Origin: Halodesulfurarchaeum sp.
GTDB taxonomy: Archaea > Halobacteriota > Halobacteria > Halobacteriales > Halobacteriaceae
Length of the DNA: 64,000 nucleotides
Assembly (NCBI GenBank): GCA_034520565.1
Contig: JAXHNL010000002.1
Coordinates: forward strand, 736,001 to 800,000
Reading direction: 5' to 3'
The translations under genes and the position numbers were made by a program. This document shows, one piece after another, positions 1-64,000 of the stretch (its first letter is position 1; every line of letters starts with the position of its first letter). The notes beneath the pieces are model-generated. The model had not been told where the DNA came from. It worked only from the letters and a program-made list of their open reading frames with translations, and made no database searches.

Positions 1-110
1 GTGCCGACGGCCCGGATCTTGCCCGCGTCCTGGTCCACGAGGACGTCCGCCCGCGAGACCGAGCCGTCGGGATGAAGCACGTGCCCGTCGGTCACACAGA
101 TGGTCGACAT
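1..110 (-). CDS. N-terminal fragment of an amidohydrolase-family protein (MTA/SAH deaminase-like), truncated by the window edge
   Basis: Hand translation from ATG at 110: [36 protein letters not shown], the beta-sandwich N-terminus typical of amidohydrolases; divergent from hisG. Confidence 0.6.
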
Positions 111-251
111 GGCCGCGGGTTCGTGGTGGGCGTCCCTGAATCTGCCGCTTGCCAGCCCGGGCCAGACGGTCCCGTTGGACCGAGCGGATGGCCGATTCGC
201 CGTGGCTCGCGATGGAAACGTAAATACGCGCGCCCCCGCTACGAACCGGCA

Positions 252-1100
252 ATGCGTATTGCGATCCCGAACAAGGGCCGGTTGCACGACCCGGCCGTCG
301 AACTCCTGGACCGGGCGGGCATCCACGTCGTCGACGGGGAGGACCGGCAGCTCTACGCCGACACGGTGGACCCCGATATCACGATTCTCTTCGCGCGGGC
401 CGCTGACATTCCGGAGTACATCGCCGACGGGGCGGCCGATCTCGGTATCACGGGCTTCGATCAGGCCGCGGAGGCTGACTGCCCGGAGGTCGAACCGCTA
501 CTGGACCTGGAGTTCGGCCAGTGTCGAATCGTCGTCGCCGCCCCCGAGGACGGGGACATCACCGACATCGAGGACCTTGATGGCAAGACCGTCGCGACCG
601 AGTTCCCGCACATCACGGAGAAGCACTTCGCCGCGGCCGGCGTCGAGGCCGAAATCGTGGAGGTCACCGGGGCCACGGAACTCACCCCGCACGTCGAAAT
701 GGCCGACGCCATCGTGGACATCACGAGCACCGGGACCACGCTGGCAGTCAACCGGCTCGCGATCATCGACGAAGTGCTTGAGAGTTCGGCCCACCTCTTC
801 GCCCACGAGGACGTGGTGAACGACCGGAAGACCTCCGAGATCGACCGGGCCCTCGAATCGGTGCTCGCGGCGGAGGGCCGTCGCTACATCATGCTCAACG
901 CGCCGAAGTCCAACCTCGAGACGATCAAGGAGATCATCCCCGGCATGGGCGGGCCGACGGTGATGAACGTCAACGGGACCGATCAGGTCGCGATCCACGC
1001 CGTCATTCGGGAGGACGAGGTCTTCCGGACGGTCACGCGGCTCAAGGCACAGGGTGCGACCGACATTCTCGTCACCGAAATCGAGCGATTGGTCGAGTAG
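252..1100 (+). CDS. hisG: ATP phosphoribosyltransferase (long form)
   Basis: [11 protein letters not shown] start, [13 protein letters not shown]...[14 protein letters not shown] motifs and C-terminal regulatory domain; start trimmed from ORF 72..1100. Confidence 0.97.
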
Positions 1101-1147
1101 GCCCGAGCCTGGGACGGACGAGCCCGGGAGACCGGCTGGAAACCCAG

Positions 1148-1708
1148 TTATTCCAGCAGGCCGAGTTCTTCGAGGCGAGAGACGATCTTGTCGACGGCGT
1201 GTTCGGCGTCCTCGGGTCGCTTTCCGCCCGTGATGACCAGCTTCCCGCTGCCGAAGAGGAGTGCGACGACCTCCGGTTCGTCGAGGCGATAGACCAGGCC
1301 GGGGAACTGTTCGGGTTCGTACTCGATGTTCTCGAGGCCGAGGCCGATGGCGATGGCGTTGAGGTTGAGCTGTCGGCCCAGGTCGGCACTCGTGACGATG
1401 TTCTGGACCACGATCTCCGGGTCGTCCTCGACCTTGATGGAGAGGTCACGCAGCTTATCGAAGACGATGTGGAGGCTCTCGTGGACGTCGTCGGTGCTTT
1501 TCGCCCCGGTGCAGACGATCTTCCCCGACCGGAAGATGAGGGCGGCCGACTTGGGGTCCTGGGTTCGGTAGACCAGGCCGGGGAACTGCTCCGGGTCGTA
1601 GTCCGCCCCCTCGAGATCCATGGCGACCGACTGGAGATCGAGCTCTTGCCCGATCCCCGTCGAGGCGACCACGTTCTCGATGTTGATGGTTTCCTTGGGA
1701 TCACTCAT
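1148..1708 (-). CDS. tbp: TATA-box-binding protein
   Basis: Two repeats of NVVAS/NIVTS...YxPEQFPGLVYR...LxFxSGKxVxTG. Confidence 0.98.
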   Translation of the reverse strand: MSDPKETINIENVVASTGIGQELDLQSVAMDLEGADYDPEQFPGLVYRTQDPKSAALIFRSGKIVCTGAKSTDDVHESLHIVFDKLRDLSIKVEDDPEIVVQNIVTSADLGRQLNLNAIAIGLGLENIEYEPEQFPGLVYRLDEPEVVALLFGSGKLVITGGKRPEDAEHAVDKIVSRLEELGLLE

Positions 1709-1729
1709 ATGCGTTTTAAGGCTTGTATT

Positions 1730-1748
1730 TAAGGTTTATAAATATTTG
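1730..1748 (-). promoter_or_regulatory. TATA-box region of tbp (probably a leaderless transcript)
   Basis: AT-rich TATTTATAAA on the minus strand about 28 nt upstream of the ATG at 1708, in otherwise GC-rich DNA. Confidence 0.6.
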
Positions 1749-1909
1749 CAGTGCCAGACTCGTTCACACGATCTGACTTGTCGACCGGCCGTTCCCGATT
1801 GGGACGACAGTTCCGTCCGGACCGGCGACCGCTCTCCAGTGGACGGACCGACGTGTACCGGGCCCGACGGACCGACACGCTCAGGGGCGTGGCCCGATTT
1901 ATTTCCGGC

Positions 1910-2881
1910 GTGTACGTCCTGGAGTTCGCCGGGGAGGACGACCCGTTCGCAGCGGCGGAGGCCCGGGCAGCCGCGAGTGGCGTCTCGATTCTCGCTCCGG
2001 GGCTCGGGACGGCCGACGCGGTCGATCTGGAGCGAGTGCGCGGGCTGGCCTACACGCGCCGGGCGTCAGAACTCGTGGCTCAGGCTGCCGCCGACGTCGA
2101 GACTGTCGTGGCGGTCCTCGAGGGGGCCTCAATCGAGCGCTCCGGGACCGTCGCCGTCCGGGCCAGAGACGTCCGGGGAACGGCCGACATCGACACCCAG
2201 GCCGCCGAACGCGAACTGGGCCGGGTCCTCGTCGATCGAGGGTTCGATGTGGACCTCTCGAATCCGGATCACACGCTCGTTGCGCTCTTTGCGGACAGTT
2301 CGGCGGTGCTCGGGTGGCAACTCGCCACTTCGACTCGCGAGTACGGCGATCGGGCGCCAACCGAGAGGCCGTTTTTCCAGCCCGGGAGCATGGACCCGCT
2401 CCTCGCTCGCGCGGTCGGCAACCTGGCCCGGATCGAGCCGGGGGATCTCGTGCTCGATCCCATGTGTGGAACCGGGGGCTTGCTCATCGAGGCGGGCCTG
2501 CTGGGCGGTCGACCGATCGGGATCGACGCCCAGGAGAAGATGGTCAAGGGGACCCGCGAGAATCTGCAGGAGGTGCTCGGTGAATCGCCACTGGTGGCCC
2601 GTGGCGACGGAACGAGGCTTCCGCTCCCGGCGGACAGCGTGGACGCGGTCGTCTTCGACGTCCCCTACGGTCGCCAGTCGAAGATCGAGACTCACGGGCT
2701 CGCCGATCTGGTCGAGGGAGCCCTTTTCGAAGCCAGGCGAGTCAGCCCGCGAGCTGTCGTGGTGGCCGACCGCTCCTACGAAGTGCTGGCCCGGGAAGCG
2801 GGCTGGACGGTGACTGAAACTCACGAACGGCGGGTCCACCGCTCGCTCACCAGGCACGTCCACGTGCTGACTCCCGACTGA
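1910..2881 (+). CDS. THUMP-domain tRNA (guanine-10,N2)-methyltransferase (Trm-G10/Trm11-like)
   Basis: GTG start (YVLEFAGEDD), RPFFQPGSMDP, SAM motif DPMCGTGG and DVPYG motif. Confidence 0.85.
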   Translation: MYVLEFAGEDDPFAAAEARAAASGVSILAPGLGTADAVDLERVRGLAYTRRASELVAQAAADVETVVAVLEGASIERSGTVAVRARDVRGTADIDTQAAERELGRVLVDRGFDVDLSNPDHTLVALFADSSAVLGWQLATSTREYGDRAPTERPFFQPGSMDPLLARAVGNLARIEPGDLVLDPMCGTGGLLIEAGLLGGRPIGIDAQEKMVKGTRENLQEVLGESPLVARGDGTRLPLPADSVDAVVFDVPYGRQSKIETHGLADLVEGALFEARRVSPRAVVVADRSYEVLAREAGWTVTETHERRVHRSLTRHVHVLTPD

Positions 2882-2885
2882 GTTT

Positions 2886-3925
2886 TCAGGGTTTCGGCGG
2901 TCGGGACGGCTCCAGATCGGCGTCCGGGTCGAGCAACGAGAGGAAGTGCGCGAGGTGGATGCGGGCGCTGGTTCCCCGTGTGAGGTCGAACTCGATCCGC
3001 CCGGCGACCTCGTGAAGCGTCGCCAGTTTGGTCCCGCTGTACCGGGTCCGGGCGGCGTCCATCACTTCCTCGAGCAGTTCCTCCCCGAGCGGCCCTCATC
3101 GACGAGGAGGTCATCGAGGATCGAGCGGGCGTCCTGGAAGTCCCCCGCTTCGGCATCGTCGAGCATTTCCGCGATGCGGTCGTCCAGTCCCACATCGCGG
3201 AGCGGCTCCAGCACGGTCGTTCCCTTCAACTCGCCGGTTTTCTCGGCGGCGGTCTGGGCGGCCAATATCGCCTCCCTGAGATCTCCCTCCGCGTAGGAGG
3301 CCAGATACGAGAGCCCCTCTTCGTCGGATGCAACCCCTTCCTTTTCGACGATCGACTCGAGTACGGCGACGGTCTCATCGCGGGTGGGAGTTCGCATGGG
3401 AATCGGGACACACCGCGACCGGATCGGCGAGATGAGTTTGCTCGGCTGGCGGGTGGTAATGACGAACTGGGTGGCCGTGTAGTACTGCTCCATCACTCGC
3501 CGGAGTGCCTGCTGGAAGTCCTCTCGGATCGCTTCGCTGTTGTCGAGCAGGATCGTGTTGTACGAGCCCGACACCGGCGGGTGGCTCGCGCTTTCGGTGA
3601 GCACGTAGTTGATCAGGTCGGCCTTCGAGGAATTGCGTTTCCGTTTCGGGGTGATGAACCGTTCGAAGCGGGGATCCTCGCTCAACTCCGATTTCGTCAT
3701 TCCGAAGAAGTCCGCGACGTTGATCTCGATCAGGTCTCCCTCGGGGTCCTCGTGGGCCGCCGCCGCGAGCGCACGCACGGCGGCGGTCTTGCCCACACCG
3801 GGCGGTCCGTGAAGGACGAGATTGACCGGCTCGTCGACCACGTCCTCGAGCCGATCCCGCACCGACTCCTGGGGGAGTTCCGAAAGGGCCGGCGCGTGTC
3901 GGTCGATCCAGAGGGGCCGCTCCAT
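2886..3925 (-). CDS. Replication factor C small-subunit paralog (AAA+), with one frameshift near 3083
   Basis: LWIDRHAP, Walker A GPPGVGKT, QQALRR, SPIRSRC. Adding one G to the G4 run near 3083 extends the frame as GEELLEEVMDAAR...RPPKP to TGA at 2886. Confidence 0.85.
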
Positions 3926-4017
3926 CGGGCGTGGGTACCCGGCGCCCGAATAAGAATCGGTCGGTCTCGCCGGCCCGGGTCCGAAGCGGGTTTACCGGAA
4001 CCGCTCGAAACGCGGGT

Positions 4018-4944
4018 ATGACTCTTCGCGTCACGTTTCTGGGGACCAGCGGGGCCATCCCCACGACGGCCCGGAACCCCAGTTCGATCTTCTGCCGGCG
4101 GGCCGGCGAGGCGTTCCTCTTCGACGTCGGAGAGGGGACCCAGCGCCAGATGATGCGCTTCGGGACGGGGTTTGACGTCGACGCCGTCTTCCTGACTCAC
4201 GTCCACGGCGATCACGTCCTCGGCCTCCCGGGCCTGATCCAAACCTGGGGGTTCAACGAGCGAACGGATCCGCTCGCCATCTATACCCCTCGTGGAACCC
4301 GGCGCGAGATCGTCTCCCTGATCTATGCGATCGCGGACGAGCCCGACTATCTCGTCACCGTCGAGGAAGTGACGCCCGGCTCGACCGTCCGGGAGCACGA
4401 GGAGTACGAGATCCGGGCCATCGAGGCGGACCATCGAACGGCTGCGGTGGGCTATGCGCTCGTGGAAGCCGACCGGAAGGGTCGCTTCGACCGCGACAGG
4501 GCCGAAGAACTGGGCGTCCCCGCCGGTCCGAAGTTCTCTCAACTCCACGAGGGCGAGCCGGTCGAACTCGAGGACGGAACCGTCGTCCAGCCCGAGGAAG
4601 TCGTGGGTCCGGCCCGACCCGGCCGCCGACTCGTGTACACCGGCGATACGAGACCGATCGGCCCAGTGGAGACGGCTGCCGCGGACGCGGACCTCTTGAT
4701 CCACGACGCGACCTTCGCGGAAACCGAGAACGACCGGGCTCGCGAGACGGGGCACTCGACTGCCCGGGAGGCCGGTCGACTCGCCGAACGGGCCGGCGCG
4801 AAGCGACTGGCGCTGACACACGTCTCGCCACGGTACGCCGGGGATACGGGGATCCTCCTCCAGGAGGCAAGAGCCGCCTTCGACGGCGAGGTCATGCTGG
4901 CCGAGGACGGCCAGACCGTCGAGATTCCGTATCCCGACGAGTGA
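4018..4944 (+). CDS. rnz: Ribonuclease Z (tRNase Z)
   Basis: FLGTSGAIP, DVGEGTQRQ, THVHGDHVLG metallo-beta-lactamase motif, GVPAGP exosite, HDATF, HSTAREA, THVSPRY. Confidence 0.96.
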   Translation: MTLRVTFLGTSGAIPTTARNPSSIFCRRAGEAFLFDVGEGTQRQMMRFGTGFDVDAVFLTHVHGDHVLGLPGLIQTWGFNERTDPLAIYTPRGTRREIVSLIYAIADEPDYLVTVEEVTPGSTVREHEEYEIRAIEADHRTAAVGYALVEADRKGRFDRDRAEELGVPAGPKFSQLHEGEPVELEDGTVVQPEEVVGPARPGRRLVYTGDTRPIGPVETAAADADLLIHDATFAETENDRARETGHSTAREAGRLAERAGAKRLALTHVSPRYAGDTGILLQEARAAFDGEVMLAEDGQTVEIPYPDE

Positions 4945-5017
4945 GCTGCCCGCTCGAAGGGGCTGCGGATGAACCAATTCGCGAACGCGAAAAATCGGCC
5001 CGGAACTCGCAGTCGAC

Positions 5018-5335
5018 TCAGCCGAACTTGTAGGTCATGCCCGAACCGTTGGGCGGGTTCTCCCAGATGACGTTGTCGTAGGGACAGGCCCACCGACAGC
5101 TGCCACATTCGAGGCAGTTCTCGTAGGCGATGAGGGGGACACCGTCCTCCTCGCCTTCGTTCCGCCAGACGTTGGCCGGACAGACCGAGACGCAGTCGTA
5201 GGTCTCACAGTCTAGGCAGGTGTCCTCCTCGAAGACGCCCAGATGGGAGTCCTCGTGGTCGGTGTACTTGTTCGCGTAGAGGCGATCCTCGATGCTCGGC
5301 CGCTCGACCTCGGGTGTTTTGGGGTGTGCGCTCAT
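5018..5335 (-). CDS. fixX: FixX-type ferredoxin
   Basis: CxxC...CVSVCPANV and YENCLECGSCRWACP, ending GMTYKFG; overlaps the fixC stop. Confidence 0.9.
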   Translation of the reverse strand: MSAHPKTPEVERPSIEDRLYANKYTDHEDSHLGVFEEDTCLDCETYDCVSVCPANVWRNEGEEDGVPLIAYENCLECGSCRWACPYDNVIWENPPNGSGMTYKFG

Positions 5336-6663
5336 GAGAGGAGTTTCCGGTATTTCCAGGCCTTCTTTGCCGCGCCAGTCCAGCCGCCGACCGCGCGGAG
5401 CAGCATGTGTTTGGCGCGCTTCGCGTGAGTCTCTTTCGGCTCGTAGTCCTGTTTGAAGAACTCGAGTTCGGCTTCGGTCAGCGCCCGGGGCAGTTGCTGG
5501 AAGAGGAACTGTTTCTCGTCGTGGGCGAAGTCGCCGAACCAGTCGTAGTTCCGCAGGTTCTCCATCACGTAGGAGTCCTCGAGGCGGTCCGGGTAGCCCT
5601 GCAATGCCGCGGCGTCGGTTCGGCCCTCATCGATGGCCTCGGCGACTGCCTGGCCGGCCAAATAGCCGCTCTCGACGGCCATGTTCGTCCCTTCGAGGTG
5701 GATGCCGTTGTTGAGGAGCAGGCTGGCCGCGTCCCCGACGATCACGGCGCCGTCGTGGGCGAGGTCCGGGACTGCGGAGGCCCCGCCCTCGGGAATGGCC
5801 TTCGCGGAGTACTCGACCACGCGACCGCCTTTGACCAGCGGTGCGATCGCCGGGTGCTCCTTGAAGTCCGAGAGCACTTCGTCCGGTTTCCGTTCGTCCT
5901 GAATCGCATCCGAGATCGTGTAGGCGAGCCCGATAGCCAGGGTCCGCTTGTTCGTGTAGATGAACCCGCCGCCGACGGCCCCGCCACAGGCACCTTCGCC
6001 GAAGTAGTGATAGGCGGCCCCGTCGTCCTCGCCGAGGCCGAACCGCTCCTGGATGGTTTCGCGGTCGTACTTCCGGACCTCCTTGACGCCGATGGCGACG
6101 TTCTCTGGTGGATCAGGTTCCTTGAGCCCGGCGGCCTCGGACACGAGGGAGTTGCCGCCCTCGGCGAGTACCACGACCGGGGCCCGGATCGTCCCGTCCG
6201 GGCGGTCGGTCTCCACGCCGACGATCGAGCCGTCCTCGCGAAGCACGTCGGTGACGGTCGTCTGGGTGACCAGCGTCGCGCCGGCCTCGACGGCCTGCTC
6301 GGCGAACCATTCGTCGAAGTTCCCACGAAGGACGGTGTAGGTGTCGTTGTGGGAGTCCTCGTGCCACGCGCCCGGCTTGATCGACATAGCGGTCTCGTCC
6401 TCGGGGGAGAGCAGGCCGAAGCGTTTCTCCCCGAGGTACCGTTCGACGGGGGCGTCCTCGAAGTCCTCGCCGGTGAGTTCGCGGATCCGGGGGGTGTACA
6501 TCGTCCCGCCGAAGACGTTCTTCGCGCCGGGGTAGTTCCCCCGCTCGATGATCAGCACCTCGCGGTCCCGCTGGGCCATCGTCAGCGCGGCTGCAGTGCC
6601 CGCGAGACCGGCGCCAACCACGATGGCGTCGAAGTGGTCGTCGTAGTTCGGCGTTTCAGTCAT
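5332..6663 (-). CDS. fixC: ETF:quinone oxidoreductase FixC
   Basis: GAGLAG FAD motif, ERGNYPGAKNVFGG, GGGFIYTN, EYSAKAIPEGG, VGDAA...EGTNMA. Confidence 0.92.
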   Translation of the reverse strand: MTETPNYDDHFDAIVVGAGLAGTAAALTMAQRDREVLIIERGNYPGAKNVFGGTMYTPRIRELTGEDFEDAPVERYLGEKRFGLLSPEDETAMSIKPGAWHEDSHNDTYTVLRGNFDEWFAEQAVEAGATLVTQTTVTDVLREDGSIVGVETDRPDGTIRAPVVVLAEGGNSLVSEAAGLKEPDPPENVAIGVKEVRKYDRETIQERFGLGEDDGAAYHYFGEGACGGAVGGGFIYTNKRTLAIGLAYTISDAIQDERKPDEVLSDFKEHPAIAPLVKGGRVVEYSAKAIPEGGASAVPDLAHDGAVIVGDAASLLLNNGIHLEGTNMAVESGYLAGQAVAEAIDEGRTDAAALQGYPDRLEDSYVMENLRNYDWFGDFAHDEKQFLFQQLPRALTEAELEFFKQDYEPKETHAKRAKHMLLRAVGGWTGAAKKAWKYRKLLS

Positions 6664-7673
6664 GCTGTGCCCTCCTTGGCCTTCCGAATCGCTTCAGTTA
6701 GCGCCGGAACCACCTCGAAGAGGTCCCCAACGATACCGTAATCGGCGTCGTCGAAGATCGGCGCGTTCGGGTCGTCGTTGATCGCGATGATGGTCTTCGA
6801 GTCGTTCATGCCCTCAAGGTGCTGGATCGCCCCGCTGATCCCCGCGGCAATATAGAGCTCGGGCTTGACGGTCTTCCCGGTCTGGCCGACCTGCCGGGCC
6901 GCTTCGATCCACCCCTCCTCGACGGCCTCGCGGGTCGCGGCAACTTCGCCGCCGAGGACGTCGGCGAGTTCCTCGATGGGGCCGAAGTCGCCCTCGGTGC
7001 CGAACCCGCCCGCGACGACCACCTCGGCGTCGGTGATGTCCGTGATGTCCCCGACGACCCGCTCGATGACACGTGAGTGGACGTTCGATTCGTCCACCGA
7101 GGACTCGATCTCGGTGATCGTGCCCTCGCGGACGCGGTCGGGCTCGGCCGCGTCGAAGACCCCCGGCCGGACCGTCGCCATCTGCGGGCGGTGGTCGACG
7201 CACTTGATCGTCGCCATGGCGTCACCGCCGAAGGTGGGCCGTTTGGCCAGGAGGAGCCCGGTTTCGGCTTCGATCTCGAGTTCCGTACAGTCGGCGGTCA
7301 GCCCGGCGTAGGTCGGGACGGCCACGCGGCCGGCGAAGTCTCGACCGGTGTGACTGCCGCCGATGAGGACGATGTCCGGCTTGCGCTCTTCGACGAGGAC
7401 CCTGAACTGTTCTCCGTACGGGCCGGGGAGATAGGGCTCGAAGATCGGGTCCTCGACGACGAGCACCTCGTCGGCGCCACGCTGGATGGCCTCCTCGGCG
7501 AGGTGGGTGACTTCCTCGCCCATGACCAGTGCCACGAGCCGGTCGCCCTTCGCGTCAGCGAGCTCTCGCCCCTTTGCGAGGAGTTCCCAGGAGACTTTCG
7601 CCGGCTCGCCGTCGTGCTGTTCGATGAAGACCCAGACGTCCTCGTACTCCTCGGTGTCGACTTCCCCCGGCAT
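6660..7673 (-). CDS. fixB: Electron transfer flavoprotein alpha subunit (FixB/EtfA)
   Basis: GLTADCT, RPTFGG, RPQMATVRPG, QVGQTGKTVKPELYIAAGISGAIQH. Confidence 0.95.
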   Translation of the reverse strand: MPGEVDTEEYEDVWVFIEQHDGEPAKVSWELLAKGRELADAKGDRLVALVMGEEVTHLAEEAIQRGADEVLVVEDPIFEPYLPGPYGEQFRVLVEERKPDIVLIGGSHTGRDFAGRVAVPTYAGLTADCTELEIEAETGLLLAKRPTFGGDAMATIKCVDHRPQMATVRPGVFDAAEPDRVREGTITEIESSVDESNVHSRVIERVVGDITDITDAEVVVAGGFGTEGDFGPIEELADVLGGEVAATREAVEEGWIEAARQVGQTGKTVKPELYIAAGISGAIQHLEGMNDSKTIIAINDDPNAPIFDDADYGIVGDLFEVVPALTEAIRKAKEGTA

Positions 7674-8459
7674 TTAGATCGCCCCCTCCTCGTGGAGTGC
7701 TTCAACGAGTTCGTCGACGGAGTCGACCATCTTCCGTTTCCGTTCGACCGGATCGGCGGTGTCCATCCCGCCGACGGAGGTCGGGGAGGCAGCGAGGCCC
7801 ACCGACTCCTCGATGCCGAGGTCGCTTGCGGAGTACTGCTCGGGCTCGAACTCCGTTTCCGAGAAGATCTTTCGGTGGAGGCCGGCGACTCGCGGCTCGT
7901 TCATGCCGAAGCCCACGGCCACGACGACCGGCAGGCTCGCTGCGATTTCCTCGTGACCGCCTTCGATGTCCCGGATGGCGACCAGTTCGTCGTCCTCGGG
8001 GCGCGGCTCGAGCTCCTCGACGTAGGTGAGCTGTGCCCAGTCGTTGTGGGCGGCGATGCCCGGTGGGACCTGGCCCGTCGAGGAGTCGGTACTCTCCTCG
8101 CCACAGATCACGACGTCGGCGTCGAGTTCCTCGGCGATGGTGGCCAACGCGAGGCTCGTCGGCCAGGTGTCACTACCGCCGAACGCTCGGTCGGTCAGCA
8201 GGACGCCGTCGTCGGCCCCGAGCCCGACTGCCGTTTCGAGCACGGCCGTGGCGAAGGGCGGCCCCATCGTGACGGCGGTCACCGTTCCGCCCACTTCCTC
8301 TTTCAGTTCCAGCGCCGCCTCGACCGCGTTGAAGTCCGGTTTGTTGAGGACGGCCTCGGCGTCGGAGCGATTCAGCGTTCCGGTGTCGGGATCGATCGAG
8401 ACGTCGTCGGCGTCGGGTACCTGTTTGACACAGACGACTATGTTCCATTCTCGTGACAT
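7674..8459 (-). CDS. fixA: Electron transfer flavoprotein beta subunit (FixA/EtfB)
   Basis: IVVCVKQVPD, NKPDFNAVEAA, MGPP, DRAFGGSDTWPTS, DSSTGQVPP; start placed at MSREW. Confidence 0.95.
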   Translation of the reverse strand: MSREWNIVVCVKQVPDADDVSIDPDTGTLNRSDAEAVLNKPDFNAVEAALELKEEVGGTVTAVTMGPPFATAVLETAVGLGADDGVLLTDRAFGGSDTWPTSLALATIAEELDADVVICGEESTDSSTGQVPPGIAAHNDWAQLTYVEELEPRPEDDELVAIRDIEGGHEEIAASLPVVVAVGFGMNEPRVAGLHRKIFSETEFEPEQYSASDLGIEESVGLAASPTSVGGMDTADPVERKRKMVDSVDELVEALHEEGAI

Positions 8460-8741
8460 ATGCGTATCGATGGTGGCTGGCCGGCTCCGTGTCCCGATCC
8501 GTTCGTCCGTCCAATCGGCGGAACACACGCTCTCCAGGGCGGTTCGTTCGTCATCCGACCGGTCGCGCGCCGGGTTTCTTGCACCAGTGTTGGCAAACTT
8601 TGCGGGCCCCGGCAATGAATCCACCTCTTTTTCCCGGCGACCGACAGTGTAGATCTGCCACAGTGACACACACGACTGTCGCGCGAACCAACTTCCCGAC
8701 AGCTGAACGGACTTATTTGGCTCGCTGCCCTATTCCGCTCC

Positions 8742-10737
8742 GTGAGCACCCGGACCGAGGCCCTCGACGCCCTGATCTTCGGCGTCGACGTGCAGAGTGG
8801 CGACGTGCGCGGTGACACGCCGTCTTACGCGCTGTGTGTCTTCGACGGCGAGCCGGCGGAGCGGACGACCGTGAGCTATCACAATCTTCTCCGGCGGATC
8901 CAGGACGTCGAACCCGACCTCGTGGCAACGGACAACATGTACGAGCTGGCGGCGGACAAGGACGATCTCGTCCGCTTCCTCCAGCGCTTGCCGGCCGAGA
9001 CCACCCTCGTCCAGGTAACCGGCGACGAGCGTCCCGAACCCCTCTCACGCGTGGCGAATCGCCACGGGGTCCCGTACGATGCCGATCCGATGGCGGAAGC
9101 CGAGGCGGCAGCGAGGCTCGCGGCCCGGAACGTCGGGTTCGCCGTTCGGGCCTTCGCCGATCGTACGACTGTCAAGATCTCGCGAGGCCGCTCGATCGGG
9201 AAGGGCGGGTCGAGCGAAGACCGCTACACGCGTCGGATCCACGGGCACGTCAAGACCGAGGCCCGGCGCGTGGAGTCGGCCCTCGAGGAGGCCGGGCTGG
9301 CGTTCGAACGGGACGTCACCGAGAAGTACGGCGGCTTTTCCAACGCGGTCTTTACCGTCGAGGCCCCGGTGAGCGAGATTCCCGTGTCCGCCGGCCGGTC
9401 GGGGGACACCCGGATCGAGATCGAGCCGGTCAAGCGCGACGGGATCGACTTCGAACCGCTCGTGACCCGGCGGGACCGGGTCTTCGTGGGCGTCGATCCC
9501 GGGACGACCACTGCCGTGGGGATCGTCGACCTCGACGGGACACCCCTTGAGACCTGGCACAGCCGGACGGCCGACATGGCCGGGGTCATCGAGTGGATCA
9601 TCGAGCGCGGGCGGCCGGTGCTCGTCGCCGCGGACGTCACGCCGATGCCCGAGACCGTCGAGAAGATCCGGCGGAGCTTCGACGCCGCCGCCTGGACGCC
9701 AGCGACGGACCTGCCGGTCGACGAGAAACTCCACCGGACCCGCGAGTCGGCGACGGCGAACGACCACGAACGGGACGCCCTGGCCGCCGCGCTGTTCGCC
9801 CATGACGCATACGAGGACACTATCGAGCGGATCGTCTCGAAGGTCCCTCGGACGGCCGACCGCGAGGCGGTCGTCGGCGAGGTGATCAAAGACGAAACCA
9901 CCGTCGAGGCGGTGCTCAGGGCACAGGAGGCAGCCGACGAGGAACCGGCGGCCGAATCGGGGCCGGAGCCGGCCGAGCCGAGCCCCGAACAGCGCCGCAT
10001 CCGGGACCTCGAAACGCAGGTCGAGCGGCTCCAGTCCCACGTCGAGGACCTCAAAGGTCGCCTCGACGAGAAGGATGCCACCATCGAGGACCTGCAAGCG
10101 CAACTCTCCGAGGCCAAGCGGGAGGAACGGACCGAGGCCCGGGCCCGCCGGGAGGTCTCGAAGCTCCGCTGGGAGACCGACCGGCTGGAGGCCGAACTCG
10201 AGACGGAGCGGCGGGCCCGCGAAGACCTCGAAGGCAAACTCGAGCGGCTGAAGGAGCTCTGGAAGCTCGATCACTCGAACTTCCCCGACGTCGACCAGTC
10301 CGGCGATCTCACGCCGGTGAAGGTGATCGAGAAGTTCACCGTCGAGGCGATCGAGGCCGCCCACGAGGCCTACGGGATCGCCTCCGGGGACGTGGTCTAT
10401 CTGCGCGACGCCTCCGGGGCCGGTCGCCGGACGGCCGAGCGGCTGATCGAGTTCGAACCGCGGCTCGTCATCCGGAACGGCGGGGTTTCGGACGTGGCCG
10501 ACCGGTTGCTGTTCGAGAACCGGGTGCCCGTGGCTCCGGCCGAACTGGTGACGATCCAGGAGGTCGACGAATTGGCGGTCGCTCGAGAAGACGGACGTCG
10601 AGGCGGCGATCGAGGACTGGGAGGGGCGGGCCGCGGAGCGCCGCCGCTCGCAGAACGCCGAGATGGTCGATCAGCTCATCTCCGAGCACCGGGCCGACCG
10701 GCGGGACGCCGACCCGAGCGAGTTGCTGGACTCTTGA
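8742..10737 (+). CDS. DUF460-domain coiled-coil protein (conserved archaeal), with a frameshift near 10590
   Basis: GVDVQSGD, VGVDPGTTTAVG RNase H-like motif, HERDALAAA, long coiled coil. The acidic C-terminus (DVEAAIEDWE...ELLDS) continues in another frame to TGA at 10737. Confidence 0.8.
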
Positions 10738-11017
10738 GGGGGGGGCGGGCGAACAGGTGGCCTGCCAGCCGTGGCTGGCGGTCGTCCCGGAACGGTGGGC
10801 CACACCCGGCAGGCGGTGGACTGCTCACAGGGGCATCGTCTGCCGCGGTCGGAAAACCCGCACTCGCGAACCGTTCCGGGCGAGTGTCAGGGCATGGCTG
10901 GGGATGGTCGGGTTTTCGTACTTGAACCTCGGGGGGGGGGGTGGCGGCGGGAAATCGGGCCCACCTCGATGGAGAATTTCCAGAAGCCATAACCCCTCGG
11001 CCCGATTGCGAAGGGAT

Positions 11018-11998
11018 ATGGACCCCTACGACCTCCTGACACGGAACGCCTCGGAGGTGGTTACGGAGGACGAACTCCGGCAGATCGCGGCCGATCCCGC
11101 GGGCAAGCGAGCCTACGTGGGCTATGAGCCCTCCGGTGTTCTCCACATCGGGCACCTGCTGACGGCGAACAAGTTGATTGACCTGCAGGAGGCGGGGCTC
11201 GAGGTCGTCGTCCTTCTCGCGGACGTGCACGCGTATCTCAACGGCAAGGGCACCTTCGAGGAGATTCGGGAGACCGCCGAGCAGATGAAGGCACAGTTCG
11301 TCGCCTACGGTCTCGACCCCGAGCAGACGGAGTTCCGCTATGGCTCGGAGTTCCAGCTCGAGGAGGCGTACGTCCTCGACCTCCACACCCTGGCCCTCAA
11401 GACCTCGCTCAACCGCGCCCAGCGAGCGATGGCCGAGATCCAGAGTGGCGAGACGGTCACGGTCTCCCACGTGATCTATCCGCTGATGCAGGTGCTCGAC
11501 ATCGAGTATCTTGACCTCGATCTCGCGGTCGGCGGGCTGGACCAGCGGAAGGTCCACATGCTCGCCCGGGAGGAACTCCCGAGTCTGGGATATGACGTCC
11601 GCCCCGCGATCCACACCCCGATATTGGGCGACCTGACGACCGGCGAAGGGAAGATGTCCTCCAGCGAGGGCCTCACTCTCTCGATGGAGGATTCGACGGA
11701 CGCCATCGAGGAGAAGGTCAACAAGGCGTTCTGTCCGCCGACCCGGGACCCCGAGGGGGAGAAAGTGAACCCGGTGCTCGAACTCTTCGCGTACCAGATC
11801 TTCCCCCGCTTCGAGACGGTGCGGATCGAACGTCCCGAGGAGTACGGCGGCGACCTGACCTACGAGGACTACGAGGCACTTGCCGAGGACCTCGAATCAG
11901 GCGACCTCCATCCGGCGGACGCCAAGTCCGCGCTGGCGAGCCACCTCGATGACTTGATCGCCCCGGGTCGAACGCGGTTGCGGGAGCTTCGGGAGTAA
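11018..11998 (+). CDS. tyrS: Tyrosine--tRNA ligase
   Basis: YVGYEPSGVLHIGH (HIGH), YPLMQ, GGLDQRKVHMLARE, KMSSS. Confidence 0.97.
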   Translation: MDPYDLLTRNASEVVTEDELRQIAADPAGKRAYVGYEPSGVLHIGHLLTANKLIDLQEAGLEVVVLLADVHAYLNGKGTFEEIRETAEQMKAQFVAYGLDPEQTEFRYGSEFQLEEAYVLDLHTLALKTSLNRAQRAMAEIQSGETVTVSHVIYPLMQVLDIEYLDLDLAVGGLDQRKVHMLAREELPSLGYDVRPAIHTPILGDLTTGEGKMSSSEGLTLSMEDSTDAIEEKVNKAFCPPTRDPEGEKVNPVLELFAYQIFPRFETVRIERPEEYGGDLTYEDYEALAEDLESGDLHPADAKSALASHLDDLIAPGRTRLRELRE

Positions 11999-12540
11999 TC
12001 AGATCGCAGGATCGACGTCGCTGGTAGTGCTATCCCCCGAGCGGACTTCATCGATCAGGGCGTCGACCCGTTCCTCGATCTCGTCTCTGATCTCCCGGAT
12101 CGTCTCCGGGGGCTTGCCGTCCGGATCCTCGAGGTCCCAGTCCCGGTTCTCCCCGGCCCACCCGGCCGGACAGACGTCCTCGGCCGAACAGCCCATGGTG
12201 ATGACGTAATCGCTGTCACGGGTCTCCTCGAACGTGATCTCCCGTGGGGTACGGTTCCGCAGGTCGAACCCCACCTCGTCCATCGTCTCGATGACGCCCG
12301 CGTGAACGTGGTCGGCGGGCCGGGTTCCGCCGGTGAGCAGTTCGATCTCCCCCTCGAGGTCGCGCTCGGCGACCGCTCGCTGGGCGAAGGCGTAGGCCAT
12401 CTGGGAGCGACCGGCGTTTTGCACGCAGACGAACGCGCCGCGAGCCGCCTCGGCTCCTCGAAGGCGGCCATTGGACGCCCGGCGTTCTGCACGCAGACGA
12501 ACGCAATATGAACAGCTTCGGACGTATCGCTCGAGTTCAT
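11999..12540 (-). CDS. arsC: Arsenate reductase / LMW phosphatase family protein, with an internal duplication and frame break at about 12436-12478
   Basis: CVQNAGRSQMA P-loop, VITMGC, DWDLEDP. The N-terminus MNSSDTSEAVHIAFVCVQNAGR is in a different frame because the P-loop segment occurs twice. Confidence 0.85.
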
Positions 12541-12717
12541 CCCGTGGTCGTTCGTCGGGCGAGGTTAAAACGAGTCGGCGCTGCGTTGCCGGGATTAGGG
12601 ACCTTCCCGTACAGTCTTCGATCCCCACGGAGACGTTCACCGTGATGTGGTTCACCTGGGCAAACGAACCCAAAGTTTCAACGCGCGGGACGCCGCCACG
12701 TTCACGTGGAGCGGATG

Positions 12718-13631
12718 TCACTCCCCTCGCAAACTTTTCATCGCCCCCTGGAGGCCCTGGAGGCCCGAAACGATCCGGCCATTTCCCCGCGGGGGATGCC
12801 GACGTACATCTCCGAGGCCCCGAGTTTGCCGGCCGAGCGGCAGCCGTAACACCCCAGACTGAAGTTCACCTCCCCTTCTTCGTAGGGAAGCGCGGTGACG
12901 TCGCCACACGAGGCCTGCATGCCGGCGAAGTTCGCGGTGACCCGCGGGCCGCCGTCCTCGAAGAGCATCGAATTCGCGACCCACATGGCCTGTTCCGGTC
13001 GGAGGACCAGAACGACCACGTCCGGTTCGAACGGCGCGTTTCCCAGCGGACCGATCAACGTACCAGCCGTCTCCTCGCTCGTTCTCGGAACCTCCTCCAT
13101 GATGCGAGCGGCCGCCTCCTGGGAGGACGCCAAGCCGTGCATGTGGGGGACTTTGCCGCTTGCGACCTTCTCCGGCAACTCGGAAATGCCGAGGGCGGCC
13201 TTTGCCGCTGCACAGGCGTGCCCCTCGGCGGGCAAGTAGAAGGTCTCGCCGAGCGAGCCCATGTGGATCGAGACGCAGTGTCGGACCGGAACGTCGAGCT
13301 GTTTCACTTCCTCGGGCACGTCCCCATTCCCGTTCACGAGTTTGATTCCGACCGGGTGTTTCTCGAGATCGAGGATCTCCTGAAGGCTTTCGGCCCAGTC
13401 GACGTACCGTTGTTCGGCTTCGAACTCCACGTCGTACTCGGTACCGTTTCGCTCCTTTCGGATATCGATCGCGTCCGTGGGACACTGGTCGGCACACACC
13501 CCGCACAGCGTACACGCCGATTCGTCGGCCAGAACCGGCCGGCCGTCGTCCATTTCGAAGACATCGGCGGGACAGATCTCGGCACATGTCCCACACCCGA
13601 TACAGTCCTGCTGTTGTATTTGGATGGACAT
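12718..13631 (-). CDS. 2x[4Fe-4S] ferredoxin fused to a DUF169 domain, with a probable 1-nt frameshift near 12775
   Basis: CIGCGTCAEICP and CTLCGVCADQCP, then PVGIK, RHC, PDVVV..PEQAM, QASCGD, SLGCYGCR. Adding one C restores the end RIVSGLQGLQGAMKSLRGE*. Confidence 0.8.
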
Positions 13632-13643
13632 TTTCGTTTGGAG

Positions 13644-13988
13644 TCAGGCTGACTGGGTGCCAGTTTCCGTCCGTCGTTCGATCTCCTCGCGGGCCCTGGC
13701 AACGAGTTCGTGTTCCTGGATCGATTCGTGGACGCGTTCTTCGGGTGGGAACGCTATTGCGCCGGTCGGGCAGTAGGTTCCACAGGTCGAACAGCCCACT
13801 TTACACTGGAGCGGGTTTTCGACGACGGCCACCTCGCTTTCGGCGTCGTATGCGAGCACGTCTCGTCCACAACCCATGACACAGAGACCACAGCCCGCAC
13901 AGGTTTCCTCGTCCAGGGTCGGGTGCCAGTCGATTTCGTTCCTGTCCACGCCCATCCACGTGGCGAACTTCTCGGGGATGTCAGTCAT
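13644..13988 (-). CDS. 4Fe-4S dicluster ferredoxin-like protein
   Basis: WMGVDRNEIDWHPT, CAGCGLCVMGC, CKVGCSTCGTYCP. Confidence 0.85.
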   Translation of the reverse strand: MTDIPEKFATWMGVDRNEIDWHPTLDEETCAGCGLCVMGCGRDVLAYDAESEVAVVENPLQCKVGCSTCGTYCPTGAIAFPPEERVHESIQEHELVARAREEIERRTETGTQSA

Positions 13989-14013
13989 GGTCGTTTGCTG
14001 TTACAAAAAAATT

Positions 14014-14048
14014 TGAAATGAGTGGGCATAAACTTGCCGGCATTTTCA
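14014..14048. promoter_or_regulatory. Imperfect palindrome (candidate operator) over the promoter of the ferredoxin-DUF169-arsC unit
   Basis: TGAAATG..GGCA-taaact-TGCC..CATTTTCA surrounding a minus-strand TTTATG TATA-like box. Confidence 0.45.
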
Positions 14049-14208
14049 CGACGGTGACAAGCGATGTGTCACTCTCGTCAGTGGAGTTCTCTCCCGGGGA
14101 CCAGTTACTGACCGAGCCGTTGCCTTCGAGGACGGGTTCGGATCATTCACCGACTCTGGTGACCCGATATGGGCCGCCCAACACTGGAAACCATCGCTAC
14201 CGGGTCGT

Positions 14209-15453
14209 TCAGCGACGCGCCGCGAACGATTTTGGAAGCCGTCGATACCACTCGGCGGTTCGTTCGAGTGCCTCGATGGGGACGAACTCGTCGACGGCGT
14301 GGGCCGTATCGCTGCCGATAGCACACTCGACGGTCGGAATACCCACAGTCCGGAGTTTCTTCGCGTCGCCACCACCGGTGGCACAGCGGGAAAGCGGCCG
14401 AGCTGAAAGGACCTCCCCGGCGGCTGCGGTGACGGCCTGGACGAGTGGTGAGTCGGGATCGACGTAGGTGCCCTCCGCCCAGGAGACGGACCGAATTTCG
14501 ACGTGTTCCCGGCCTGCGATACACGCCCGGATGTCCTCGAGGACCGTCTCGGTGGACGCGCCGGGTGTCACCCGAACGTCGAGTTCGGCGGTCGCAGTCC
14601 GGGGGACGCTGTTGACGGTATCGCCCCCGACCAGTCGTCCGAGGTTGAACGTCGGGTGCTCGAACAGTTCCTCGAGGTGTGTCCCCGCACCGCACGGACA
14701 GGAGTCGTAGTACGCCCGGGACTCCTCGAGGATCCGTTCGACTGCCGGGTCGAACGTCAGTTGGCGTGACGTGATCGACTCGCGACAGGCATCGATCACA
14801 GAGTAGAGGTGATCGATCGCGTTCTCGCCGTTCATCGGTCGGGATCCATGGGCGGCCAGGCCGGTCGCCTCCAGGGTCAACCAGATCCGCCCCTTGTCGG
14901 CGACGGCGATCGAACAGGCATCCTCGACGCAGGTCGTCTCGCCGACGACGGCCGCATCGGCGGTGATCGCGTCGGTCTTCAGGACGGCGTCGATGCCGTC
15001 GGTTCCGCCCGTTTCCTCGTCGCTGACAACGGCGAACTGCAAGGTGACCGGCGGCGGTGCCGCGGCCGTCGCAAAATGTCGAAACGTTTCGAGGATCACC
15101 GCGACGGTCCCCTTCATATCCGTCGCTCCGCGGCCGTAGATCCGACCGTCCCGTTCCTCCCCGAGCGGGTCGATCGACCACGGTTCTGGGTCGAACGGGA
15201 CGGTATCGACGTGACCCTCGTACAGGAGCGTCGTCTCCGAATCCCCAGGGAGGGTGACGACGAGGTTCGGTTTCGATGGATCGGGGGCGATCCATTCGGT
15301 CTCGACGTCGAACTGTTCGACGTATTCCCGGACCCATTCCATGGCAGCCCGGGTCTCGCCCGGCGGGTTTTGCGTATCGAAGGCCAGCAACTGTCGTGTC
15401 GTCTCGACGAGGCGGTCACGTCGCCGGGTTTCCGTGGATCGGGTCGCGTTCAT
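14209..15453 (-). CDS. M20 family metallo-amidohydrolase (ArgE/DapE-like)
   Basis: GHVDTVP, YGRGATDMKG, SDEETGG, AAHGS, GGGDA, AHAVDE metal-ligand motifs. Confidence 0.9.
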   Translation of the reverse strand: MNATRSTETRRRDRLVETTRQLLAFDTQNPPGETRAAMEWVREYVEQFDVETEWIAPDPSKPNLVVTLPGDSETTLLYEGHVDTVPFDPEPWSIDPLGEERDGRIYGRGATDMKGTVAVILETFRHFATAAAPPPVTLQFAVVSDEETGGTDGIDAVLKTDAITADAAVVGETTCVEDACSIAVADKGRIWLTLEATGLAAHGSRPMNGENAIDHLYSVIDACRESITSRQLTFDPAVERILEESRAYYDSCPCGAGTHLEELFEHPTFNLGRLVGGDTVNSVPRTATAELDVRVTPGASTETVLEDIRACIAGREHVEIRSVSWAEGTYVDPDSPLVQAVTAAAGEVLSARPLSRCATGGGDAKKLRTVGIPTVECAIGSDTAHAVDEFVPIEALERTAEWYRRLPKSFAARR

Positions 15454-15487
15454 TTTTTTCGGGACGGGAATCTCGTCGGTCCGAATC

Positions 15488-15670
15488 TCAACAACAGCCG
15501 TCGTCGCTACACACCGACCCGTAGTCGATGCCGGTCTCCCGTTCGATGGCCTGATTGCAGCGCATCACGAGGTCGAAAAACTCCACTCGGCCGAGTTCCT
15601 CCCGCTCGGCGGCGAGCGCGTCCCCGAGGTCTTCGGCGGCCGCAATGACTGCCGATCCGTTTTCACTCAT
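15488..15670 (-). CDS. Small Cys-Cys-tailed protein, minimal YlbF-like (recalled as halo-CC-star HcsS type)
   Basis: 60 aa ending CSDDGCC*; ATGA overlap with the upstream gene; acidic composition. Confidence 0.75.
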   Translation of the reverse strand: MSENGSAVIAAAEDLGDALAAEREELGRVEFFDLVMRCNQAIERETGIDYGSVCSDDGCC

Positions 15671-16029
15671 GAGCAACACCCACCCGTCGATCGGGCGAAC
15701 TCCTCGCCGATTCGCTCGCTGATCGCGTCGTTCGTTTGTTCGAGCATCTCGATCAGTTCGGATTCGGCGCGTCGATACCGGGTGATCGTCTCGTTGTCGG
15801 CCATCTCGCGCCGGACGTCACGAAGCTCCGAGAGGACCTCTGGATCGCGGCCACCTCGCTCGAGGAGGACCTGTTTTTGCTGGTACTGTCGGAGCAGATC
15901 CTGTGCGTTTTCGTCCTCGTCGAGGTCCTCGCGGGCATCGAGGAACGTCCGGTATCGATCCGAGTCTTTGATCGCCTCGACGAACGTCCGAAGTCGCGTG
16001 TCGATGTCGGGAGTCTGTTGTTCGCTCAT
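15667..16029 (-). CDS. YlbF/Com-regulator family protein with a Cys-Cys tail (recalled as halo-CC-star HcsL type)
   Basis: AIKDSDRY..F..A...LDEDENAQ.LL..YQ..Q and NETI.RY..AE pattern of the YlbF family; ends STGGCCS*. Confidence 0.8.
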   Translation of the reverse strand: MSEQQTPDIDTRLRTFVEAIKDSDRYRTFLDAREDLDEDENAQDLLRQYQQKQVLLERGGRDPEVLSELRDVRREMADNETITRYRRAESELIEMLEQTNDAISERIGEEFARSTGGCCS

Positions 16030-16036
16030 TCTATGG

Positions 16037-17221
16037 TCAGTCCTCGGTCTTCGACGGGTCGGCGCCGTCGATTTCCGCCGTGGGGGCCGGATCATCCAGC
16101 TGCCCGGTCACGTAGCCGCGCCAGTCGAACTTGCGCTGGAAGTACAGCGCGACGTTGACCAGCGCGAGCAGGACCGGCACCTCGATCAGCGGGCCGACGA
16201 CGGTGGCAAAGGCGACTCCGGAGCCGACGCCGAAGACCGCGACCGCGACGGCGATGGCGAGTTCGAAGTTGTTACTCGCGGCGGTGAACCCGATGGCCGT
16301 CGTCGTCGAGTAATCCGCACCGATGCCACGCCCCATCGCAAAGCTCACGAGGAACATCACGACGAAGTAGATGGTCAGGGGAACGGCGATGAGCAGGACG
16401 TCGGTGGGCTGGGCCACGATGCGCTCGCCCTGCATCGCGAACATCACGATGACCGTAAAGAGCAGGGCGATCAGGGTCAACGGGTCGATCCGCGGCGTGA
16501 ACTCCGTCTCGTACCACTCGGTGCCCTTGGTTCGGGTCCCGACGTACCGGGAGAGGATGCCGGCCGCGAAGGGGATGCCCAGGAAGATGGCGATAGCCTC
16601 GAAGACCTGCATTGGCGTGATGCCGAAGGCCTCGATGCCGGCCGCGAGTCCCTCGAGCCCGAGCAGCCCGGGCATGTAGAGGGCGAAAAACCAGATGTAC
16701 ACGCCGTAGGTAACGATCTGGAAGACGCTGTTGAACGCGACGAGTCCGGCTGCGTACTCCGCCGACCCCTCCGCGAGGTCGTTCCAGACCAGCACCATCG
16801 CGATGCAGCGGGCCATCCCGATGAACACGAGGCCGAGGAAGAACTCGGGGCGGGCGGGAAGCCCGGGGGCGATCCCGCTGAAGAAGACGATCGCCAGGGC
16901 GAACATCACGGTCGGGCCGATCAGCCAGTTCTGAATCAGGCTCAGGCCCAGCACCTTCCACTGAGCGAACACCCGGGGCAACTGGCCGTAGTTGACCTTC
17001 GCGAGCGGCGGGTACATCATCAAGATGAGCCCGATCGGCACGAGGTGGTACTGCTGGATGGGGCCTGTCACTCCCGGCGCGACGTAACCCAGCCCGACGC
17101 CGATCACCATCGCGGAGATGATCCAGACGCTGAGGTACTTATCGAGGAAGTCCATCGACCGGGGATCGCCACAGTCCGGGCAATCGCAGTTCGGCCCGTG
17201 CTCGTGCTCGAGGTCACTCAT
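16037..17221 (-). CDS. arsB: ACR3-family arsenite efflux transporter
   Basis: MDFLDKYLSVWI, LMMYPPLAKV, ARCIAMVLVW, SNNFELAIAVA, GPLIEVPVLL; N-terminal HEHGPNCDCPDC. Confidence 0.95.
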   Translation of the reverse strand: MSDLEHEHGPNCDCPDCGDPRSMDFLDKYLSVWIISAMVIGVGLGYVAPGVTGPIQQYHLVPIGLILMMYPPLAKVNYGQLPRVFAQWKVLGLSLIQNWLIGPTVMFALAIVFFSGIAPGLPARPEFFLGLVFIGMARCIAMVLVWNDLAEGSAEYAAGLVAFNSVFQIVTYGVYIWFFALYMPGLLGLEGLAAGIEAFGITPMQVFEAIAIFLGIPFAAGILSRYVGTRTKGTEWYETEFTPRIDPLTLIALLFTVIVMFAMQGERIVAQPTDVLLIAVPLTIYFVVMFLVSFAMGRGIGADYSTTTAIGFTAASNNFELAIAVAVAVFGVGSGVAFATVVGPLIEVPVLLALVNVALYFQRKFDWRGYVTGQLDDPAPTAEIDGADPSKTED

Positions 17222-17609
17222 CCACACGCACCTCCTCGAGTGCCGAGACGATGGCTTCCGTCGTCTCGGTCGCCCGGTACTTCCGCCACCGACCGTCCTT
17301 GCGTCGGGTGACGAGGCCAGCCTCTCGTAGATCGGCGAGCGCGTGACTGATTGCGCTTTCGCTCACGTCCACGAGGGCGTTGAGTTCGCAGACACAGAGT
17401 TCGTCCGCGGCGTGAACGAGCCCCCGGACCAGGCGATAGCGGGTCTCGTTCCCGAGCGCAGAGAAGACGGCGAGGTCGGATTCGATTCGATCGCCCCGGG
17501 TCCGCTCCCTGAGACCGTCGAGTTCCGTGAGCCGCAGTTCGGTGTCTTCGGGACGACAGACCTCGAGTTCGTTTTCGAGATGGCGCGTTACCCGATCGAT
17601 CGTTTCCAT
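17214..17609 (-). CDS. arsR: ArsR/SmtB transcriptional regulator
   Basis: FSALGNETR, ELCVCEL metal site, SESAISHAL..L..AGLV..RKDGRW. Confidence 0.93.
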   Translation of the reverse strand: METIDRVTRHLENELEVCRPEDTELRLTELDGLRERTRGDRIESDLAVFSALGNETRYRLVRGLVHAADELCVCELNALVDVSESAISHALADLREAGLVTRRKDGRWRKYRATETTEAIVSALEEVRVDE

Positions 17610-17610
17610 A

Positions 17611-17638
17611 TGAATACTTGTGCAATCATTCAATTAAA
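17611..17638 (-). promoter_or_regulatory. Candidate ArsR operator plus TATA box of the arsR-acr3 operon
   Basis: Palindrome TGAAT-ac-TTG-tg-CAA-tc-ATTCA (17611-17632) between the ATG (17609) and a minus-strand TTTAAT box (17633-17638). Confidence 0.6.
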
Positions 17639-17739
17639 GCGTGTTGGTCTCTGCGAGACGCTCACTCCGACCGCGAGCTACCGACGAACGTTCGCATCGC
17701 TTTCGGCAGCCGAGTCCGACCCGGCTGAGTGATCAGCTC

Positions 17740-18111
17740 TTAGGCGTCAAAGGCGTCCGCGATGTCGAGCAGTTGGAACACTGCCGTATCGCCGATTCGG
17801 TAGAAGGTCCATTTACCCTGTCGCCGTTTCTTGACCATCCCGGCATTGGCGAGTTCCCGGAGGTGGCTTGCGACAGTCGATTGGGGGGCATCGAGGATGA
17901 CCTGGAGCTCACAGGCACACATCTCGCCGTCACGGAGTGCTTCGAGGATTCGAACCCGGTGTTCGTTCGCCAGGGCTTTGAACACTGTCAGTTGGGCGTC
18001 GACCTGCTCGTCGTCTGCGTCGAGTTCGAACAACGTCGATATCTGCTCTTCGGGGTTCTCGTAGAGGCGTTCCAGGGTCTGCCGTGCCGATTCCGGTACT
18101 GAGTCGCTCAT
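17740..18111 (-). CDS. Second ArsR/SmtB transcriptional regulator
   Basis: FKALANEHR, EMCACEL, QSTVASHL..L..AG.V..RRQGKW. Confidence 0.92.
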   Translation of the reverse strand: MSDSVPESARQTLERLYENPEEQISTLFELDADDEQVDAQLTVFKALANEHRVRILEALRDGEMCACELQVILDAPQSTVASHLRELANAGMVKKRRQGKWTFYRIGDTAVFQLLDIADAFDA

Positions 18112-18219
18112 GGTAGTGGTCTCGTGTCGACGAGGAAGTCGAGGGTAACGAATTGATATTGATCGGTTCGAAGGAAAAATGTTCGGCTACACTGTGCGGT
18201 TAGCGGTGGCCGGCTCCGC

Positions 18220-19149
18220 TCAGAGGACGACGTTGAACAGCAGGCCGATCAGGAGGATTCCTGTGGCCAGCGTCCCCGCGTAGGCGGCGATCAGTTCCTT
18301 CTGCATCACCTTCTTGAGGATCATGAACTGCGGGAGCGAGAGCGCGGCGACCGACATCATGAACGCGAGGCCGGTTCCGATCGGCAGGCCCTTGCCGATG
18401 AGGGACTCGACGACCGGAATCACGCCGAGGATGTCGGTGTACATCGGGACGCCGACGGCGACTGCACCGAAGACGCCCCACTGTCCGGAGAGATACGTCT
18501 CGACCAGTTGCTCGGGGAGATAGCCGTGGATGACTGCGCCGACCCCGACGCCGACGAGGACGTACGGAATGATCTCCAGGATGATCTCCTTGGCCTCGAC
18601 GTAGGCCTCTTCGAGCCGTTCGCGTCTGGTCGGCTCGTCGATGTCGACGCCCGAATCGCCGAACTCGAACTCGTCGACGTAGCGGTCGAACCCCAGTCGG
18701 TTGAGCGTGTACCCGCTTGTCATCCCGATGGCGATGCCGCTGACCGCATACAGCGCGGTCAGCTCGAGCCCGACGACCCCCGGCAGCACCACGAGGGCGG
18801 CCTCGTTGATCATCGGCGAGACCGCGAGGAACGTGATCGTGATGCCGAAGGGGATGCCCGCGCCGACCATCCCGAGGAAGATCGGAATCGTCGAACACGA
18901 ACAGAACGGCGAGACGATCCCCAGCAGTGCGGCCAGCGCGTAGCCGGTAAAGGCCGTCTTGCCGTCGAGGTAGTCCCGGATCTTCTCCGGCGGGAAGTAC
19001 GTTCGGAGGTAGGTGACCCCGAAGATCACCGCCATCAAGATCGCCAGAATCTTCAGCGAGTCGTACACCCAGAAGTGGGCTGCGGCTCTGAGAGCCCCCT
19101 CGAGCCCGAGTGCGTCCACGACGGAGGTTGCGATCTGATAGAAGACCAT
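18220..19149 (-). CDS. ArsP/DUF318-family permease
   Basis: SPFCSCSTIP, SPMINE, IHGYLP, GVPMY, ALSLP motifs; multiple TM helices. Confidence 0.88.
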   Translation of the reverse strand: MVFYQIATSVVDALGLEGALRAAAHFWVYDSLKILAILMAVIFGVTYLRTYFPPEKIRDYLDGKTAFTGYALAALLGIVSPFCSCSTIPIFLGMVGAGIPFGITITFLAVSPMINEAALVVLPGVVGLELTALYAVSGIAIGMTSGYTLNRLGFDRYVDEFEFGDSGVDIDEPTRRERLEEAYVEAKEIILEIIPYVLVGVGVGAVIHGYLPEQLVETYLSGQWGVFGAVAVGVPMYTDILGVIPVVESLIGKGLPIGTGLAFMMSVAALSLPQFMILKKVMQKELIAAYAGTLATGILLIGLLFNVVL

Positions 19150-19155
19150 CTCGGC

Positions 19156-19398
19156 CTACAGCCGCTCGGTGATGATCGATTCGAGTTCGTCCTCCGACGG
19201 GGTCGAGCCGCTGAAGATCATCTCGTCGTCGATCTCGAAGCCCGGAGTCGACATTATTCCCTTCTCAGCGAGTTTCGCCATATCGGTTTCCTTCGTTACA
19301 GTTGCGTCGAACCCGTTTCCATCGACGACCGCTTTTGCCATCCTCGTGAGTCGGGTACAATTGCTACAGCCCTCAGACCCGTAGATGGTGATCTTCAT
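19156..19398 (-). CDS. Small thioredoxin-like redox disulfide protein (MTH895/ArsE-like)
   Basis: KITIYGSEGCSNC, GIMSTPG, SGSTP; typical partner of DUF318 permeases. Confidence 0.88.
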   Translation of the reverse strand: MKITIYGSEGCSNCTRLTRMAKAVVDGNGFDATVTKETDMAKLAEKGIMSTPGFEIDDEMIFSGSTPSEDELESIITERL

Positions 19399-19511
19399 CT
19401 TTGACCTCCAAAACGGGCGTACTCGCCAGCCTGACCGATACGGCGGCCTCCGAAGGCTGCTGTTCTCATTGCGGCTATATCCACAGTCGTCACGACGGTC
19501 GTTTCTACCAT
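19395..19511 (-). CDS. Putative 38-aa leader/small ORF
   Basis: MVETTVVTTVDIAAMRTAAFGGRRIGQAGEYARFGGQR*; ATGA overlap with the thioredoxin start; TATTTAGA box 24 nt upstream of its ATG. Confidence 0.4.
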   Translation of the reverse strand: MVETTVVTTVDIAAMRTAAFGGRRIGQAGEYARFGGQR

Positions 19512-19689
19512 CTATTTCAACAAAATACGGAACGGTCTAAATACGTTTCGATAAAAATCGATTTGGATTCCAGTTGTCGGTCTCCACTACACGGATGGCG
19601 CAGCCTAAATGGTTCACAACCGTTTGAAAAAATTCGATTCGAATGTTAGCAAGGGGCGTCGACCTCTCCAACCGATCTCAGCAGGGGTG

Positions 19690-20625
19690 TCAGTGGCCGT
19701 GCGCACAGAGGTGTGAATCGTTGGAGTCACTCGCAGAACACCGCTCGATAGTCGCGTGATCGACTCCCTGGTCGGCTAACTCCTCGTGGACGCGGCAGAC
19801 GACCGCGTCGGCCTCGGCGAGGGTTTCGGCGTCGGTTCGAATGTGGGCCGTTGCGACGGTGAGTTGGCTACACACCTGCCAGGTGTGCAGATCGTCGACC
19901 GCAGCAACGCCCTCGATATCACGGAGCCGAGCCCGGAGATCCACGTCCGGGATCGGCGCCTGCTGGAGGAATATCGCCCCACTCTCACGCAGCACCCGCA
20001 CCGCGGACCACGCCACGACGGCAGCGATGAGGCCGGCCGTGATCGGGTCGACGATCCGGAAGCCGGTCACTTCGACGACGACAGTCGAGACGATGACCGC
20101 CACCGACCCGCCGGCATCGCCGAGGAGGTGGTAATACGCGCCGCGCTCGTTGAGACTCATCCCGTCGCCCTGGAGGACGAAGACCGAGACGACGTTGACG
20201 AGCAATCCACCGCCTGCGATGAGGAGTGTGGGGCCCGTTCCGATCTCGATCGGGGAGAGGAACCGTTGATAGGACTCCCAGAGGATGAACCCGACCATCG
20301 GCAACAACAGTACGCCGTTGAGAAACGCCGCCGTCGGTTCCAATCGATGCAGCCCGTAGGACCACTGATCGCCGTCGCCGTAGTTGTCGGCGGCATAGGT
20401 GGCGGCAAACGCCATGACGTACGCCAGGGCGTCAAACAGCATGTGGAAGGCGTCACTGAGCAGCGCGACCGATCCGAAGAGGAGGCCACCGGCGAGTTCG
20501 GCGACAAATCCCAGGAGATTGATCACCGACACCGCTGCCAGCGTTCGGCTACTCGTCTTCGAGGTCTGACCGTGGCTGTGGCCGTCGTGTGAATCAGTGG
20601 CGTCTGTCGGTTCGTCTTCGTTCAT
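19690..20625 (-). CDS. Cation diffusion facilitator (Zn/Co/Cd efflux, CzcD-like)
   Basis: His-rich N-terminus, SVALLSDAFHMLFD, YGLHRLE, HLLGD, DLHTW, HATIE. Confidence 0.93.
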   Translation of the reverse strand: MNEDEPTDATDSHDGHSHGQTSKTSSRTLAAVSVINLLGFVAELAGGLLFGSVALLSDAFHMLFDALAYVMAFAATYAADNYGDGDQWSYGLHRLEPTAAFLNGVLLLPMVGFILWESYQRFLSPIEIGTGPTLLIAGGGLLVNVVSVFVLQGDGMSLNERGAYYHLLGDAGGSVAVIVSTVVVEVTGFRIVDPITAGLIAAVVAWSAVRVLRESGAIFLQQAPIPDVDLRARLRDIEGVAAVDDLHTWQVCSQLTVATAHIRTDAETLAEADAVVCRVHEELADQGVDHATIERCSASDSNDSHLCAHGH

Positions 20626-20709
20626 CGTTCGTGTGATTGATCCATTTTAGTGTGTTCGTGTACGGGAGATGTTCGGAAGCCGTGTTCGGAAATCACTATC
20701 GGCCATCGT

Positions 20710-21486
20710 TCAGGCCCCGAAGGCCTGATACAGCAGGATGACCGCAATTCCGAACAACACGATCCCGAAGATCTTCTTGATCGTTTCTGATTCCAGCCGC
20801 GTCGCCATCAGCCGTGACCCGACCTGACTCCCGAGGAGGACGGCAACGGCACTCCCGAGCCAGAGCCCCCATATGGGCTCGGTCTGTAGGGCCAGGTGTG
20901 AGACCACGCTCGACAGCCCAGAGCCGGTGATGACGAGCGCGGACGTGGCTGCGGCGACCTTCGCTTCGATCCCGATCATGTAGAGCAGCGGGACGACGAA
21001 CACCCCGCCACCCTGGCCGATCAGTCCGGCGAAAAATCCCAGCACGGAACCGCCACCGAGACCGATGGACGCCTCCTCCCTCGAGGAGAAGCCCACGTCC
21101 TGGCGGGGCTGATACCCCGAGAAGATGAGGGCCGCAGCGGATGCGGTGAACAGCGCCAACACCGCGACGATCGTTTCGGTCGGGACCCAGGTCGTCGCGT
21201 ACGCGCCCACGGGGGCGAAGAGGATCATCGCGATCCCGAAGAGGATCCCGATCCGCCAGTCGACGAGTCGCTCGCGGACGTAGGTCACCGTCGACGAGCC
21301 CCCGACGACGACGTTCAAGAGGATGCCGAGGGGGACGGCCTGTGTCGCCATGTCGAAACCCATCCAGTAGAGGATCGGCACGTAGAGCTGTCCGCCGCCC
21401 ATCCCCAGCATCGAGAAGACGAGGGCGACGAAGAAGAACAGCACTGGCGCGAGGACGACGGGCTGGGTGAGGATGCCGAGCTCCAT
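20710..21486 (-). CDS. TauE/SafE (TSUP) family exporter
   Basis: Two GxGGG repeats (LGMGGGQLYVP, IGQGGGVFVVP), AAATS; about 8 TM helices. Confidence 0.88.
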   Translation of the reverse strand: MELGILTQPVVLAPVLFFFVALVFSMLGMGGGQLYVPILYWMGFDMATQAVPLGILLNVVVGGSSTVTYVRERLVDWRIGILFGIAMILFAPVGAYATTWVPTETIVAVLALFTASAAALIFSGYQPRQDVGFSSREEASIGLGGGSVLGFFAGLIGQGGGVFVVPLLYMIGIEAKVAAATSALVITGSGLSSVVSHLALQTEPIWGLWLGSAVAVLLGSQVGSRLMATRLESETIKKIFGIVLFGIAVILLYQAFGA

Positions 21487-21489
21487 CGA

Positions 21490-22116
21490 TCAGAAGCCGG
21501 CACAGTCGGCGCAGACGTGCTCGCCGTCGACGACGCGCAACCCGGGTTCGAAGGTGACCTCGCCGCACTCCGCACAGTGCTCCCAGTAGAAGGTTCCGTG
21601 ACCGGTATCCGCGTCCAACTCGATGTCCTCGACTGTCGCCGACCGTCGAGGAGTTCGTCCGTCGGGCATGGTGAGTACCGTTTCGACGGCATCGTCCGTG
21701 ACCTCGCTGTCGATGTCCATCGGTTCGATGCCGTTCTTTCGCTCGGCGATGAACGGCGAGTTATCGAGAGCGTGGCCGAACCACTCGGGATCCATGGAGA
21801 CGCGTACCTGTCGCTCCGTCTCGGTGTCGACGAGCGTGAGGGCGTTCTTGGCGACGTTTCGCTTCTCGATGTTGCCCTTGCCGTACGTACAGCCGGTTCC
21901 GATCTGGACGCCGTCGACGAAACAGTGTGCCGGGTGTTTCGGCCCGCTGTCGACGTACGCCCGCAGTTCCTCGTTGGAGTCCGCCTCGACGCCCAGTGCC
22001 TCCCGAGCGGCCAATCCGGCTCGGAGGCCCATCGCGGAGGCCGGACACTTGTGCCCGTGAAGGGCCTTGGTGGTTTCGAACAGCGATTCGATCTCGTCGT
22101 CAACTGATGTGGCCAT
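21490..22116 (-). CDS. FmdE-family protein with a C-terminal zinc finger
   Basis: HGHKCP, CFVDGVQIGTGCTYGKGN, CAECGE...CADC; short garbled stretch at about 21635-21660. Confidence 0.88.
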   Translation of the reverse strand: MATSVDDEIESLFETTKALHGHKCPASAMGLRAGLAAREALGVEADSNEELRAYVDSGPKHPAHCFVDGVQIGTGCTYGKGNIEKRNVAKNALTLVDTETERQVRVSMDPEWFGHALDNSPFIAERKNGIEPMDIDSEVTDDAVETVLTMPDGRTPRRSATVEDIELDADTGHGTFYWEHCAECGEVTFEPGLRVVDGEHVCADCAGF

Positions 22117-22413
22117 CGTCGATATTCCTCCATGGGCCACCAGCGCCCACGTCACCAGGTCGACCCACCGTTTCGGTGGGGTATCGGTCGTGAGACGGCG
22201 GGCCCATATCTATCGTATTATTCCAATATGAGTCATATAAAGGAATCGGTATTGGTATCGTACTGTAATTATAATACACTACTGTGGGTGGCGTATCAGC
22301 ATCGCATGGTCGCGATTACGATGCTTAATGGTGGCTCGAAGCCCCTTACGTTCATTATTCAGTATTCGGCCGACAATAACTACGTCGCGTGTACCGGGGT
22401 TCGATTCGTTTAA

Positions 22414-22701
22414 GTGTGTACAAATATCACTTTTCCACTACAGGACATAACGATAAATCCCGATACAAGTTCAAAATCGTCGCCACCCATCGCGGGTGTC
22501 ATTGGTGTCGCGTTCAGCGTCGTTGTACTGCTTACGGCAATTGCCTACACGGTTATTTTGGCCGTCGTCGACTGGGCAGCCGTCGACCTGCTGGCGTATC
22601 CGGCGAACGGAGTCGCGCCCTTTGCCGTGATCAGCGCAGCGATACTGACGGTCGCGATCATCGTCCCGACCGCACTCGTCACGGTGAACAAAACCGGCTA
22701 G
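22414..22701 (+). CDS. Small two-TM membrane protein, start uncertain
   Basis: Two long hydrophobic segments (IAGVIGVAFSVVVLLTAIAYTVILAVV; FAVISAAILTVAIIVPTALV) downstream of an AT-rich promoter region. Confidence 0.5.
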   Translation: MCTNITFPLQDITINPDTSSKSSPPIAGVIGVAFSVVVLLTAIAYTVILAVVDWAAVDLLAYPANGVAPFAVISAAILTVAIIVPTALVTVNKTG

Positions 22702-22959
22702 GGACCGCTCCTCAGAGGTCCACACTCGCCGTGTATCGACCCCTCGACGAGTTCCGCCCGCGACCTCATACTCCCCGAAGGGGAAGGAATCCGCTCGTTC
22801 GGCGTTAGATCGGGCGTCCGGTTTCTTTGCGGAGACACAGCCAGGTTTCGACTGCAGTCGGGCACGTTTCGGGAACCGTTCGGGGCAGTCGGTCCGAAAA
22901 CGGGCCGTCACCGACCGGGTGTGATGGGGTTTAAGCCGCTGTGTTGCCAATCCGGGGGC

Positions 22960-23247
22960 ATGAGCGAGAACGAGCGTGGGCGCAACGACCTCAGGATGCC
23001 CGACGACGACGAGGTATTCGCGGTGGTCGAAAACATGCTCGGAGCGAATCGCGTGAAAGTCAGGTGTGTCGACGGGGTCGAACGCACCGCCCGCATCCCC
23101 GGCCGGATGCAAAAGCGGGTCTGGATCCGCGAGGACGACGTGGTCCTGATCGAACCCTGGGACTGGCAGGACGAGAAGGCCGACATCGTCTGGCGATACG
23201 AGAAGAGCGAGGCCGACCAGCTCCGGGAGGAGGGCCACATCGGGTGA
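22960..23247 (+). CDS. eif1a: Translation initiation factor aIF-1A
   Basis: [30 protein letters not shown]. Confidence 0.97.
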
Positions 23248-23250
23248 GCT

Positions 23251-24108
23251 GTGACTGATGAATTCGTCGAGTCCGACGCCGTCGATGGGGTCGGCGACGA
23301 GTGGGGAGAACTCGACGTCTCGGACACGGCGGCCGATCGAATCGCTCGAGCACAGGATCGGGAATTCTCCGAGTTTCGCAAGCGCCTGAAGGACACCGAG
23401 CAGTTCAAAGTCGAGGGATCGGTCTTCGACGACGCGACCTACGCCGCCCTGTACAAACTCGTTCAGGACGACCACCTCCAGGCATTCGGCGGCCCGATTT
23501 CGACCGGGAAGGAGGCAAACGTCTACGAGGCCCTCGACGAGGACGGCGACACCGTCGCCGTGAAGGTCTATCTCACGACGACCAGCAACTTCCGACAGAT
23601 GAGCGACTACCTCGAGGGGGACCCTCGCTTCGAGGGCATTCAGGGCTCGACGACGAAGGTGGTCATCGCGTGGGTCAAAAAGGAGTACTCGAACCTCAAG
23701 CGGGCCCAGGTGGCCGGCGTCGCCGTCCCAAACCCGATCGCCGTCCAGCGAAACGTCCTCGTGATGGAGTATCTCGGCGACGAGGAGGGGCCGGCACCGA
23801 CTTTGAATGACGTGACCATCGAGAACCCCGAGACCGCCTTCTCGGTCGTCCGGGAGTACATGCGCCGGCTCCACGACGCGGGACTGGTCCACGGCGACCT
23901 GAGCGAGTACAACCTGGTCGTCCACGACGGTCAGATCACCGTCATCGACGTGGGGCAAGCGGTCACCGTTCACCATCCCAACTCCGAGGACTTCCTCGAG
24001 CGGGACTGTCGAAACGTCGCTTCCTTTTTCGCCGACCTCGGGGTCGACGTGACGGCCGAGTCACTGCGAGCCTATCTCGAGGCCGAAGCCTCGCCGCGGG
24101 AGAACTGA
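23251..24108 (+). CDS. rio1: RIO1 serine/threonine kinase
   Basis: STGKEANVY, AVKVY, KEYSNL, LVHGDLSEYN, IDVGQAV. Confidence 0.95.
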   Translation: MTDEFVESDAVDGVGDEWGELDVSDTAADRIARAQDREFSEFRKRLKDTEQFKVEGSVFDDATYAALYKLVQDDHLQAFGGPISTGKEANVYEALDEDGDTVAVKVYLTTTSNFRQMSDYLEGDPRFEGIQGSTTKVVIAWVKKEYSNLKRAQVAGVAVPNPIAVQRNVLVMEYLGDEEGPAPTLNDVTIENPETAFSVVREYMRRLHDAGLVHGDLSEYNLVVHDGQITVIDVGQAVTVHHPNSEDFLERDCRNVASFFADLGVDVTAESLRAYLEAEASPREN

Positions 24109-24153
24109 TCCTCCCGGAGAACCCTTAAACCCGCAGCCTCGCTAGTCCCGGCC

Positions 24154-24705
24154 ATGAAACACGTGAAGATTCCGACGGAGCGGATCGGGGTGCTGATCGG
24201 CGAAGGGGGTGAAACCGTCGAGACGATCGAGGAGGCCGCGGAAGTCGAACTCACCATCGACTCGGAGAACGGTGCCGTGAAGATCGAGTCGGTCGGGGAT
24301 TCGGTCAAGGGGATGACTGCCTCGGACATCGTCCGGGCGATCGGTCGGGGCTTCGCCCCCGAGGAGGCCTTGACGCTGCTCGACGACGAGATGCGGATGT
24401 TCGACCTGATCGACATCGAGCGGGTCGCCAGGAACGACAACGACCTGCGTCGACAGAAGGGTCGGCTCATCGGAGAGGGCGGCCGGACCAGGGAACTGAT
24501 GGAGGAGTTGACGGGCGCAAGCGTGGTGATCTACGGCTCGACGATGGGTATCATCGGCTCGCCCCGGGAGGTCGAAATCGTCCGGAGCGCCGCGGACATG
24601 CTCCTTGACGGGGCACCCCACGGTGCCGTCTACTCCTTCCTCGAGCGCAAGCGCGTCGAGGAGCTGAAAAGCGAGGGAATGGACTACCACGAATTCACGG
24701 GCTGA
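24154..24705 (+). CDS. KH-domain pre-rRNA processing protein (Dim2/PNO1-like)
   Basis: RIGVLIGEGG, AIGRGF, GRLIGEGGRTR, GAPHGAVY; conserved aIF1A-rio1-KH cluster. Confidence 0.92.
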   Translation: MKHVKIPTERIGVLIGEGGETVETIEEAAEVELTIDSENGAVKIESVGDSVKGMTASDIVRAIGRGFAPEEALTLLDDEMRMFDLIDIERVARNDNDLRRQKGRLIGEGGRTRELMEELTGASVVIYGSTMGIIGSPREVEIVRSAADMLLDGAPHGAVYSFLERKRVEELKSEGMDYHEFTG

Positions 24706-24903
24706 GTCGAACACGTGGCTGAACCTCCTTCTGGACCGCTCGTGGCGTGAGTGACCGAAAACCGAGTTGCACGCCGTTTGGCGCCGGAGACGTAAATGGA
24801 CGTGTCATGTGATTGCATCACAACTGCTCAGCGGTCGTACCGCGGTCCCAGTGCACCGGACCAACACGCTTATATAGAATGGCAAAACAACTCCCTTCCG
24901 AAC

Positions 24904-26598
24904 ATGGCGCAGATGGGTAATCAACCCCTCATTGTACTCTCCGAGGAGTCCCAGCGAACGTCCGGGAAAGACGCACAGTCGATGAACATCACGGCCGGGA
25001 AGGCCGTCGCGGAATCGGTCCGCACGACACTCGGTCCGAAAGGGATGGACAAGATGCTCGTCGACTCGACGGGCAACGTCGTCGTCACGAACGACGGCGT
25101 CACCATCCTCAAGGAGATGGACATCGAGCACCCGGCGGCGAACATGATCGTCGAGGTCGCCGAGACCCAGGAAAACGAGGTCGGTGACGGCACCACGACC
25201 GCCGTCATCGTTGCCGGCGAACTCCTTTCGGAGGCCGAGGACCTCCTCGAGCAGGACATCCACGCGACGACCCTGGCCCAGGGATACCGACAGGCCGCCG
25301 AGGAGGCAAAGGACTTGCTCGAGGACAAGGCCATCGAGATCTCCACCGACGACACGGAATACCTCGAACAGATCGCCGCGACGGCGATGACCGGAAAGGG
25401 CGCAGAGACCGCGAAGGACACCCTCTCGTCGCTCGTCGTAAGCGCCGTCCAGTCCGTGGCCGACGAGGAAGGCATCGACACGGACAACGTGAAAGTCGAG
25501 AAGGTCGTCGGCGGCTCCATCGACAACTCCGAGCTGATCGAGGGCGTCATCGTCGACAAGACCCGCGTCGACGAGAACATGCCCTACGCCGTCGAGGACG
25601 CCAACGTGGCGCTTATCGACGACGGGATCGAGGTCGAGGAGACCGAGATCGACACCGAGGTCAACGTCACCGACCCCGACCAGCTCGAGGAGTTCCTCGA
25701 GCGCGAGGAGGCTCAGCTGCGCGAACTCGTCGACGCGCTCGTCGAGGCAGGCACGGACGTCGTCTTCGTCGACGGCGGCATCGACGACATGGCCCAGCAC
25801 TTTCTCGCCCAGGAGGGCATTCTCGCGGTCCGCCGCGTGAAATCCGACGACATGACCCGGATTGCCCGGGCAACAGGCGCGACTCCGGTCTCCAGCGTGC
25901 GGGACATTACCGCTGCTGACCTCGGGCAGGCCGGCTCCGTCGCCCAGCAGGACGTCGGCGGCGACGAGCGCATCTTCATCGAGGACGTCGAGGAGGCGAA
26001 ATCCGTGACGATGATCCTCCGCGGCGGCACCGAGCACGTCGTCGACGAGGTCGAGCGGGCCATCGTGGACTCGCTTCACGTCGTTCGGGTCACCCTCGAG
26101 GACGGCAAGGTCGTCCCCGGCGGCGGCTCGCCGGAGACCGAGTTGGCCCTCGAACTGCGGGACTTCGCCGACTCCGTCGGCGGCCGCGAAGCGCTTGCAG
26201 TCGAGCACTTCGCCGACGCGCTGGAAGTCGTCCCGCGCACGCTCGCGGAGAACGCGGGACACGATCCGATCGACTCCCTCGTCGAACTCCGCAGCCAGCA
26301 CGACGCCGGCTCGAGCGGCTCCGGGCTGGACGCCTACACGGGCGAAGTCATCGACATGGAGGGCGAAGGCGTGGTCGAACCGCTCCGCGTGAAGACCCAG
26401 GCCATCGAGTCCGCCACCGAGGCCGCGGTGATGATTCTCCGCATCGACGACGTGATCGCCGCGGGCGACCTGAAGGGCGGCGAGGTCGGCGGCGACGATG
26501 ACGACGACATGCCCGCTGGCGGCCCCGGCGGTGCCGGTGGCATGGGTGGCGGCATGGGCGGAATGGGCGGCATGGGTGGCATGGGCGGCGCGATGTAG
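24904..26598 (+). CDS. thsA: Thermosome (group II chaperonin) subunit
   Basis: [28 protein letters not shown]; C-terminal GGM repeats. Alpha versus beta is not certain. Confidence 0.95.
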
Positions 26599-26781
26599 GA
26601 GAGGCGAGCGAAGCGAGTCTCTCCGAACAGCCGAACGGGCGCGGTTTGCCCGTGAGGTAAGAGAGGTCGAAGACCTCTATGAACTGGCGAGCGGACCGCA
26701 GGTCCGCGAGCCGGGAGACGACCGAAGGGAGTCTCCGAACGAGCGAGCGGGTACGGTTACCCGCGAGCCGGGAGACGACCG
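26598..26781. repeat. Cluster of short hairpins with a 21-bp direct repeat (REP/BIME-like)
   Basis: Hairpins at 26662-26678, 26691-26707, 26714-26736 and 26747-26764; CCGCGAGCCGGGAGACGACCG at 26704 and 26761. Confidence 0.7.
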
Positions 26782-26843
26782 GACAAATTCACCGTCTTTT
26801 CGACCACCATTCGGCCACGCGGCTCGGTGACGTATAGCCAGCG

Positions 26844-26934
26844 GAAGCCGCGTCCTCGAAAACGCGAAGCGTTTTCGGGTGCAACGAGACGCGTAGCGTT
26901 TTGTCATGCCCCTTCAGGGCGGGGAGGATATCAA
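26844..26934 (+). mobile_element. Orphan IS200/IS605-family right end (omegaRNA-like remnant, no tnpA/tnpB)
   Basis: GAAGCC...hairpins...CCCTTCAGGGCGGGGAGGATATCAA resembles haloarchaeal IS605/IS1341 right ends that finish in TCAC/TCAA. Confidence 0.6.
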
Positions 26935-27093
26935 TTAGCTGCAAGAACTGAGTAAACTCCCGTTTCAGATCAAAATTACCGCCGAATACGCCTGTGGTCC
27001 CGGAAAACTACGTTTTTCTTGGTCCACGTTCGAAAACGCTGCTCCGAATCGAATTCTACTCCCTATAAGTATCGGCTCGTTTTAGCCCCAAAT

Positions 27094-28089
27094 ATGCCAG
27101 CGCGCACGACGCGGCTCTTGACGAGCGACCAGGTCGACCGCGAGATGCCGATGGACGAACTCATCGCCGGCGTGGAGGACGCCTTTCGGGCCTACGAGCT
27201 CGGGAACGCCCAGATGCCCGCGAAGTCATACATCGACCTCCGGAAGTACAACGGTGACTTCCGCTCGATGCCCGCGTACCTCGAAACCGAGGACTGGGAT
27301 GCGGCGGCGATCAAGTGGGTCAACGTCCACCCGGACAACCCCGAGCAGTTCGACCTCCCGACGGTCATGGGAACGGTCATCTACAGCGACCCGGAAACCG
27401 CCTATCCGCTCGCGTTGCTCGACGGCACGGTCCTCACCCAGAAGCGCACCGGCGCGGCCGCCGGGGTCGCCACCGATCATCTCGCCGTCGAGGACGCCTC
27501 CTCGATGGGGATCATTGGCGCCGGAATCCAGGCCTACACGCAGCTCGAGGCCGTCGCCACCGTCCGGGACATCGAGGAGGTCGTCGTCTCGGACGTCGAC
27601 GACGAGCAGGTCGAGGCTTTCATCGAGTACTTCGAGGACCGCTTCGACGTTCGCGGCGGTTCGGTCGCCGACGCCGCGGGCTGTGACGTCCTCTCGACGG
27701 TCACGCCGGTTCGGGAGCCGATCGTGAGTCCAGAGGACGTCGGTGAACACACCCACATCAATGCGATGGGCGCCGACGCCGAGGGCAAACAGGAACTGGC
27801 AGACGACCTGCTCCTCGACGCGATGGTCGTCATCGACGACTACGAGCAGTGCACCCACTCCGGGGAAATCAACGTCCCGTTCCACGCGGGCGTCCTCGCC
27901 GACGAAGATATTTACGGCGAGATCGGACAGATCGTTGCCGGGAACAGGGCTGGACGGGAGGACATCGAGGGCGTCACCGTCTTCGACAGTACCGGCCTGG
28001 CGATCCAGGACGTCGCCGCCGCACACGTGGTCTACGAACACGCTATCGAGGCGGATATCGGCACCGAGTTCGACTTGCTCGGGGTCTAA
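27094..28089 (+). CDS. ala: Ornithine cyclodeaminase/mu-crystallin family protein, probably archaeal alanine dehydrogenase
   Basis: MPAKSY, GDFRSMPA, KWVNVHPDN, RTGAA, GAGIQA, HINAMGAD, FDSTGLAIQD. Confidence 0.85.
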   Translation: MPARTTRLLTSDQVDREMPMDELIAGVEDAFRAYELGNAQMPAKSYIDLRKYNGDFRSMPAYLETEDWDAAAIKWVNVHPDNPEQFDLPTVMGTVIYSDPETAYPLALLDGTVLTQKRTGAAAGVATDHLAVEDASSMGIIGAGIQAYTQLEAVATVRDIEEVVVSDVDDEQVEAFIEYFEDRFDVRGGSVADAAGCDVLSTVTPVREPIVSPEDVGEHTHINAMGADAEGKQELADDLLLDAMVVIDDYEQCTHSGEINVPFHAGVLADEDIYGEIGQIVAGNRAGREDIEGVTVFDSTGLAIQDVAAAHVVYEHAIEADIGTEFDLLGV

Positions 28090-28300
28090 GACCGGCCAAC
28101 GGCGATCATCCCGTCCAATACTTTTTCAGTAATGACCGGGCCATGCTGGCCCATGTCCTGACGCCTGGCCCGGGACGATTCGCGGTTGCAAGCGAAGGCG
28201 CTTGCCGGCGGGCCTGTCCACTCGCCGGTGTGACCTCTCGTCTCGGTGTCTCTCTGTCACCTGCTCGCCTATCGTGTCGAGGAACTCGCCGTTCTGGAAC

Positions 28301-31135
28301 CTACGAGAGAAGAATCGCCGGTCGGAACGGTTCCGCCTGACCTGCCTTTTCGGCGTCGGAATCGGCTTCGGGGACGACCTCGACCGTCGCGTCGAACTCA
28401 CCCTCGAGGAACGCGGCGGCCTCCTCGTAGAGCTCTCGCTCGTCGATTTCGGTCATTGCCTCCAGTTCGGCGTCGTCGAGTCCGCGGACGGTCTCGATCA
28501 GCTCCCCGACGAGGTCGTTCACGGTCTCGCCGCGCTCTCTGAGGTCCGGGTCCGCCATGACCTGACCCATCGCCGCCCCCTGATCCGGGCCGGTCTCGAG
28601 GACGGTCTCGAAGACCTGCCCCTTCCAGTCGGCCGCGAGGAAGAGTCGGATCGTCTCGGGATCGGTCCCGGTCACGTCCACGATGTCCCGGACGTCCTCG
28701 GTGACGGCCTCGATGAGGGTCTCCTCGAACTCGACGACCGCACTCTCCAGTGACGGGTCCGGTTCGGGCCAGCCGGCGTCCTCGACGGGCTCGCCGGTCA
28801 GCTGCTCGTGGAGTTCGTTCGTCACGAACGGAATGATCGGGGCGAGCAACCGCAACCGGGTCCGGAGCACTTCGGCGCGGGTAAAGCGGGCACCCGGCCG
28901 ATCGAGGTCGGTCCGCTTCCGGTACCAGCGAAGCGCCTCCTCGAGCTGGTAGAACGCGTCCTGGCTGGCGTGACGGGTGCTGAACCCGTCCATCGCCTCG
29001 GTGACGTCCCGGACGATTCCCTGGAGCTTCGACAGCAGCCACCGATCGATGCGTTCGAGGTGGGGCTGGGCTTCGGATATGTCGGCCCGAATGACTTCCT
29101 GGGCCCGGCGCCAGAATCCCGCGAGCTGGTCCCGGGTCCCCTGGACGTCCTCGGCCCGCCAGTCGTAGTCCTGCCAGGGCTCCGCGGAGTTCAACAGGAA
29201 GAACCGCACGGTGTCTGCGCCGTACTCCTCGATGGCCTCGGTGGGGAGCACGACGTGGCCCTTCGAAGAGGACATCTTGGTGCCTTCGAGCAGGCCCATG
29301 CCCATGATGGTAATTCCCTGGGGCCACTGGGGCTCTTCGAAGAGTTCGGCGTGATGGAAGAGGTAAAAGGAGAGGTGATTGGAGATGAGGTCGTTCGCGG
29401 AACACCGGTAGTCCACGGGGTACCAGTAGTCCCACTCCTCGCGCAAGTCGAGGGCCTGCTCGTCAGGTTCGGTTACCGCCTCCGGCCCGTAGAACAGCGT
29501 GTCGAAGAACTCCCGGGTGAGATCCTCGGTCGGAACCTCGTCGATCCGGTGGGCAATCGTGTAGTAGGCCATGTAGATCGTCGAGTCCGAGAGCGGCTCG
29601 ATGACGAAGTCCTCGTCCCACGGAAGCCGGGTGCCCAATCCGTAGTTCCGGATGCAGGGCCACTCGTTCAGCCAGTCGATCGTGTGATAGTACTGCTCCC
29701 GGGTGTTCTCCGGGATCGCGTCCATGTTCTCGACGATTTTCCGGGTCTGTTCCTTCCAGTCCTCGTCGCTGTAGCTCAGAAACCAGGTGTCCTGCTTTGC
29801 GACCTCGACGTCCCCGCCACACCGGCAGACGACCTCCTCGCTGAACTCGTGCATCGAGTCGAAGGCTCCCCGAGACTGGAAGTGCTCGTCCAGCTCCTCA
29901 CGAACCTCCTCGATGAGCCGTCCGGCGTATTCGTCGTACAGGTCTTTGAGCCGACCGGCATGGAACTCGCGGTTGTACACCTCCTGGGTCGCCTCCTCCA
30001 GGGCCGGATCGTCCTGGCCCTGGATGTCGTATTCCTCGACGGCGTCTTTCGCCGGGAACTCCCCGTAGCCCTCGACGTCGATGATGGACCGTGGCTTGAT
30101 TCCCTCGACCGCGTCGGGGTCGATGCCGAACTCCGCCATCAGTGCGTCGTCGGCTTTGGCTTCTTCGAGAGCCACCCAGTCGTCCGGGCTGTGGCCCGGG
30201 ACGGACATGACGATCCCCGTGGCGTTCTCGGGGTCGACGAAGCTGGCGGGCAAGATGAGCACCTCCTCACCGGTGACGGGATTCTCGACCGTCTCGCCGA
30301 CCAGCGCCTCGCCGTCGAACTCCCGATTGACCGTAATATCTCGCTGCTGAAGTTCGAGTTTCTCCACGGCCGGGACCGAAACGATCCAGTCCTCGCCGTC
30401 GACGGTGGCCTCGACGTATCGCCCCTCGGGGAGAATGAAGGCGTTCGTGACCCCCCGGACGGTCTCGGGGCGGAGCGTGGCCATCGGAATCGTCACCCCG
30501 TCGTGGTCGAACTTGATGAGCGTGTACTCCTGGAACTCGGCCTCCTCGCCCTCGAGGATGTCGTGGGTCGTGACCGGGTTCTCCTCCTCGGTGCAGTACT
30601 TGACGGGGTGAAGCCCTTTCTCTAGCCGGCCCCGGTCCCGGAGGGTCTCGTACTGCCAGGTGATGAACTTCGAGTAGCGCTCGTCGTTCGTGGTGAACTC
30701 CCGGCGCCAGTCGATCGAGAGCCCCAGGGACTGCATGTTCTGCTTGTAGTGGTTCTCGATGAAGTAGCGGGCATATCCCATCGGCGTCTCGAGGTCGGAG
30801 AGCTCGTCCTCGGGAACGCCGTAGGTGTCACGGAGCACCGAGAGCTGTTCCTCCTCGCCCTTCTGGAGCCGGTTGACGGCCCCGACGATCGGCGTGCCGG
30901 TGACGTGCCAGCCGATCGGGAAGAGCACGTTGTCCCCCTGGAGGCGCCGATATCGGGCGTACACGTCCGGGACCGTGTACGTGCGTGCGTGGCCGATGTG
31001 CATCCCGCCGCTGGGGTAGGGATACGGGACGGTGACGAAGGTCGCCTCCTCGTCGTCGGGGTCGACCTCGTATCGCCCGTCTTCGGCCCAGCGCTCCTGC
31101 CACTTCCGCTCGATGTCCCGGGGGGGATAGTCCAT
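28301..31135 (-). CDS. leuS: Leucine--tRNA ligase
   Basis: PYPYPSGGMHIGH, ATLRPET, GTRLPWD...IEPLSDSTIYMAYY, KMSSSKG. Confidence 0.97.
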   Translation of the reverse strand: MDYPPRDIERKWQERWAEDGRYEVDPDDEEATFVTVPYPYPSGGMHIGHARTYTVPDVYARYRRLQGDNVLFPIGWHVTGTPIVGAVNRLQKGEEEQLSVLRDTYGVPEDELSDLETPMGYARYFIENHYKQNMQSLGLSIDWRREFTTNDERYSKFITWQYETLRDRGRLEKGLHPVKYCTEEENPVTTHDILEGEEAEFQEYTLIKFDHDGVTIPMATLRPETVRGVTNAFILPEGRYVEATVDGEDWIVSVPAVEKLELQQRDITVNREFDGEALVGETVENPVTGEEVLILPASFVDPENATGIVMSVPGHSPDDWVALEEAKADDALMAEFGIDPDAVEGIKPRSIIDVEGYGEFPAKDAVEEYDIQGQDDPALEEATQEVYNREFHAGRLKDLYDEYAGRLIEEVREELDEHFQSRGAFDSMHEFSEEVVCRCGGDVEVAKQDTWFLSYSDEDWKEQTRKIVENMDAIPENTREQYYHTIDWLNEWPCIRNYGLGTRLPWDEDFVIEPLSDSTIYMAYYTIAHRIDEVPTEDLTREFFDTLFYGPEAVTEPDEQALDLREEWDYWYPVDYRCSANDLISNHLSFYLFHHAELFEEPQWPQGITIMGMGLLEGTKMSSSKGHVVLPTEAIEEYGADTVRFFLLNSAEPWQDYDWRAEDVQGTRDQLAGFWRRAQEVIRADISEAQPHLERIDRWLLSKLQGIVRDVTEAMDGFSTRHASQDAFYQLEEALRWYRKRTDLDRPGARFTRAEVLRTRLRLLAPIIPFVTNELHEQLTGEPVEDAGWPEPDPSLESAVVEFEETLIEAVTEDVRDIVDVTGTDPETIRLFLAADWKGQVFETVLETGPDQGAAMGQVMADPDLRERGETVNDLVGELIETVRGLDDAELEAMTEIDERELYEEAAAFLEGEFDATVEVVPEADSDAEKAGQAEPFRPAILLS

Positions 31136-31252
31136 ACCACTGGGTCTCGGGGCGGCGATAAAAGGACTTGTGACACCGGCTCGAACTCCTGCGGGCGGCG
31201 TTCCCGACGATGTCTCGGTCCGTCGACGCAGCCTCGACGGGCCGGGTTTGGC

Positions 31253-31687
31253 TTACTCGATGTCGATGCGGTGGGCGTCCTCGCCCCTCTCGGCCTTCGG
31301 GAGGCAGACGGTTAGCACGCCGTTCGTGAAGGTTGCCTCGACGTCGTCGGCTTCGACACGTCCTGGGAGGGTGACCCGTCGGTCAACGGAGCGTTCGCGT
31401 CGCTCCCGGCGGACGTACCGGCCCGGCTCCGCTTCCTCCGACTCGGACTCGCTCTCGGCCTGGATCCGGAGCTGGTCCTCGAGGAGTTCGACCTCGATGT
31501 CCTCGCTTTCGTAGCCCGGCAGATCGGCGGTGACCTCGAAGGCGTCGTCGAACTCCGCGACGTCGACCTTGAGCCGGCCCGGCCAGGCCGATTCGATTCC
31601 GCTCCACTGTTCGACGTCCTGGAACTGGTCGCTCATTCGCTCGAAGAGGCGTTCGATCTCGTCGATGGGGGATGGCTTTCTGGTCAT
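31253..31687 (-). CDS. Hsp20/alpha-crystallin small heat-shock protein
   Basis: ADLPG, RRER, ATFTNGVLTV.LPK, C-terminal IDI. Confidence 0.93.
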   Translation of the reverse strand: MTRKPSPIDEIERLFERMSDQFQDVEQWSGIESAWPGRLKVDVAEFDDAFEVTADLPGYESEDIEVELLEDQLRIQAESESESEEAEPGRYVRRERRERSVDRRVTLPGRVEADDVEATFTNGVLTVCLPKAERGEDAHRIDIE

Positions 31688-31753
31688 GCAAGTATTATAT
31701 CGGTTCGCAAAGGACAAAAAGCTGTTCCTCGGATCGGACGGTTCTTCCTGCGC

Positions 31754-32560
31754 TTAGACGACGTGCTCGACGTCGTATGAGCCCATGCGCTTCACCCACC
31801 CGTTTTCGGCCAGCCCCTCGATCACCTCGATTGCGGCCTGGGTCCGCTCCTCGTAGAGGCCGGCGGCGATGTCGATGTGGAAGACGTAATCGCCCAGTCG
31901 CTCCCCGCTGGGACGGGACTCCAGCCGCGAGAGATTGATGTCGCGGTCGGCGAACGGCTCGAGCAGTTCGAGCAGCAGCCCCGGATAGTTCGTGTTCGGG
32001 TAGACGATCAGTGAGGTCTTCCCGCCCGATTTGGTCCGCTCCGCCGGGCCCGCGATGGCGAAAAACCGGGTGGCATTCGAGGTACGATCCTGGATGTCCT
32101 CGGCGAGGACGGAAAGCTCACTCCCCGCGTTGTCGGGGTGCCCGATTCCGGCGACAGAGGGATTCTGACGCGCTCGCTCGACCCCCCGGGCCGTCGAGGC
32201 GACGGCCTCGAGATCGGCGTCGGGATACTCCTCGAGGAGATAACTCCGACACTGTGCGAGCGCCTGGGAGTGACTCGCGACGACCGAGAAGTCCTCGCCC
32301 TGTGCCAGCAACGCGTGTTGGATCGGGGTGACGATCTCCCGGGTCACGGCCACTTCGGCGTCCGAGAGCGCGTCCAGACTCTCAGTCACCGAGCCCTCGA
32401 TGCTGTTCTCGATGGGGACGACCCCCAGGTTGAACTCCCCGGAGGCGACCCCGCTCACGATGCCGTGGACCGACTCTCGGAACGCGATTTCCCCGTCGGC
32501 GACGGCGGTCGCGGCGCGGTGGGAGTAGGTCCCCTCCGGGCCCAGTGTCACGGTCGTCAT
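31754..32560 (-). CDS. pheA: Prephenate dehydratase
   Basis: LGPEGTYS, PIENSIEG, SHSQALAQC, NATRF, ACT domain with INLSRLESRP. Confidence 0.96.
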   Translation of the reverse strand: MTTVTLGPEGTYSHRAATAVADGEIAFRESVHGIVSGVASGEFNLGVVPIENSIEGSVTESLDALSDAEVAVTREIVTPIQHALLAQGEDFSVVASHSQALAQCRSYLLEEYPDADLEAVASTARGVERARQNPSVAGIGHPDNAGSELSVLAEDIQDRTSNATRFFAIAGPAERTKSGGKTSLIVYPNTNYPGLLLELLEPFADRDINLSRLESRPSGERLGDYVFHIDIAAGLYEERTQAAIEVIEGLAENGWVKRMGSYDVEHVV

Positions 32561-32626
32561 GCTCCGGGATACAGCATGGCGTGGGAAAAGGTCATCGGGG
32601 CGTCGGATTGACTACTCGACGGTCAC

Positions 32627-34046
32627 CTACCGATTCAGCGTGTGGATAGCGTGCCCGAGGGCGTTCTCCGCGGCTTCCATGGTGGCCTCCGCGAGCGTCG
32701 GGTGGGTGTGGACCGTCTCGGCGACGTCCTCGATGGTCGCGCCGGTTTCGACCGCCAGTCCGAGTTCGGCGATGAGCTCGGAGGCCTCTCGGCCGACGAT
32801 TCGGGCCCCGAGGACCGTTCCCTCGTCCGCGTCGCCGACGATCCGGACGAAGCCTTCGGTGTGCCCGGTACTCAGAGCGCCGCCCGCTGGATCGGAAGGG
32901 GAACTCCCCGACGACGGTGTCGTAGCCGGTCTCCTCGGCCTCCTCCTTCGAGAGCCCGACCATCGCGATTTCGGGATCCGTGAAGACGGCCGCGGGAACG
33001 ACCTTCTCGGCCATCGAGGCGTCCTCGCCGGCGATGACCGAGGCGGCGACTTCGCCCTCCGCGCTCCCTGCGTGGGCGAGGAGCGGTTCCCCGGCCACGT
33101 CGCCGATCGCGAAGACGTGGTCGGTGCTCGTGCGGCCCTGGTCGTCGGTCTCGACGAAGCCGTGCTCGTCGAAGTCGATCCCGAGGGCCTCGAGGTTCGC
33201 CGAGTCGGTGACCGGCTCGCGGCCCACCGCGACGATCGCTTTGTCGGCCTCGTAGGTGGATACCTCGCCGTCCTCGGTCTCGGTTTCGAGGACGATGCCG
33301 GAATCGGTCCCCGTCCAGTCGCTTGCGGCCTCCCCGAACTGGAACTCGATGTCGAGTTCCTCGGCCTGCTGTTCGACTGGGCGGGTGAGGTCCCGGTCGT
33401 AGCCCGGCAGCATTTCCTCGAGCATTTCGACGACGGTTACGGAGACCCCGAGCTTGACGAAGACGGTCGAGAGTTCCATCCCGATGTAGCCCGCGCCGAC
33501 GACCACGAGTTCCTCGGGGACCGTATCGAGATCGAGCGCGTGCCGCGAGGAGAGGACGTGTTCCCCGTCGAATTCGAAGCCCGGGATCTCGATCGGCCGC
33601 GATCCCGTCGCGACGATCGCGTTGTCGAACTCGTAGCGCTCCTCGCCGCCCTCCAGGAGGTCGACAGTCAGGGAGTGCTCGTCCTCGAAGGTGGCGGTTC
33701 CCTCGACCAGGTTCACGCGATTGGCCTTACAGAGCTTCTGGACGGCCCCGGTAAGGGTGTCGACGACGCCGTCCTTCCACGCGACCATCTCCCCGAAGTC
33801 GACCTCGGGGTCGGCGTAGACGCCCATCGCCTCTGCGTGACCGGCCTCGTAGGCCACGTCCGTGGCGTGGATGAGTGCCTTGGAGGGAATACAGCCGAAG
33901 TTCAAGCACGTCCCACCGAACTCGCCCGCCTCGATGAGCGTGACGTCCAGATCGAGCTGTGCGGCTCGGATGGCGGCGACGTAGCCGCCCGTGCCGGCCC
34001 CCACGATCGCGACGTCGGTGTGTGTCGACTCGGAATCGGATGCCAT
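32627..34046 (-). CDS. lpdA: Dihydrolipoyl dehydrogenase, with a 1-nt frameshift near 32880
   Basis: GGYVAAIRAAQ, GGTCLNFGCIPSK, IATGSRP, FTDPE. The C-terminus with HPTL..A and IHTLNR* is in the shifted frame, ending at TAG 32627. Confidence 0.92.
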
Positions 34047-34165
34047 TGGCGGCCCTACTGGCGGGGGCCTATTGAGCCGTTCCCTTCGCCGCGGACGGTT
34101 GGATCCGACTTGTAGTTCGCTCGGGACGAAACGGCTTTCCGCGGACCACCCCTCTCAACGGACAG

Positions 34166-36511
34166 ATGGACGTCGCCGAGGTTGTTCCCGAGTTCGCCGA
34201 CGTATTCTCCTTTGACGCCTTCAACGAGATGCAGCGGACGGCGTTGCCGGCCGTGCTCGATACGGACGACAACGTCGTCATCAGCGCGCCCACGGGCAGC
34301 GGCAAGACGGCCCTCGCGGAACTCGCGATCATCGAGGCGCTCGAATCCGGCGGGACTGCCCTTTTCATCGCCCCGATGCGGGCGCTCACGAACGAGAAGG
34401 AAAGCGAGTGGGAGCGCATCGAGGCCCTTGGCTACTCGGTCTACGTCGTGACCGGCGAACGGGATCTCAACCCCCGGCTGGCCGAGCGGGCGGACGTGCT
34501 CGTGATGACGCCGGAGAAGGTGGATTCGGCCACGCGCAAGCACGATACCCCACGATACGCCTTCGTTACCGACGTCGACGTCGTCGTCATCGACGAGGTC
34601 CACCTCCTCGATTCGCGATCCCGAGGGAGCGTGCTAGAGGTGGTCGTCTCGCGGCTCCGGCGACTGGTCGATCCCCGCTTTGTCGCCCTCTCGGCGACAA
34701 TGCAGAACATCGGAGAAGTCGCCGCGTGGCTCGACGCCCCCGAGGAGACCACCTTCGACTTCGACTCGAGCTACCGGCCCGTGGACCTCCACGCTGGCGT
34801 CGAGACCTACACCCACGGCGAGAACGCCTTCGCGGACAAGTACCGGCGACTGTACACCGCCCTCGACCTCGCCGAACCCCACCTCGAGGAGGACGGGCAG
34901 GCACTGGTCTTTGTCTCCTCCCGCCAGGACACCGTGAAAGCCGCCGAAACGGCGAGAGACGAGATCGCAAAGCGGGACATTCCGGTCGGCGACCGGGGCG
35001 ATTACGACTTTCACTCCCGGACTCAGGTGCTGGACAACGACACGCTGCGCCAGTCGGTCCTCGACGGCGTGGCCTTCCACCACGCCGGCCTCTCGAAGAA
35101 CGACAAGGACCACGTCGAGGCGTGGTTCCGCGAGGGGCGTATCGACCTGCTCTTCTCGACGTCAACCCTCGCCTGGGGGGTCAACCTCCCCGCCCGGTGT
35201 GTCGTGATCCGCGACACGAAGCTCCACGACCCCCTTTCGGGCGAGGTGGACATGAGCCCGCTCGACATCCTCCAGATGCTCGGCCGAGCCGGCCGACCGG
35301 GGTATGACGACGTCGGCTACGGTTGGATCGTTGCCGACCGGGTGGAAGCAGAGAAGTACCGGCGCCTGCTCCGGGACGGGAAGGAGATCGAGTCTCGGCT
35401 GGCGGAGAACCTTGCAGAACACGTCAACGCCGAGATCGCCCTGGGCACGATCTCGGGCATCGAGGACGTCCTCGACTGGCTCGAGACGACCTTCTACTTC
35501 CAGCGGGCGGGCTACACTCGGGGCGATTCGGCCTACGACGACGTCCGGAGGCGCGTCCGGGCCGTTCTCGACGACCTGCTCGATTGGGGGTTCGTCGAGA
35601 TCGACGCGGACCTCGGGCTCTCGCCGATGCCGATGGGCCAGCTGGCCTCGCGGTACTACCTCCGGCTGCCGACCGCCGAACGGTTCCGGGATCTCGTCGA
35701 CGTCGAGCCCGACGAGCGCGAGATCCTCGCGGCGGTGGCCCAGGCCGAGGAGTTCGACAGCGTGAGCGCCAGAGGGGACGAACGCGACGCCATCGAAGCG
35801 GTGCTCGGACGGGACACCGGCTCGCTCGAGCAAGGGGCCCGGAAGATCCTCGCGATCCTGGCGGCCAGCATGGACGGGGAGTTACCCCCTGAACTTCGCT
35901 CGGACGCGTGGGTCATCAAACAGAACGCGCTCCGGCTGCTCGCGGCCGCCCGGGCCTTTTTCGATCGCTTCGACCGGCCGGCCGGGGCGAACCGCTGTCG
36001 CCGGATCGAGGCCCGGGTCGAGACCGGGGTCCCGCCGGAGGCGGTGGGATTGACGGCTATCGACGGAGTCGGCGCCGGGCGCGGGCAGCGTCTCGCCCGA
36101 TCCGGATTGACGGACCCGGCTGCCGTCGTCGAGGCCGGCGTCTCGGGACTCGTGGAGGCCGGACTTGGCGAGGAAGTCGCCCGAAGCGTCGCGAGCGGGG
36201 CCGCCCGGCTTCCCCGGGTGGAGATCGACTGGGGCGACTTCCCCGCGTCGGTGCCGGCGGGGGAAAACGACATGCAGGAGGTGACGGTTCGAACCGAGGG
36301 CAGCGGCGCTCGAACCGGGATCCGGGTGACGGTCAACGGGGTGGAGATGACCCGTTCGGTTCGCTACGTCAGCGAGGCGGAAACGGTGCCGGTCGGAGTC
36401 TTCGGTGCGAACGACGACGAACTCACCTACGCTATCGAGGTCACGTTTCCCGACCATCCGCTCTGCCCTCACACCGAGACACGGACCGTCAGGGTTGAGC
36501 CAGACGTTTAA
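34166..36511 (+). CDS. Ski2-like SF2 helicase with Sec63-like, HhH and C-terminal beta-rich domains
   Basis: APTGSGKT, TPEK, DEVH, SAT, HHAGL, STSTLAWGVNLPA, QMLGRAGRPG, HhH GVGAG. Confidence 0.9.
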   Translation: MDVAEVVPEFADVFSFDAFNEMQRTALPAVLDTDDNVVISAPTGSGKTALAELAIIEALESGGTALFIAPMRALTNEKESEWERIEALGYSVYVVTGERDLNPRLAERADVLVMTPEKVDSATRKHDTPRYAFVTDVDVVVIDEVHLLDSRSRGSVLEVVVSRLRRLVDPRFVALSATMQNIGEVAAWLDAPEETTFDFDSSYRPVDLHAGVETYTHGENAFADKYRRLYTALDLAEPHLEEDGQALVFVSSRQDTVKAAETARDEIAKRDIPVGDRGDYDFHSRTQVLDNDTLRQSVLDGVAFHHAGLSKNDKDHVEAWFREGRIDLLFSTSTLAWGVNLPARCVVIRDTKLHDPLSGEVDMSPLDILQMLGRAGRPGYDDVGYGWIVADRVEAEKYRRLLRDGKEIESRLAENLAEHVNAEIALGTISGIEDVLDWLETTFYFQRAGYTRGDSAYDDVRRRVRAVLDDLLDWGFVEIDADLGLSPMPMGQLASRYYLRLPTAERFRDLVDVEPDEREILAAVAQAEEFDSVSARGDERDAIEAVLGRDTGSLEQGARKILAILAASMDGELPPELRSDAWVIKQNALRLLAAARAFFDRFDRPAGANRCRRIEARVETGVPPEAVGLTAIDGVGAGRGQRLARSGLTDPAAVVEAGVSGLVEAGLGEEVARSVASGAARLPRVEIDWGDFPASVPAGENDMQEVTVRTEGSGARTGIRVTVNGVEMTRSVRYVSEAETVPVGVFGANDDELTYAIEVTFPDHPLCPHTETRTVRVEPDV

Positions 36512-36537
36512 ACCGTAAGACCGGGCCATGACGGCCC

Positions 36538-37269
36538 ATGCAGGACACGATTCGGGTGATCGCCGGTCGGTGTACGATTCGCCACGAGGCAGACGAGCAG
36601 TCGGAATCGGAGGGCGAGGTGGTCGTGCTGGTCAAGCCGGACAACACGGTGCTCGTGCACGACATCTCCGGGTATCGGCCAGCCGGCTGGTTGACGCGGG
36701 CGGATTCGGTCCAGCTCTCGCTCTCGGAGGGTGCGTTCGACCTGCGTGCTCAGTCCGGCGTGGAGACCCTGCACGTCACCGGCGAGGATCCCGCAGTCGC
36801 CGAGTTTCCGGCGACGGCAGCCGGCACCCCTGTCGGTACCTGTCCGGACTGCGGCGCATCGATGGTCCGGGCCGCCGGCGAAGTCTCCTGTCTGGGCTGT
36901 GGGGCTCCCTATCCACTTCCGCGGAACGCGACCGTCACCGGTTCGACCTGTGAGACGTGTGGCTTGCCGACCATCTCGCTCACCCGCGGGACCGACCTCG
37001 AGGTCTGTCTCGACCGCGAGTGCGAGCCGATCGACGCGGCCGTGCGGGCGAATTTCGAGGGCGAATGGACCTGTCCGACCTGCGGATCGGACCTGGCGAT
37101 CGCCCGGGCCCGGACCCTCGGAGCGCAGTGTCCGACCTGCGAGACCCACTACCCGATCCCGGACGGGGAGGTTTCCGGATCGTGTACTTGCGGGCTCCCG
37201 TGGTTCGAAACCGACCACGGGGGCCGGTGTCTCGATCCGGAGTGTTCCGTGTCCGCTCCGACGCCCTAA
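36538..37269 (+). CDS. NucS N-terminal-like domain fused to multiple C4 zinc ribbons
   Basis: VLVKPDNTVLVHD..GY.P..W followed by repeated CxxC pairs; no nuclease domain visible. Confidence 0.75.
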   Translation: MQDTIRVIAGRCTIRHEADEQSESEGEVVVLVKPDNTVLVHDISGYRPAGWLTRADSVQLSLSEGAFDLRAQSGVETLHVTGEDPAVAEFPATAAGTPVGTCPDCGASMVRAAGEVSCLGCGAPYPLPRNATVTGSTCETCGLPTISLTRGTDLEVCLDRECEPIDAAVRANFEGEWTCPTCGSDLAIARARTLGAQCPTCETHYPIPDGEVSGSCTCGLPWFETDHGGRCLDPECSVSAPTP

Positions 37270-37318
37270 CCTCAGGCCCGAGAGTCACATTGATGCGGGA
37301 CCCGGCCCTGGAACCGGT

Positions 37319-38425
37319 ATGGACGGTGCGCTGCGGGATGGCGAGATACACGTCGGCGGAGACGCGAAGCAGCGCTTCCACGACTCGCGTGGCTACGGTC
37401 GTCCCCTTTCGGGCGACTCGATAGCCCTGGCGCCGGTCGAGGCGGCCCACCTTCTCTATCGGGGCGACCTCGACTCGGTTTCCGGGATGGGATTCCGGGA
37501 CTTCCTTTCGTCCCGGGAGCCGGGCTTTGGCCCCCGCTTTCTGGTCTACGTCGACCTGCGAGACCGGGGATTCTATCTCTCGCCCGCGCGCGAGGGGTGG
37601 GTTCCCGACAGCATCGACCGTCCCGGGGACGGGTCCGAAGAGCCCGCGACGAGGGCCGGTCCGGACCGCGAGCGAACCGCCCCGGACGGCCCGGACTTCG
37701 TCGTCTACCCGCGGGGGAAGGGGCCCCAGAACGGCGAAGTCGCCTACCGGGTCACGGTGGTAAGCGAACGGACCGAAATTCCGGGGACGGCACTCGACCT
37801 TGGCGTCTTCGCCGTCGCCGACGAGGAGGGCGACCTGACCTACCTCGAGGTCGAAGGATTCGACCCGGACGGCGAAACCGAATTCGAGCCGGAGGGAACG
37901 GTCACGGGTTCGCTCCTCGACGACCGAGTGCTGGTCTGGGACACCCCGGATGGGCTCTACGAGGAGGGCTTCTACGGCCAGCCGCTCGCCGGTCGGGGAG
38001 CGACACACGACGTCCTCCACCTCTCGCTGCTCGAGGCGGCGGACCTCGCGGCTCGCGGCGTCCTCGCGCTCGAATCCGGCGAAGGCGTCGAGGCGATTCT
38101 GGAGCGCGGCCGGACCGTCGAGGGCGAACGCTTCGACCGACGGCTCAGGGTCTACCGGACCCTCCGGGACCGGGATACTGCCCCCCGGACCGGCTTCAAG
38201 TTCGGTGCGGACTTTCGGGTGTATCGCGCCGTGGAGTCCGCGGAGAACCCGGGCCACTCCGCGTTTCTGGTTCGGGTCCGGCCACTGGACCACGTCTTTG
38301 GTCCCCGGGATCTGGCACTCGACGTGCGGATGGCCCACGGGGTCAGGAAACGAATGGTTTTTGCGCTCGACGGGGCCAAGGGCGAACAGACACGGTGGCT
38401 CGCGGTGAGTCGCCTCACCCCATAA
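37319..38425 (+). CDS. endA: tRNA-intron endonuclease (alpha2 type)
   Basis: Two repeats: VEAAHL/LEAADL, VY.DLR.RG, TGFKFGADFRVY, HS, RMAHGVRK. Confidence 0.95.
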   Translation: MDGALRDGEIHVGGDAKQRFHDSRGYGRPLSGDSIALAPVEAAHLLYRGDLDSVSGMGFRDFLSSREPGFGPRFLVYVDLRDRGFYLSPAREGWVPDSIDRPGDGSEEPATRAGPDRERTAPDGPDFVVYPRGKGPQNGEVAYRVTVVSERTEIPGTALDLGVFAVADEEGDLTYLEVEGFDPDGETEFEPEGTVTGSLLDDRVLVWDTPDGLYEEGFYGQPLAGRGATHDVLHLSLLEAADLAARGVLALESGEGVEAILERGRTVEGERFDRRLRVYRTLRDRDTAPRTGFKFGADFRVYRAVESAENPGHSAFLVRVRPLDHVFGPRDLALDVRMAHGVRKRMVFALDGAKGEQTRWLAVSRLTP

Positions 38426-38426
38426 C

Positions 38427-39979
38427 ATGACAGAGGACACAAAATCCGACGACCCGGCTGCGGGGGCCGACGAGGTCGCCCTCGACCCGTGGGGCTCCTC
38501 GACGATCGCCGATTATCGGTCGCTCTTCGAGGAGTTCGGGATCGAGGCCTTCGAGGAACTGCTGTCCGAGGTGCCGTCCCCTCACTATCTAATGCGACGG
38601 GCGATCATCTTCGGCCACCGGGATTACGACCGCGTCGTCGAGGCCATGCGCGAGGACCGACCGTTCGCCGCGCTCTCGGGGTTCATGCCGACCGGCGACC
38701 CGCACATCGGTCACAAGTTGGTCTTCGAGGAACTCATCTGGCACCAGCAGCAGGGCGGGGACACCTACGCCCTCATCGCCGACCTTGGAGGCCCACAGCG
38801 CCCGCGGGCTCACGTGGGACGAGATCGACGAGCACGCCGAGGACTACCTCCTCTCGCTTCTGGCCTTCGGCTTCGATCCGGAGGCGGGGACACTCTACCG
38901 CCAGTCCGAGCACCGCGAGGTCCAGGATTTGGCCTTCGAATTGGGCATCGAGGCGAACTTCTCGGAACTCGGTGCCATCTACGGTTTCGGCGGCGAGACC
39001 GACGTTTCCCACATGCAGAGTGTCGTCACGCAGGTCGCGGACATCCTCTATCCGCAAATCGAGGAGCCAAAGCCCACGGTCATTCCGGTGGGCCCCGACC
39101 AGGACCCCCACATCCGGCTCTCCCGTGACCTCGCCGCCCGGATGCGCTACTTCGGCGTGACGCGAGGCCTACGCCAGCTTCGAGGCCGACGCCGGCCGAG
39201 CGCGGCCCTACATGCGCGCGAGCGCTTACGACGCCCTCGCGGAGCCGACGCCGAGGACGAGCCGGTCCGCTGTGCAGCGACGCCGCCGACTGGCTCGAGT
39301 GCCGACGAGTGCGAAGCCGCCGACGATCTCGCCGACCGGCGCCATCGCACGAAACTGCGCGAGCGCCGGCAAGGAACCGCTCCGGCCCCGTGTTCGCTTC
39401 CTCGACCGGAACGCGACCGAGGCGGCCTTCGAGGGACTCATCGAGGCCATCGAGGGCGAAAAGCGGGTTTACGACGAACACGTCGACGCCTTCGACATGG
39501 ACCGGGCGGAAGCCGAGGCCCTTGCCCGCGAGGTCGAGGTCGATCAAGGCGGGTACGGCTTCGTCCAGCCCTCCTCGATCTACCACCGCTTCATGACGGG
39601 GCTTACCGGCGGGAAGATGTCCTCCTCGATTCCGGCGAGTCACATCAGCCTTCTCGACGACCCCGAGGAAGGGGCCGAGAAGGTCCGGTCGGCGACCACG
39701 GGCGGGCGCGAAACCGCCGAAGAACAGCGCGAACTCGGGGGCGAACCCGACAAGTGCCCGGTCTACGAACTCTACGCCTACCTGCTGGCCAGCGACGACG
39801 ACGAGTACGCCGAACGGGTATACTCCGAGTGTGAGACCGGCGAACGGCTCTGTGGCGGGTGCAAGGCCGAGGCCGCCGAGGAGATGGAAACGTTCCTCGC
39901 CGAGCACCAGGAGCGTCGCGAGGAACTTCGCCCGGTCCTCGAGGACCTCGACGTCGCGATCAGCCCGGATCGGATCTGA
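38427..39979 (+). CDS. trpS: Tryptophan--tRNA ligase, with frameshifts near 38786 and 39167-39360
   Basis: [38 protein letters not shown] spread over three ORFs. Confidence 0.92.
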
Positions 39980-40171
39980 ACCGGGGAGCCGCGAGCAGCT
40001 GGGAAAGCGCGTTCGCAACGCTTTTCACCGTGCTCGTGGCAGTCGTACCCATGCTTGCCGAATCCGCAAGCGGGACGCACCGTGCCGTCGATCAGCCCCG
40101 CAATCAGGGATTCGGCTTCTTTTTCGGGGCCTGATCTCGCATCGACCTCGAATTGAGGACTCCAGCAGACG

Positions 40172-41677
40172 ATGAAACTCCCACCAACGCAAGTCGCGGT
40201 GCTCGAAGCGGCGAGCGCCGACGACCCGACCGACATCGACGCGATCGCCGCACAGCTCGACGAAAAACCCGAGACCGTCACCGGCGCGGCCTTCGCCCTC
40301 GAGGAGGAGGGCTTACTTTCGGTCTCCGAGACCGAGGAACTCGAGAACTCGCTGACCGACGAGGGCCGCCGGTACCTCGAAGCGGGCCTCCCCGAAGTCC
40401 GGTTGTATCGGGCCGCGATCGAGGCCGGCGCCGAAGCCGACCCCGTCTCGATGGGCGAGGTGATCGGCGCGGCCGACCTCGACGGCCAGGCCGTTGACAT
40501 CGCGCTTTCGAACTTCGCCCGGAAGGGCTACGGCGAGATCGACTCGGGCGATCTGACCGCAGCCGCGGGGGCCGACCCCGAAGGGGACGCCGAAGCCCTG
40601 GCCCTCGAAGCCATTGCCGCGGGAGAGCCCATCGACGAGGACGTCCGTGGGTCCCTGGAGTCCCGGAACCTGATCGAGACCACCGAGCGAACCCGGCGGG
40701 CGGTGACACTCACCGAAACCGGCGTGACCGAACTCATGGCCGGGGTCGAGGTCGCAGAGCGGGTCGATCGACTGACGCCCGACCACCTCAGTTCGGGCGA
40801 ATGGGCGGACCGCTCCTTTGCCGAGTACAACGTCGAGGCCGAGGCGGAAGCGCCGACGCCCGGCAAGCGCCACGTTCTCCGCCAGACCGCCAAGCGGGTC
40901 AAGGAGGTCCTCGTCGGCATGGGCTTCGAGGAGATGCAGGGCCCGCACGTCGACGCGGACTTCTGGATCAACGACTGCCTGTTCATGCCCCAGGACCACC
41001 CCGCGCGCACCCACTGGGACCGGTTCGCGCTCGCCTCGCCGAGCCACATCGACGAACTTCCCGAGGACCTGCTCGAACGGGTCGAGCGGGCTCATCGGGA
41101 CGGGGTTGGAAACGACGGGGATGGCTATCACTCCCCGTGGACTCGCGAGTTCGCCTCGGAACTCGCACTCAGGGGGCACACGACCTCGCTTTCGGCCCGC
41201 TACCTCTCCGGGGAGCAGGTGGGCGACCTCGACCCGCCCCAGCGGTACTTCAGCGTCGAGAAGGCCTACCGGAACGACACCCTCGACGCGACCCACCTCC
41301 TCGAGTTCTTCCAGATCGAGGGTTGGGTGATGGCCGAGGACCTCACGGTTCGTGACCTCATGGGAACGTTCACGGAGTTCTACAGCCACTTCGGTATCAC
41401 CGACCTCCGTTTCAAACCGACCTACAACCCCTACACCGAGCCGAGCTTCGAACTCTTCGGACGGCATCCGGAGACCGACGAACTCATCGAGATCGGCAAC
41501 AGCGGGATCTTCCGGCCGGAAATGCTCGAGCCACTCGGCGTCGAGGCCGACGTGATGGCCTGGGGGCTGGCGCTCGAGCGGCTCCTGATGCTCGTGTCCG
41601 GCTTCGAGGACATCCGGGACGTCCACGGGACGCTGGTCGATCTCGACTTCCTGCGATCAGTGGAGGTGACGTACTGA
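40172..41677 (+). CDS. pheS: Phenylalanine--tRNA ligase alpha subunit
   Basis: LFMPQDHPAR, LRGHTT, YRNDTLDATHL.EF.Q, PYTEPS, GNSGIFRPEM, AWGLALER. Confidence 0.97.
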   Translation: MKLPPTQVAVLEAASADDPTDIDAIAAQLDEKPETVTGAAFALEEEGLLSVSETEELENSLTDEGRRYLEAGLPEVRLYRAAIEAGAEADPVSMGEVIGAADLDGQAVDIALSNFARKGYGEIDSGDLTAAAGADPEGDAEALALEAIAAGEPIDEDVRGSLESRNLIETTERTRRAVTLTETGVTELMAGVEVAERVDRLTPDHLSSGEWADRSFAEYNVEAEAEAPTPGKRHVLRQTAKRVKEVLVGMGFEEMQGPHVDADFWINDCLFMPQDHPARTHWDRFALASPSHIDELPEDLLERVERAHRDGVGNDGDGYHSPWTREFASELALRGHTTSLSARYLSGEQVGDLDPPQRYFSVEKAYRNDTLDATHLLEFFQIEGWVMAEDLTVRDLMGTFTEFYSHFGITDLRFKPTYNPYTEPSFELFGRHPETDELIEIGNSGIFRPEMLEPLGVEADVMAWGLALERLLMLVSGFEDIRDVHGTLVDLDFLRSVEVTY

Positions 41678-43407
41678 TGCCCGTCGTCGACGTCGATCCC
41701 GACGAACTCCGCGAGTTGACCGGGCGGACGGAGAAGACTGACGACGAACTCAAGGACGACCTCTTCACCCTCGGTATCGAGTACGAGGGCGAGACCGAGG
41801 ACGGGAAGATGCGCCTCGAGTTCGAGGCCGACCGCCTCGATCGCCTTTCGATCACGGGCATCGCCCGCTCGCTTGGATATCACTACGGCGACCTCTCCGG
41901 GATCCACGTCCCGGACACGAACGACTGCCGACTGGACGATTGAAGTCGAGGAAAGCGTGCCCGAGGAGCGCCCGTACGTCACCGGCGCCGTCGTCCGGGG
42001 CCTCGACCTCGACGAGACTGCCCTGGAGTCGCTCATCCAGCTCCAGGAGAAGCTCCACGCGACGATGGGCCGGAAGCGCGCGAAGGGCGCCATCGGGGTC
42101 CACGACCTGACGATGCTGAAGGGCCAGTCGGCCACCGACTCCGACGAGAACTCGATCCGCTACGTGGGCGTCGAGCCCGAGGCGGATCGCTTTGTGCCCC
42201 TGGACAGCGACAGCGCGATGACCCCGGCCGCGGTGCTCACCGAGCATTCGACCGGACGTGAGTACGCGGACCTCGTCGATGGGTACGACCGTTACCCGGC
42301 TATTTACGACGACATCGGCCTGTTCAGTTTCCCGCCCGTGATCAACGGGGCCCGCACCGAGGTCTCGAGGGAGTCCCGGGACCTGTTCATCGAAATGACG
42401 GGAACCGACCAGTGGACCATCGACAAGATGCTCGCGATCGTCTGTCTACGCCCTCGACGCCCGTGGCGGGCAGGTCGAGGAGCACGTCGAGTACGTCGCC
42501 GTATCCGGACGGCGAGCACGCTGGCTTCCGCCCGGACCTCTCAGTTTCCTCGAAGACGCTCGCTCACGATCAGGTCGAGAACACGCTCGGGCTGGATCTC
42601 GAACCGGCGGCGGTCCGCGAGTTGCTCGACCGATCGGGACTGGAGCTCGACGAGGAGGCGACCGAGGCCACTCCCGACAGCTACGAAGTCCTGATCCCGC
42701 CCTATCGGGTTGACGTGCTCCACCCGGTCGACCTGGTCGACGACATCGGCCGGGCCTACGGCTTCAACGAGCTCGTCCCGCGGTACCCGGACGTGAGTAC
42801 GGTCGGCGCCCGGACCGAAGCATCCCGCCACGAGGAGGCCGTCCGCGACCTTCTGCTCGGGCTCGGGTTCGAGGACCTCCTCAACTTCAACCTCACGAGC
42901 CCCGCCGAACTGTTCGAGCGCATGGACCTCGAACCCGGGGACGACGCCTACGGGGCCGGGGAGCCACCGGCACTGGTCGAGTCTTACAGCGAGGACTACA
43001 CCGTGTTGCGGACCTGGGCGCTCCCCTCGCTCCTGCAGGTCCTCGAGAACAACACCCACCGCTCGTATCCACAGCACCTCTCGGAAATCGGGTTCGTGGC
43101 CGAAGTCGACGAGTCGACGGTGACGAACGTGGCCGAGCGCCGCTCGGTCGCCGCCGTTCTCGCGGGGCCCGACGCGTCCTACGAGGACGCAAAGGGCCGA
43201 TTGCAGGCACTCGCGCGCAACTTCGGCGTCGACCTCGAAACGCCTCCAACCGCCCACCCGAGCTTCATCGACGGACGCGTCGCCGACGTCGTTCTCGATG
43301 AAACCGTCGCTGGAGTCATCGGCGAACTCGACCCGGCCGTACTCGTGGCACACGACCTCGAGGTACCGGTCTCCGGGTTCGAACTCGACCTCGAAGCGCT
43401 CCGCTGA
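41677..43407 (+). CDS. pheT: Phenylalanine--tRNA ligase beta subunit, with frameshifts near 41926 and 42445-42505
   Basis: DRLDRLS, QEKLH.T.GRKR, SFPPVIN, PPYRVDVLHPVD..DD..RAYG, SFIDGR across three ORFs; TGATG coupling with pheS. Confidence 0.92.
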
Positions 43408-43441
43408 TCGGCGGTTCTACTGTCGGGAAGCGTACGTTGTT

Positions 43442-44487
43442 TCAGCTCGATATCCGCGCCGACGGCTTCTTCGACGGCGTCGAAGCCGTCTGCTTCGAGT
43501 AGGTCGAGCAGGCCCTCGTTGATGTCCCGCGCGACTGTCGGGCCCTGGTAGATGAAGCCCGTATAGAGCTGGACGAGATCGGCGCCGGCCCTGATCTTCT
43601 CGTAGGCGTCCTCGGCTGTGAAGACGCCGCCGACGCCGACGACCGGGAGGTCGGTCCGCTCCGCGACGAACCGGACCGTTTCTGTCGCCCGATCGGCGAT
43701 CGGTTTGCCGGAGAGGCCACCGGTTTGCTCGGCAGCGGGGCTCGCGAGATCGTCCGGCCGATCGATGGTCGTGTTCGTCGCCACGATACCAGCGAGGCCG
43801 AGGGACTCGGCGAGATCGACCACGTCCGCGATCGCATCCTCGTGGAGGTCCGGCGAGAGTTTCACCAGTAGCGGATCGGCCCCGGCGTCCACGAGCGTTC
43901 GGAGAATGCCGGTCGAGCGGCTCCCTGTCCTGTAACTCGCGGAGCCCGGGCGTGTTCGGGCTGGAGACGTTGACGACGAAGAAATCGCCGCGGGGGGCCA
44001 GCCGTTCGTAGGTGTACAGGTAGTCGGAAGCGGCGTCCTCGAGTGGCGTCGTCTTCGTCTTCCCGATGTTGGCCCCGATCGGGACGGTGGGCTCGACGGT
44101 CGAGAGTCGGTCCGCGATGACGTCCGCGCCCGCGTTGTTGAACCCCATGCGGTTGATGATCGCCTTGTCCTCGGGGAGCCGGAAGAGTCGGGGTCGGGGG
44201 TTGCCGGGCTGGCCCTCGGCAGTGACCGCCCCGATCTCGACGTGGCCGAAGCCGAGTGACCCGAGCATCACGGGGATTCGCGCGTTCTTGTCGAAGCCGG
44301 CTGCGACGCCGACTGGGTTTGGGAAGCGGACATGTCCGAACGACGGTCGTCTCGAGACGTCGCGGTCTGTCGACCGTGACGGTAGTTCTCCGAGCGTCGG
44401 ATCGGATCGGCCCGCTGGCGTGTCCCAGCCCGAGTGCGCGTGACGAGCGGTCTCGTGGGCGGTCTCGCGGCGGCAGGTGTAAAGCAC
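43442..44487 (-). CDS. pyrD: Quinone-dependent dihydroorotate dehydrogenase (class 2), with several indels; both ends approximate
   Basis: [65 protein letters not shown]. Confidence 0.88.
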
Positions 44488-44521
44488 GGCGGCCGCGCTG
44501 AGGGAGCGATCCGTGCGCCGG

Positions 44522-44719
44522 TTAGAAGTCGTGTTCCACGTCTTCGGGGTCAGCCTTCTGGATAATGATCTTGTCCTCACGCACCCGCACGAACACTTCG
44601 TCGCCGATCTCGAGGCCGGCGACGGCGAGTTCGTCCTCGTGAAGGTTGACGTGTGCGTTGTGGTAGTCCTCGTCCTCGCCTTTCGCACCACTCGGACTGA
44701 GCTTCTTCTTTCGAACCAT
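44522..44719 (-). CDS. Small conserved acidic protein, AbrB-like swapped-hairpin candidate
   Basis: [11 protein letters not shown]...[32 protein letters not shown]. Confidence 0.75.
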
Positions 44720-44928
44720 CGAGGTATCGTCTAGGTGCGCCTTGGCCACAGCGGATACTTAAGTTCTTCCGACGTCCGACGCATCGTGCACCGCGGTCGG
44801 CCGGCACTTCGGCGCCTGAACTCGGGCGCGCCCAACCCGATCGACTGGTCGAGACGTATCGCAGACGCGCCGAAATCGCCGGTATATTTATACCACATTC
44901 TTGTGTTGGGTTCGCATGGGACATAACC

Positions 44929-45243
44929 ATGGTACGAGAGGACGGCAAGCGGAACTTCGCGCTTCGTGAGGAGGACGGCTCGGAACCGAGCGTATTCAGC
45001 GGGAATACGCCACGACAGGCCGCCAAAAAAGCAGCCAGACGGCTTTCAGAGGTGGGGGATTCGGAGGATTCGGCCCCACGGACAGAAATCCAGCTGCGAG
45101 AAAAAGGGACCGACAAAGTCCACATCTACGAGGCCTGGGCCTGGAACGAGTCCTCGCCGGCGGACTCGCCGGACTGGATGCCCGCAGAGATCACGAAAGC
45201 GAACGTCTCGAAACAGGGGATCGAGCACCTCGAAGAGGTCTGA
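44929..45243 (+). CDS. Non-histone chromosomal protein MC1
   Basis: KRNFALR, VFSG.TPRQAA.KAA, LREKGTDKVH, PDWMP. Confidence 0.93.
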   Translation: MVREDGKRNFALREEDGSEPSVFSGNTPRQAAKKAARRLSEVGDSEDSAPRTEIQLREKGTDKVHIYEAWAWNESSPADSPDWMPAEITKANVSKQGIEHLEEV

Positions 45244-45601
45244 AACTCGAAACGCATACCCGCCCGCCGTCCGTCAGGGACACCTGCGCGGTCTCTCCCG
45301 GCCCGACCGGACGTACGAACGTGGGATGACCGGCCGCCCTCCGACCGCGCAACAGTCCAGCGACCGGTAGCGACTGGTTGATTGTACATATTGTGTGGCA
45401 GACATCCCGTCCAGCAAGCGCCACGGGAGTCCGGGGTCAACTGTCGAACCACGGGTACCGCCAGCTGTCCGAATACGCGACGAGTGCCGACGGCCCCGCC
45501 CACAGCACCCTCGCTAGGCGCTCACGACCCCGCTCGGTTGGACAGCCAAATGGATGTCGATCTCGCCGCCCTCGCCATGAAACACCGTCACGAACTGCCC
45601 T

Positions 45602-45907
45602 CGGTTCGACGGCCTTATGTTGGACCCGGGCTTCGGATGTGATGTGACGATGAGGTGGCCCAGGTGACTGGCGCCACTGATGTACGATGCCGACATCGAG
45701 GCGGTCGACGGTTCGACGGCCTTATGTACTCCCTGGCGATTCGGGTTTAATGCGTTCGGCGGCCGGCAGCAGTGCCGGGCCGCCCCCCGATCGCCGGTTG
45801 ATCTCCTGCTTTCATGCAGGGGTCACTTTCGGCATCGGTGTCCCGATGGATCGATCATCGGTGCCGGGCCCCTTCGATGGGTTTAACACCCGTCGTCGAC
45901 TATATAC
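45602..45907 (+). promoter_or_regulatory. Tandem rRNA operon promoters
   Basis: 19-bp repeat CGGTTCGACGGCCTTATGT at 45602 and 45709; further units TTCGGGTTTAAT, TTCGATGGGTTTAA and GACTATATA upstream of the conserved rrn leader. Confidence 0.7.
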
Positions 45908-45964
45908 GGGTCCGGAGGAAATGAGGATTCCACCCCTGCGGTCCGCCGTACAGATGGGATCTGA

Positions 45965-45987
45965 TGTTAGCCCTGGTAGTTCGGTGA
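45965..45987 (+). other. 5' arm of the 16S processing stem (bulge-helix-bulge type)
   Basis: TGTTAGCC (45965-45972) is complementary to GGCTAACA (47647-47654) downstream of the 16S gene. Confidence 0.6.
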
Positions 45988-46081
45988 CACCCGGTCGGTC
46001 GGCGTGTCGTCGTGGCCTACCGATAGCGACACGCCATACCAGGGTGATCCCGCCTAACCCGCCTGGGCTTCGCCGAGGCAC

Positions 46082-47555
<1,474 letters not shown>

Positions 47556-47677
47556 ACCGATCGGGACCGGGACTTCGCCGAGCCCACCTATCGGACGTTC
47601 AGACGTCCGGCCCGTCGTGCCCGACCGGACACCAACAAACCATCAAGGCTAACACACCGTCCTCCCGCGAGGGAGGC

Positions 47678-47749
47678 GGGCCCATAGCTCAGCGGGAGAG
47701 CGCCGCCTTTGCAAGGCGGAGGCCCTGGGTTCGAATCCCAGTGGGTCCA
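47678..47749 (+). tRNA. tRNA-Ala(UGC) in the 16S-23S spacer
   Basis: GGGCCCATAGCTCAG...CCGCCTTTGCAAGGCGG...GGTTCGAATCCC...TGGGTCCA cloverleaf. Confidence 0.97.
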
Positions 47750-48002
47750 TGCCGGGTTCGGTCGAATCGTGCCCCTTAAGTGGGTCCGCGCGATTCGATC
47801 CGGTACGACGACCGATGCACCACCCGCGCAAGCGCGGGTGGGAAGGGTCGATGCACGCACCGGCTATGCACCACGGGGACGTGCGATGACGACCGTGTGT
47901 ACGTGCGATCCAGGCGTCCACTGGACTCGTTCATCATCCTGGCAGGTCACCGTGATACATCAGCGAAGTCACAGTGACTGCATCAGCGAGTTCACGCCAA
48001 TC

Positions 48003-50920
<2,918 letters not shown>

Positions 50921-50991
50921 TTCATTCCGCATCGACTCGTTTTCGGACGAGTCCGGGCGTAAACTGGATTGCACGTATACACGGTCGAGGA

Positions 50992-51050
50992 CCACCGATA
51001 CTGGTGTACCGAACGTTCGTTCGGTCGCGGTTCGATTCCGCGGGTCGGCG
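50992..51050 (+). other. tRNA-like (T-arm) structure directly upstream of the 5S rRNA
   Basis: GCGG-TTCGATT-CCGC T-arm abutting the 5S start; matches the mini-tRNA that tRNase Z cleaves to mature haloarchaeal 5S rRNA. Confidence 0.65.
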
Positions 51051-51281
51051 TTAAGGCGGCCATAGCGGCGGGGAAACACCCGTACCCATCCCGAACACGG
51101 AAGTTAAGCCCGCCTGCGTTCCGGCGAGTACTGGAGTGCGCGAGCCTCTGGGAAAACTGCCTCGCATTAGCGGGGGGCCAAGTGCAGGCCGAGGGGTGCA
51201 ATCGTCAGTACACGCAGGGTCCGTCCCGGTGGAAAGCGAGACCATCCTGTCGACGCCTGTAACTGGTGGTTCGCCGCCACC
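51051..51281 (+). rRNA. rrf: 5S rRNA, 231 nt, with a ~109-nt internal expansion segment
   Basis: Canonical 5S from TTAAGGCGGCCATAGCGG to CCTCTGGGAAAAC (51157), then extra sequence, then canonical TGGTTCGCCGCCACC (51267-51281). Confidence 0.93.
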
Positions 51282-51575
51282 ATTCATTCCTTCATTCATC
51301 ACGTTCGCGAGCGACAGCCACGTCGCTCGGGCGTTTCATACCGACGAGCGACAGCAACGTCACTCGGTGGGGTTCACAGGTACGAGGGACAGCCACGCGT
51401 GGTTCCGGGTGATCAGTTCCTTCGTCCCTGTATTTAACCCGAGACACACGAACGCATGACTCACGAGGACGGTCGGTGGAGATTGGTCGCACGCTCGCGA
51501 TTTGAAGTCAGCACACGGTATGGTCAAACCATGAAGGGTCACATCTATATACCGGGCAGTCTTGTCTGTTACTGT

Positions 51576-52568
51576 ATGACACGCAATACAAGCAGACGGC
51601 GGTTCATCCAGGCCGCCGGTGGCGCGTCCATCGTGGCGCTCGCCGGCTGTGCCGGAAACGGCGACGAGAATGGCGACGCGACCACAGCGGAACCCGAAGA
51701 GACGACCGAAGAGCAGGTCACCGCACTCTCGTGGCACGCGGGCGGCACGGGTGGAACCTACTACCCGCTCTCGAACGAATTCAAGACGGTCGTCGAGGGC
51801 AACTCCGAGTTCACCCTCAACGTTCAGTCCACCGGTGCGAGCGTCGAGAACGTCGGCAGCCTCTCCAACGGCGAGGCCGACTTCGCGTTGATCCAGAACG
51901 ACGTTGCATACTTCGCGAAGAACGGAACCGGGATCGATGCCTTCGACGGGAACGCCATCGAGAACCTCCGCGGGGTCGCGACGCTGTACCCCGAGACCAT
52001 CACGCTGGTCACCCTCGCTGACAGCGGGTTTACGGAACTCGCGGACCTCGAAGGGGCGACGATCAACACCGGTGACCTCGGTTCGGGAACACAGGTCAAC
52101 GCAGTTCAGATCCTGGAGGCGGCCGGCATCGAGAACTTCGACGAGCAGAATGCCTCCTTCTCACAGGCAGCCGACCAGTTGCGTGACGGTGACGTGGATG
52201 CCTCTTTCGTCGTCGGCGGCTACCCCGTCGGCGCGATCGAGGACCTCGCGAATACGAACGACATTCACATCATCCCGATCACCGGCGACAACCGCGCGGC
52301 GGCGAAGGACGCCGCCTCGTGGTTCGCCGACGATACCATCCCCGCCGGAACCTACACGGGCGTCGACGAGGACGTCGAAACCATCTCCGTGCAGGCGATG
52401 ATCGCGACGCGGGCGGAACTCCCCGCTGACACCGTCGAAAGCGTCACGGCAGCCATCTTCGACAACCTGGACGAGCTGACGACGAAGACCGACTTCATCA
52501 GCGTGGAGAGCGCCCAGGACGGCATGCCCATCGAGCTGCACGAGGGCGCTTCGGCCTACTTCGGCTAA
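51576..52568 (+). CDS. TAXI-family TRAP transporter solute receptor (Tat lipoprotein)
   Basis: SRRRFI twin-arginine signal, LAGC lipobox, GGTYYP, STGASVEN, ALIQND, LYPE, LHEGA. Confidence 0.93.
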   Translation: MTRNTSRRRFIQAAGGASIVALAGCAGNGDENGDATTAEPEETTEEQVTALSWHAGGTGGTYYPLSNEFKTVVEGNSEFTLNVQSTGASVENVGSLSNGEADFALIQNDVAYFAKNGTGIDAFDGNAIENLRGVATLYPETITLVTLADSGFTELADLEGATINTGDLGSGTQVNAVQILEAAGIENFDEQNASFSQAADQLRDGDVDASFVVGGYPVGAIEDLANTNDIHIIPITGDNRAAAKDAASWFADDTIPAGTYTGVDEDVETISVQAMIATRAELPADTVESVTAAIFDNLDELTTKTDFISVESAQDGMPIELHEGASAYFG

Positions 52569-52598
52569 CCGAAGGCGTCGAAACGCCACCATATCCGC

Positions 52599-53096
52599 AT
52601 GCGGGTCTTTGACTGGCCGGTTCGTCGATGGCTCCTGATTGCAGTCGTATTGGTCGCAGCGATCGGACTCGTCGGGGCGACCGCAAGTGGTCACACGCTC
52701 GTCGTCGAGCGGACGGATACGGGTGAGAAAATCATCGAGACTCCCGTCTCGAACGGGTCGGTCGTCGCACTCGAGTACACCCACAGCGTCGAGAAGACCC
52801 GAGTGTACGACGAATACACCGTCGTCGACACGACCCTCGAGAACACCCGGATGGAGTTCGAATCCTACGGCTGGGGATTGCCGGCCGGTGCGAACGTGAC
52901 GTTGGAGAACGGGACGTTCGTCTTCGATCCGGACCGGGAGTACGAACAGCTCCGGGTGAAACCTGGAACCGTGGCCAATCACACGCTGATCGTCGACGGC
53001 GAACGATACGACCTGGTCGAACGGAGTGACGCGAATTCGGTGATTATTCGGGTCAGTAGCGACACCCCCCTTACAAGGCTCCTCGCGGGCCACTGA
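52599..53096 (+). CDS. DUF1850-like protein of TAXI-TRAP operons
   Basis: N-terminal TM, YTHSVEKT, FESYGWGLP. Confidence 0.85.
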   Translation: MRVFDWPVRRWLLIAVVLVAAIGLVGATASGHTLVVERTDTGEKIIETPVSNGSVVALEYTHSVEKTRVYDEYTVVDTTLENTRMEFESYGWGLPAGANVTLENGTFVFDPDREYEQLRVKPGTVANHTLIVDGERYDLVERSDANSVIIRVSSDTPLTRLLAGH

Positions 53097-53098
53097 AG

Positions 53099-55831
53099 AT
53101 GACCGAAACCGAACCCCCGACGGACGAAACGCCGGTTCCGGACAGTGACGAGATCATTCAGAAACTCCAGCGAAAGCGATCGGTCGCCGGGTGGCTCGGC
53201 GTCCTCGTTGCCGCGATCGGCATCTCCTTTTCGGTCTTCCAGGTCATGCTCGCGGCCAAGAGTTTCTACTGGGATCTCCCCCTTCCGATCGTCGGGGAGA
53301 TCCGATTGGTGGGTCTGCAACTGTTGCAGGCAAACGCCGTGCACGTGAGCTTTGCGCTCGTGTTGACGTTTCTCCTGTACCCGCCGACGACGGGCGAGGG
53401 GATCATCGTCCGATCGTTTGGCCGGCTCTATTCGATCCTGGACGAGTTGGTCGGGGGCGTAAATCCGATGGGGCGTGCCCTCGAGGCGGTCCGGGGCGGG
53501 ATTCGATGGGCCTTCTTCGACCCGGACCAGGAACGGCTCACCCCGATCGACGTGGTGCTGTCGATCGTCGCGGCGCTCGCGGCGATCTACTTCCTCGCCG
53601 AATTCAGCGAGATCCAGAACATCCGGTTGTTCGGCCTCAGTTCGGGGGTACCGTTCTACGAAACGTTCCCGTTCGAGCCGCTGTTCGACGCGCTCCCGTT
53701 TCTCGAATTTGCGATCGGCGTGATTCCGGGTTCGGAGTTTCCTTACGCCTTCTTCCTCGGGATCGTCGGGGTGTTTCTCGTTTTGGAGGCGACCCGGCGG
53801 ACGATCGGCCTCCCGCTGATGCTCATCGTCGCGGGGTTCATCGTATACGCCCGCTGGGGGTACATGATCCCGGCTGACACCCCCTACGTCGGCGTGCTCT
53901 CGATTCCCGAACTCTCCTGGCAGGCGATCGTCCAGAACCTGTGGTACAACACCGAAAACGGGGTGTTCGGCATCCCGGTGACCGTCTCGGTGCAGTTCAT
54001 CTACATCTTCATCCTCTTCGGGGCGTTCCTCGAGAAGAGCGGTGCGGGCCAGTGGTTCATCGACCTCGCGTACGCAGGTACGGGAACGCGCACCGGCGGC
54101 CCGGCGAAGGCCTCGATTCTGGCGAGCGGGTTCATGGGCACGATCTCCGGCTCTTCGATCGCCAACACGGTCACGACCGGGACCTTCACCATCCCGCTGA
54201 TGAAGCGGTCGGGGTACGACGCGGAGTTCTCCGGTGCAGTCGAGGCAGCCGCCTCCTCCGGCGGGCAGATTCTCCCGCCAGTGATGGGCGCGGCCGCGTT
54301 TCTCATCGTGCAGTACACCGCGACGCCATTCGCGGACGTGATCGTCGTGGCGACGATCCCGGCGATCGTCTTCTTCTTCGGCGTGTGGGTGATGGTTCAC
54401 CTCAAAGCCGTGCAGTCGGGGGTCGGCGGACTCGACGCGAGCGAGCTCGTCGACGTGGGCGATCACCTCCGCCGGGGCTGGTTCTACCTCGCACCCATCG
54501 GCCTGTTGCTCTACTACCTGATCATCGAGCGGCTCTCCGTTGGCCGTTCGGCGTGGTACACGATACTCTCGATCGCAGCGCTCATCGCGCTGGTGGCCGC
54601 GTACAACGACGACACCCGTCGATTGGTTCCGCTCGCGCTCCTCGGGATCGCCGGGCTCAACTTCGTCTCGATGGTACTCTTCGGTGCCGATCTCCTGGGT
54701 CTGGTGATTACCGGGCCGCTGACGGCGCTGTCCCCCGCCGATGCCTTCGGCCGGGTGCTGGGCAATCTCGGCTGGTACGCGATCATCGCGGCCGTACTGG
54801 TGATGGGCACTCGCCCGATGATGCGATCGCCGCTGCTCTCGATGGACCCGGACGTCCAGAAGACCGCGAAAAACCTCTCTGGGGGTATCGGGCGTCCCTC
54901 CCTCGAAGACAACCAACTGTTCCGCTACGTCGCGTACACCGGCAACGCCATGGAATCCGGGGCTCGGACGGCCGTGCCAGTGGTCATCGCAGTCGCGGCC
55001 GCGGGCGTGATCCCGGGAGTCATCAGCGTGTCCGGGCTGGGACCGAACCTCGTTTCGCTCATTACGGAACTCGCGGCCGGGTCACTCGTCCTCATGCTCT
55101 TGATGACGGCGGTCGCCTCGATCATTCTCGGGATGGGGATGCCGACGACGGTCACGTACATCATCCTCGTCTCGCTTCTGGGCCCGGCCCTCGTGGCCTT
55201 TGGCATCGCCGAGTTGGCCGCCCACCTGTTCATCCTTTACTTCGGGGTGATCGCGGACATCACTCCCCCGGTGGCCGTCGCGGCCTACGCGGCTTCGGGG
55301 GTGGCCCAGTCCGACGCGTTCGAGACGGGGGTGAAGGCGTTCTCGCTGTCGCTCAACAAGGCCATCGTTCCCTTCGCCTTCATTCTCTCGCCGGGAATCC
55401 TGTTACTCCGGACGGGCGTTTCGGTCCCCGGCAGCGACAAGACCTACCGGGTGCTCACCGGGGGCGACCTGACCGAACTGGGCTTCGTCATTCCCGAGGT
55501 CGTCCTCCCGGTTATCGGACTCTTTCTCGGGGTCTACGCCCTCGGGCCGACGGTCATCGGTCACCTCTCCGCACCCCTCTCACGGCTCAGCCGGGCGGCC
55601 TTCGCACTGAGTGCGTTCCTGCTGATGGCCCCTGGACTGTTCGTCACGTCACTCTCGGATGCCCTCTCGGTCGTCGGCCTCGGACCGATTCCGCTCACGC
55701 CGACGCTGGACATCGGGCTCAGGGCGATCGGACTGGTCCTGTTCGTGCTCCTCTACGTTCGGGATCGCCGCACGGAGTGGGAGGGCCCGGCAAATCGGAG
55801 TGACGGACGGAGCGCGGAAGGGGCCGCCTGA
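53099..55831 (+). CDS. TRAP transporter fused permease (4TM/12TM)
   Basis: EATRR, GGPAK, SGSSIAN, EAAASSGGQILPPVMGAAAF, GMGMPTT, ADITPPVA. Confidence 0.94.
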   Translation: MTETEPPTDETPVPDSDEIIQKLQRKRSVAGWLGVLVAAIGISFSVFQVMLAAKSFYWDLPLPIVGEIRLVGLQLLQANAVHVSFALVLTFLLYPPTTGEGIIVRSFGRLYSILDELVGGVNPMGRALEAVRGGIRWAFFDPDQERLTPIDVVLSIVAALAAIYFLAEFSEIQNIRLFGLSSGVPFYETFPFEPLFDALPFLEFAIGVIPGSEFPYAFFLGIVGVFLVLEATRRTIGLPLMLIVAGFIVYARWGYMIPADTPYVGVLSIPELSWQAIVQNLWYNTENGVFGIPVTVSVQFIYIFILFGAFLEKSGAGQWFIDLAYAGTGTRTGGPAKASILASGFMGTISGSSIANTVTTGTFTIPLMKRSGYDAEFSGAVEAAASSGGQILPPVMGAAAFLIVQYTATPFADVIVVATIPAIVFFFGVWVMVHLKAVQSGVGGLDASELVDVGDHLRRGWFYLAPIGLLLYYLIIERLSVGRSAWYTILSIAALIALVAAYNDDTRRLVPLALLGIAGLNFVSMVLFGADLLGLVITGPLTALSPADAFGRVLGNLGWYAIIAAVLVMGTRPMMRSPLLSMDPDVQKTAKNLSGGIGRPSLEDNQLFRYVAYTGNAMESGARTAVPVVIAVAAAGVIPGVISVSGLGPNLVSLITELAAGSLVLMLLMTAVASIILGMGMPTTVTYIILVSLLGPALVAFGIAELAAHLFILYFGVIADITPPVAVAAYAASGVAQSDAFETGVKAFSLSLNKAIVPFAFILSPGILLLRTGVSVPGSDKTYRVLTGGDLTELGFVIPEVVLPVIGLFLGVYALGPTVIGHLSAPLSRLSRAAFALSAFLLMAPGLFVTSLSDALSVVGLGPIPLTPTLDIGLRAIGLVLFVLLYVRDRRTEWEGPANRSDGRSAEGAA

Positions 55832-55879
55832 GTGCGCGTTGCTGGATCGTTTTCGGAACCAACCGACTCTCCTGGAGCG

Positions 55880-56635
55880 TTATTTCTCGCCGGGCCACTG
55901 TCGGGGTCGGACGGATTCGTCGAGTCGCGAAACCACCACTTCGAGCAGTTGCTCGAGGTTGACCGTGTCCGCGCGGTTGTACTCCACGAGCGTGTCGAGT
56001 GCCGCGCGGTCCCCGCGCTCGTACTCCCGCCAGAGCCGGATCGCGTCCCGGCCGGAGATGTCGGGCCGGTCGCGTTCGATGCCGATCGATCGCTCGATCG
56101 CTTTCAGGCCGCCGGTGAGTCCGAGTCGCTGGCAGAGGAATCGCAGGTCGAGATGCGGCAGGTCGACGTCGATCCCGAGTTCGGTCTCGAGGAACGGGAG
56201 GTCGAACTGTACGCCGTTGAAGGTGCCAAGCAGTCCGGCGTCTTGGAAGTGGGCCTGGAGCCGTTCGGCGGTGAGGTCCCGACCGCGGACGAGGGTGTCG
56301 GTCTCGCCGTCGCGATGGAGGGAGACGGTCGTCACGACGTCGCGATGCTGGTCGAGACCGGTCGTCTCGATGTCGAGAAAGAGGGTCTGCTCGCGGAAGT
56401 TCTCGTAGAGGCGCCACTGAGCCTGGTCGGGAAATTCCCGCGCGAAGAAGTCGACGTCGCGGGTTTCCAGCTTCGGATCGGCACGGGCGATGAAGTCCTC
56501 GACCCGCCGGCCGGTTTTCTCGCCGAGCAGGTCGGGCTCGAAGCGGTTCCAGTGGGTCGCGCCCTGTTCCCAGAGGGAGCGCTCCGTGGTTTCGCCCACG
56601 CCGCGGACTGGGATGTAGCTCTGCTCGATACGCAC
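55880..56635 (-). CDS. RNase H-like (YprB-type) DEDD exonuclease
   Basis: HhH GVGETTE, FLDIETTGL, FNGVQFDLPFL, HLDL, GGLKAIE, YNRAD. Confidence 0.88.
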   Translation of the reverse strand: MRIEQSYIPVRGVGETTERSLWEQGATHWNRFEPDLLGEKTGRRVEDFIARADPKLETRDVDFFAREFPDQAQWRLYENFREQTLFLDIETTGLDQHRDVVTTVSLHRDGETDTLVRGRDLTAERLQAHFQDAGLLGTFNGVQFDLPFLETELGIDVDLPHLDLRFLCQRLGLTGGLKAIERSIGIERDRPDISGRDAIRLWREYERGDRAALDTLVEYNRADTVNLEQLLEVVVSRLDESVRPRQWPGEK

Positions 56636-56714
56636 AGGGAGATGTAGTTCGTGTTCCTATGAAAAGCTTCGCGGGTTGGACTAGCGGGGTTTTGATATTC
56701 GGCTGTCAAGTGTG

Positions 56715-56885
56715 ACACCACCTCCGAAAGCCCCCTCCCGCTCGCGCGCTCTCGCCGGGATATCGCTCGCTCACTTCGCGCGCTCGCGACAGGGCCCGGC
56801 GAGGCCCACGCGAGCGGTCGGCCAGGGCGAGAGCCTCCGGCTCTCGCTTGCTCCCCCTCGGTCCTACGGACCTCGCGGGAACCCT
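56715..56885. repeat. Hairpin cluster (REP-like)
   Basis: GCGAGAGCCTCCGGCTCTCGC (56827-56847), GGTCCTACGGACC (56860-56872) and a larger nested inverted repeat at about 56738-56817. Confidence 0.6.
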
Positions 56886-56958
56886 TTCGTATTCCCGCCC
56901 GGTTGATGGTCGCTTTTGTACCGCAACGATTAACCTCTCTAATCAACTACCATCGGAC

Positions 56959-57000
56959 GCGCCAAGGTGGCAGAGTCCGGCCTAACGCAGCGGCCTGCAG
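56959..57000 (+). repeat. Perfect 42-bp duplicate of the tRNA-Cys 5' half (att-like)
   Basis: Identical to 57125-57166; ends in the anticodon loop (CTGCAG). Confidence 0.92.
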
Positions 57001-57126
57001 TTCCGTCAGACTCCCAAGTCGTCTGCCGGCGTCGCACGCGAGCGTGCGACAGCCGCCAATCGCCGGTTGCCGGACCGCCACCGCACCACAATCCAGTAAG
57101 CGGATCCGCTGCCGAGAGACAATTGC

Positions 57127-57202
57127 GCCAAGGTGGCAGAGTCCGGCCTAACGCAGCGGCCTGCAGAGCCGCCCATCGCCGGTTCAAATCCGGCCCTTGG
57201 CT
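57127..57202 (+). tRNA. tRNA-Cys(GCA)
   Basis: GCCAAGG/CCTTGGC acceptor stem, GCGGC-CTGCAGA-GCCGC anticodon arm, GGTTCAAATCC T-arm, U discriminator. Confidence 0.96.
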
Positions 57203-57230
57203 CTTCTGACCGAGCGAAGCGAGGTCTGAG

Positions 57231-57306
57231 AGCCAACCGGCCGCGATTTGACCCCAGGAAACCGAACCCAGTGAGGTTTCCGCTGGTTCAAATCCGGCTC
57301 GTGGCT
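57231..57306. repeat. Inverted plus direct degenerate copies of the tRNA-Cys 3' end, forming a long hairpin
   Basis: 57281-57306 matches 57177-57202 at 23/26 nt; 57231-57256 approximates its reverse complement. Confidence 0.75.
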
Positions 57307-57543
57307 TCCACTTTTTACTCGTCGGGTTCCTCGCTCGCTCTGCTCTCTGCGGGAACCACTCCACTCACGGCGGCTCCGCCGCCGTTCGTGCAATTCGAGA
57401 GATCATAGATCCCTCGCGACTCGCAAAAACGTGGAAAAACTTCCCGAACGCTCCCGTTGGTCGCGCTCGGTGAAACCGCGACTCGCTGCGCTCGTCGCGG
57501 TATGCAAGGGAAAAACTCGTTTCGGCTACTTGCAACTGGCAAC

Positions 57544-57807
57544 TCATCCCGAATCGTCTTCGGACTCCTCGCTTACCTCCATGATCTCCCGTGCCACCGC
57601 TCTGACCCGTTGCTGGTGAGCGGCGGATTGCTGGACGCTTTGGGCTGCATCGAGTTGGCCGTCGACGATCGCGTTCTGTTGTGGTCCCCACGTTTCGGGG
57701 GGCTCGGACTCGATGTATTCGACCCATCGTTTGATTCCCTCGATGCGTTGCTCGCGATTGCGCTCGTGTTTCACATCGAGGTCCTCAGACACGTTTGAGT
57801 CGCTCAT
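57544..57807 (-). CDS. Small acidic hypothetical protein, partner of the upstream nucleotidyltransferase
   Basis: MSDSNV...ERNREQRIEGIKRWVEYI...W..QQN..VD.QL; start overlaps the end of the upstream gene. Confidence 0.7.
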   Translation of the reverse strand: MSDSNVSEDLDVKHERNREQRIEGIKRWVEYIESEPPETWGPQQNAIVDGQLDAAQSVQQSAAHQQRVRAVAREIMEVSEESEDDSG

Positions 57808-58387
57808 ATTCGTCTTCGACGCCGAGTTTCGGTACCCATTCTTCGAGGCGCGGCTCACTAAGGCTTTCCTCGAAGAGCGTGTAGAGGTGGACCGCGTCCT
57901 CGATGTCCTTCTGGGCCCCGAGTGAGAGCTTGTAGGCGATCTGGAGTTCCAACGGACCGACCGGAATCGTTTCGCCGGCGATACGAGCGTCGATCGAGTT
58001 TTCGAGGGACGCGGCATCGAACTCGTCGACCGCGAATTTGCATTCGAGATGAGGTGTAACCTGATCCGCCGGAGCGATCCAGATGTTATCGCCACCGTCA
58101 AGCATCTCGTAAAGGGATTCGAGGGGCATCGCGGGCCCCCAGTACCCTGATTCGACGAGTGCGGCGGCGAGTTCCTCGGCGGTCGTTTCGTCGATCGGTT
58201 CGATAAGGACGTCGACGTCCTCAGTGGAACGAGCCCTGCCCGCGAGGATGGAGACGTAGCCTGCGATGTAGACGTGTTCGATGTCGAACCGTCGAAGAAT
58301 CCAGGAGAAATCGATCGCCAGCTCGTCGAGTCGGTTCGGCTCACGCTCCACGACGAGCGTGCCAGAGCGGAGTTCGATACCGACCAT
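57785..58387 (-). CDS. Pol-beta-superfamily nucleotidyltransferase-like protein (AbiEii-like)
   Basis: IAGYVSILAGRARSTEDVDV (R.T.D.D motif), IAYKL, KDIED. Confidence 0.75.
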   Translation of the reverse strand: MVGIELRSGTLVVEREPNRLDELAIDFSWILRRFDIEHVYIAGYVSILAGRARSTEDVDVLIEPIDETTAEELAAALVESGYWGPAMPLESLYEMLDGGDNIWIAPADQVTPHLECKFAVDEFDAASLENSIDARIAGETIPVGPLELQIAYKLSLGAQKDIEDAVHLYTLFEESLSEPRLEEWVPKLGVEDEYERLKRV

Positions 58388-58629
58388 GTACACGAGAGAA
58401 CTGGCACCCGCATAAAACGTCGGGCGGGTCGGGATCTCGGATTCGATCCGGGTGACCGTCGAAGACGGGCTGGCGCCTGGTGGACCACTTCTTCGGCACC
58501 TCGTCATGCTGAACCACGCCGATCACGTTTTCTGCCCCGCTCCGCAGTGGTCCTCACCGCCGTCGACCCCCTCTCACGGACTGCCACCCACGCCTTCATG
58601 TACTCCCGACCGAATACCCACAGACACCC

Positions 58630-59859
58630 GTGACGGCCGACGCCGAATCGATCTCGCCGAGCACGCCCTCCCAGGACGAATCAGTCACGGACGTCCTCAA
58701 GAGCGACCGCGGGTGGTTCCTCCTTGCCATCGGCTTCGGCTGGTTTCTCACCCTCGGCTCCCGCTTTCTCGTCCCGGCGCTGCTCCCCGTCATCAAGACC
58801 GAGTTCACCCTCCAGAACGCCGGGGCGGGCCTGATCGTCACCGTCATGTGGCTCACCTACGGCGGCGTGCAGTTCCCCGCCGGCGTCCTCACCGACCGCG
58901 TCGGCGAACGCGCCCTCCTTGGTGTAAGCACCCTGCTCGCCTCGCTGAGCATGGTCGGCTTCGCCGTCGCCCCCACCTACGAGTGGTTTCTGGTCGCCGC
59001 CGCGGCGTTCGGCATTGCGACCGGGCTGTACGGCCCGGCGCGAGGGATGGCCCTCGCCAAGCGCTTCGAGCAGTTCGAGGGGCTGGCCTTTGGGGTCGTA
59101 CTCGGAGCCGGAAGCATCGGCGCCGCGACGCTCCCCCTCGTGGCCACGCTCCTCACCGAACAGTTCGGCTGGCGGTGGGCCATCGGACTCGTCGGCCCCG
59201 CCTTCTTCCTCGCTGGGGTGTGGCTGCTGATCGTCGTCCCGCGAACCCTCCCCGGGACCGTTCCCGGCGGGACGCTGCTCGCGGGGGTGAAACAGTCCGT
59301 CGTCGCGATCCGAACCTACCGGATTGCGATGGCGCTTGGCGGCGTCGTCCTGATGTTGTTCATCTTTCAGGGCCTCACCGCGTTCTATCCGACCTACCTC
59401 CAGGCCGAAGGCGACCTGGCCCAGACCACGGCGAACTCGCTTTACGCCCTGCTCTTCCTGGCCGGGGCCGTCTTCCAGCTGACTGCGGGGCGGCTCGCGG
59501 ACAGTTTCGGGTACCGCTGGGTGCTCGTCGGCGTGAGCGCGGTGAGCGTCATTCCGCTCCTCTGGCTGCCCTGGATCGCTTCTTTCGGGTGGTTCGCGGT
59601 CGTGACAGTCCTCATCGCGATCCGGATCGCCCTCCAGCCGATGATGAACGCCTACGTCCTCGGGGCGCTGCCCCAGGAGATGCGCGGGGCGATCTGGGGC
59701 TTTCTTCGCACGGTGTTTTTCGTCCTCGGAGCCTTCGGCTCGGTCGTCGTCGGCGGGATCGCCGACCTGGGGTACTTCGACGGCGCCATCTACCTCCTCG
59801 CGGCGCTGACTGCCCTCGGGGGCTTCCTCTTCTACCTCCTCCCGCGTGACGGCTCCTGA
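58630..59859 (+). CDS. MFS transporter
   Basis: About 12 TM helices; motif A GVLTDRVGER and GRLADSFGYR. Confidence 0.92.
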   Translation: MTADAESISPSTPSQDESVTDVLKSDRGWFLLAIGFGWFLTLGSRFLVPALLPVIKTEFTLQNAGAGLIVTVMWLTYGGVQFPAGVLTDRVGERALLGVSTLLASLSMVGFAVAPTYEWFLVAAAAFGIATGLYGPARGMALAKRFEQFEGLAFGVVLGAGSIGAATLPLVATLLTEQFGWRWAIGLVGPAFFLAGVWLLIVVPRTLPGTVPGGTLLAGVKQSVVAIRTYRIAMALGGVVLMLFIFQGLTAFYPTYLQAEGDLAQTTANSLYALLFLAGAVFQLTAGRLADSFGYRWVLVGVSAVSVIPLLWLPWIASFGWFAVVTVLIAIRIALQPMMNAYVLGALPQEMRGAIWGFLRTVFFVLGAFGSVVVGGIADLGYFDGAIYLLAALTALGGFLFYLLPRDGS

Positions 59860-59895
59860 ATCGTGTGGGTCACACTTGGACCGGTGTTTGACCGA

Positions 59896-60175
59896 TGCCA
59901 ACCCCATTATGGATCTTGACCCAATCGGAAGTCGTGTCTCAACCGTCCATTCCCGCAGCGAACGGCGTCACGACCTAGATCGAAGACGGAGCCCGGATCG
60001 CGGCCATCCTCCTCGTGTGGGGGGTCATCGCCGCAGTTTTCACCGACGGCATCGGCAACATCGGCTACCCCGGGGGCTGTTCACCCGGCTCGGAACCTCG
60101 ATCGGTGCCACCCTCGCCGTTGCCGGGTTGCTGAACGCAGTGCTCTATGTGGTCTATCGTGCCATCGACTACTGA
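59896..60175 (+). pseudogene. Disrupted small membrane protein gene
   Basis: ...AANGVTT*IEDGARIAAILLVWGVIAAVF...GYP, then a frameshift into GLFTRLGTSIGATLAVAGLLNAVLYVVYRAIDY*; one in-frame TAG plus one indel. Confidence 0.5.
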
Positions 60176-60230
60176 CATCAGTTCTGAGCCTCCGTCGGCG
60201 CTTCGAGTCGAGTCCGGGCCGCTCCTATGC

Positions 60231-61406
60231 CTATGGATAGGTGACCCATTCGACCACTCGGCGAATCCCGAGCCCTCCCAGGATAGCCGCGAAGGGGAAA
60301 AGCGACCCGCTCTCGAGTGGTTCCTCGCCCGAAACGGGGACCACGGCATCCATCTGTGTCTCCTCGCGTTCCCCGTCCGGGGTGCTACTCGGCTCGCCGT
60401 CGGTTGACTTCTCGTGGTCCGGCTGGGCCACCTGCTCCTGGCCGTCCTCGACCCCGTCGCCGTCGGTATCGGGATCGGTCGGGTTGGTGCCGTAGCGCTC
60501 CACCTCCCAGTCGTCCCGGACGCCGTCGCCGTCAGTGTCCATTTCGGTTGGGTCGGTCCCGAGCTGGCGCTCGAACCCGTCGTCCAGTCCGTCGCCGTCC
60601 GTGTCCGAACGCGTCGGATCGGTCCCCCGCTGGATCTCGTCTGCGTCGTCGATCCCGTCGCCGTCGGTGTCCGCGAGCGTCGGGTCAGTCGGCAGGGACT
60701 CGATTTCGCGCTGGTCGTCGAGCCCGTCGCCGTCGGTGTCCTCGAGTGTCGGATCGGTCCCCCGGCGGATCTCTTCGGGATCGACGACTCCGTCCCCATC
60801 GGTGTCCGCGAGCGTCGGATCGGTCCCGTAGCGGGCGACCTCGACGCTATCCGTGAGATCGTCGTCGTCAGTGTCGGCGTCGCGGAAGTCAGTCGGCCCA
60901 CCGATCTCCTGGCTGTTCTGCAGGCCGTCCCCGTCGAGGTCGCCGGCTTTCCGAATGACCGTCACCCCGATTTCGGTCCCGTCCCACAGCGCTGGGCCCC
61001 GGTCCGGATAGATCCCGACGAAGAGGGTGTCCGGTCCGGTCGCTTCGAGGGCTTCGCGGTCGAGTTGGATTGTGACCGTCGCCGAATCGAGTTCCTCGAG
61101 TGTCACCGTCGCTTCCCCGAGTGCCTCGTCGCTCGGACCGAAGCGATCGATCCTCGATTCGGTCACCCGCACGTCGTAGTGTCGATAGTCCCTGGCACTG
61201 TCCTCGAACACTGGGGCGCCCACCTCGACGGTGAGTTCCGGGGACTCGCCGGCCCAGATGAACTGTGTATCGCCGGCCGTCGTGGCGTCTGCGGGCCCGG
61301 TGAACTCACCGTCGAGGACGCCGCTCGAAATCGCGCCACCGACTCCGCTCGCAACGAGGGCGAGGGCTACCAGAACGAGCGCCGCTCGCCGGAGCGGGTG
61401 GTGCAT
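60231..61406 (-). CDS. Secreted/surface protein with Ca-binding DTDGDG (TSP3-like) repeats
   Basis: Signal peptide RRAALVLVALALVA; about 7 repeats of TDPT..DTDGDG..D..E; hydrophobic C-terminal segment followed by RR. Confidence 0.85.
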   Translation of the reverse strand: MHHPLRRAALVLVALALVASGVGGAISSGVLDGEFTGPADATTAGDTQFIWAGESPELTVEVGAPVFEDSARDYRHYDVRVTESRIDRFGPSDEALGEATVTLEELDSATVTIQLDREALEATGPDTLFVGIYPDRGPALWDGTEIGVTVIRKAGDLDGDGLQNSQEIGGPTDFRDADTDDDDLTDSVEVARYGTDPTLADTDGDGVVDPEEIRRGTDPTLEDTDGDGLDDQREIESLPTDPTLADTDGDGIDDADEIQRGTDPTRSDTDGDGLDDGFERQLGTDPTEMDTDGDGVRDDWEVERYGTNPTDPDTDGDGVEDGQEQVAQPDHEKSTDGEPSSTPDGEREETQMDAVVPVSGEEPLESGSLFPFAAILGGLGIRRVVEWVTYP

Positions 61407-61488
61407 ATTCCGTATTGGGCCGGGATGACACTTGAATGTGCGCAAGACGGGACCGTCAGCATTTGGGGCCTGCCGCCGAAGGGCCGGT

Positions 61489-62256
61489 ATGCCCGGTCGA
61501 TCCCGGATCAGGACCGCTCTCACCGGTGAGCGAATCGCGATCTGGTCGCTCGGCCTACTGGTCGTCGCCGCGGCGCTTATAGTCGGTTTCGCCGGCACTA
61601 CGTTCGCTCCGCCCGCGGGTTCGGTCGAGTCCGTGGAGCGGACCCACTCGGTCGCCGTCGCCCCGGCCGCTGGCGGGTATACCATCACACCGGCGGGGAA
61701 GACCGCGGAGACGGGCCTAGTCTTCTACCCCGGGGCTCGCGTGGAACCGGGAGCCTACGTGCCGGTACTGGCCCCGGTCGTCGAGGAGACTGGGGCCGCC
61801 GTGTTTGTCCCGCGCCCGCGACTGAACCTCGCCGTCTTCGAGTCGGGCATGGCCACCTCCATCGTCGAGTCCAATCCCGCCATCGCGGACTGGTACGTCG
61901 GTGGCCATTCACTGGGCGGGGCGATGGCCTGCCGGTACGCCGCCGACAACGCCGATCGCCTCGAGGGGCTGGTGCTCTTTGGTGCCTACTGTGACCGATC
62001 GATCGCGGACGCCGACCTGCGGGTCCTCGCCGTCGGGGGCACCCGGGATACGGTCCTCGGGACCGAGCGGTCGGCGCTCCGCCCGGAGAATCTCCCGGAA
62101 TCGGCAATTATCCGGCGTATCGAGGGGCTCAATCACACCCAGTTCGGACGGTATCACGGTCAGTCTGGAGACAGCCCGGCCACCATCACCCGCGAGACGG
62201 CCCACGAACGCCTCCAGTCGGTCCTCGTCGACTTTCTTCGCGAAAAGAGCCAGTGA
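61489..62256 (+). CDS. Membrane-anchored alpha/beta hydrolase
   Basis: FYPGARV, GGHSLGG nucleophile elbow, GTRD, GLNHTQFG.Y..Q.GD. Confidence 0.88.
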   Translation: MPGRSRIRTALTGERIAIWSLGLLVVAAALIVGFAGTTFAPPAGSVESVERTHSVAVAPAAGGYTITPAGKTAETGLVFYPGARVEPGAYVPVLAPVVEETGAAVFVPRPRLNLAVFESGMATSIVESNPAIADWYVGGHSLGGAMACRYAADNADRLEGLVLFGAYCDRSIADADLRVLAVGGTRDTVLGTERSALRPENLPESAIIRRIEGLNHTQFGRYHGQSGDSPATITRETAHERLQSVLVDFLREKSQ

Positions 62257-62257
62257 G

Positions 62258-62464
62258 CTACTCCAGTAGGCCCATCTCCTCGGCGAGCAAGTCCTGGAGC
62301 CGGGACTTCACGGCGGGATCGATTTCGGCCACGGGCTCGCCGTCGTGCTGGCGCTCGTTGTGAGCGTCGATCGTCGCCTCGACGTCTGGAAACGGAACGG
62401 CGGTTTCGGTCCCACAGGCCGGACAGGTGATCGTGATCTCGGGGAGGTCCTCGGTGGGAGCCAT
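62258..62464 (-). CDS. Small CPxCG-type zinc-finger protein
   Basis: CPACG...HNERQH; acidic composition. Confidence 0.75.
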   Translation of the reverse strand: MAPTEDLPEITITCPACGTETAVPFPDVEATIDAHNERQHDGEPVAEIDPAVKSRLQDLLAEEMGLLE

Positions 62465-62602
62465 ACGGGTGAACTACACACACCGCTCCTAAAGAGCGAT
62501 CGGTTCGGCGACGAATCGGGGGCAAAAACGGGATTCACCTGATCGGATCGACCGGGGGACAGACTGTCCTGTCGCTCGCGGGTCGAACTCGATTTTTCGG
62601 AA

Positions 62603-62773
62603 CTAGACCGTCTCGATCTCTGCCTTGACCGCCTCGACCGTCTCGGTGTCGAGGGTCAGGTCGGGATGTGCGTCCTGAACGTGCGCCTCGACTTCGGCCA
62701 TGACTTCCTCTTCGGTTTCGCCTTCACAGACACCGTGACAGCCGTCGACGATGCATTCCACGTGTTGGGACAT
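62603..62773 (-). CDS. DUF1059-family small metal-binding protein
   Basis: C...GC....GETEEEV.....H...AH pattern. Confidence 0.8.
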   Translation of the reverse strand: MSQHVECIVDGCHGVCEGETEEEVMAEVEAHVQDAHPDLTLDTETVEAVKAEIETV

Positions 62774-62910
62774 TGCATTCGATATCAGGGGTGGCCCATA
62801 CATACGAACAGGGCCCAATTGATTTGGGCCGGCGTTTGCCTGTGCGGGCCAGAACGGCCGATTTTTATCGTTCCCACCCGAGGATCCGGGTATCTCGCCC
62901 GATTCGAGCA

Positions 62911-63630
62911 ATGTCCCCGCCAGATTCCGACGATACCGTCCCGATTCCGCCGCTTTTCGTCTCCCCACGTGCCAAGTGGATCGGCATCGCGGGCCTGCTG
63001 GGACTTCTCGCGCTCGCCGGGGCTGGAATGGTCCTGTTCGATTACTCCGTCGGGACGGTGCTCGATCCGGAGGCGATCCGTGAGACTGTCGAGGCGTTTG
63101 GGATTCTCGCGCCGCTGGCCTTCGTGGCCCTCCAGGTGGCCCAGGTCATAATCGCGCCGATCCCGGGCCAGGTGCTCGCGCTGGCCGGGGGCTACGTCTT
63201 CGGCCCGCTTCTCGGCACCGTGTACAGCCTGATCGGGGCGACCATCGGGAGCGCCATCGCGTTCTGGCTCAGCCGGCATTTCGGCCGCCCCGCGGTCGAG
63301 CGGCTGATTCACCCCGAAACCCTCTCGACCGTCGACGGTTTTCTCGAGGACCACGGGCGTCTCGCCGTCTTTCTCGTCTTCCTGCTTCCCGGCTTGCCCG
63401 ACGACGCCCTCTGCTTCGTCTGTGGACTCACGTCGATCCCGCTCCGGAACCTCGTGGTGCTTTCCTTCCTTGGGCGGATTCCGGGCTACGCACTGTTGGC
63501 GCTTGCAGGCGGCCGGTTCGCGACCCACCGGCCCATCGAAGCGGCGCTGATCCTCGGGTTCGTGAGCGTTGTTGCTTTCCTCGGGTACTGGCAGCGCAAT
63601 CGGATCCTCGCGATTTCGGTCGGTCGATGA
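62911..63630 (+). CDS. TVP38/TMEM64 (DedA/VTT) membrane protein
   Basis: QVIIAPIPGQ, GYVFG...G, LPGLPDD, GRIPG. Confidence 0.9.
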   Translation: MSPPDSDDTVPIPPLFVSPRAKWIGIAGLLGLLALAGAGMVLFDYSVGTVLDPEAIRETVEAFGILAPLAFVALQVAQVIIAPIPGQVLALAGGYVFGPLLGTVYSLIGATIGSAIAFWLSRHFGRPAVERLIHPETLSTVDGFLEDHGRLAVFLVFLLPGLPDDALCFVCGLTSIPLRNLVVLSFLGRIPGYALLALAGGRFATHRPIEAALILGFVSVVAFLGYWQRNRILAISVGR

Positions 63631-63701
63631 TCTCCCCACCGGATGGCCCCTTTCGAGGGATTTGTACCGTTGCCCCTCATAGGGACGTGTAACTGACCAC
63701 T

Positions 63702-64000
63702 ATGGGCGACTACTACGCCGACGAAACTCCCCGACTGCTCGATACGTCCTATCGGGCCGACGAGGAACCGTTCGAAACCCGCACCGACCTCGTGGTGCCC
63801 GAACGCCGACCCATGCGCGAGGAGGTCAGCCTCCTCAACTGCCTCTTTTTCCCTCGCCTGTGGAACTCCGGGGACCGGGTCGGGAACCCGGAGCGGATCG
63901 AACAGTGTCTCTCGAAACTCGGCGACCGCTTCGAAACCGGCATTCGGGCCTACGGCGAGTCCGATCCCGACCCGATCGTGGCCGCGGTTCTCGATCGGAC
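63702..64000 (+). CDS. cysE: N-terminal part of a serine O-acetyltransferase (EpsC-type), truncated by the window edge
   Basis: Open frame MGDYYADE...LFFPRLWN...IVAAVLDR resembles the extended N-terminus of EpsC-type SATs; the catalytic region lies beyond the window. Confidence 0.55.
   Translation, partial: MGDYYADETPRLLDTSYRADEEPFETRTDLVVPERRPMREEVSLLNCLFFPRLWNSGDRVGNPERIEQCLSKLGDRFETGIRAYGESDPDPIVAAVLDR

Follow-up and report, generated by a model that had tools for sequence, protein, structure and literature searches.

The window analysed here, a 64,000-nt stretch of DNA from a Halodesulfurarchaeum sp., carries a single rRNA operon on the + strand in the order 16S-tRNA(Ala)-23S-5S, as identified with Rfam and ARAGORN. 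The operon ends in a 5S rRNA gene of 231 nt, in which a 109-nt segment interrupts helix V. The features of the operon and of its last gene are the following:

46082..47555, + strand: 16S rRNA gene, the first gene of the operon (Rfam SSU_rRNA_archaea, 1582 bits)
47678..47749, + strand: spacer tRNA-Ala (TGC) (Rfam tRNA; ARAGORN)
47998..50924, + strand: 23S rRNA gene (Rfam LSU_rRNA_archaea, 2804 bits, full model)
51026..51050, + strand: T-arm-like hairpin with an 8-nt tail, the end of the tail coinciding with the 5S 5' end (sequence; spacer alignment)
51051..51281, + strand: whole expanded 5S rRNA gene, 231 nt (sequence; alignment with relatives)
51051..51157, + strand: 5' part of the 5S core, with helices I-IV, loop E, and of helix V the 5' strand and the upper part (Rfam 5S_rRNA; consensus pairs)
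51127..51154, + strand: core loop E-helix IV-loop D arm, with the layout AGUAC-19 nt-GGAA, 80 nt upstream of the distal element (pattern; consensus pairs)
51158..51266, + strand: 109-nt expansion segment that interrupts helix V on the stretch from loop E to the three-way junction (alignment with relatives that lack or have the insert)
51160..51175, + strand: short arm of the insert, a 6-bp hairpin CCUCGC-AUUA-GCGGGG (RNAalifold; covariation)
51177..51267, + strand: long arm of the insert, three covarying helices with internal loops between them and the distal element as cap (RNAalifold; covariation)
51207..51234, + strand: distal element with the layout AGUAC-19 nt-GGAA, in which a loop-E-like AGUA/GAA internal loop borders a stem-loop that hardly varies (alignment)
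51267..51281, + strand: 3' part of the 5S core, with the 3' strands of lower helix V and of helix I (sequence; alignment; consensus pairs)
51308..51397, + strand: three hairpin-forming units, CGAGCGAC..GTCGCTCG, spaced 37-38 nt, directly 3' of the 5S gene and outside the insert (sequence)

The 5' half of the core closes with CCTCTGGGAAAAC at 51157 and TGGTTCGCCGCCACC opens the 3' half at 51267, TGGTTCGCC being the core sequence entered on leaving the 3' end of the insert. Without the insert the core measures 122 nt. Results of the alignment showed that the insert-free 5S genes of five relatives (G013, G019, G025, G028 and G006) close up exactly across 51158-51266, so that sequence and relatives together confirm the coordinates, the total length and the core length given in the original prediction. 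Since T51267 takes part in the closing pair of the long arm, the junctions could lie 1-2 nt away from where they are placed. The core itself is intact, as it aligns end to end with insert-free 5S genes and helices I-V were all recovered with canonical pairing. The Rfam 5S_rRNA model (RF00001) scores 89.1 bits against a threshold of 38 and calls the span 51052-51170, so that the beginning of the insert is taken for the 3' strands of helices V and I. Since the model is forced into the insert in this way, Infernal/Rfam-based annotation gives a false 3' end at 51170 and a gene of 119 nt, and the expectation that annotators would truncate the gene is borne out for this type of calling. When searched alone against Rfam, the insert matched no family and returned only a chance match to HIV-1 SL4 (E = 8.4). 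The insert had also been described as GC-rich: with a GC content of 64.2%, it is no richer than its surroundings (core 63.9%, window 64.5%).

We also looked at the sequences on both sides of the gene. The 23S-5S spacer is 126 nt long (50925-51050), and the T-arm-like hairpin at its end reads CGCGG-TTCGATT-CCGCG. This hairpin is kept, with compensating changes in the stem, in all ten haloarchaeal 23S-5S spacers aligned, whether the 5S insert is present or absent, and a second hairpin further upstream in the spacer, CCAG-GCGNNAA-CTGG, is likewise conserved. ARAGORN called no tRNA in the 23S-5S spacer, and the minimum free energy fold of the spacer is unremarkable (z = -0.91). In H. volcanii, tRNase Z is reported to cut a tRNA-like element and so to make the 5S 5' end (secondary statements in PMC3296008 and PMC7714728). 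By analogy with H. volcanii, 51026-51050 is likely to be a tRNA-like processing signal for the 5S 5' end. On the other side of the gene, the repeats at 51308-51397 may be an operon end or a processing signal, and a doubled unit resembling them also sits after the 5S gene of the relative G006. A scan for sigma-70 promoters and intrinsic terminators, with models ill-suited to archaea, gave nothing above shuffled sequences. Downstream of the 5S gene lies a TAXI/TRAP transporter set at 51456-55831 (NMT1_3 receptor, DUF1850 and a fused DctM permease by Pfam), beyond which a tRNA-Cys(GCA) gene is found at 57127-57203; a tRNA-Cys gene sits close behind the 5S gene in many haloarchaea. A dihydroorotate dehydrogenase-like ORF is found upstream (Pfam), and none of the flanking ORFs has a Pfam match with a link to 5S rRNA.

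The original prediction turned on whether the organism lies outside Halococcus, and it does. The 16S rRNA of the window is 97% identical to those of G001 and G010, which GTDB assigns to the same genus, and 94% identical to that of G013 from another genus; moreover, in a tree built on the 3' 1.3 kb of the 23S rRNA gene plus the spacer, the window groups with G007, G001 and G010. Considering the GTDB genus placement, the 16S identities and the 23S tree, the organism is a Halodesulfurarchaeum species and not a Halococcus. At 98% identity in 5S and 97% in 16S, it represents a species-level genome distinct from G001 and G010. Having one rRNA operon and a genome of about 2 Mb, the organism matches what has been published on Halodesulfurarchaeum (PMC5437934).

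We compared 40 relatives, of which 11 others belong to the GTDB same-genus set (g1). The window's own assembly (G000; 1.86 Mb in 2 contigs, 80.7% complete) has one match to the 5S gene, while G001 and G010, both 99% complete, have one full-length expanded 5S each, 98% identical to that of the window, making the expanded gene the only 5S found in all three, although the incomplete assembly of the window's genome leaves room for a second, normal copy there. G002 also carries one expanded 5S (95% identical), and G007 and G005 carry 5S pieces at contig ends with the insert included; in G003, G004, G008, G009 and G011 (71-98% complete) there was no 5S match. More generally, every complete genome that we saw with an expanded 5S has no other 5S type. 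The same gene as in the window was present in contigs of 18 public runs from 13 studies, the DNA metagenomes among them bearing labels such as hypersaline lake, mat, brine, soil and food.

One member of the same GTDB genus stands apart. G006, a MAG, carries a normal, insert-free 5S (L015, G006:C52:1-2023), and its 23S 3' end plus spacer is 86.2% identical to the window, against 86.7% for G019 of another genus and 91-94% for G007, G001 and G010. Two explanations suit G006: a deep branch in which the insert was lost or never present, or a MAG with a misbinned rRNA contig.

The structure of the insert was studied on an alignment in which 46 motif-bearing stretches gave 33 complete genes and, after removal of 5 identical rows, 28 distinct ones. 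RNAalifold on these 28 sequences predicted 58 pairs, 22 with compensatory change, covering the core helices, the hairpin at 51160-51175 and the long arm at 51177-51267. In the insert, the structure has 32 pairs in 5 helices, and 96.5% of the alignment cells at these pairs are standard pairs, against a mean of 81.2% in shuffled alignments, with none of 500 shuffles as high; the internal complementarity noticed earlier is real and exceeds chance. Pairs changed on both sides number 18 of 32 (shuffled mean 12.5) and the covariation score is 0.488 (shuffled mean 0.195), again with none of 500 shuffles as high in either case. The number of further pair types, 41, is close to the shuffled mean of 37.8 (57 of 500 shuffles as high). 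Controls in which the structure was slid along the alignment gave at most 51.4% paired cells and at most 8 pairs with two-sided change. The single-sequence fold of the 233-nt stretch is ordinary in energy (z = -0.49, with 64 of 200 shuffles folding at least as well), so that thermodynamics by itself is uninformative.

The changes are distributed unevenly over the helices. In the short arm (helix 1), two of four pairs changed on both sides and 100% of cells are paired; in most other lineages this arm has 4 bp and a GCAA loop. Helices 2-4 of the long arm show two-sided change in 16 of 21 pairs, and the distal hairpin (helix 5) has 7 pairs without any variation in the alignment. The insert thus has the shape of an asymmetric V, made of a short hairpin and a long unbranched arm, and its two arms meet the upper and lower parts of helix V in a four-way junction, the pairing of the core being undisturbed. 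As the stems keep pairing through many double changes while the tip is nearly fixed, the module is under selection.

The near-invariance of the tip is, for the loci found by motif scan, partly a matter of construction, because these loci were fetched with that very motif. We therefore turn to the 30 insert-bearing loci found by BLAST independently of the motif, 28 of which keep the full 27-nt distal motif. The two departures are G034, with one flanking base changed, and G181, which has AGCC in place of AGUA and is the only carrier seen without AGUA. The AGUA/GAA internal loop of the tip is presumably a loop E/bulged-G motif. The core loop E-helix IV-loop D arm has in common with the distal element both the layout and the 21-nt length of the hairpin, and sequence homology between them is absent. 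Counting both strands, the 1.86-Mb genome contains the AGUAC-19 nt-GGAA pattern, which was defined after being seen, 19 times, against 7 for a reversed control pattern; considering the genome count, two copies 80 nt apart are unlikely to be due to chance.

An origin of the insert from an internal duplication of the 5S gene was considered and found no support: the best local alignment of insert and core scores 15, with a shuffle mean of 15.3 and 1096 of 2000 shuffles as high. The two AGUAC..GGAA arms agree at only 5 of their 19 middle positions, and the positions of loop and bulge differ. Given the absence of homology between insert and core sequences, we regard the distal tip as an architectural look-alike of the core arm and not as a duplication of it. 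This likeness is not mentioned, as far as we found, in the articles PMC7812874 and PMC7530397 taken apart from their supplements.

The expanded 5S has a well-known precedent. A 231-nt 5S rRNA was described in Halococcus morrhuae by Luehrsen et al. 1981 (cited within PMC7812874), and its insert is retained, as revealed by direct RNA sequencing and by cryo-EM density in the 50S subunit (PMC7812874, PMC7530397). In the cryo-EM study of H. morrhuae by Tirumalai et al. 2020 (PMC7530397), the four-way junction was visible and density was obtained for about 40 of the 108 nt of the insert, which is flexible and unpacked on the subunit, with a faint hint of density toward helix 38. Stepanov & Fox 2021 (RNA 27:133; PMC7812874) then reported the H. 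morrhuae-type expanded 5S in 15 archaeal strains belonging to Halococcus, Halalkalicoccus, Halomarina and Halodesulfurarchaeum, four genera among the 257 Halobacteria genomes surveyed, in which it is the sole 5S type. The same authors placed the insertion between core positions 104.1 and 105, drew the archaeal insert as an asymmetric V with a short hairpin and a long arm, named the distal stem-loop as the most conserved part and a candidate functional domain, and suggested horizontal transfer between carrier groups; according to them, retention of the insert is solidly confirmed for H. morrhuae only.

The gene of the window agrees with this description in its complete core, in the site, length and homology of the insert, in the asymmetric V, in the conserved distal stem-loop and in being the only 5S type found. 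Its insert and that of H. morrhuae DSM 1307 (L058) fall in the same columns of the alignment and are 76% identical, the core being 91% identical. The two 5S genes are alike in the length of 231 nt, the site in helix V by loop E, the short hairpin and long arm, the distal motif and the four-way junction. They differ in the short hairpin, which has 6 bp and an AUUA loop in the window and 4 bp and a GCAA loop in H. morrhuae, and in the large internal loop, which reads GUCGAC in the window and GUUACAAC in H. morrhuae; the GUCGAC form is common to Halomarina, Halocatena and Actinarchaeum. With the published Halodesulfurarchaeum 5S (PMC7812874), the gene agrees in genus, site, structural type and in being the sole 5S type. 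The prediction that the element is an H. morrhuae-type expansion is thus upheld by the common site, the insert identity and the common structure, and the proposed alignment to the Halococcus insert with a covariation check found the two inserts homologous, with the 18 doubly changed pairs reported above. The further suggestion of a new lineage or of a newly shown transfer of 5S fails, because Stepanov & Fox 2021 (PMC7812874) already list Halodesulfurarchaeum and propose horizontal transfer. The element is the published Halococcus-type 5S expansion, in a genus already known to carry it. Bacterial 5S expansions, of the Thermoanaerobacterium type and others, are likewise independent modules on an intact core, patchy in distribution and overlooked by annotators; they differ in their sites (helix III bulge, loop C and others), in their unrelated sequence and in often standing beside a normal 5S (PMC7812874).

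We also asked how widely the expansion is distributed. A scan for the distal motif, with one genome per species, gave 35 stretches. Outside the four published genera, the hosts comprise Actinarchaeum halophilum (on both chromosomes), YIM A00010, YIM A00013, Halocatena marina, H. pleomorpha and Halorutilus salinus, as well as a Halovenus MAG, a Haloarculaceae MAG, two records named 'Halobacteriaceae archaeon' and several unclassified MAGs. The new-host loci L040/L051, L059, L062, L061, L035, L088/L090, L034 and L050 stand for A. halophilum, the two Halocatena species, Halorutilus salinus, the Halovenus MAG, a second genus of family f7 (g59) and two Halobacteriaceae records.

We then ran BLAST, independently of the motif, on 400 genomes of the class that are at least 90% complete and on the window's own genome. 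A 5S match was obtained in 390 of the 401 genomes; in at least 26 of them the match was full-length, hence with insert, and these 26 belong to five GTDB families. These figures are lower bounds, as a divergent insert would look like a core-only match and the matches listed exclude 541 weaker ones. By family, the insert was found as follows:

Family f1: at least 3 of 23 genomes, all of genus g1
Family f18: at least 6 of 7 genomes, in genus g52
Family f7: at least 10 of 11 genomes (g20 8/8, g59 2/2)
Family f2: at least 5 of 83 genomes (g82 3/3, g87 1/1, g50 1/4)
Family f11: 2 of 2 genomes
Families f6 and f13: 0 of 152 and 0 of 101 genomes among the matches listed
Families f17 and f8: 0 of 9 and 0 of 8 genomes among the matches listed
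Families f12 and f5: 0 of 2 and 0 of 3 genomes among the matches listed

Two more f1 genera with the insert, represented by G012 and G014, came from the comparison of 40 relatives. In genus g50 of family f2, the insert occurs in G181 (L087) only, and the matches in G093, G302 and G408 are core-only. A limited literature search found no reports of the newer hosts; the Halorutilus paper, as far as we found, does not mention 5S rRNA, and one 2025 paper mentions a 5S expansion in Haloarcula. In addition, G036, of another family, has two tandem 5S core matches about 197 nt apart (L022/L030; G036:C7:10-112 and 207-306), so that haloarchaea do have tandem copies, on which unequal recombination could act.

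Taken together, the gene is very probably the sole 5S of a Halodesulfurarchaeum species carrying the known Halococcus-type expansion, with the insert retained in the RNA. Contigs from RNA libraries (four runs from four studies) span 50996-51249, 51107-51257, 51047-51223 and 51039-51187. At the 5' junction (51157|51158), three of the four run across by 31 letters or more in both directions, and the fourth has 30 on one side. No joints or loose ends were reported in these contigs and no spliced form was seen, the 3' junction at 51266|51267 lying outside their cover, as all four stop short of 51258-51281. RNA-library contigs may include DNA and show neither ends nor levels, and they weakly support retention of the insert. 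Retention is argued more strongly by the expanded gene being the sole 5S in two 99%-complete genomes of the genus and by the retention of the homologous insert in H. morrhuae. If the insert were instead an intervening sequence or intron, excised with or without religation, the mature 5S would be of normal size or fragmented. PMC7812874 allows for excision in all expanded 5S other than that of H. morrhuae, and the 3' junction, as said, is without RNA contig cover; we nonetheless regard excision as improbable, given the direct evidence for H. morrhuae (PMC7812874, PMC7530397) and the contigs of three RNA libraries that run from core into insert without a reported joint. Moreover, the covariation-supported pairings put both junctions within the four-way junction, neither junction lies in a 3-nt bulge and no 4-bp helix joins the ends of the insert when a bulge-helix-bulge is sought by eye, and a near-fixed tip with compensated stems across five GTDB families would be an unusual constraint for a discarded spacer. 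A 5S pseudogene in decay, or a chimera made in assembly, is hardly credible as a reading of the gene: the Rfam model does fit only a truncated gene and the window's own assembly is incomplete, but the core is intact with canonical pairing, the gene has its normal position in the only rRNA operon, and the same gene recurs in the separately assembled G001 and G010 and in the public contigs from 13 studies.

A more likely alternative takes the segment to be a functionless, tolerated passenger, spread by homologous recombination through the conserved 5S flanks and folded only to spare the core. Its distribution is indeed patchy: on a 23S tree of 63 of the 71 rows (8 with little or no upstream sequence were left out, and the rows are enriched for carriers), the state of the insert changes at least 7 times, and the low occupancy of family f2 and genus g50 points in the same direction. 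The insert-only tree (36 rows, 29 different, built without G181, G174, G108 and seven Halococcus rows) places Halococcus, Halalkalicoccus, the Halovenus MAG, G012 and G014 in one starred clade, with the Halodesulfurarchaeum genus outside it. An AU test rejects a single clade for the f1 inserts (p = 0.005), a value obtained on 108 non-independent columns, with those 10 rows left out and for a group named after the alignment had been seen. Inserts of different families can also exceed 23S identity, as between Halococcus sp. and Halalkalicoccus G274, where the insert is 96% and the 23S 90.6% identical; this closeness fits either exchange or strong constraint. The flexible, unpacked density in H. 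morrhuae (PMC7530397) would equally suit a passenger. Against this reading, the tip persists in 28 of the 30 copies detected without use of the motif, even as the helices next to it turn over, and the expansion is the sole 5S in every complete genome seen. The window insert, 95% identical within the genus, shares only 62-79% with those of the 16 other lineages compared, which leaves no recent donor among those sampled, and over 153 non-independent pairs the identity of the insert broadly follows that of the 23S (Spearman 0.51). On balance we consider a functionless passenger possible, though somewhat doubtful. Gain and loss are not separable on these trees without a rooted species tree.

For a gene read as the sole and retained 5S, the course of events would be as follows. 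The 5S would be transcribed together with the rest of the 16S-tRNA(Ala)-23S-5S operon, at whose end it lies, and its 5' end would be cut after the tRNA-like element ending at 51050. The insert would stay in the mature 231-nt RNA and project into solvent from the central protuberance, as shown for H. morrhuae. Our best guess, put forward only tentatively, is that the tip, in which a loop-E-like AGUA/GAA loop closes a 21-nt hairpin, could be a docking site for a protein or rRNA partner; a fixed docking partner is unsupported by cryo-EM, because the H. morrhuae insert is flexible and unpacked on the subunit (PMC7530397).

In conclusion, for this window little is at stake, since the element, its genus and the idea of transfer are already in print. 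The practical value lies in a warning for annotation, as callers built on Rfam/Infernal report a false gene of 119 nt here. Judging from the wider survey, the host range in print for the expanded 5S seems out of date, and this wider range, the insert-free relatives G006 and those of g50, and the loop-E-like tip are modest leads, the recognisable architecture of the conserved tip offering a concrete bait for a partner search. A broader reading, which we think rather unlikely, would be that the 5S expansion is an old, selected module of the Halobacteria, often lost and sometimes exchanged, whose tip, built like the core's loop E-helix IV arm, would serve a 5S-binding protein or an element of the 23S as a second docking arm. 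Its antiquity would be indicated by the hosts, namely the deep-branching Halorutilus, Halocatena/Actinarchaeum, two further Halobacteriaceae genera, a second Halococcaceae genus and scattered Haloarculaceae.
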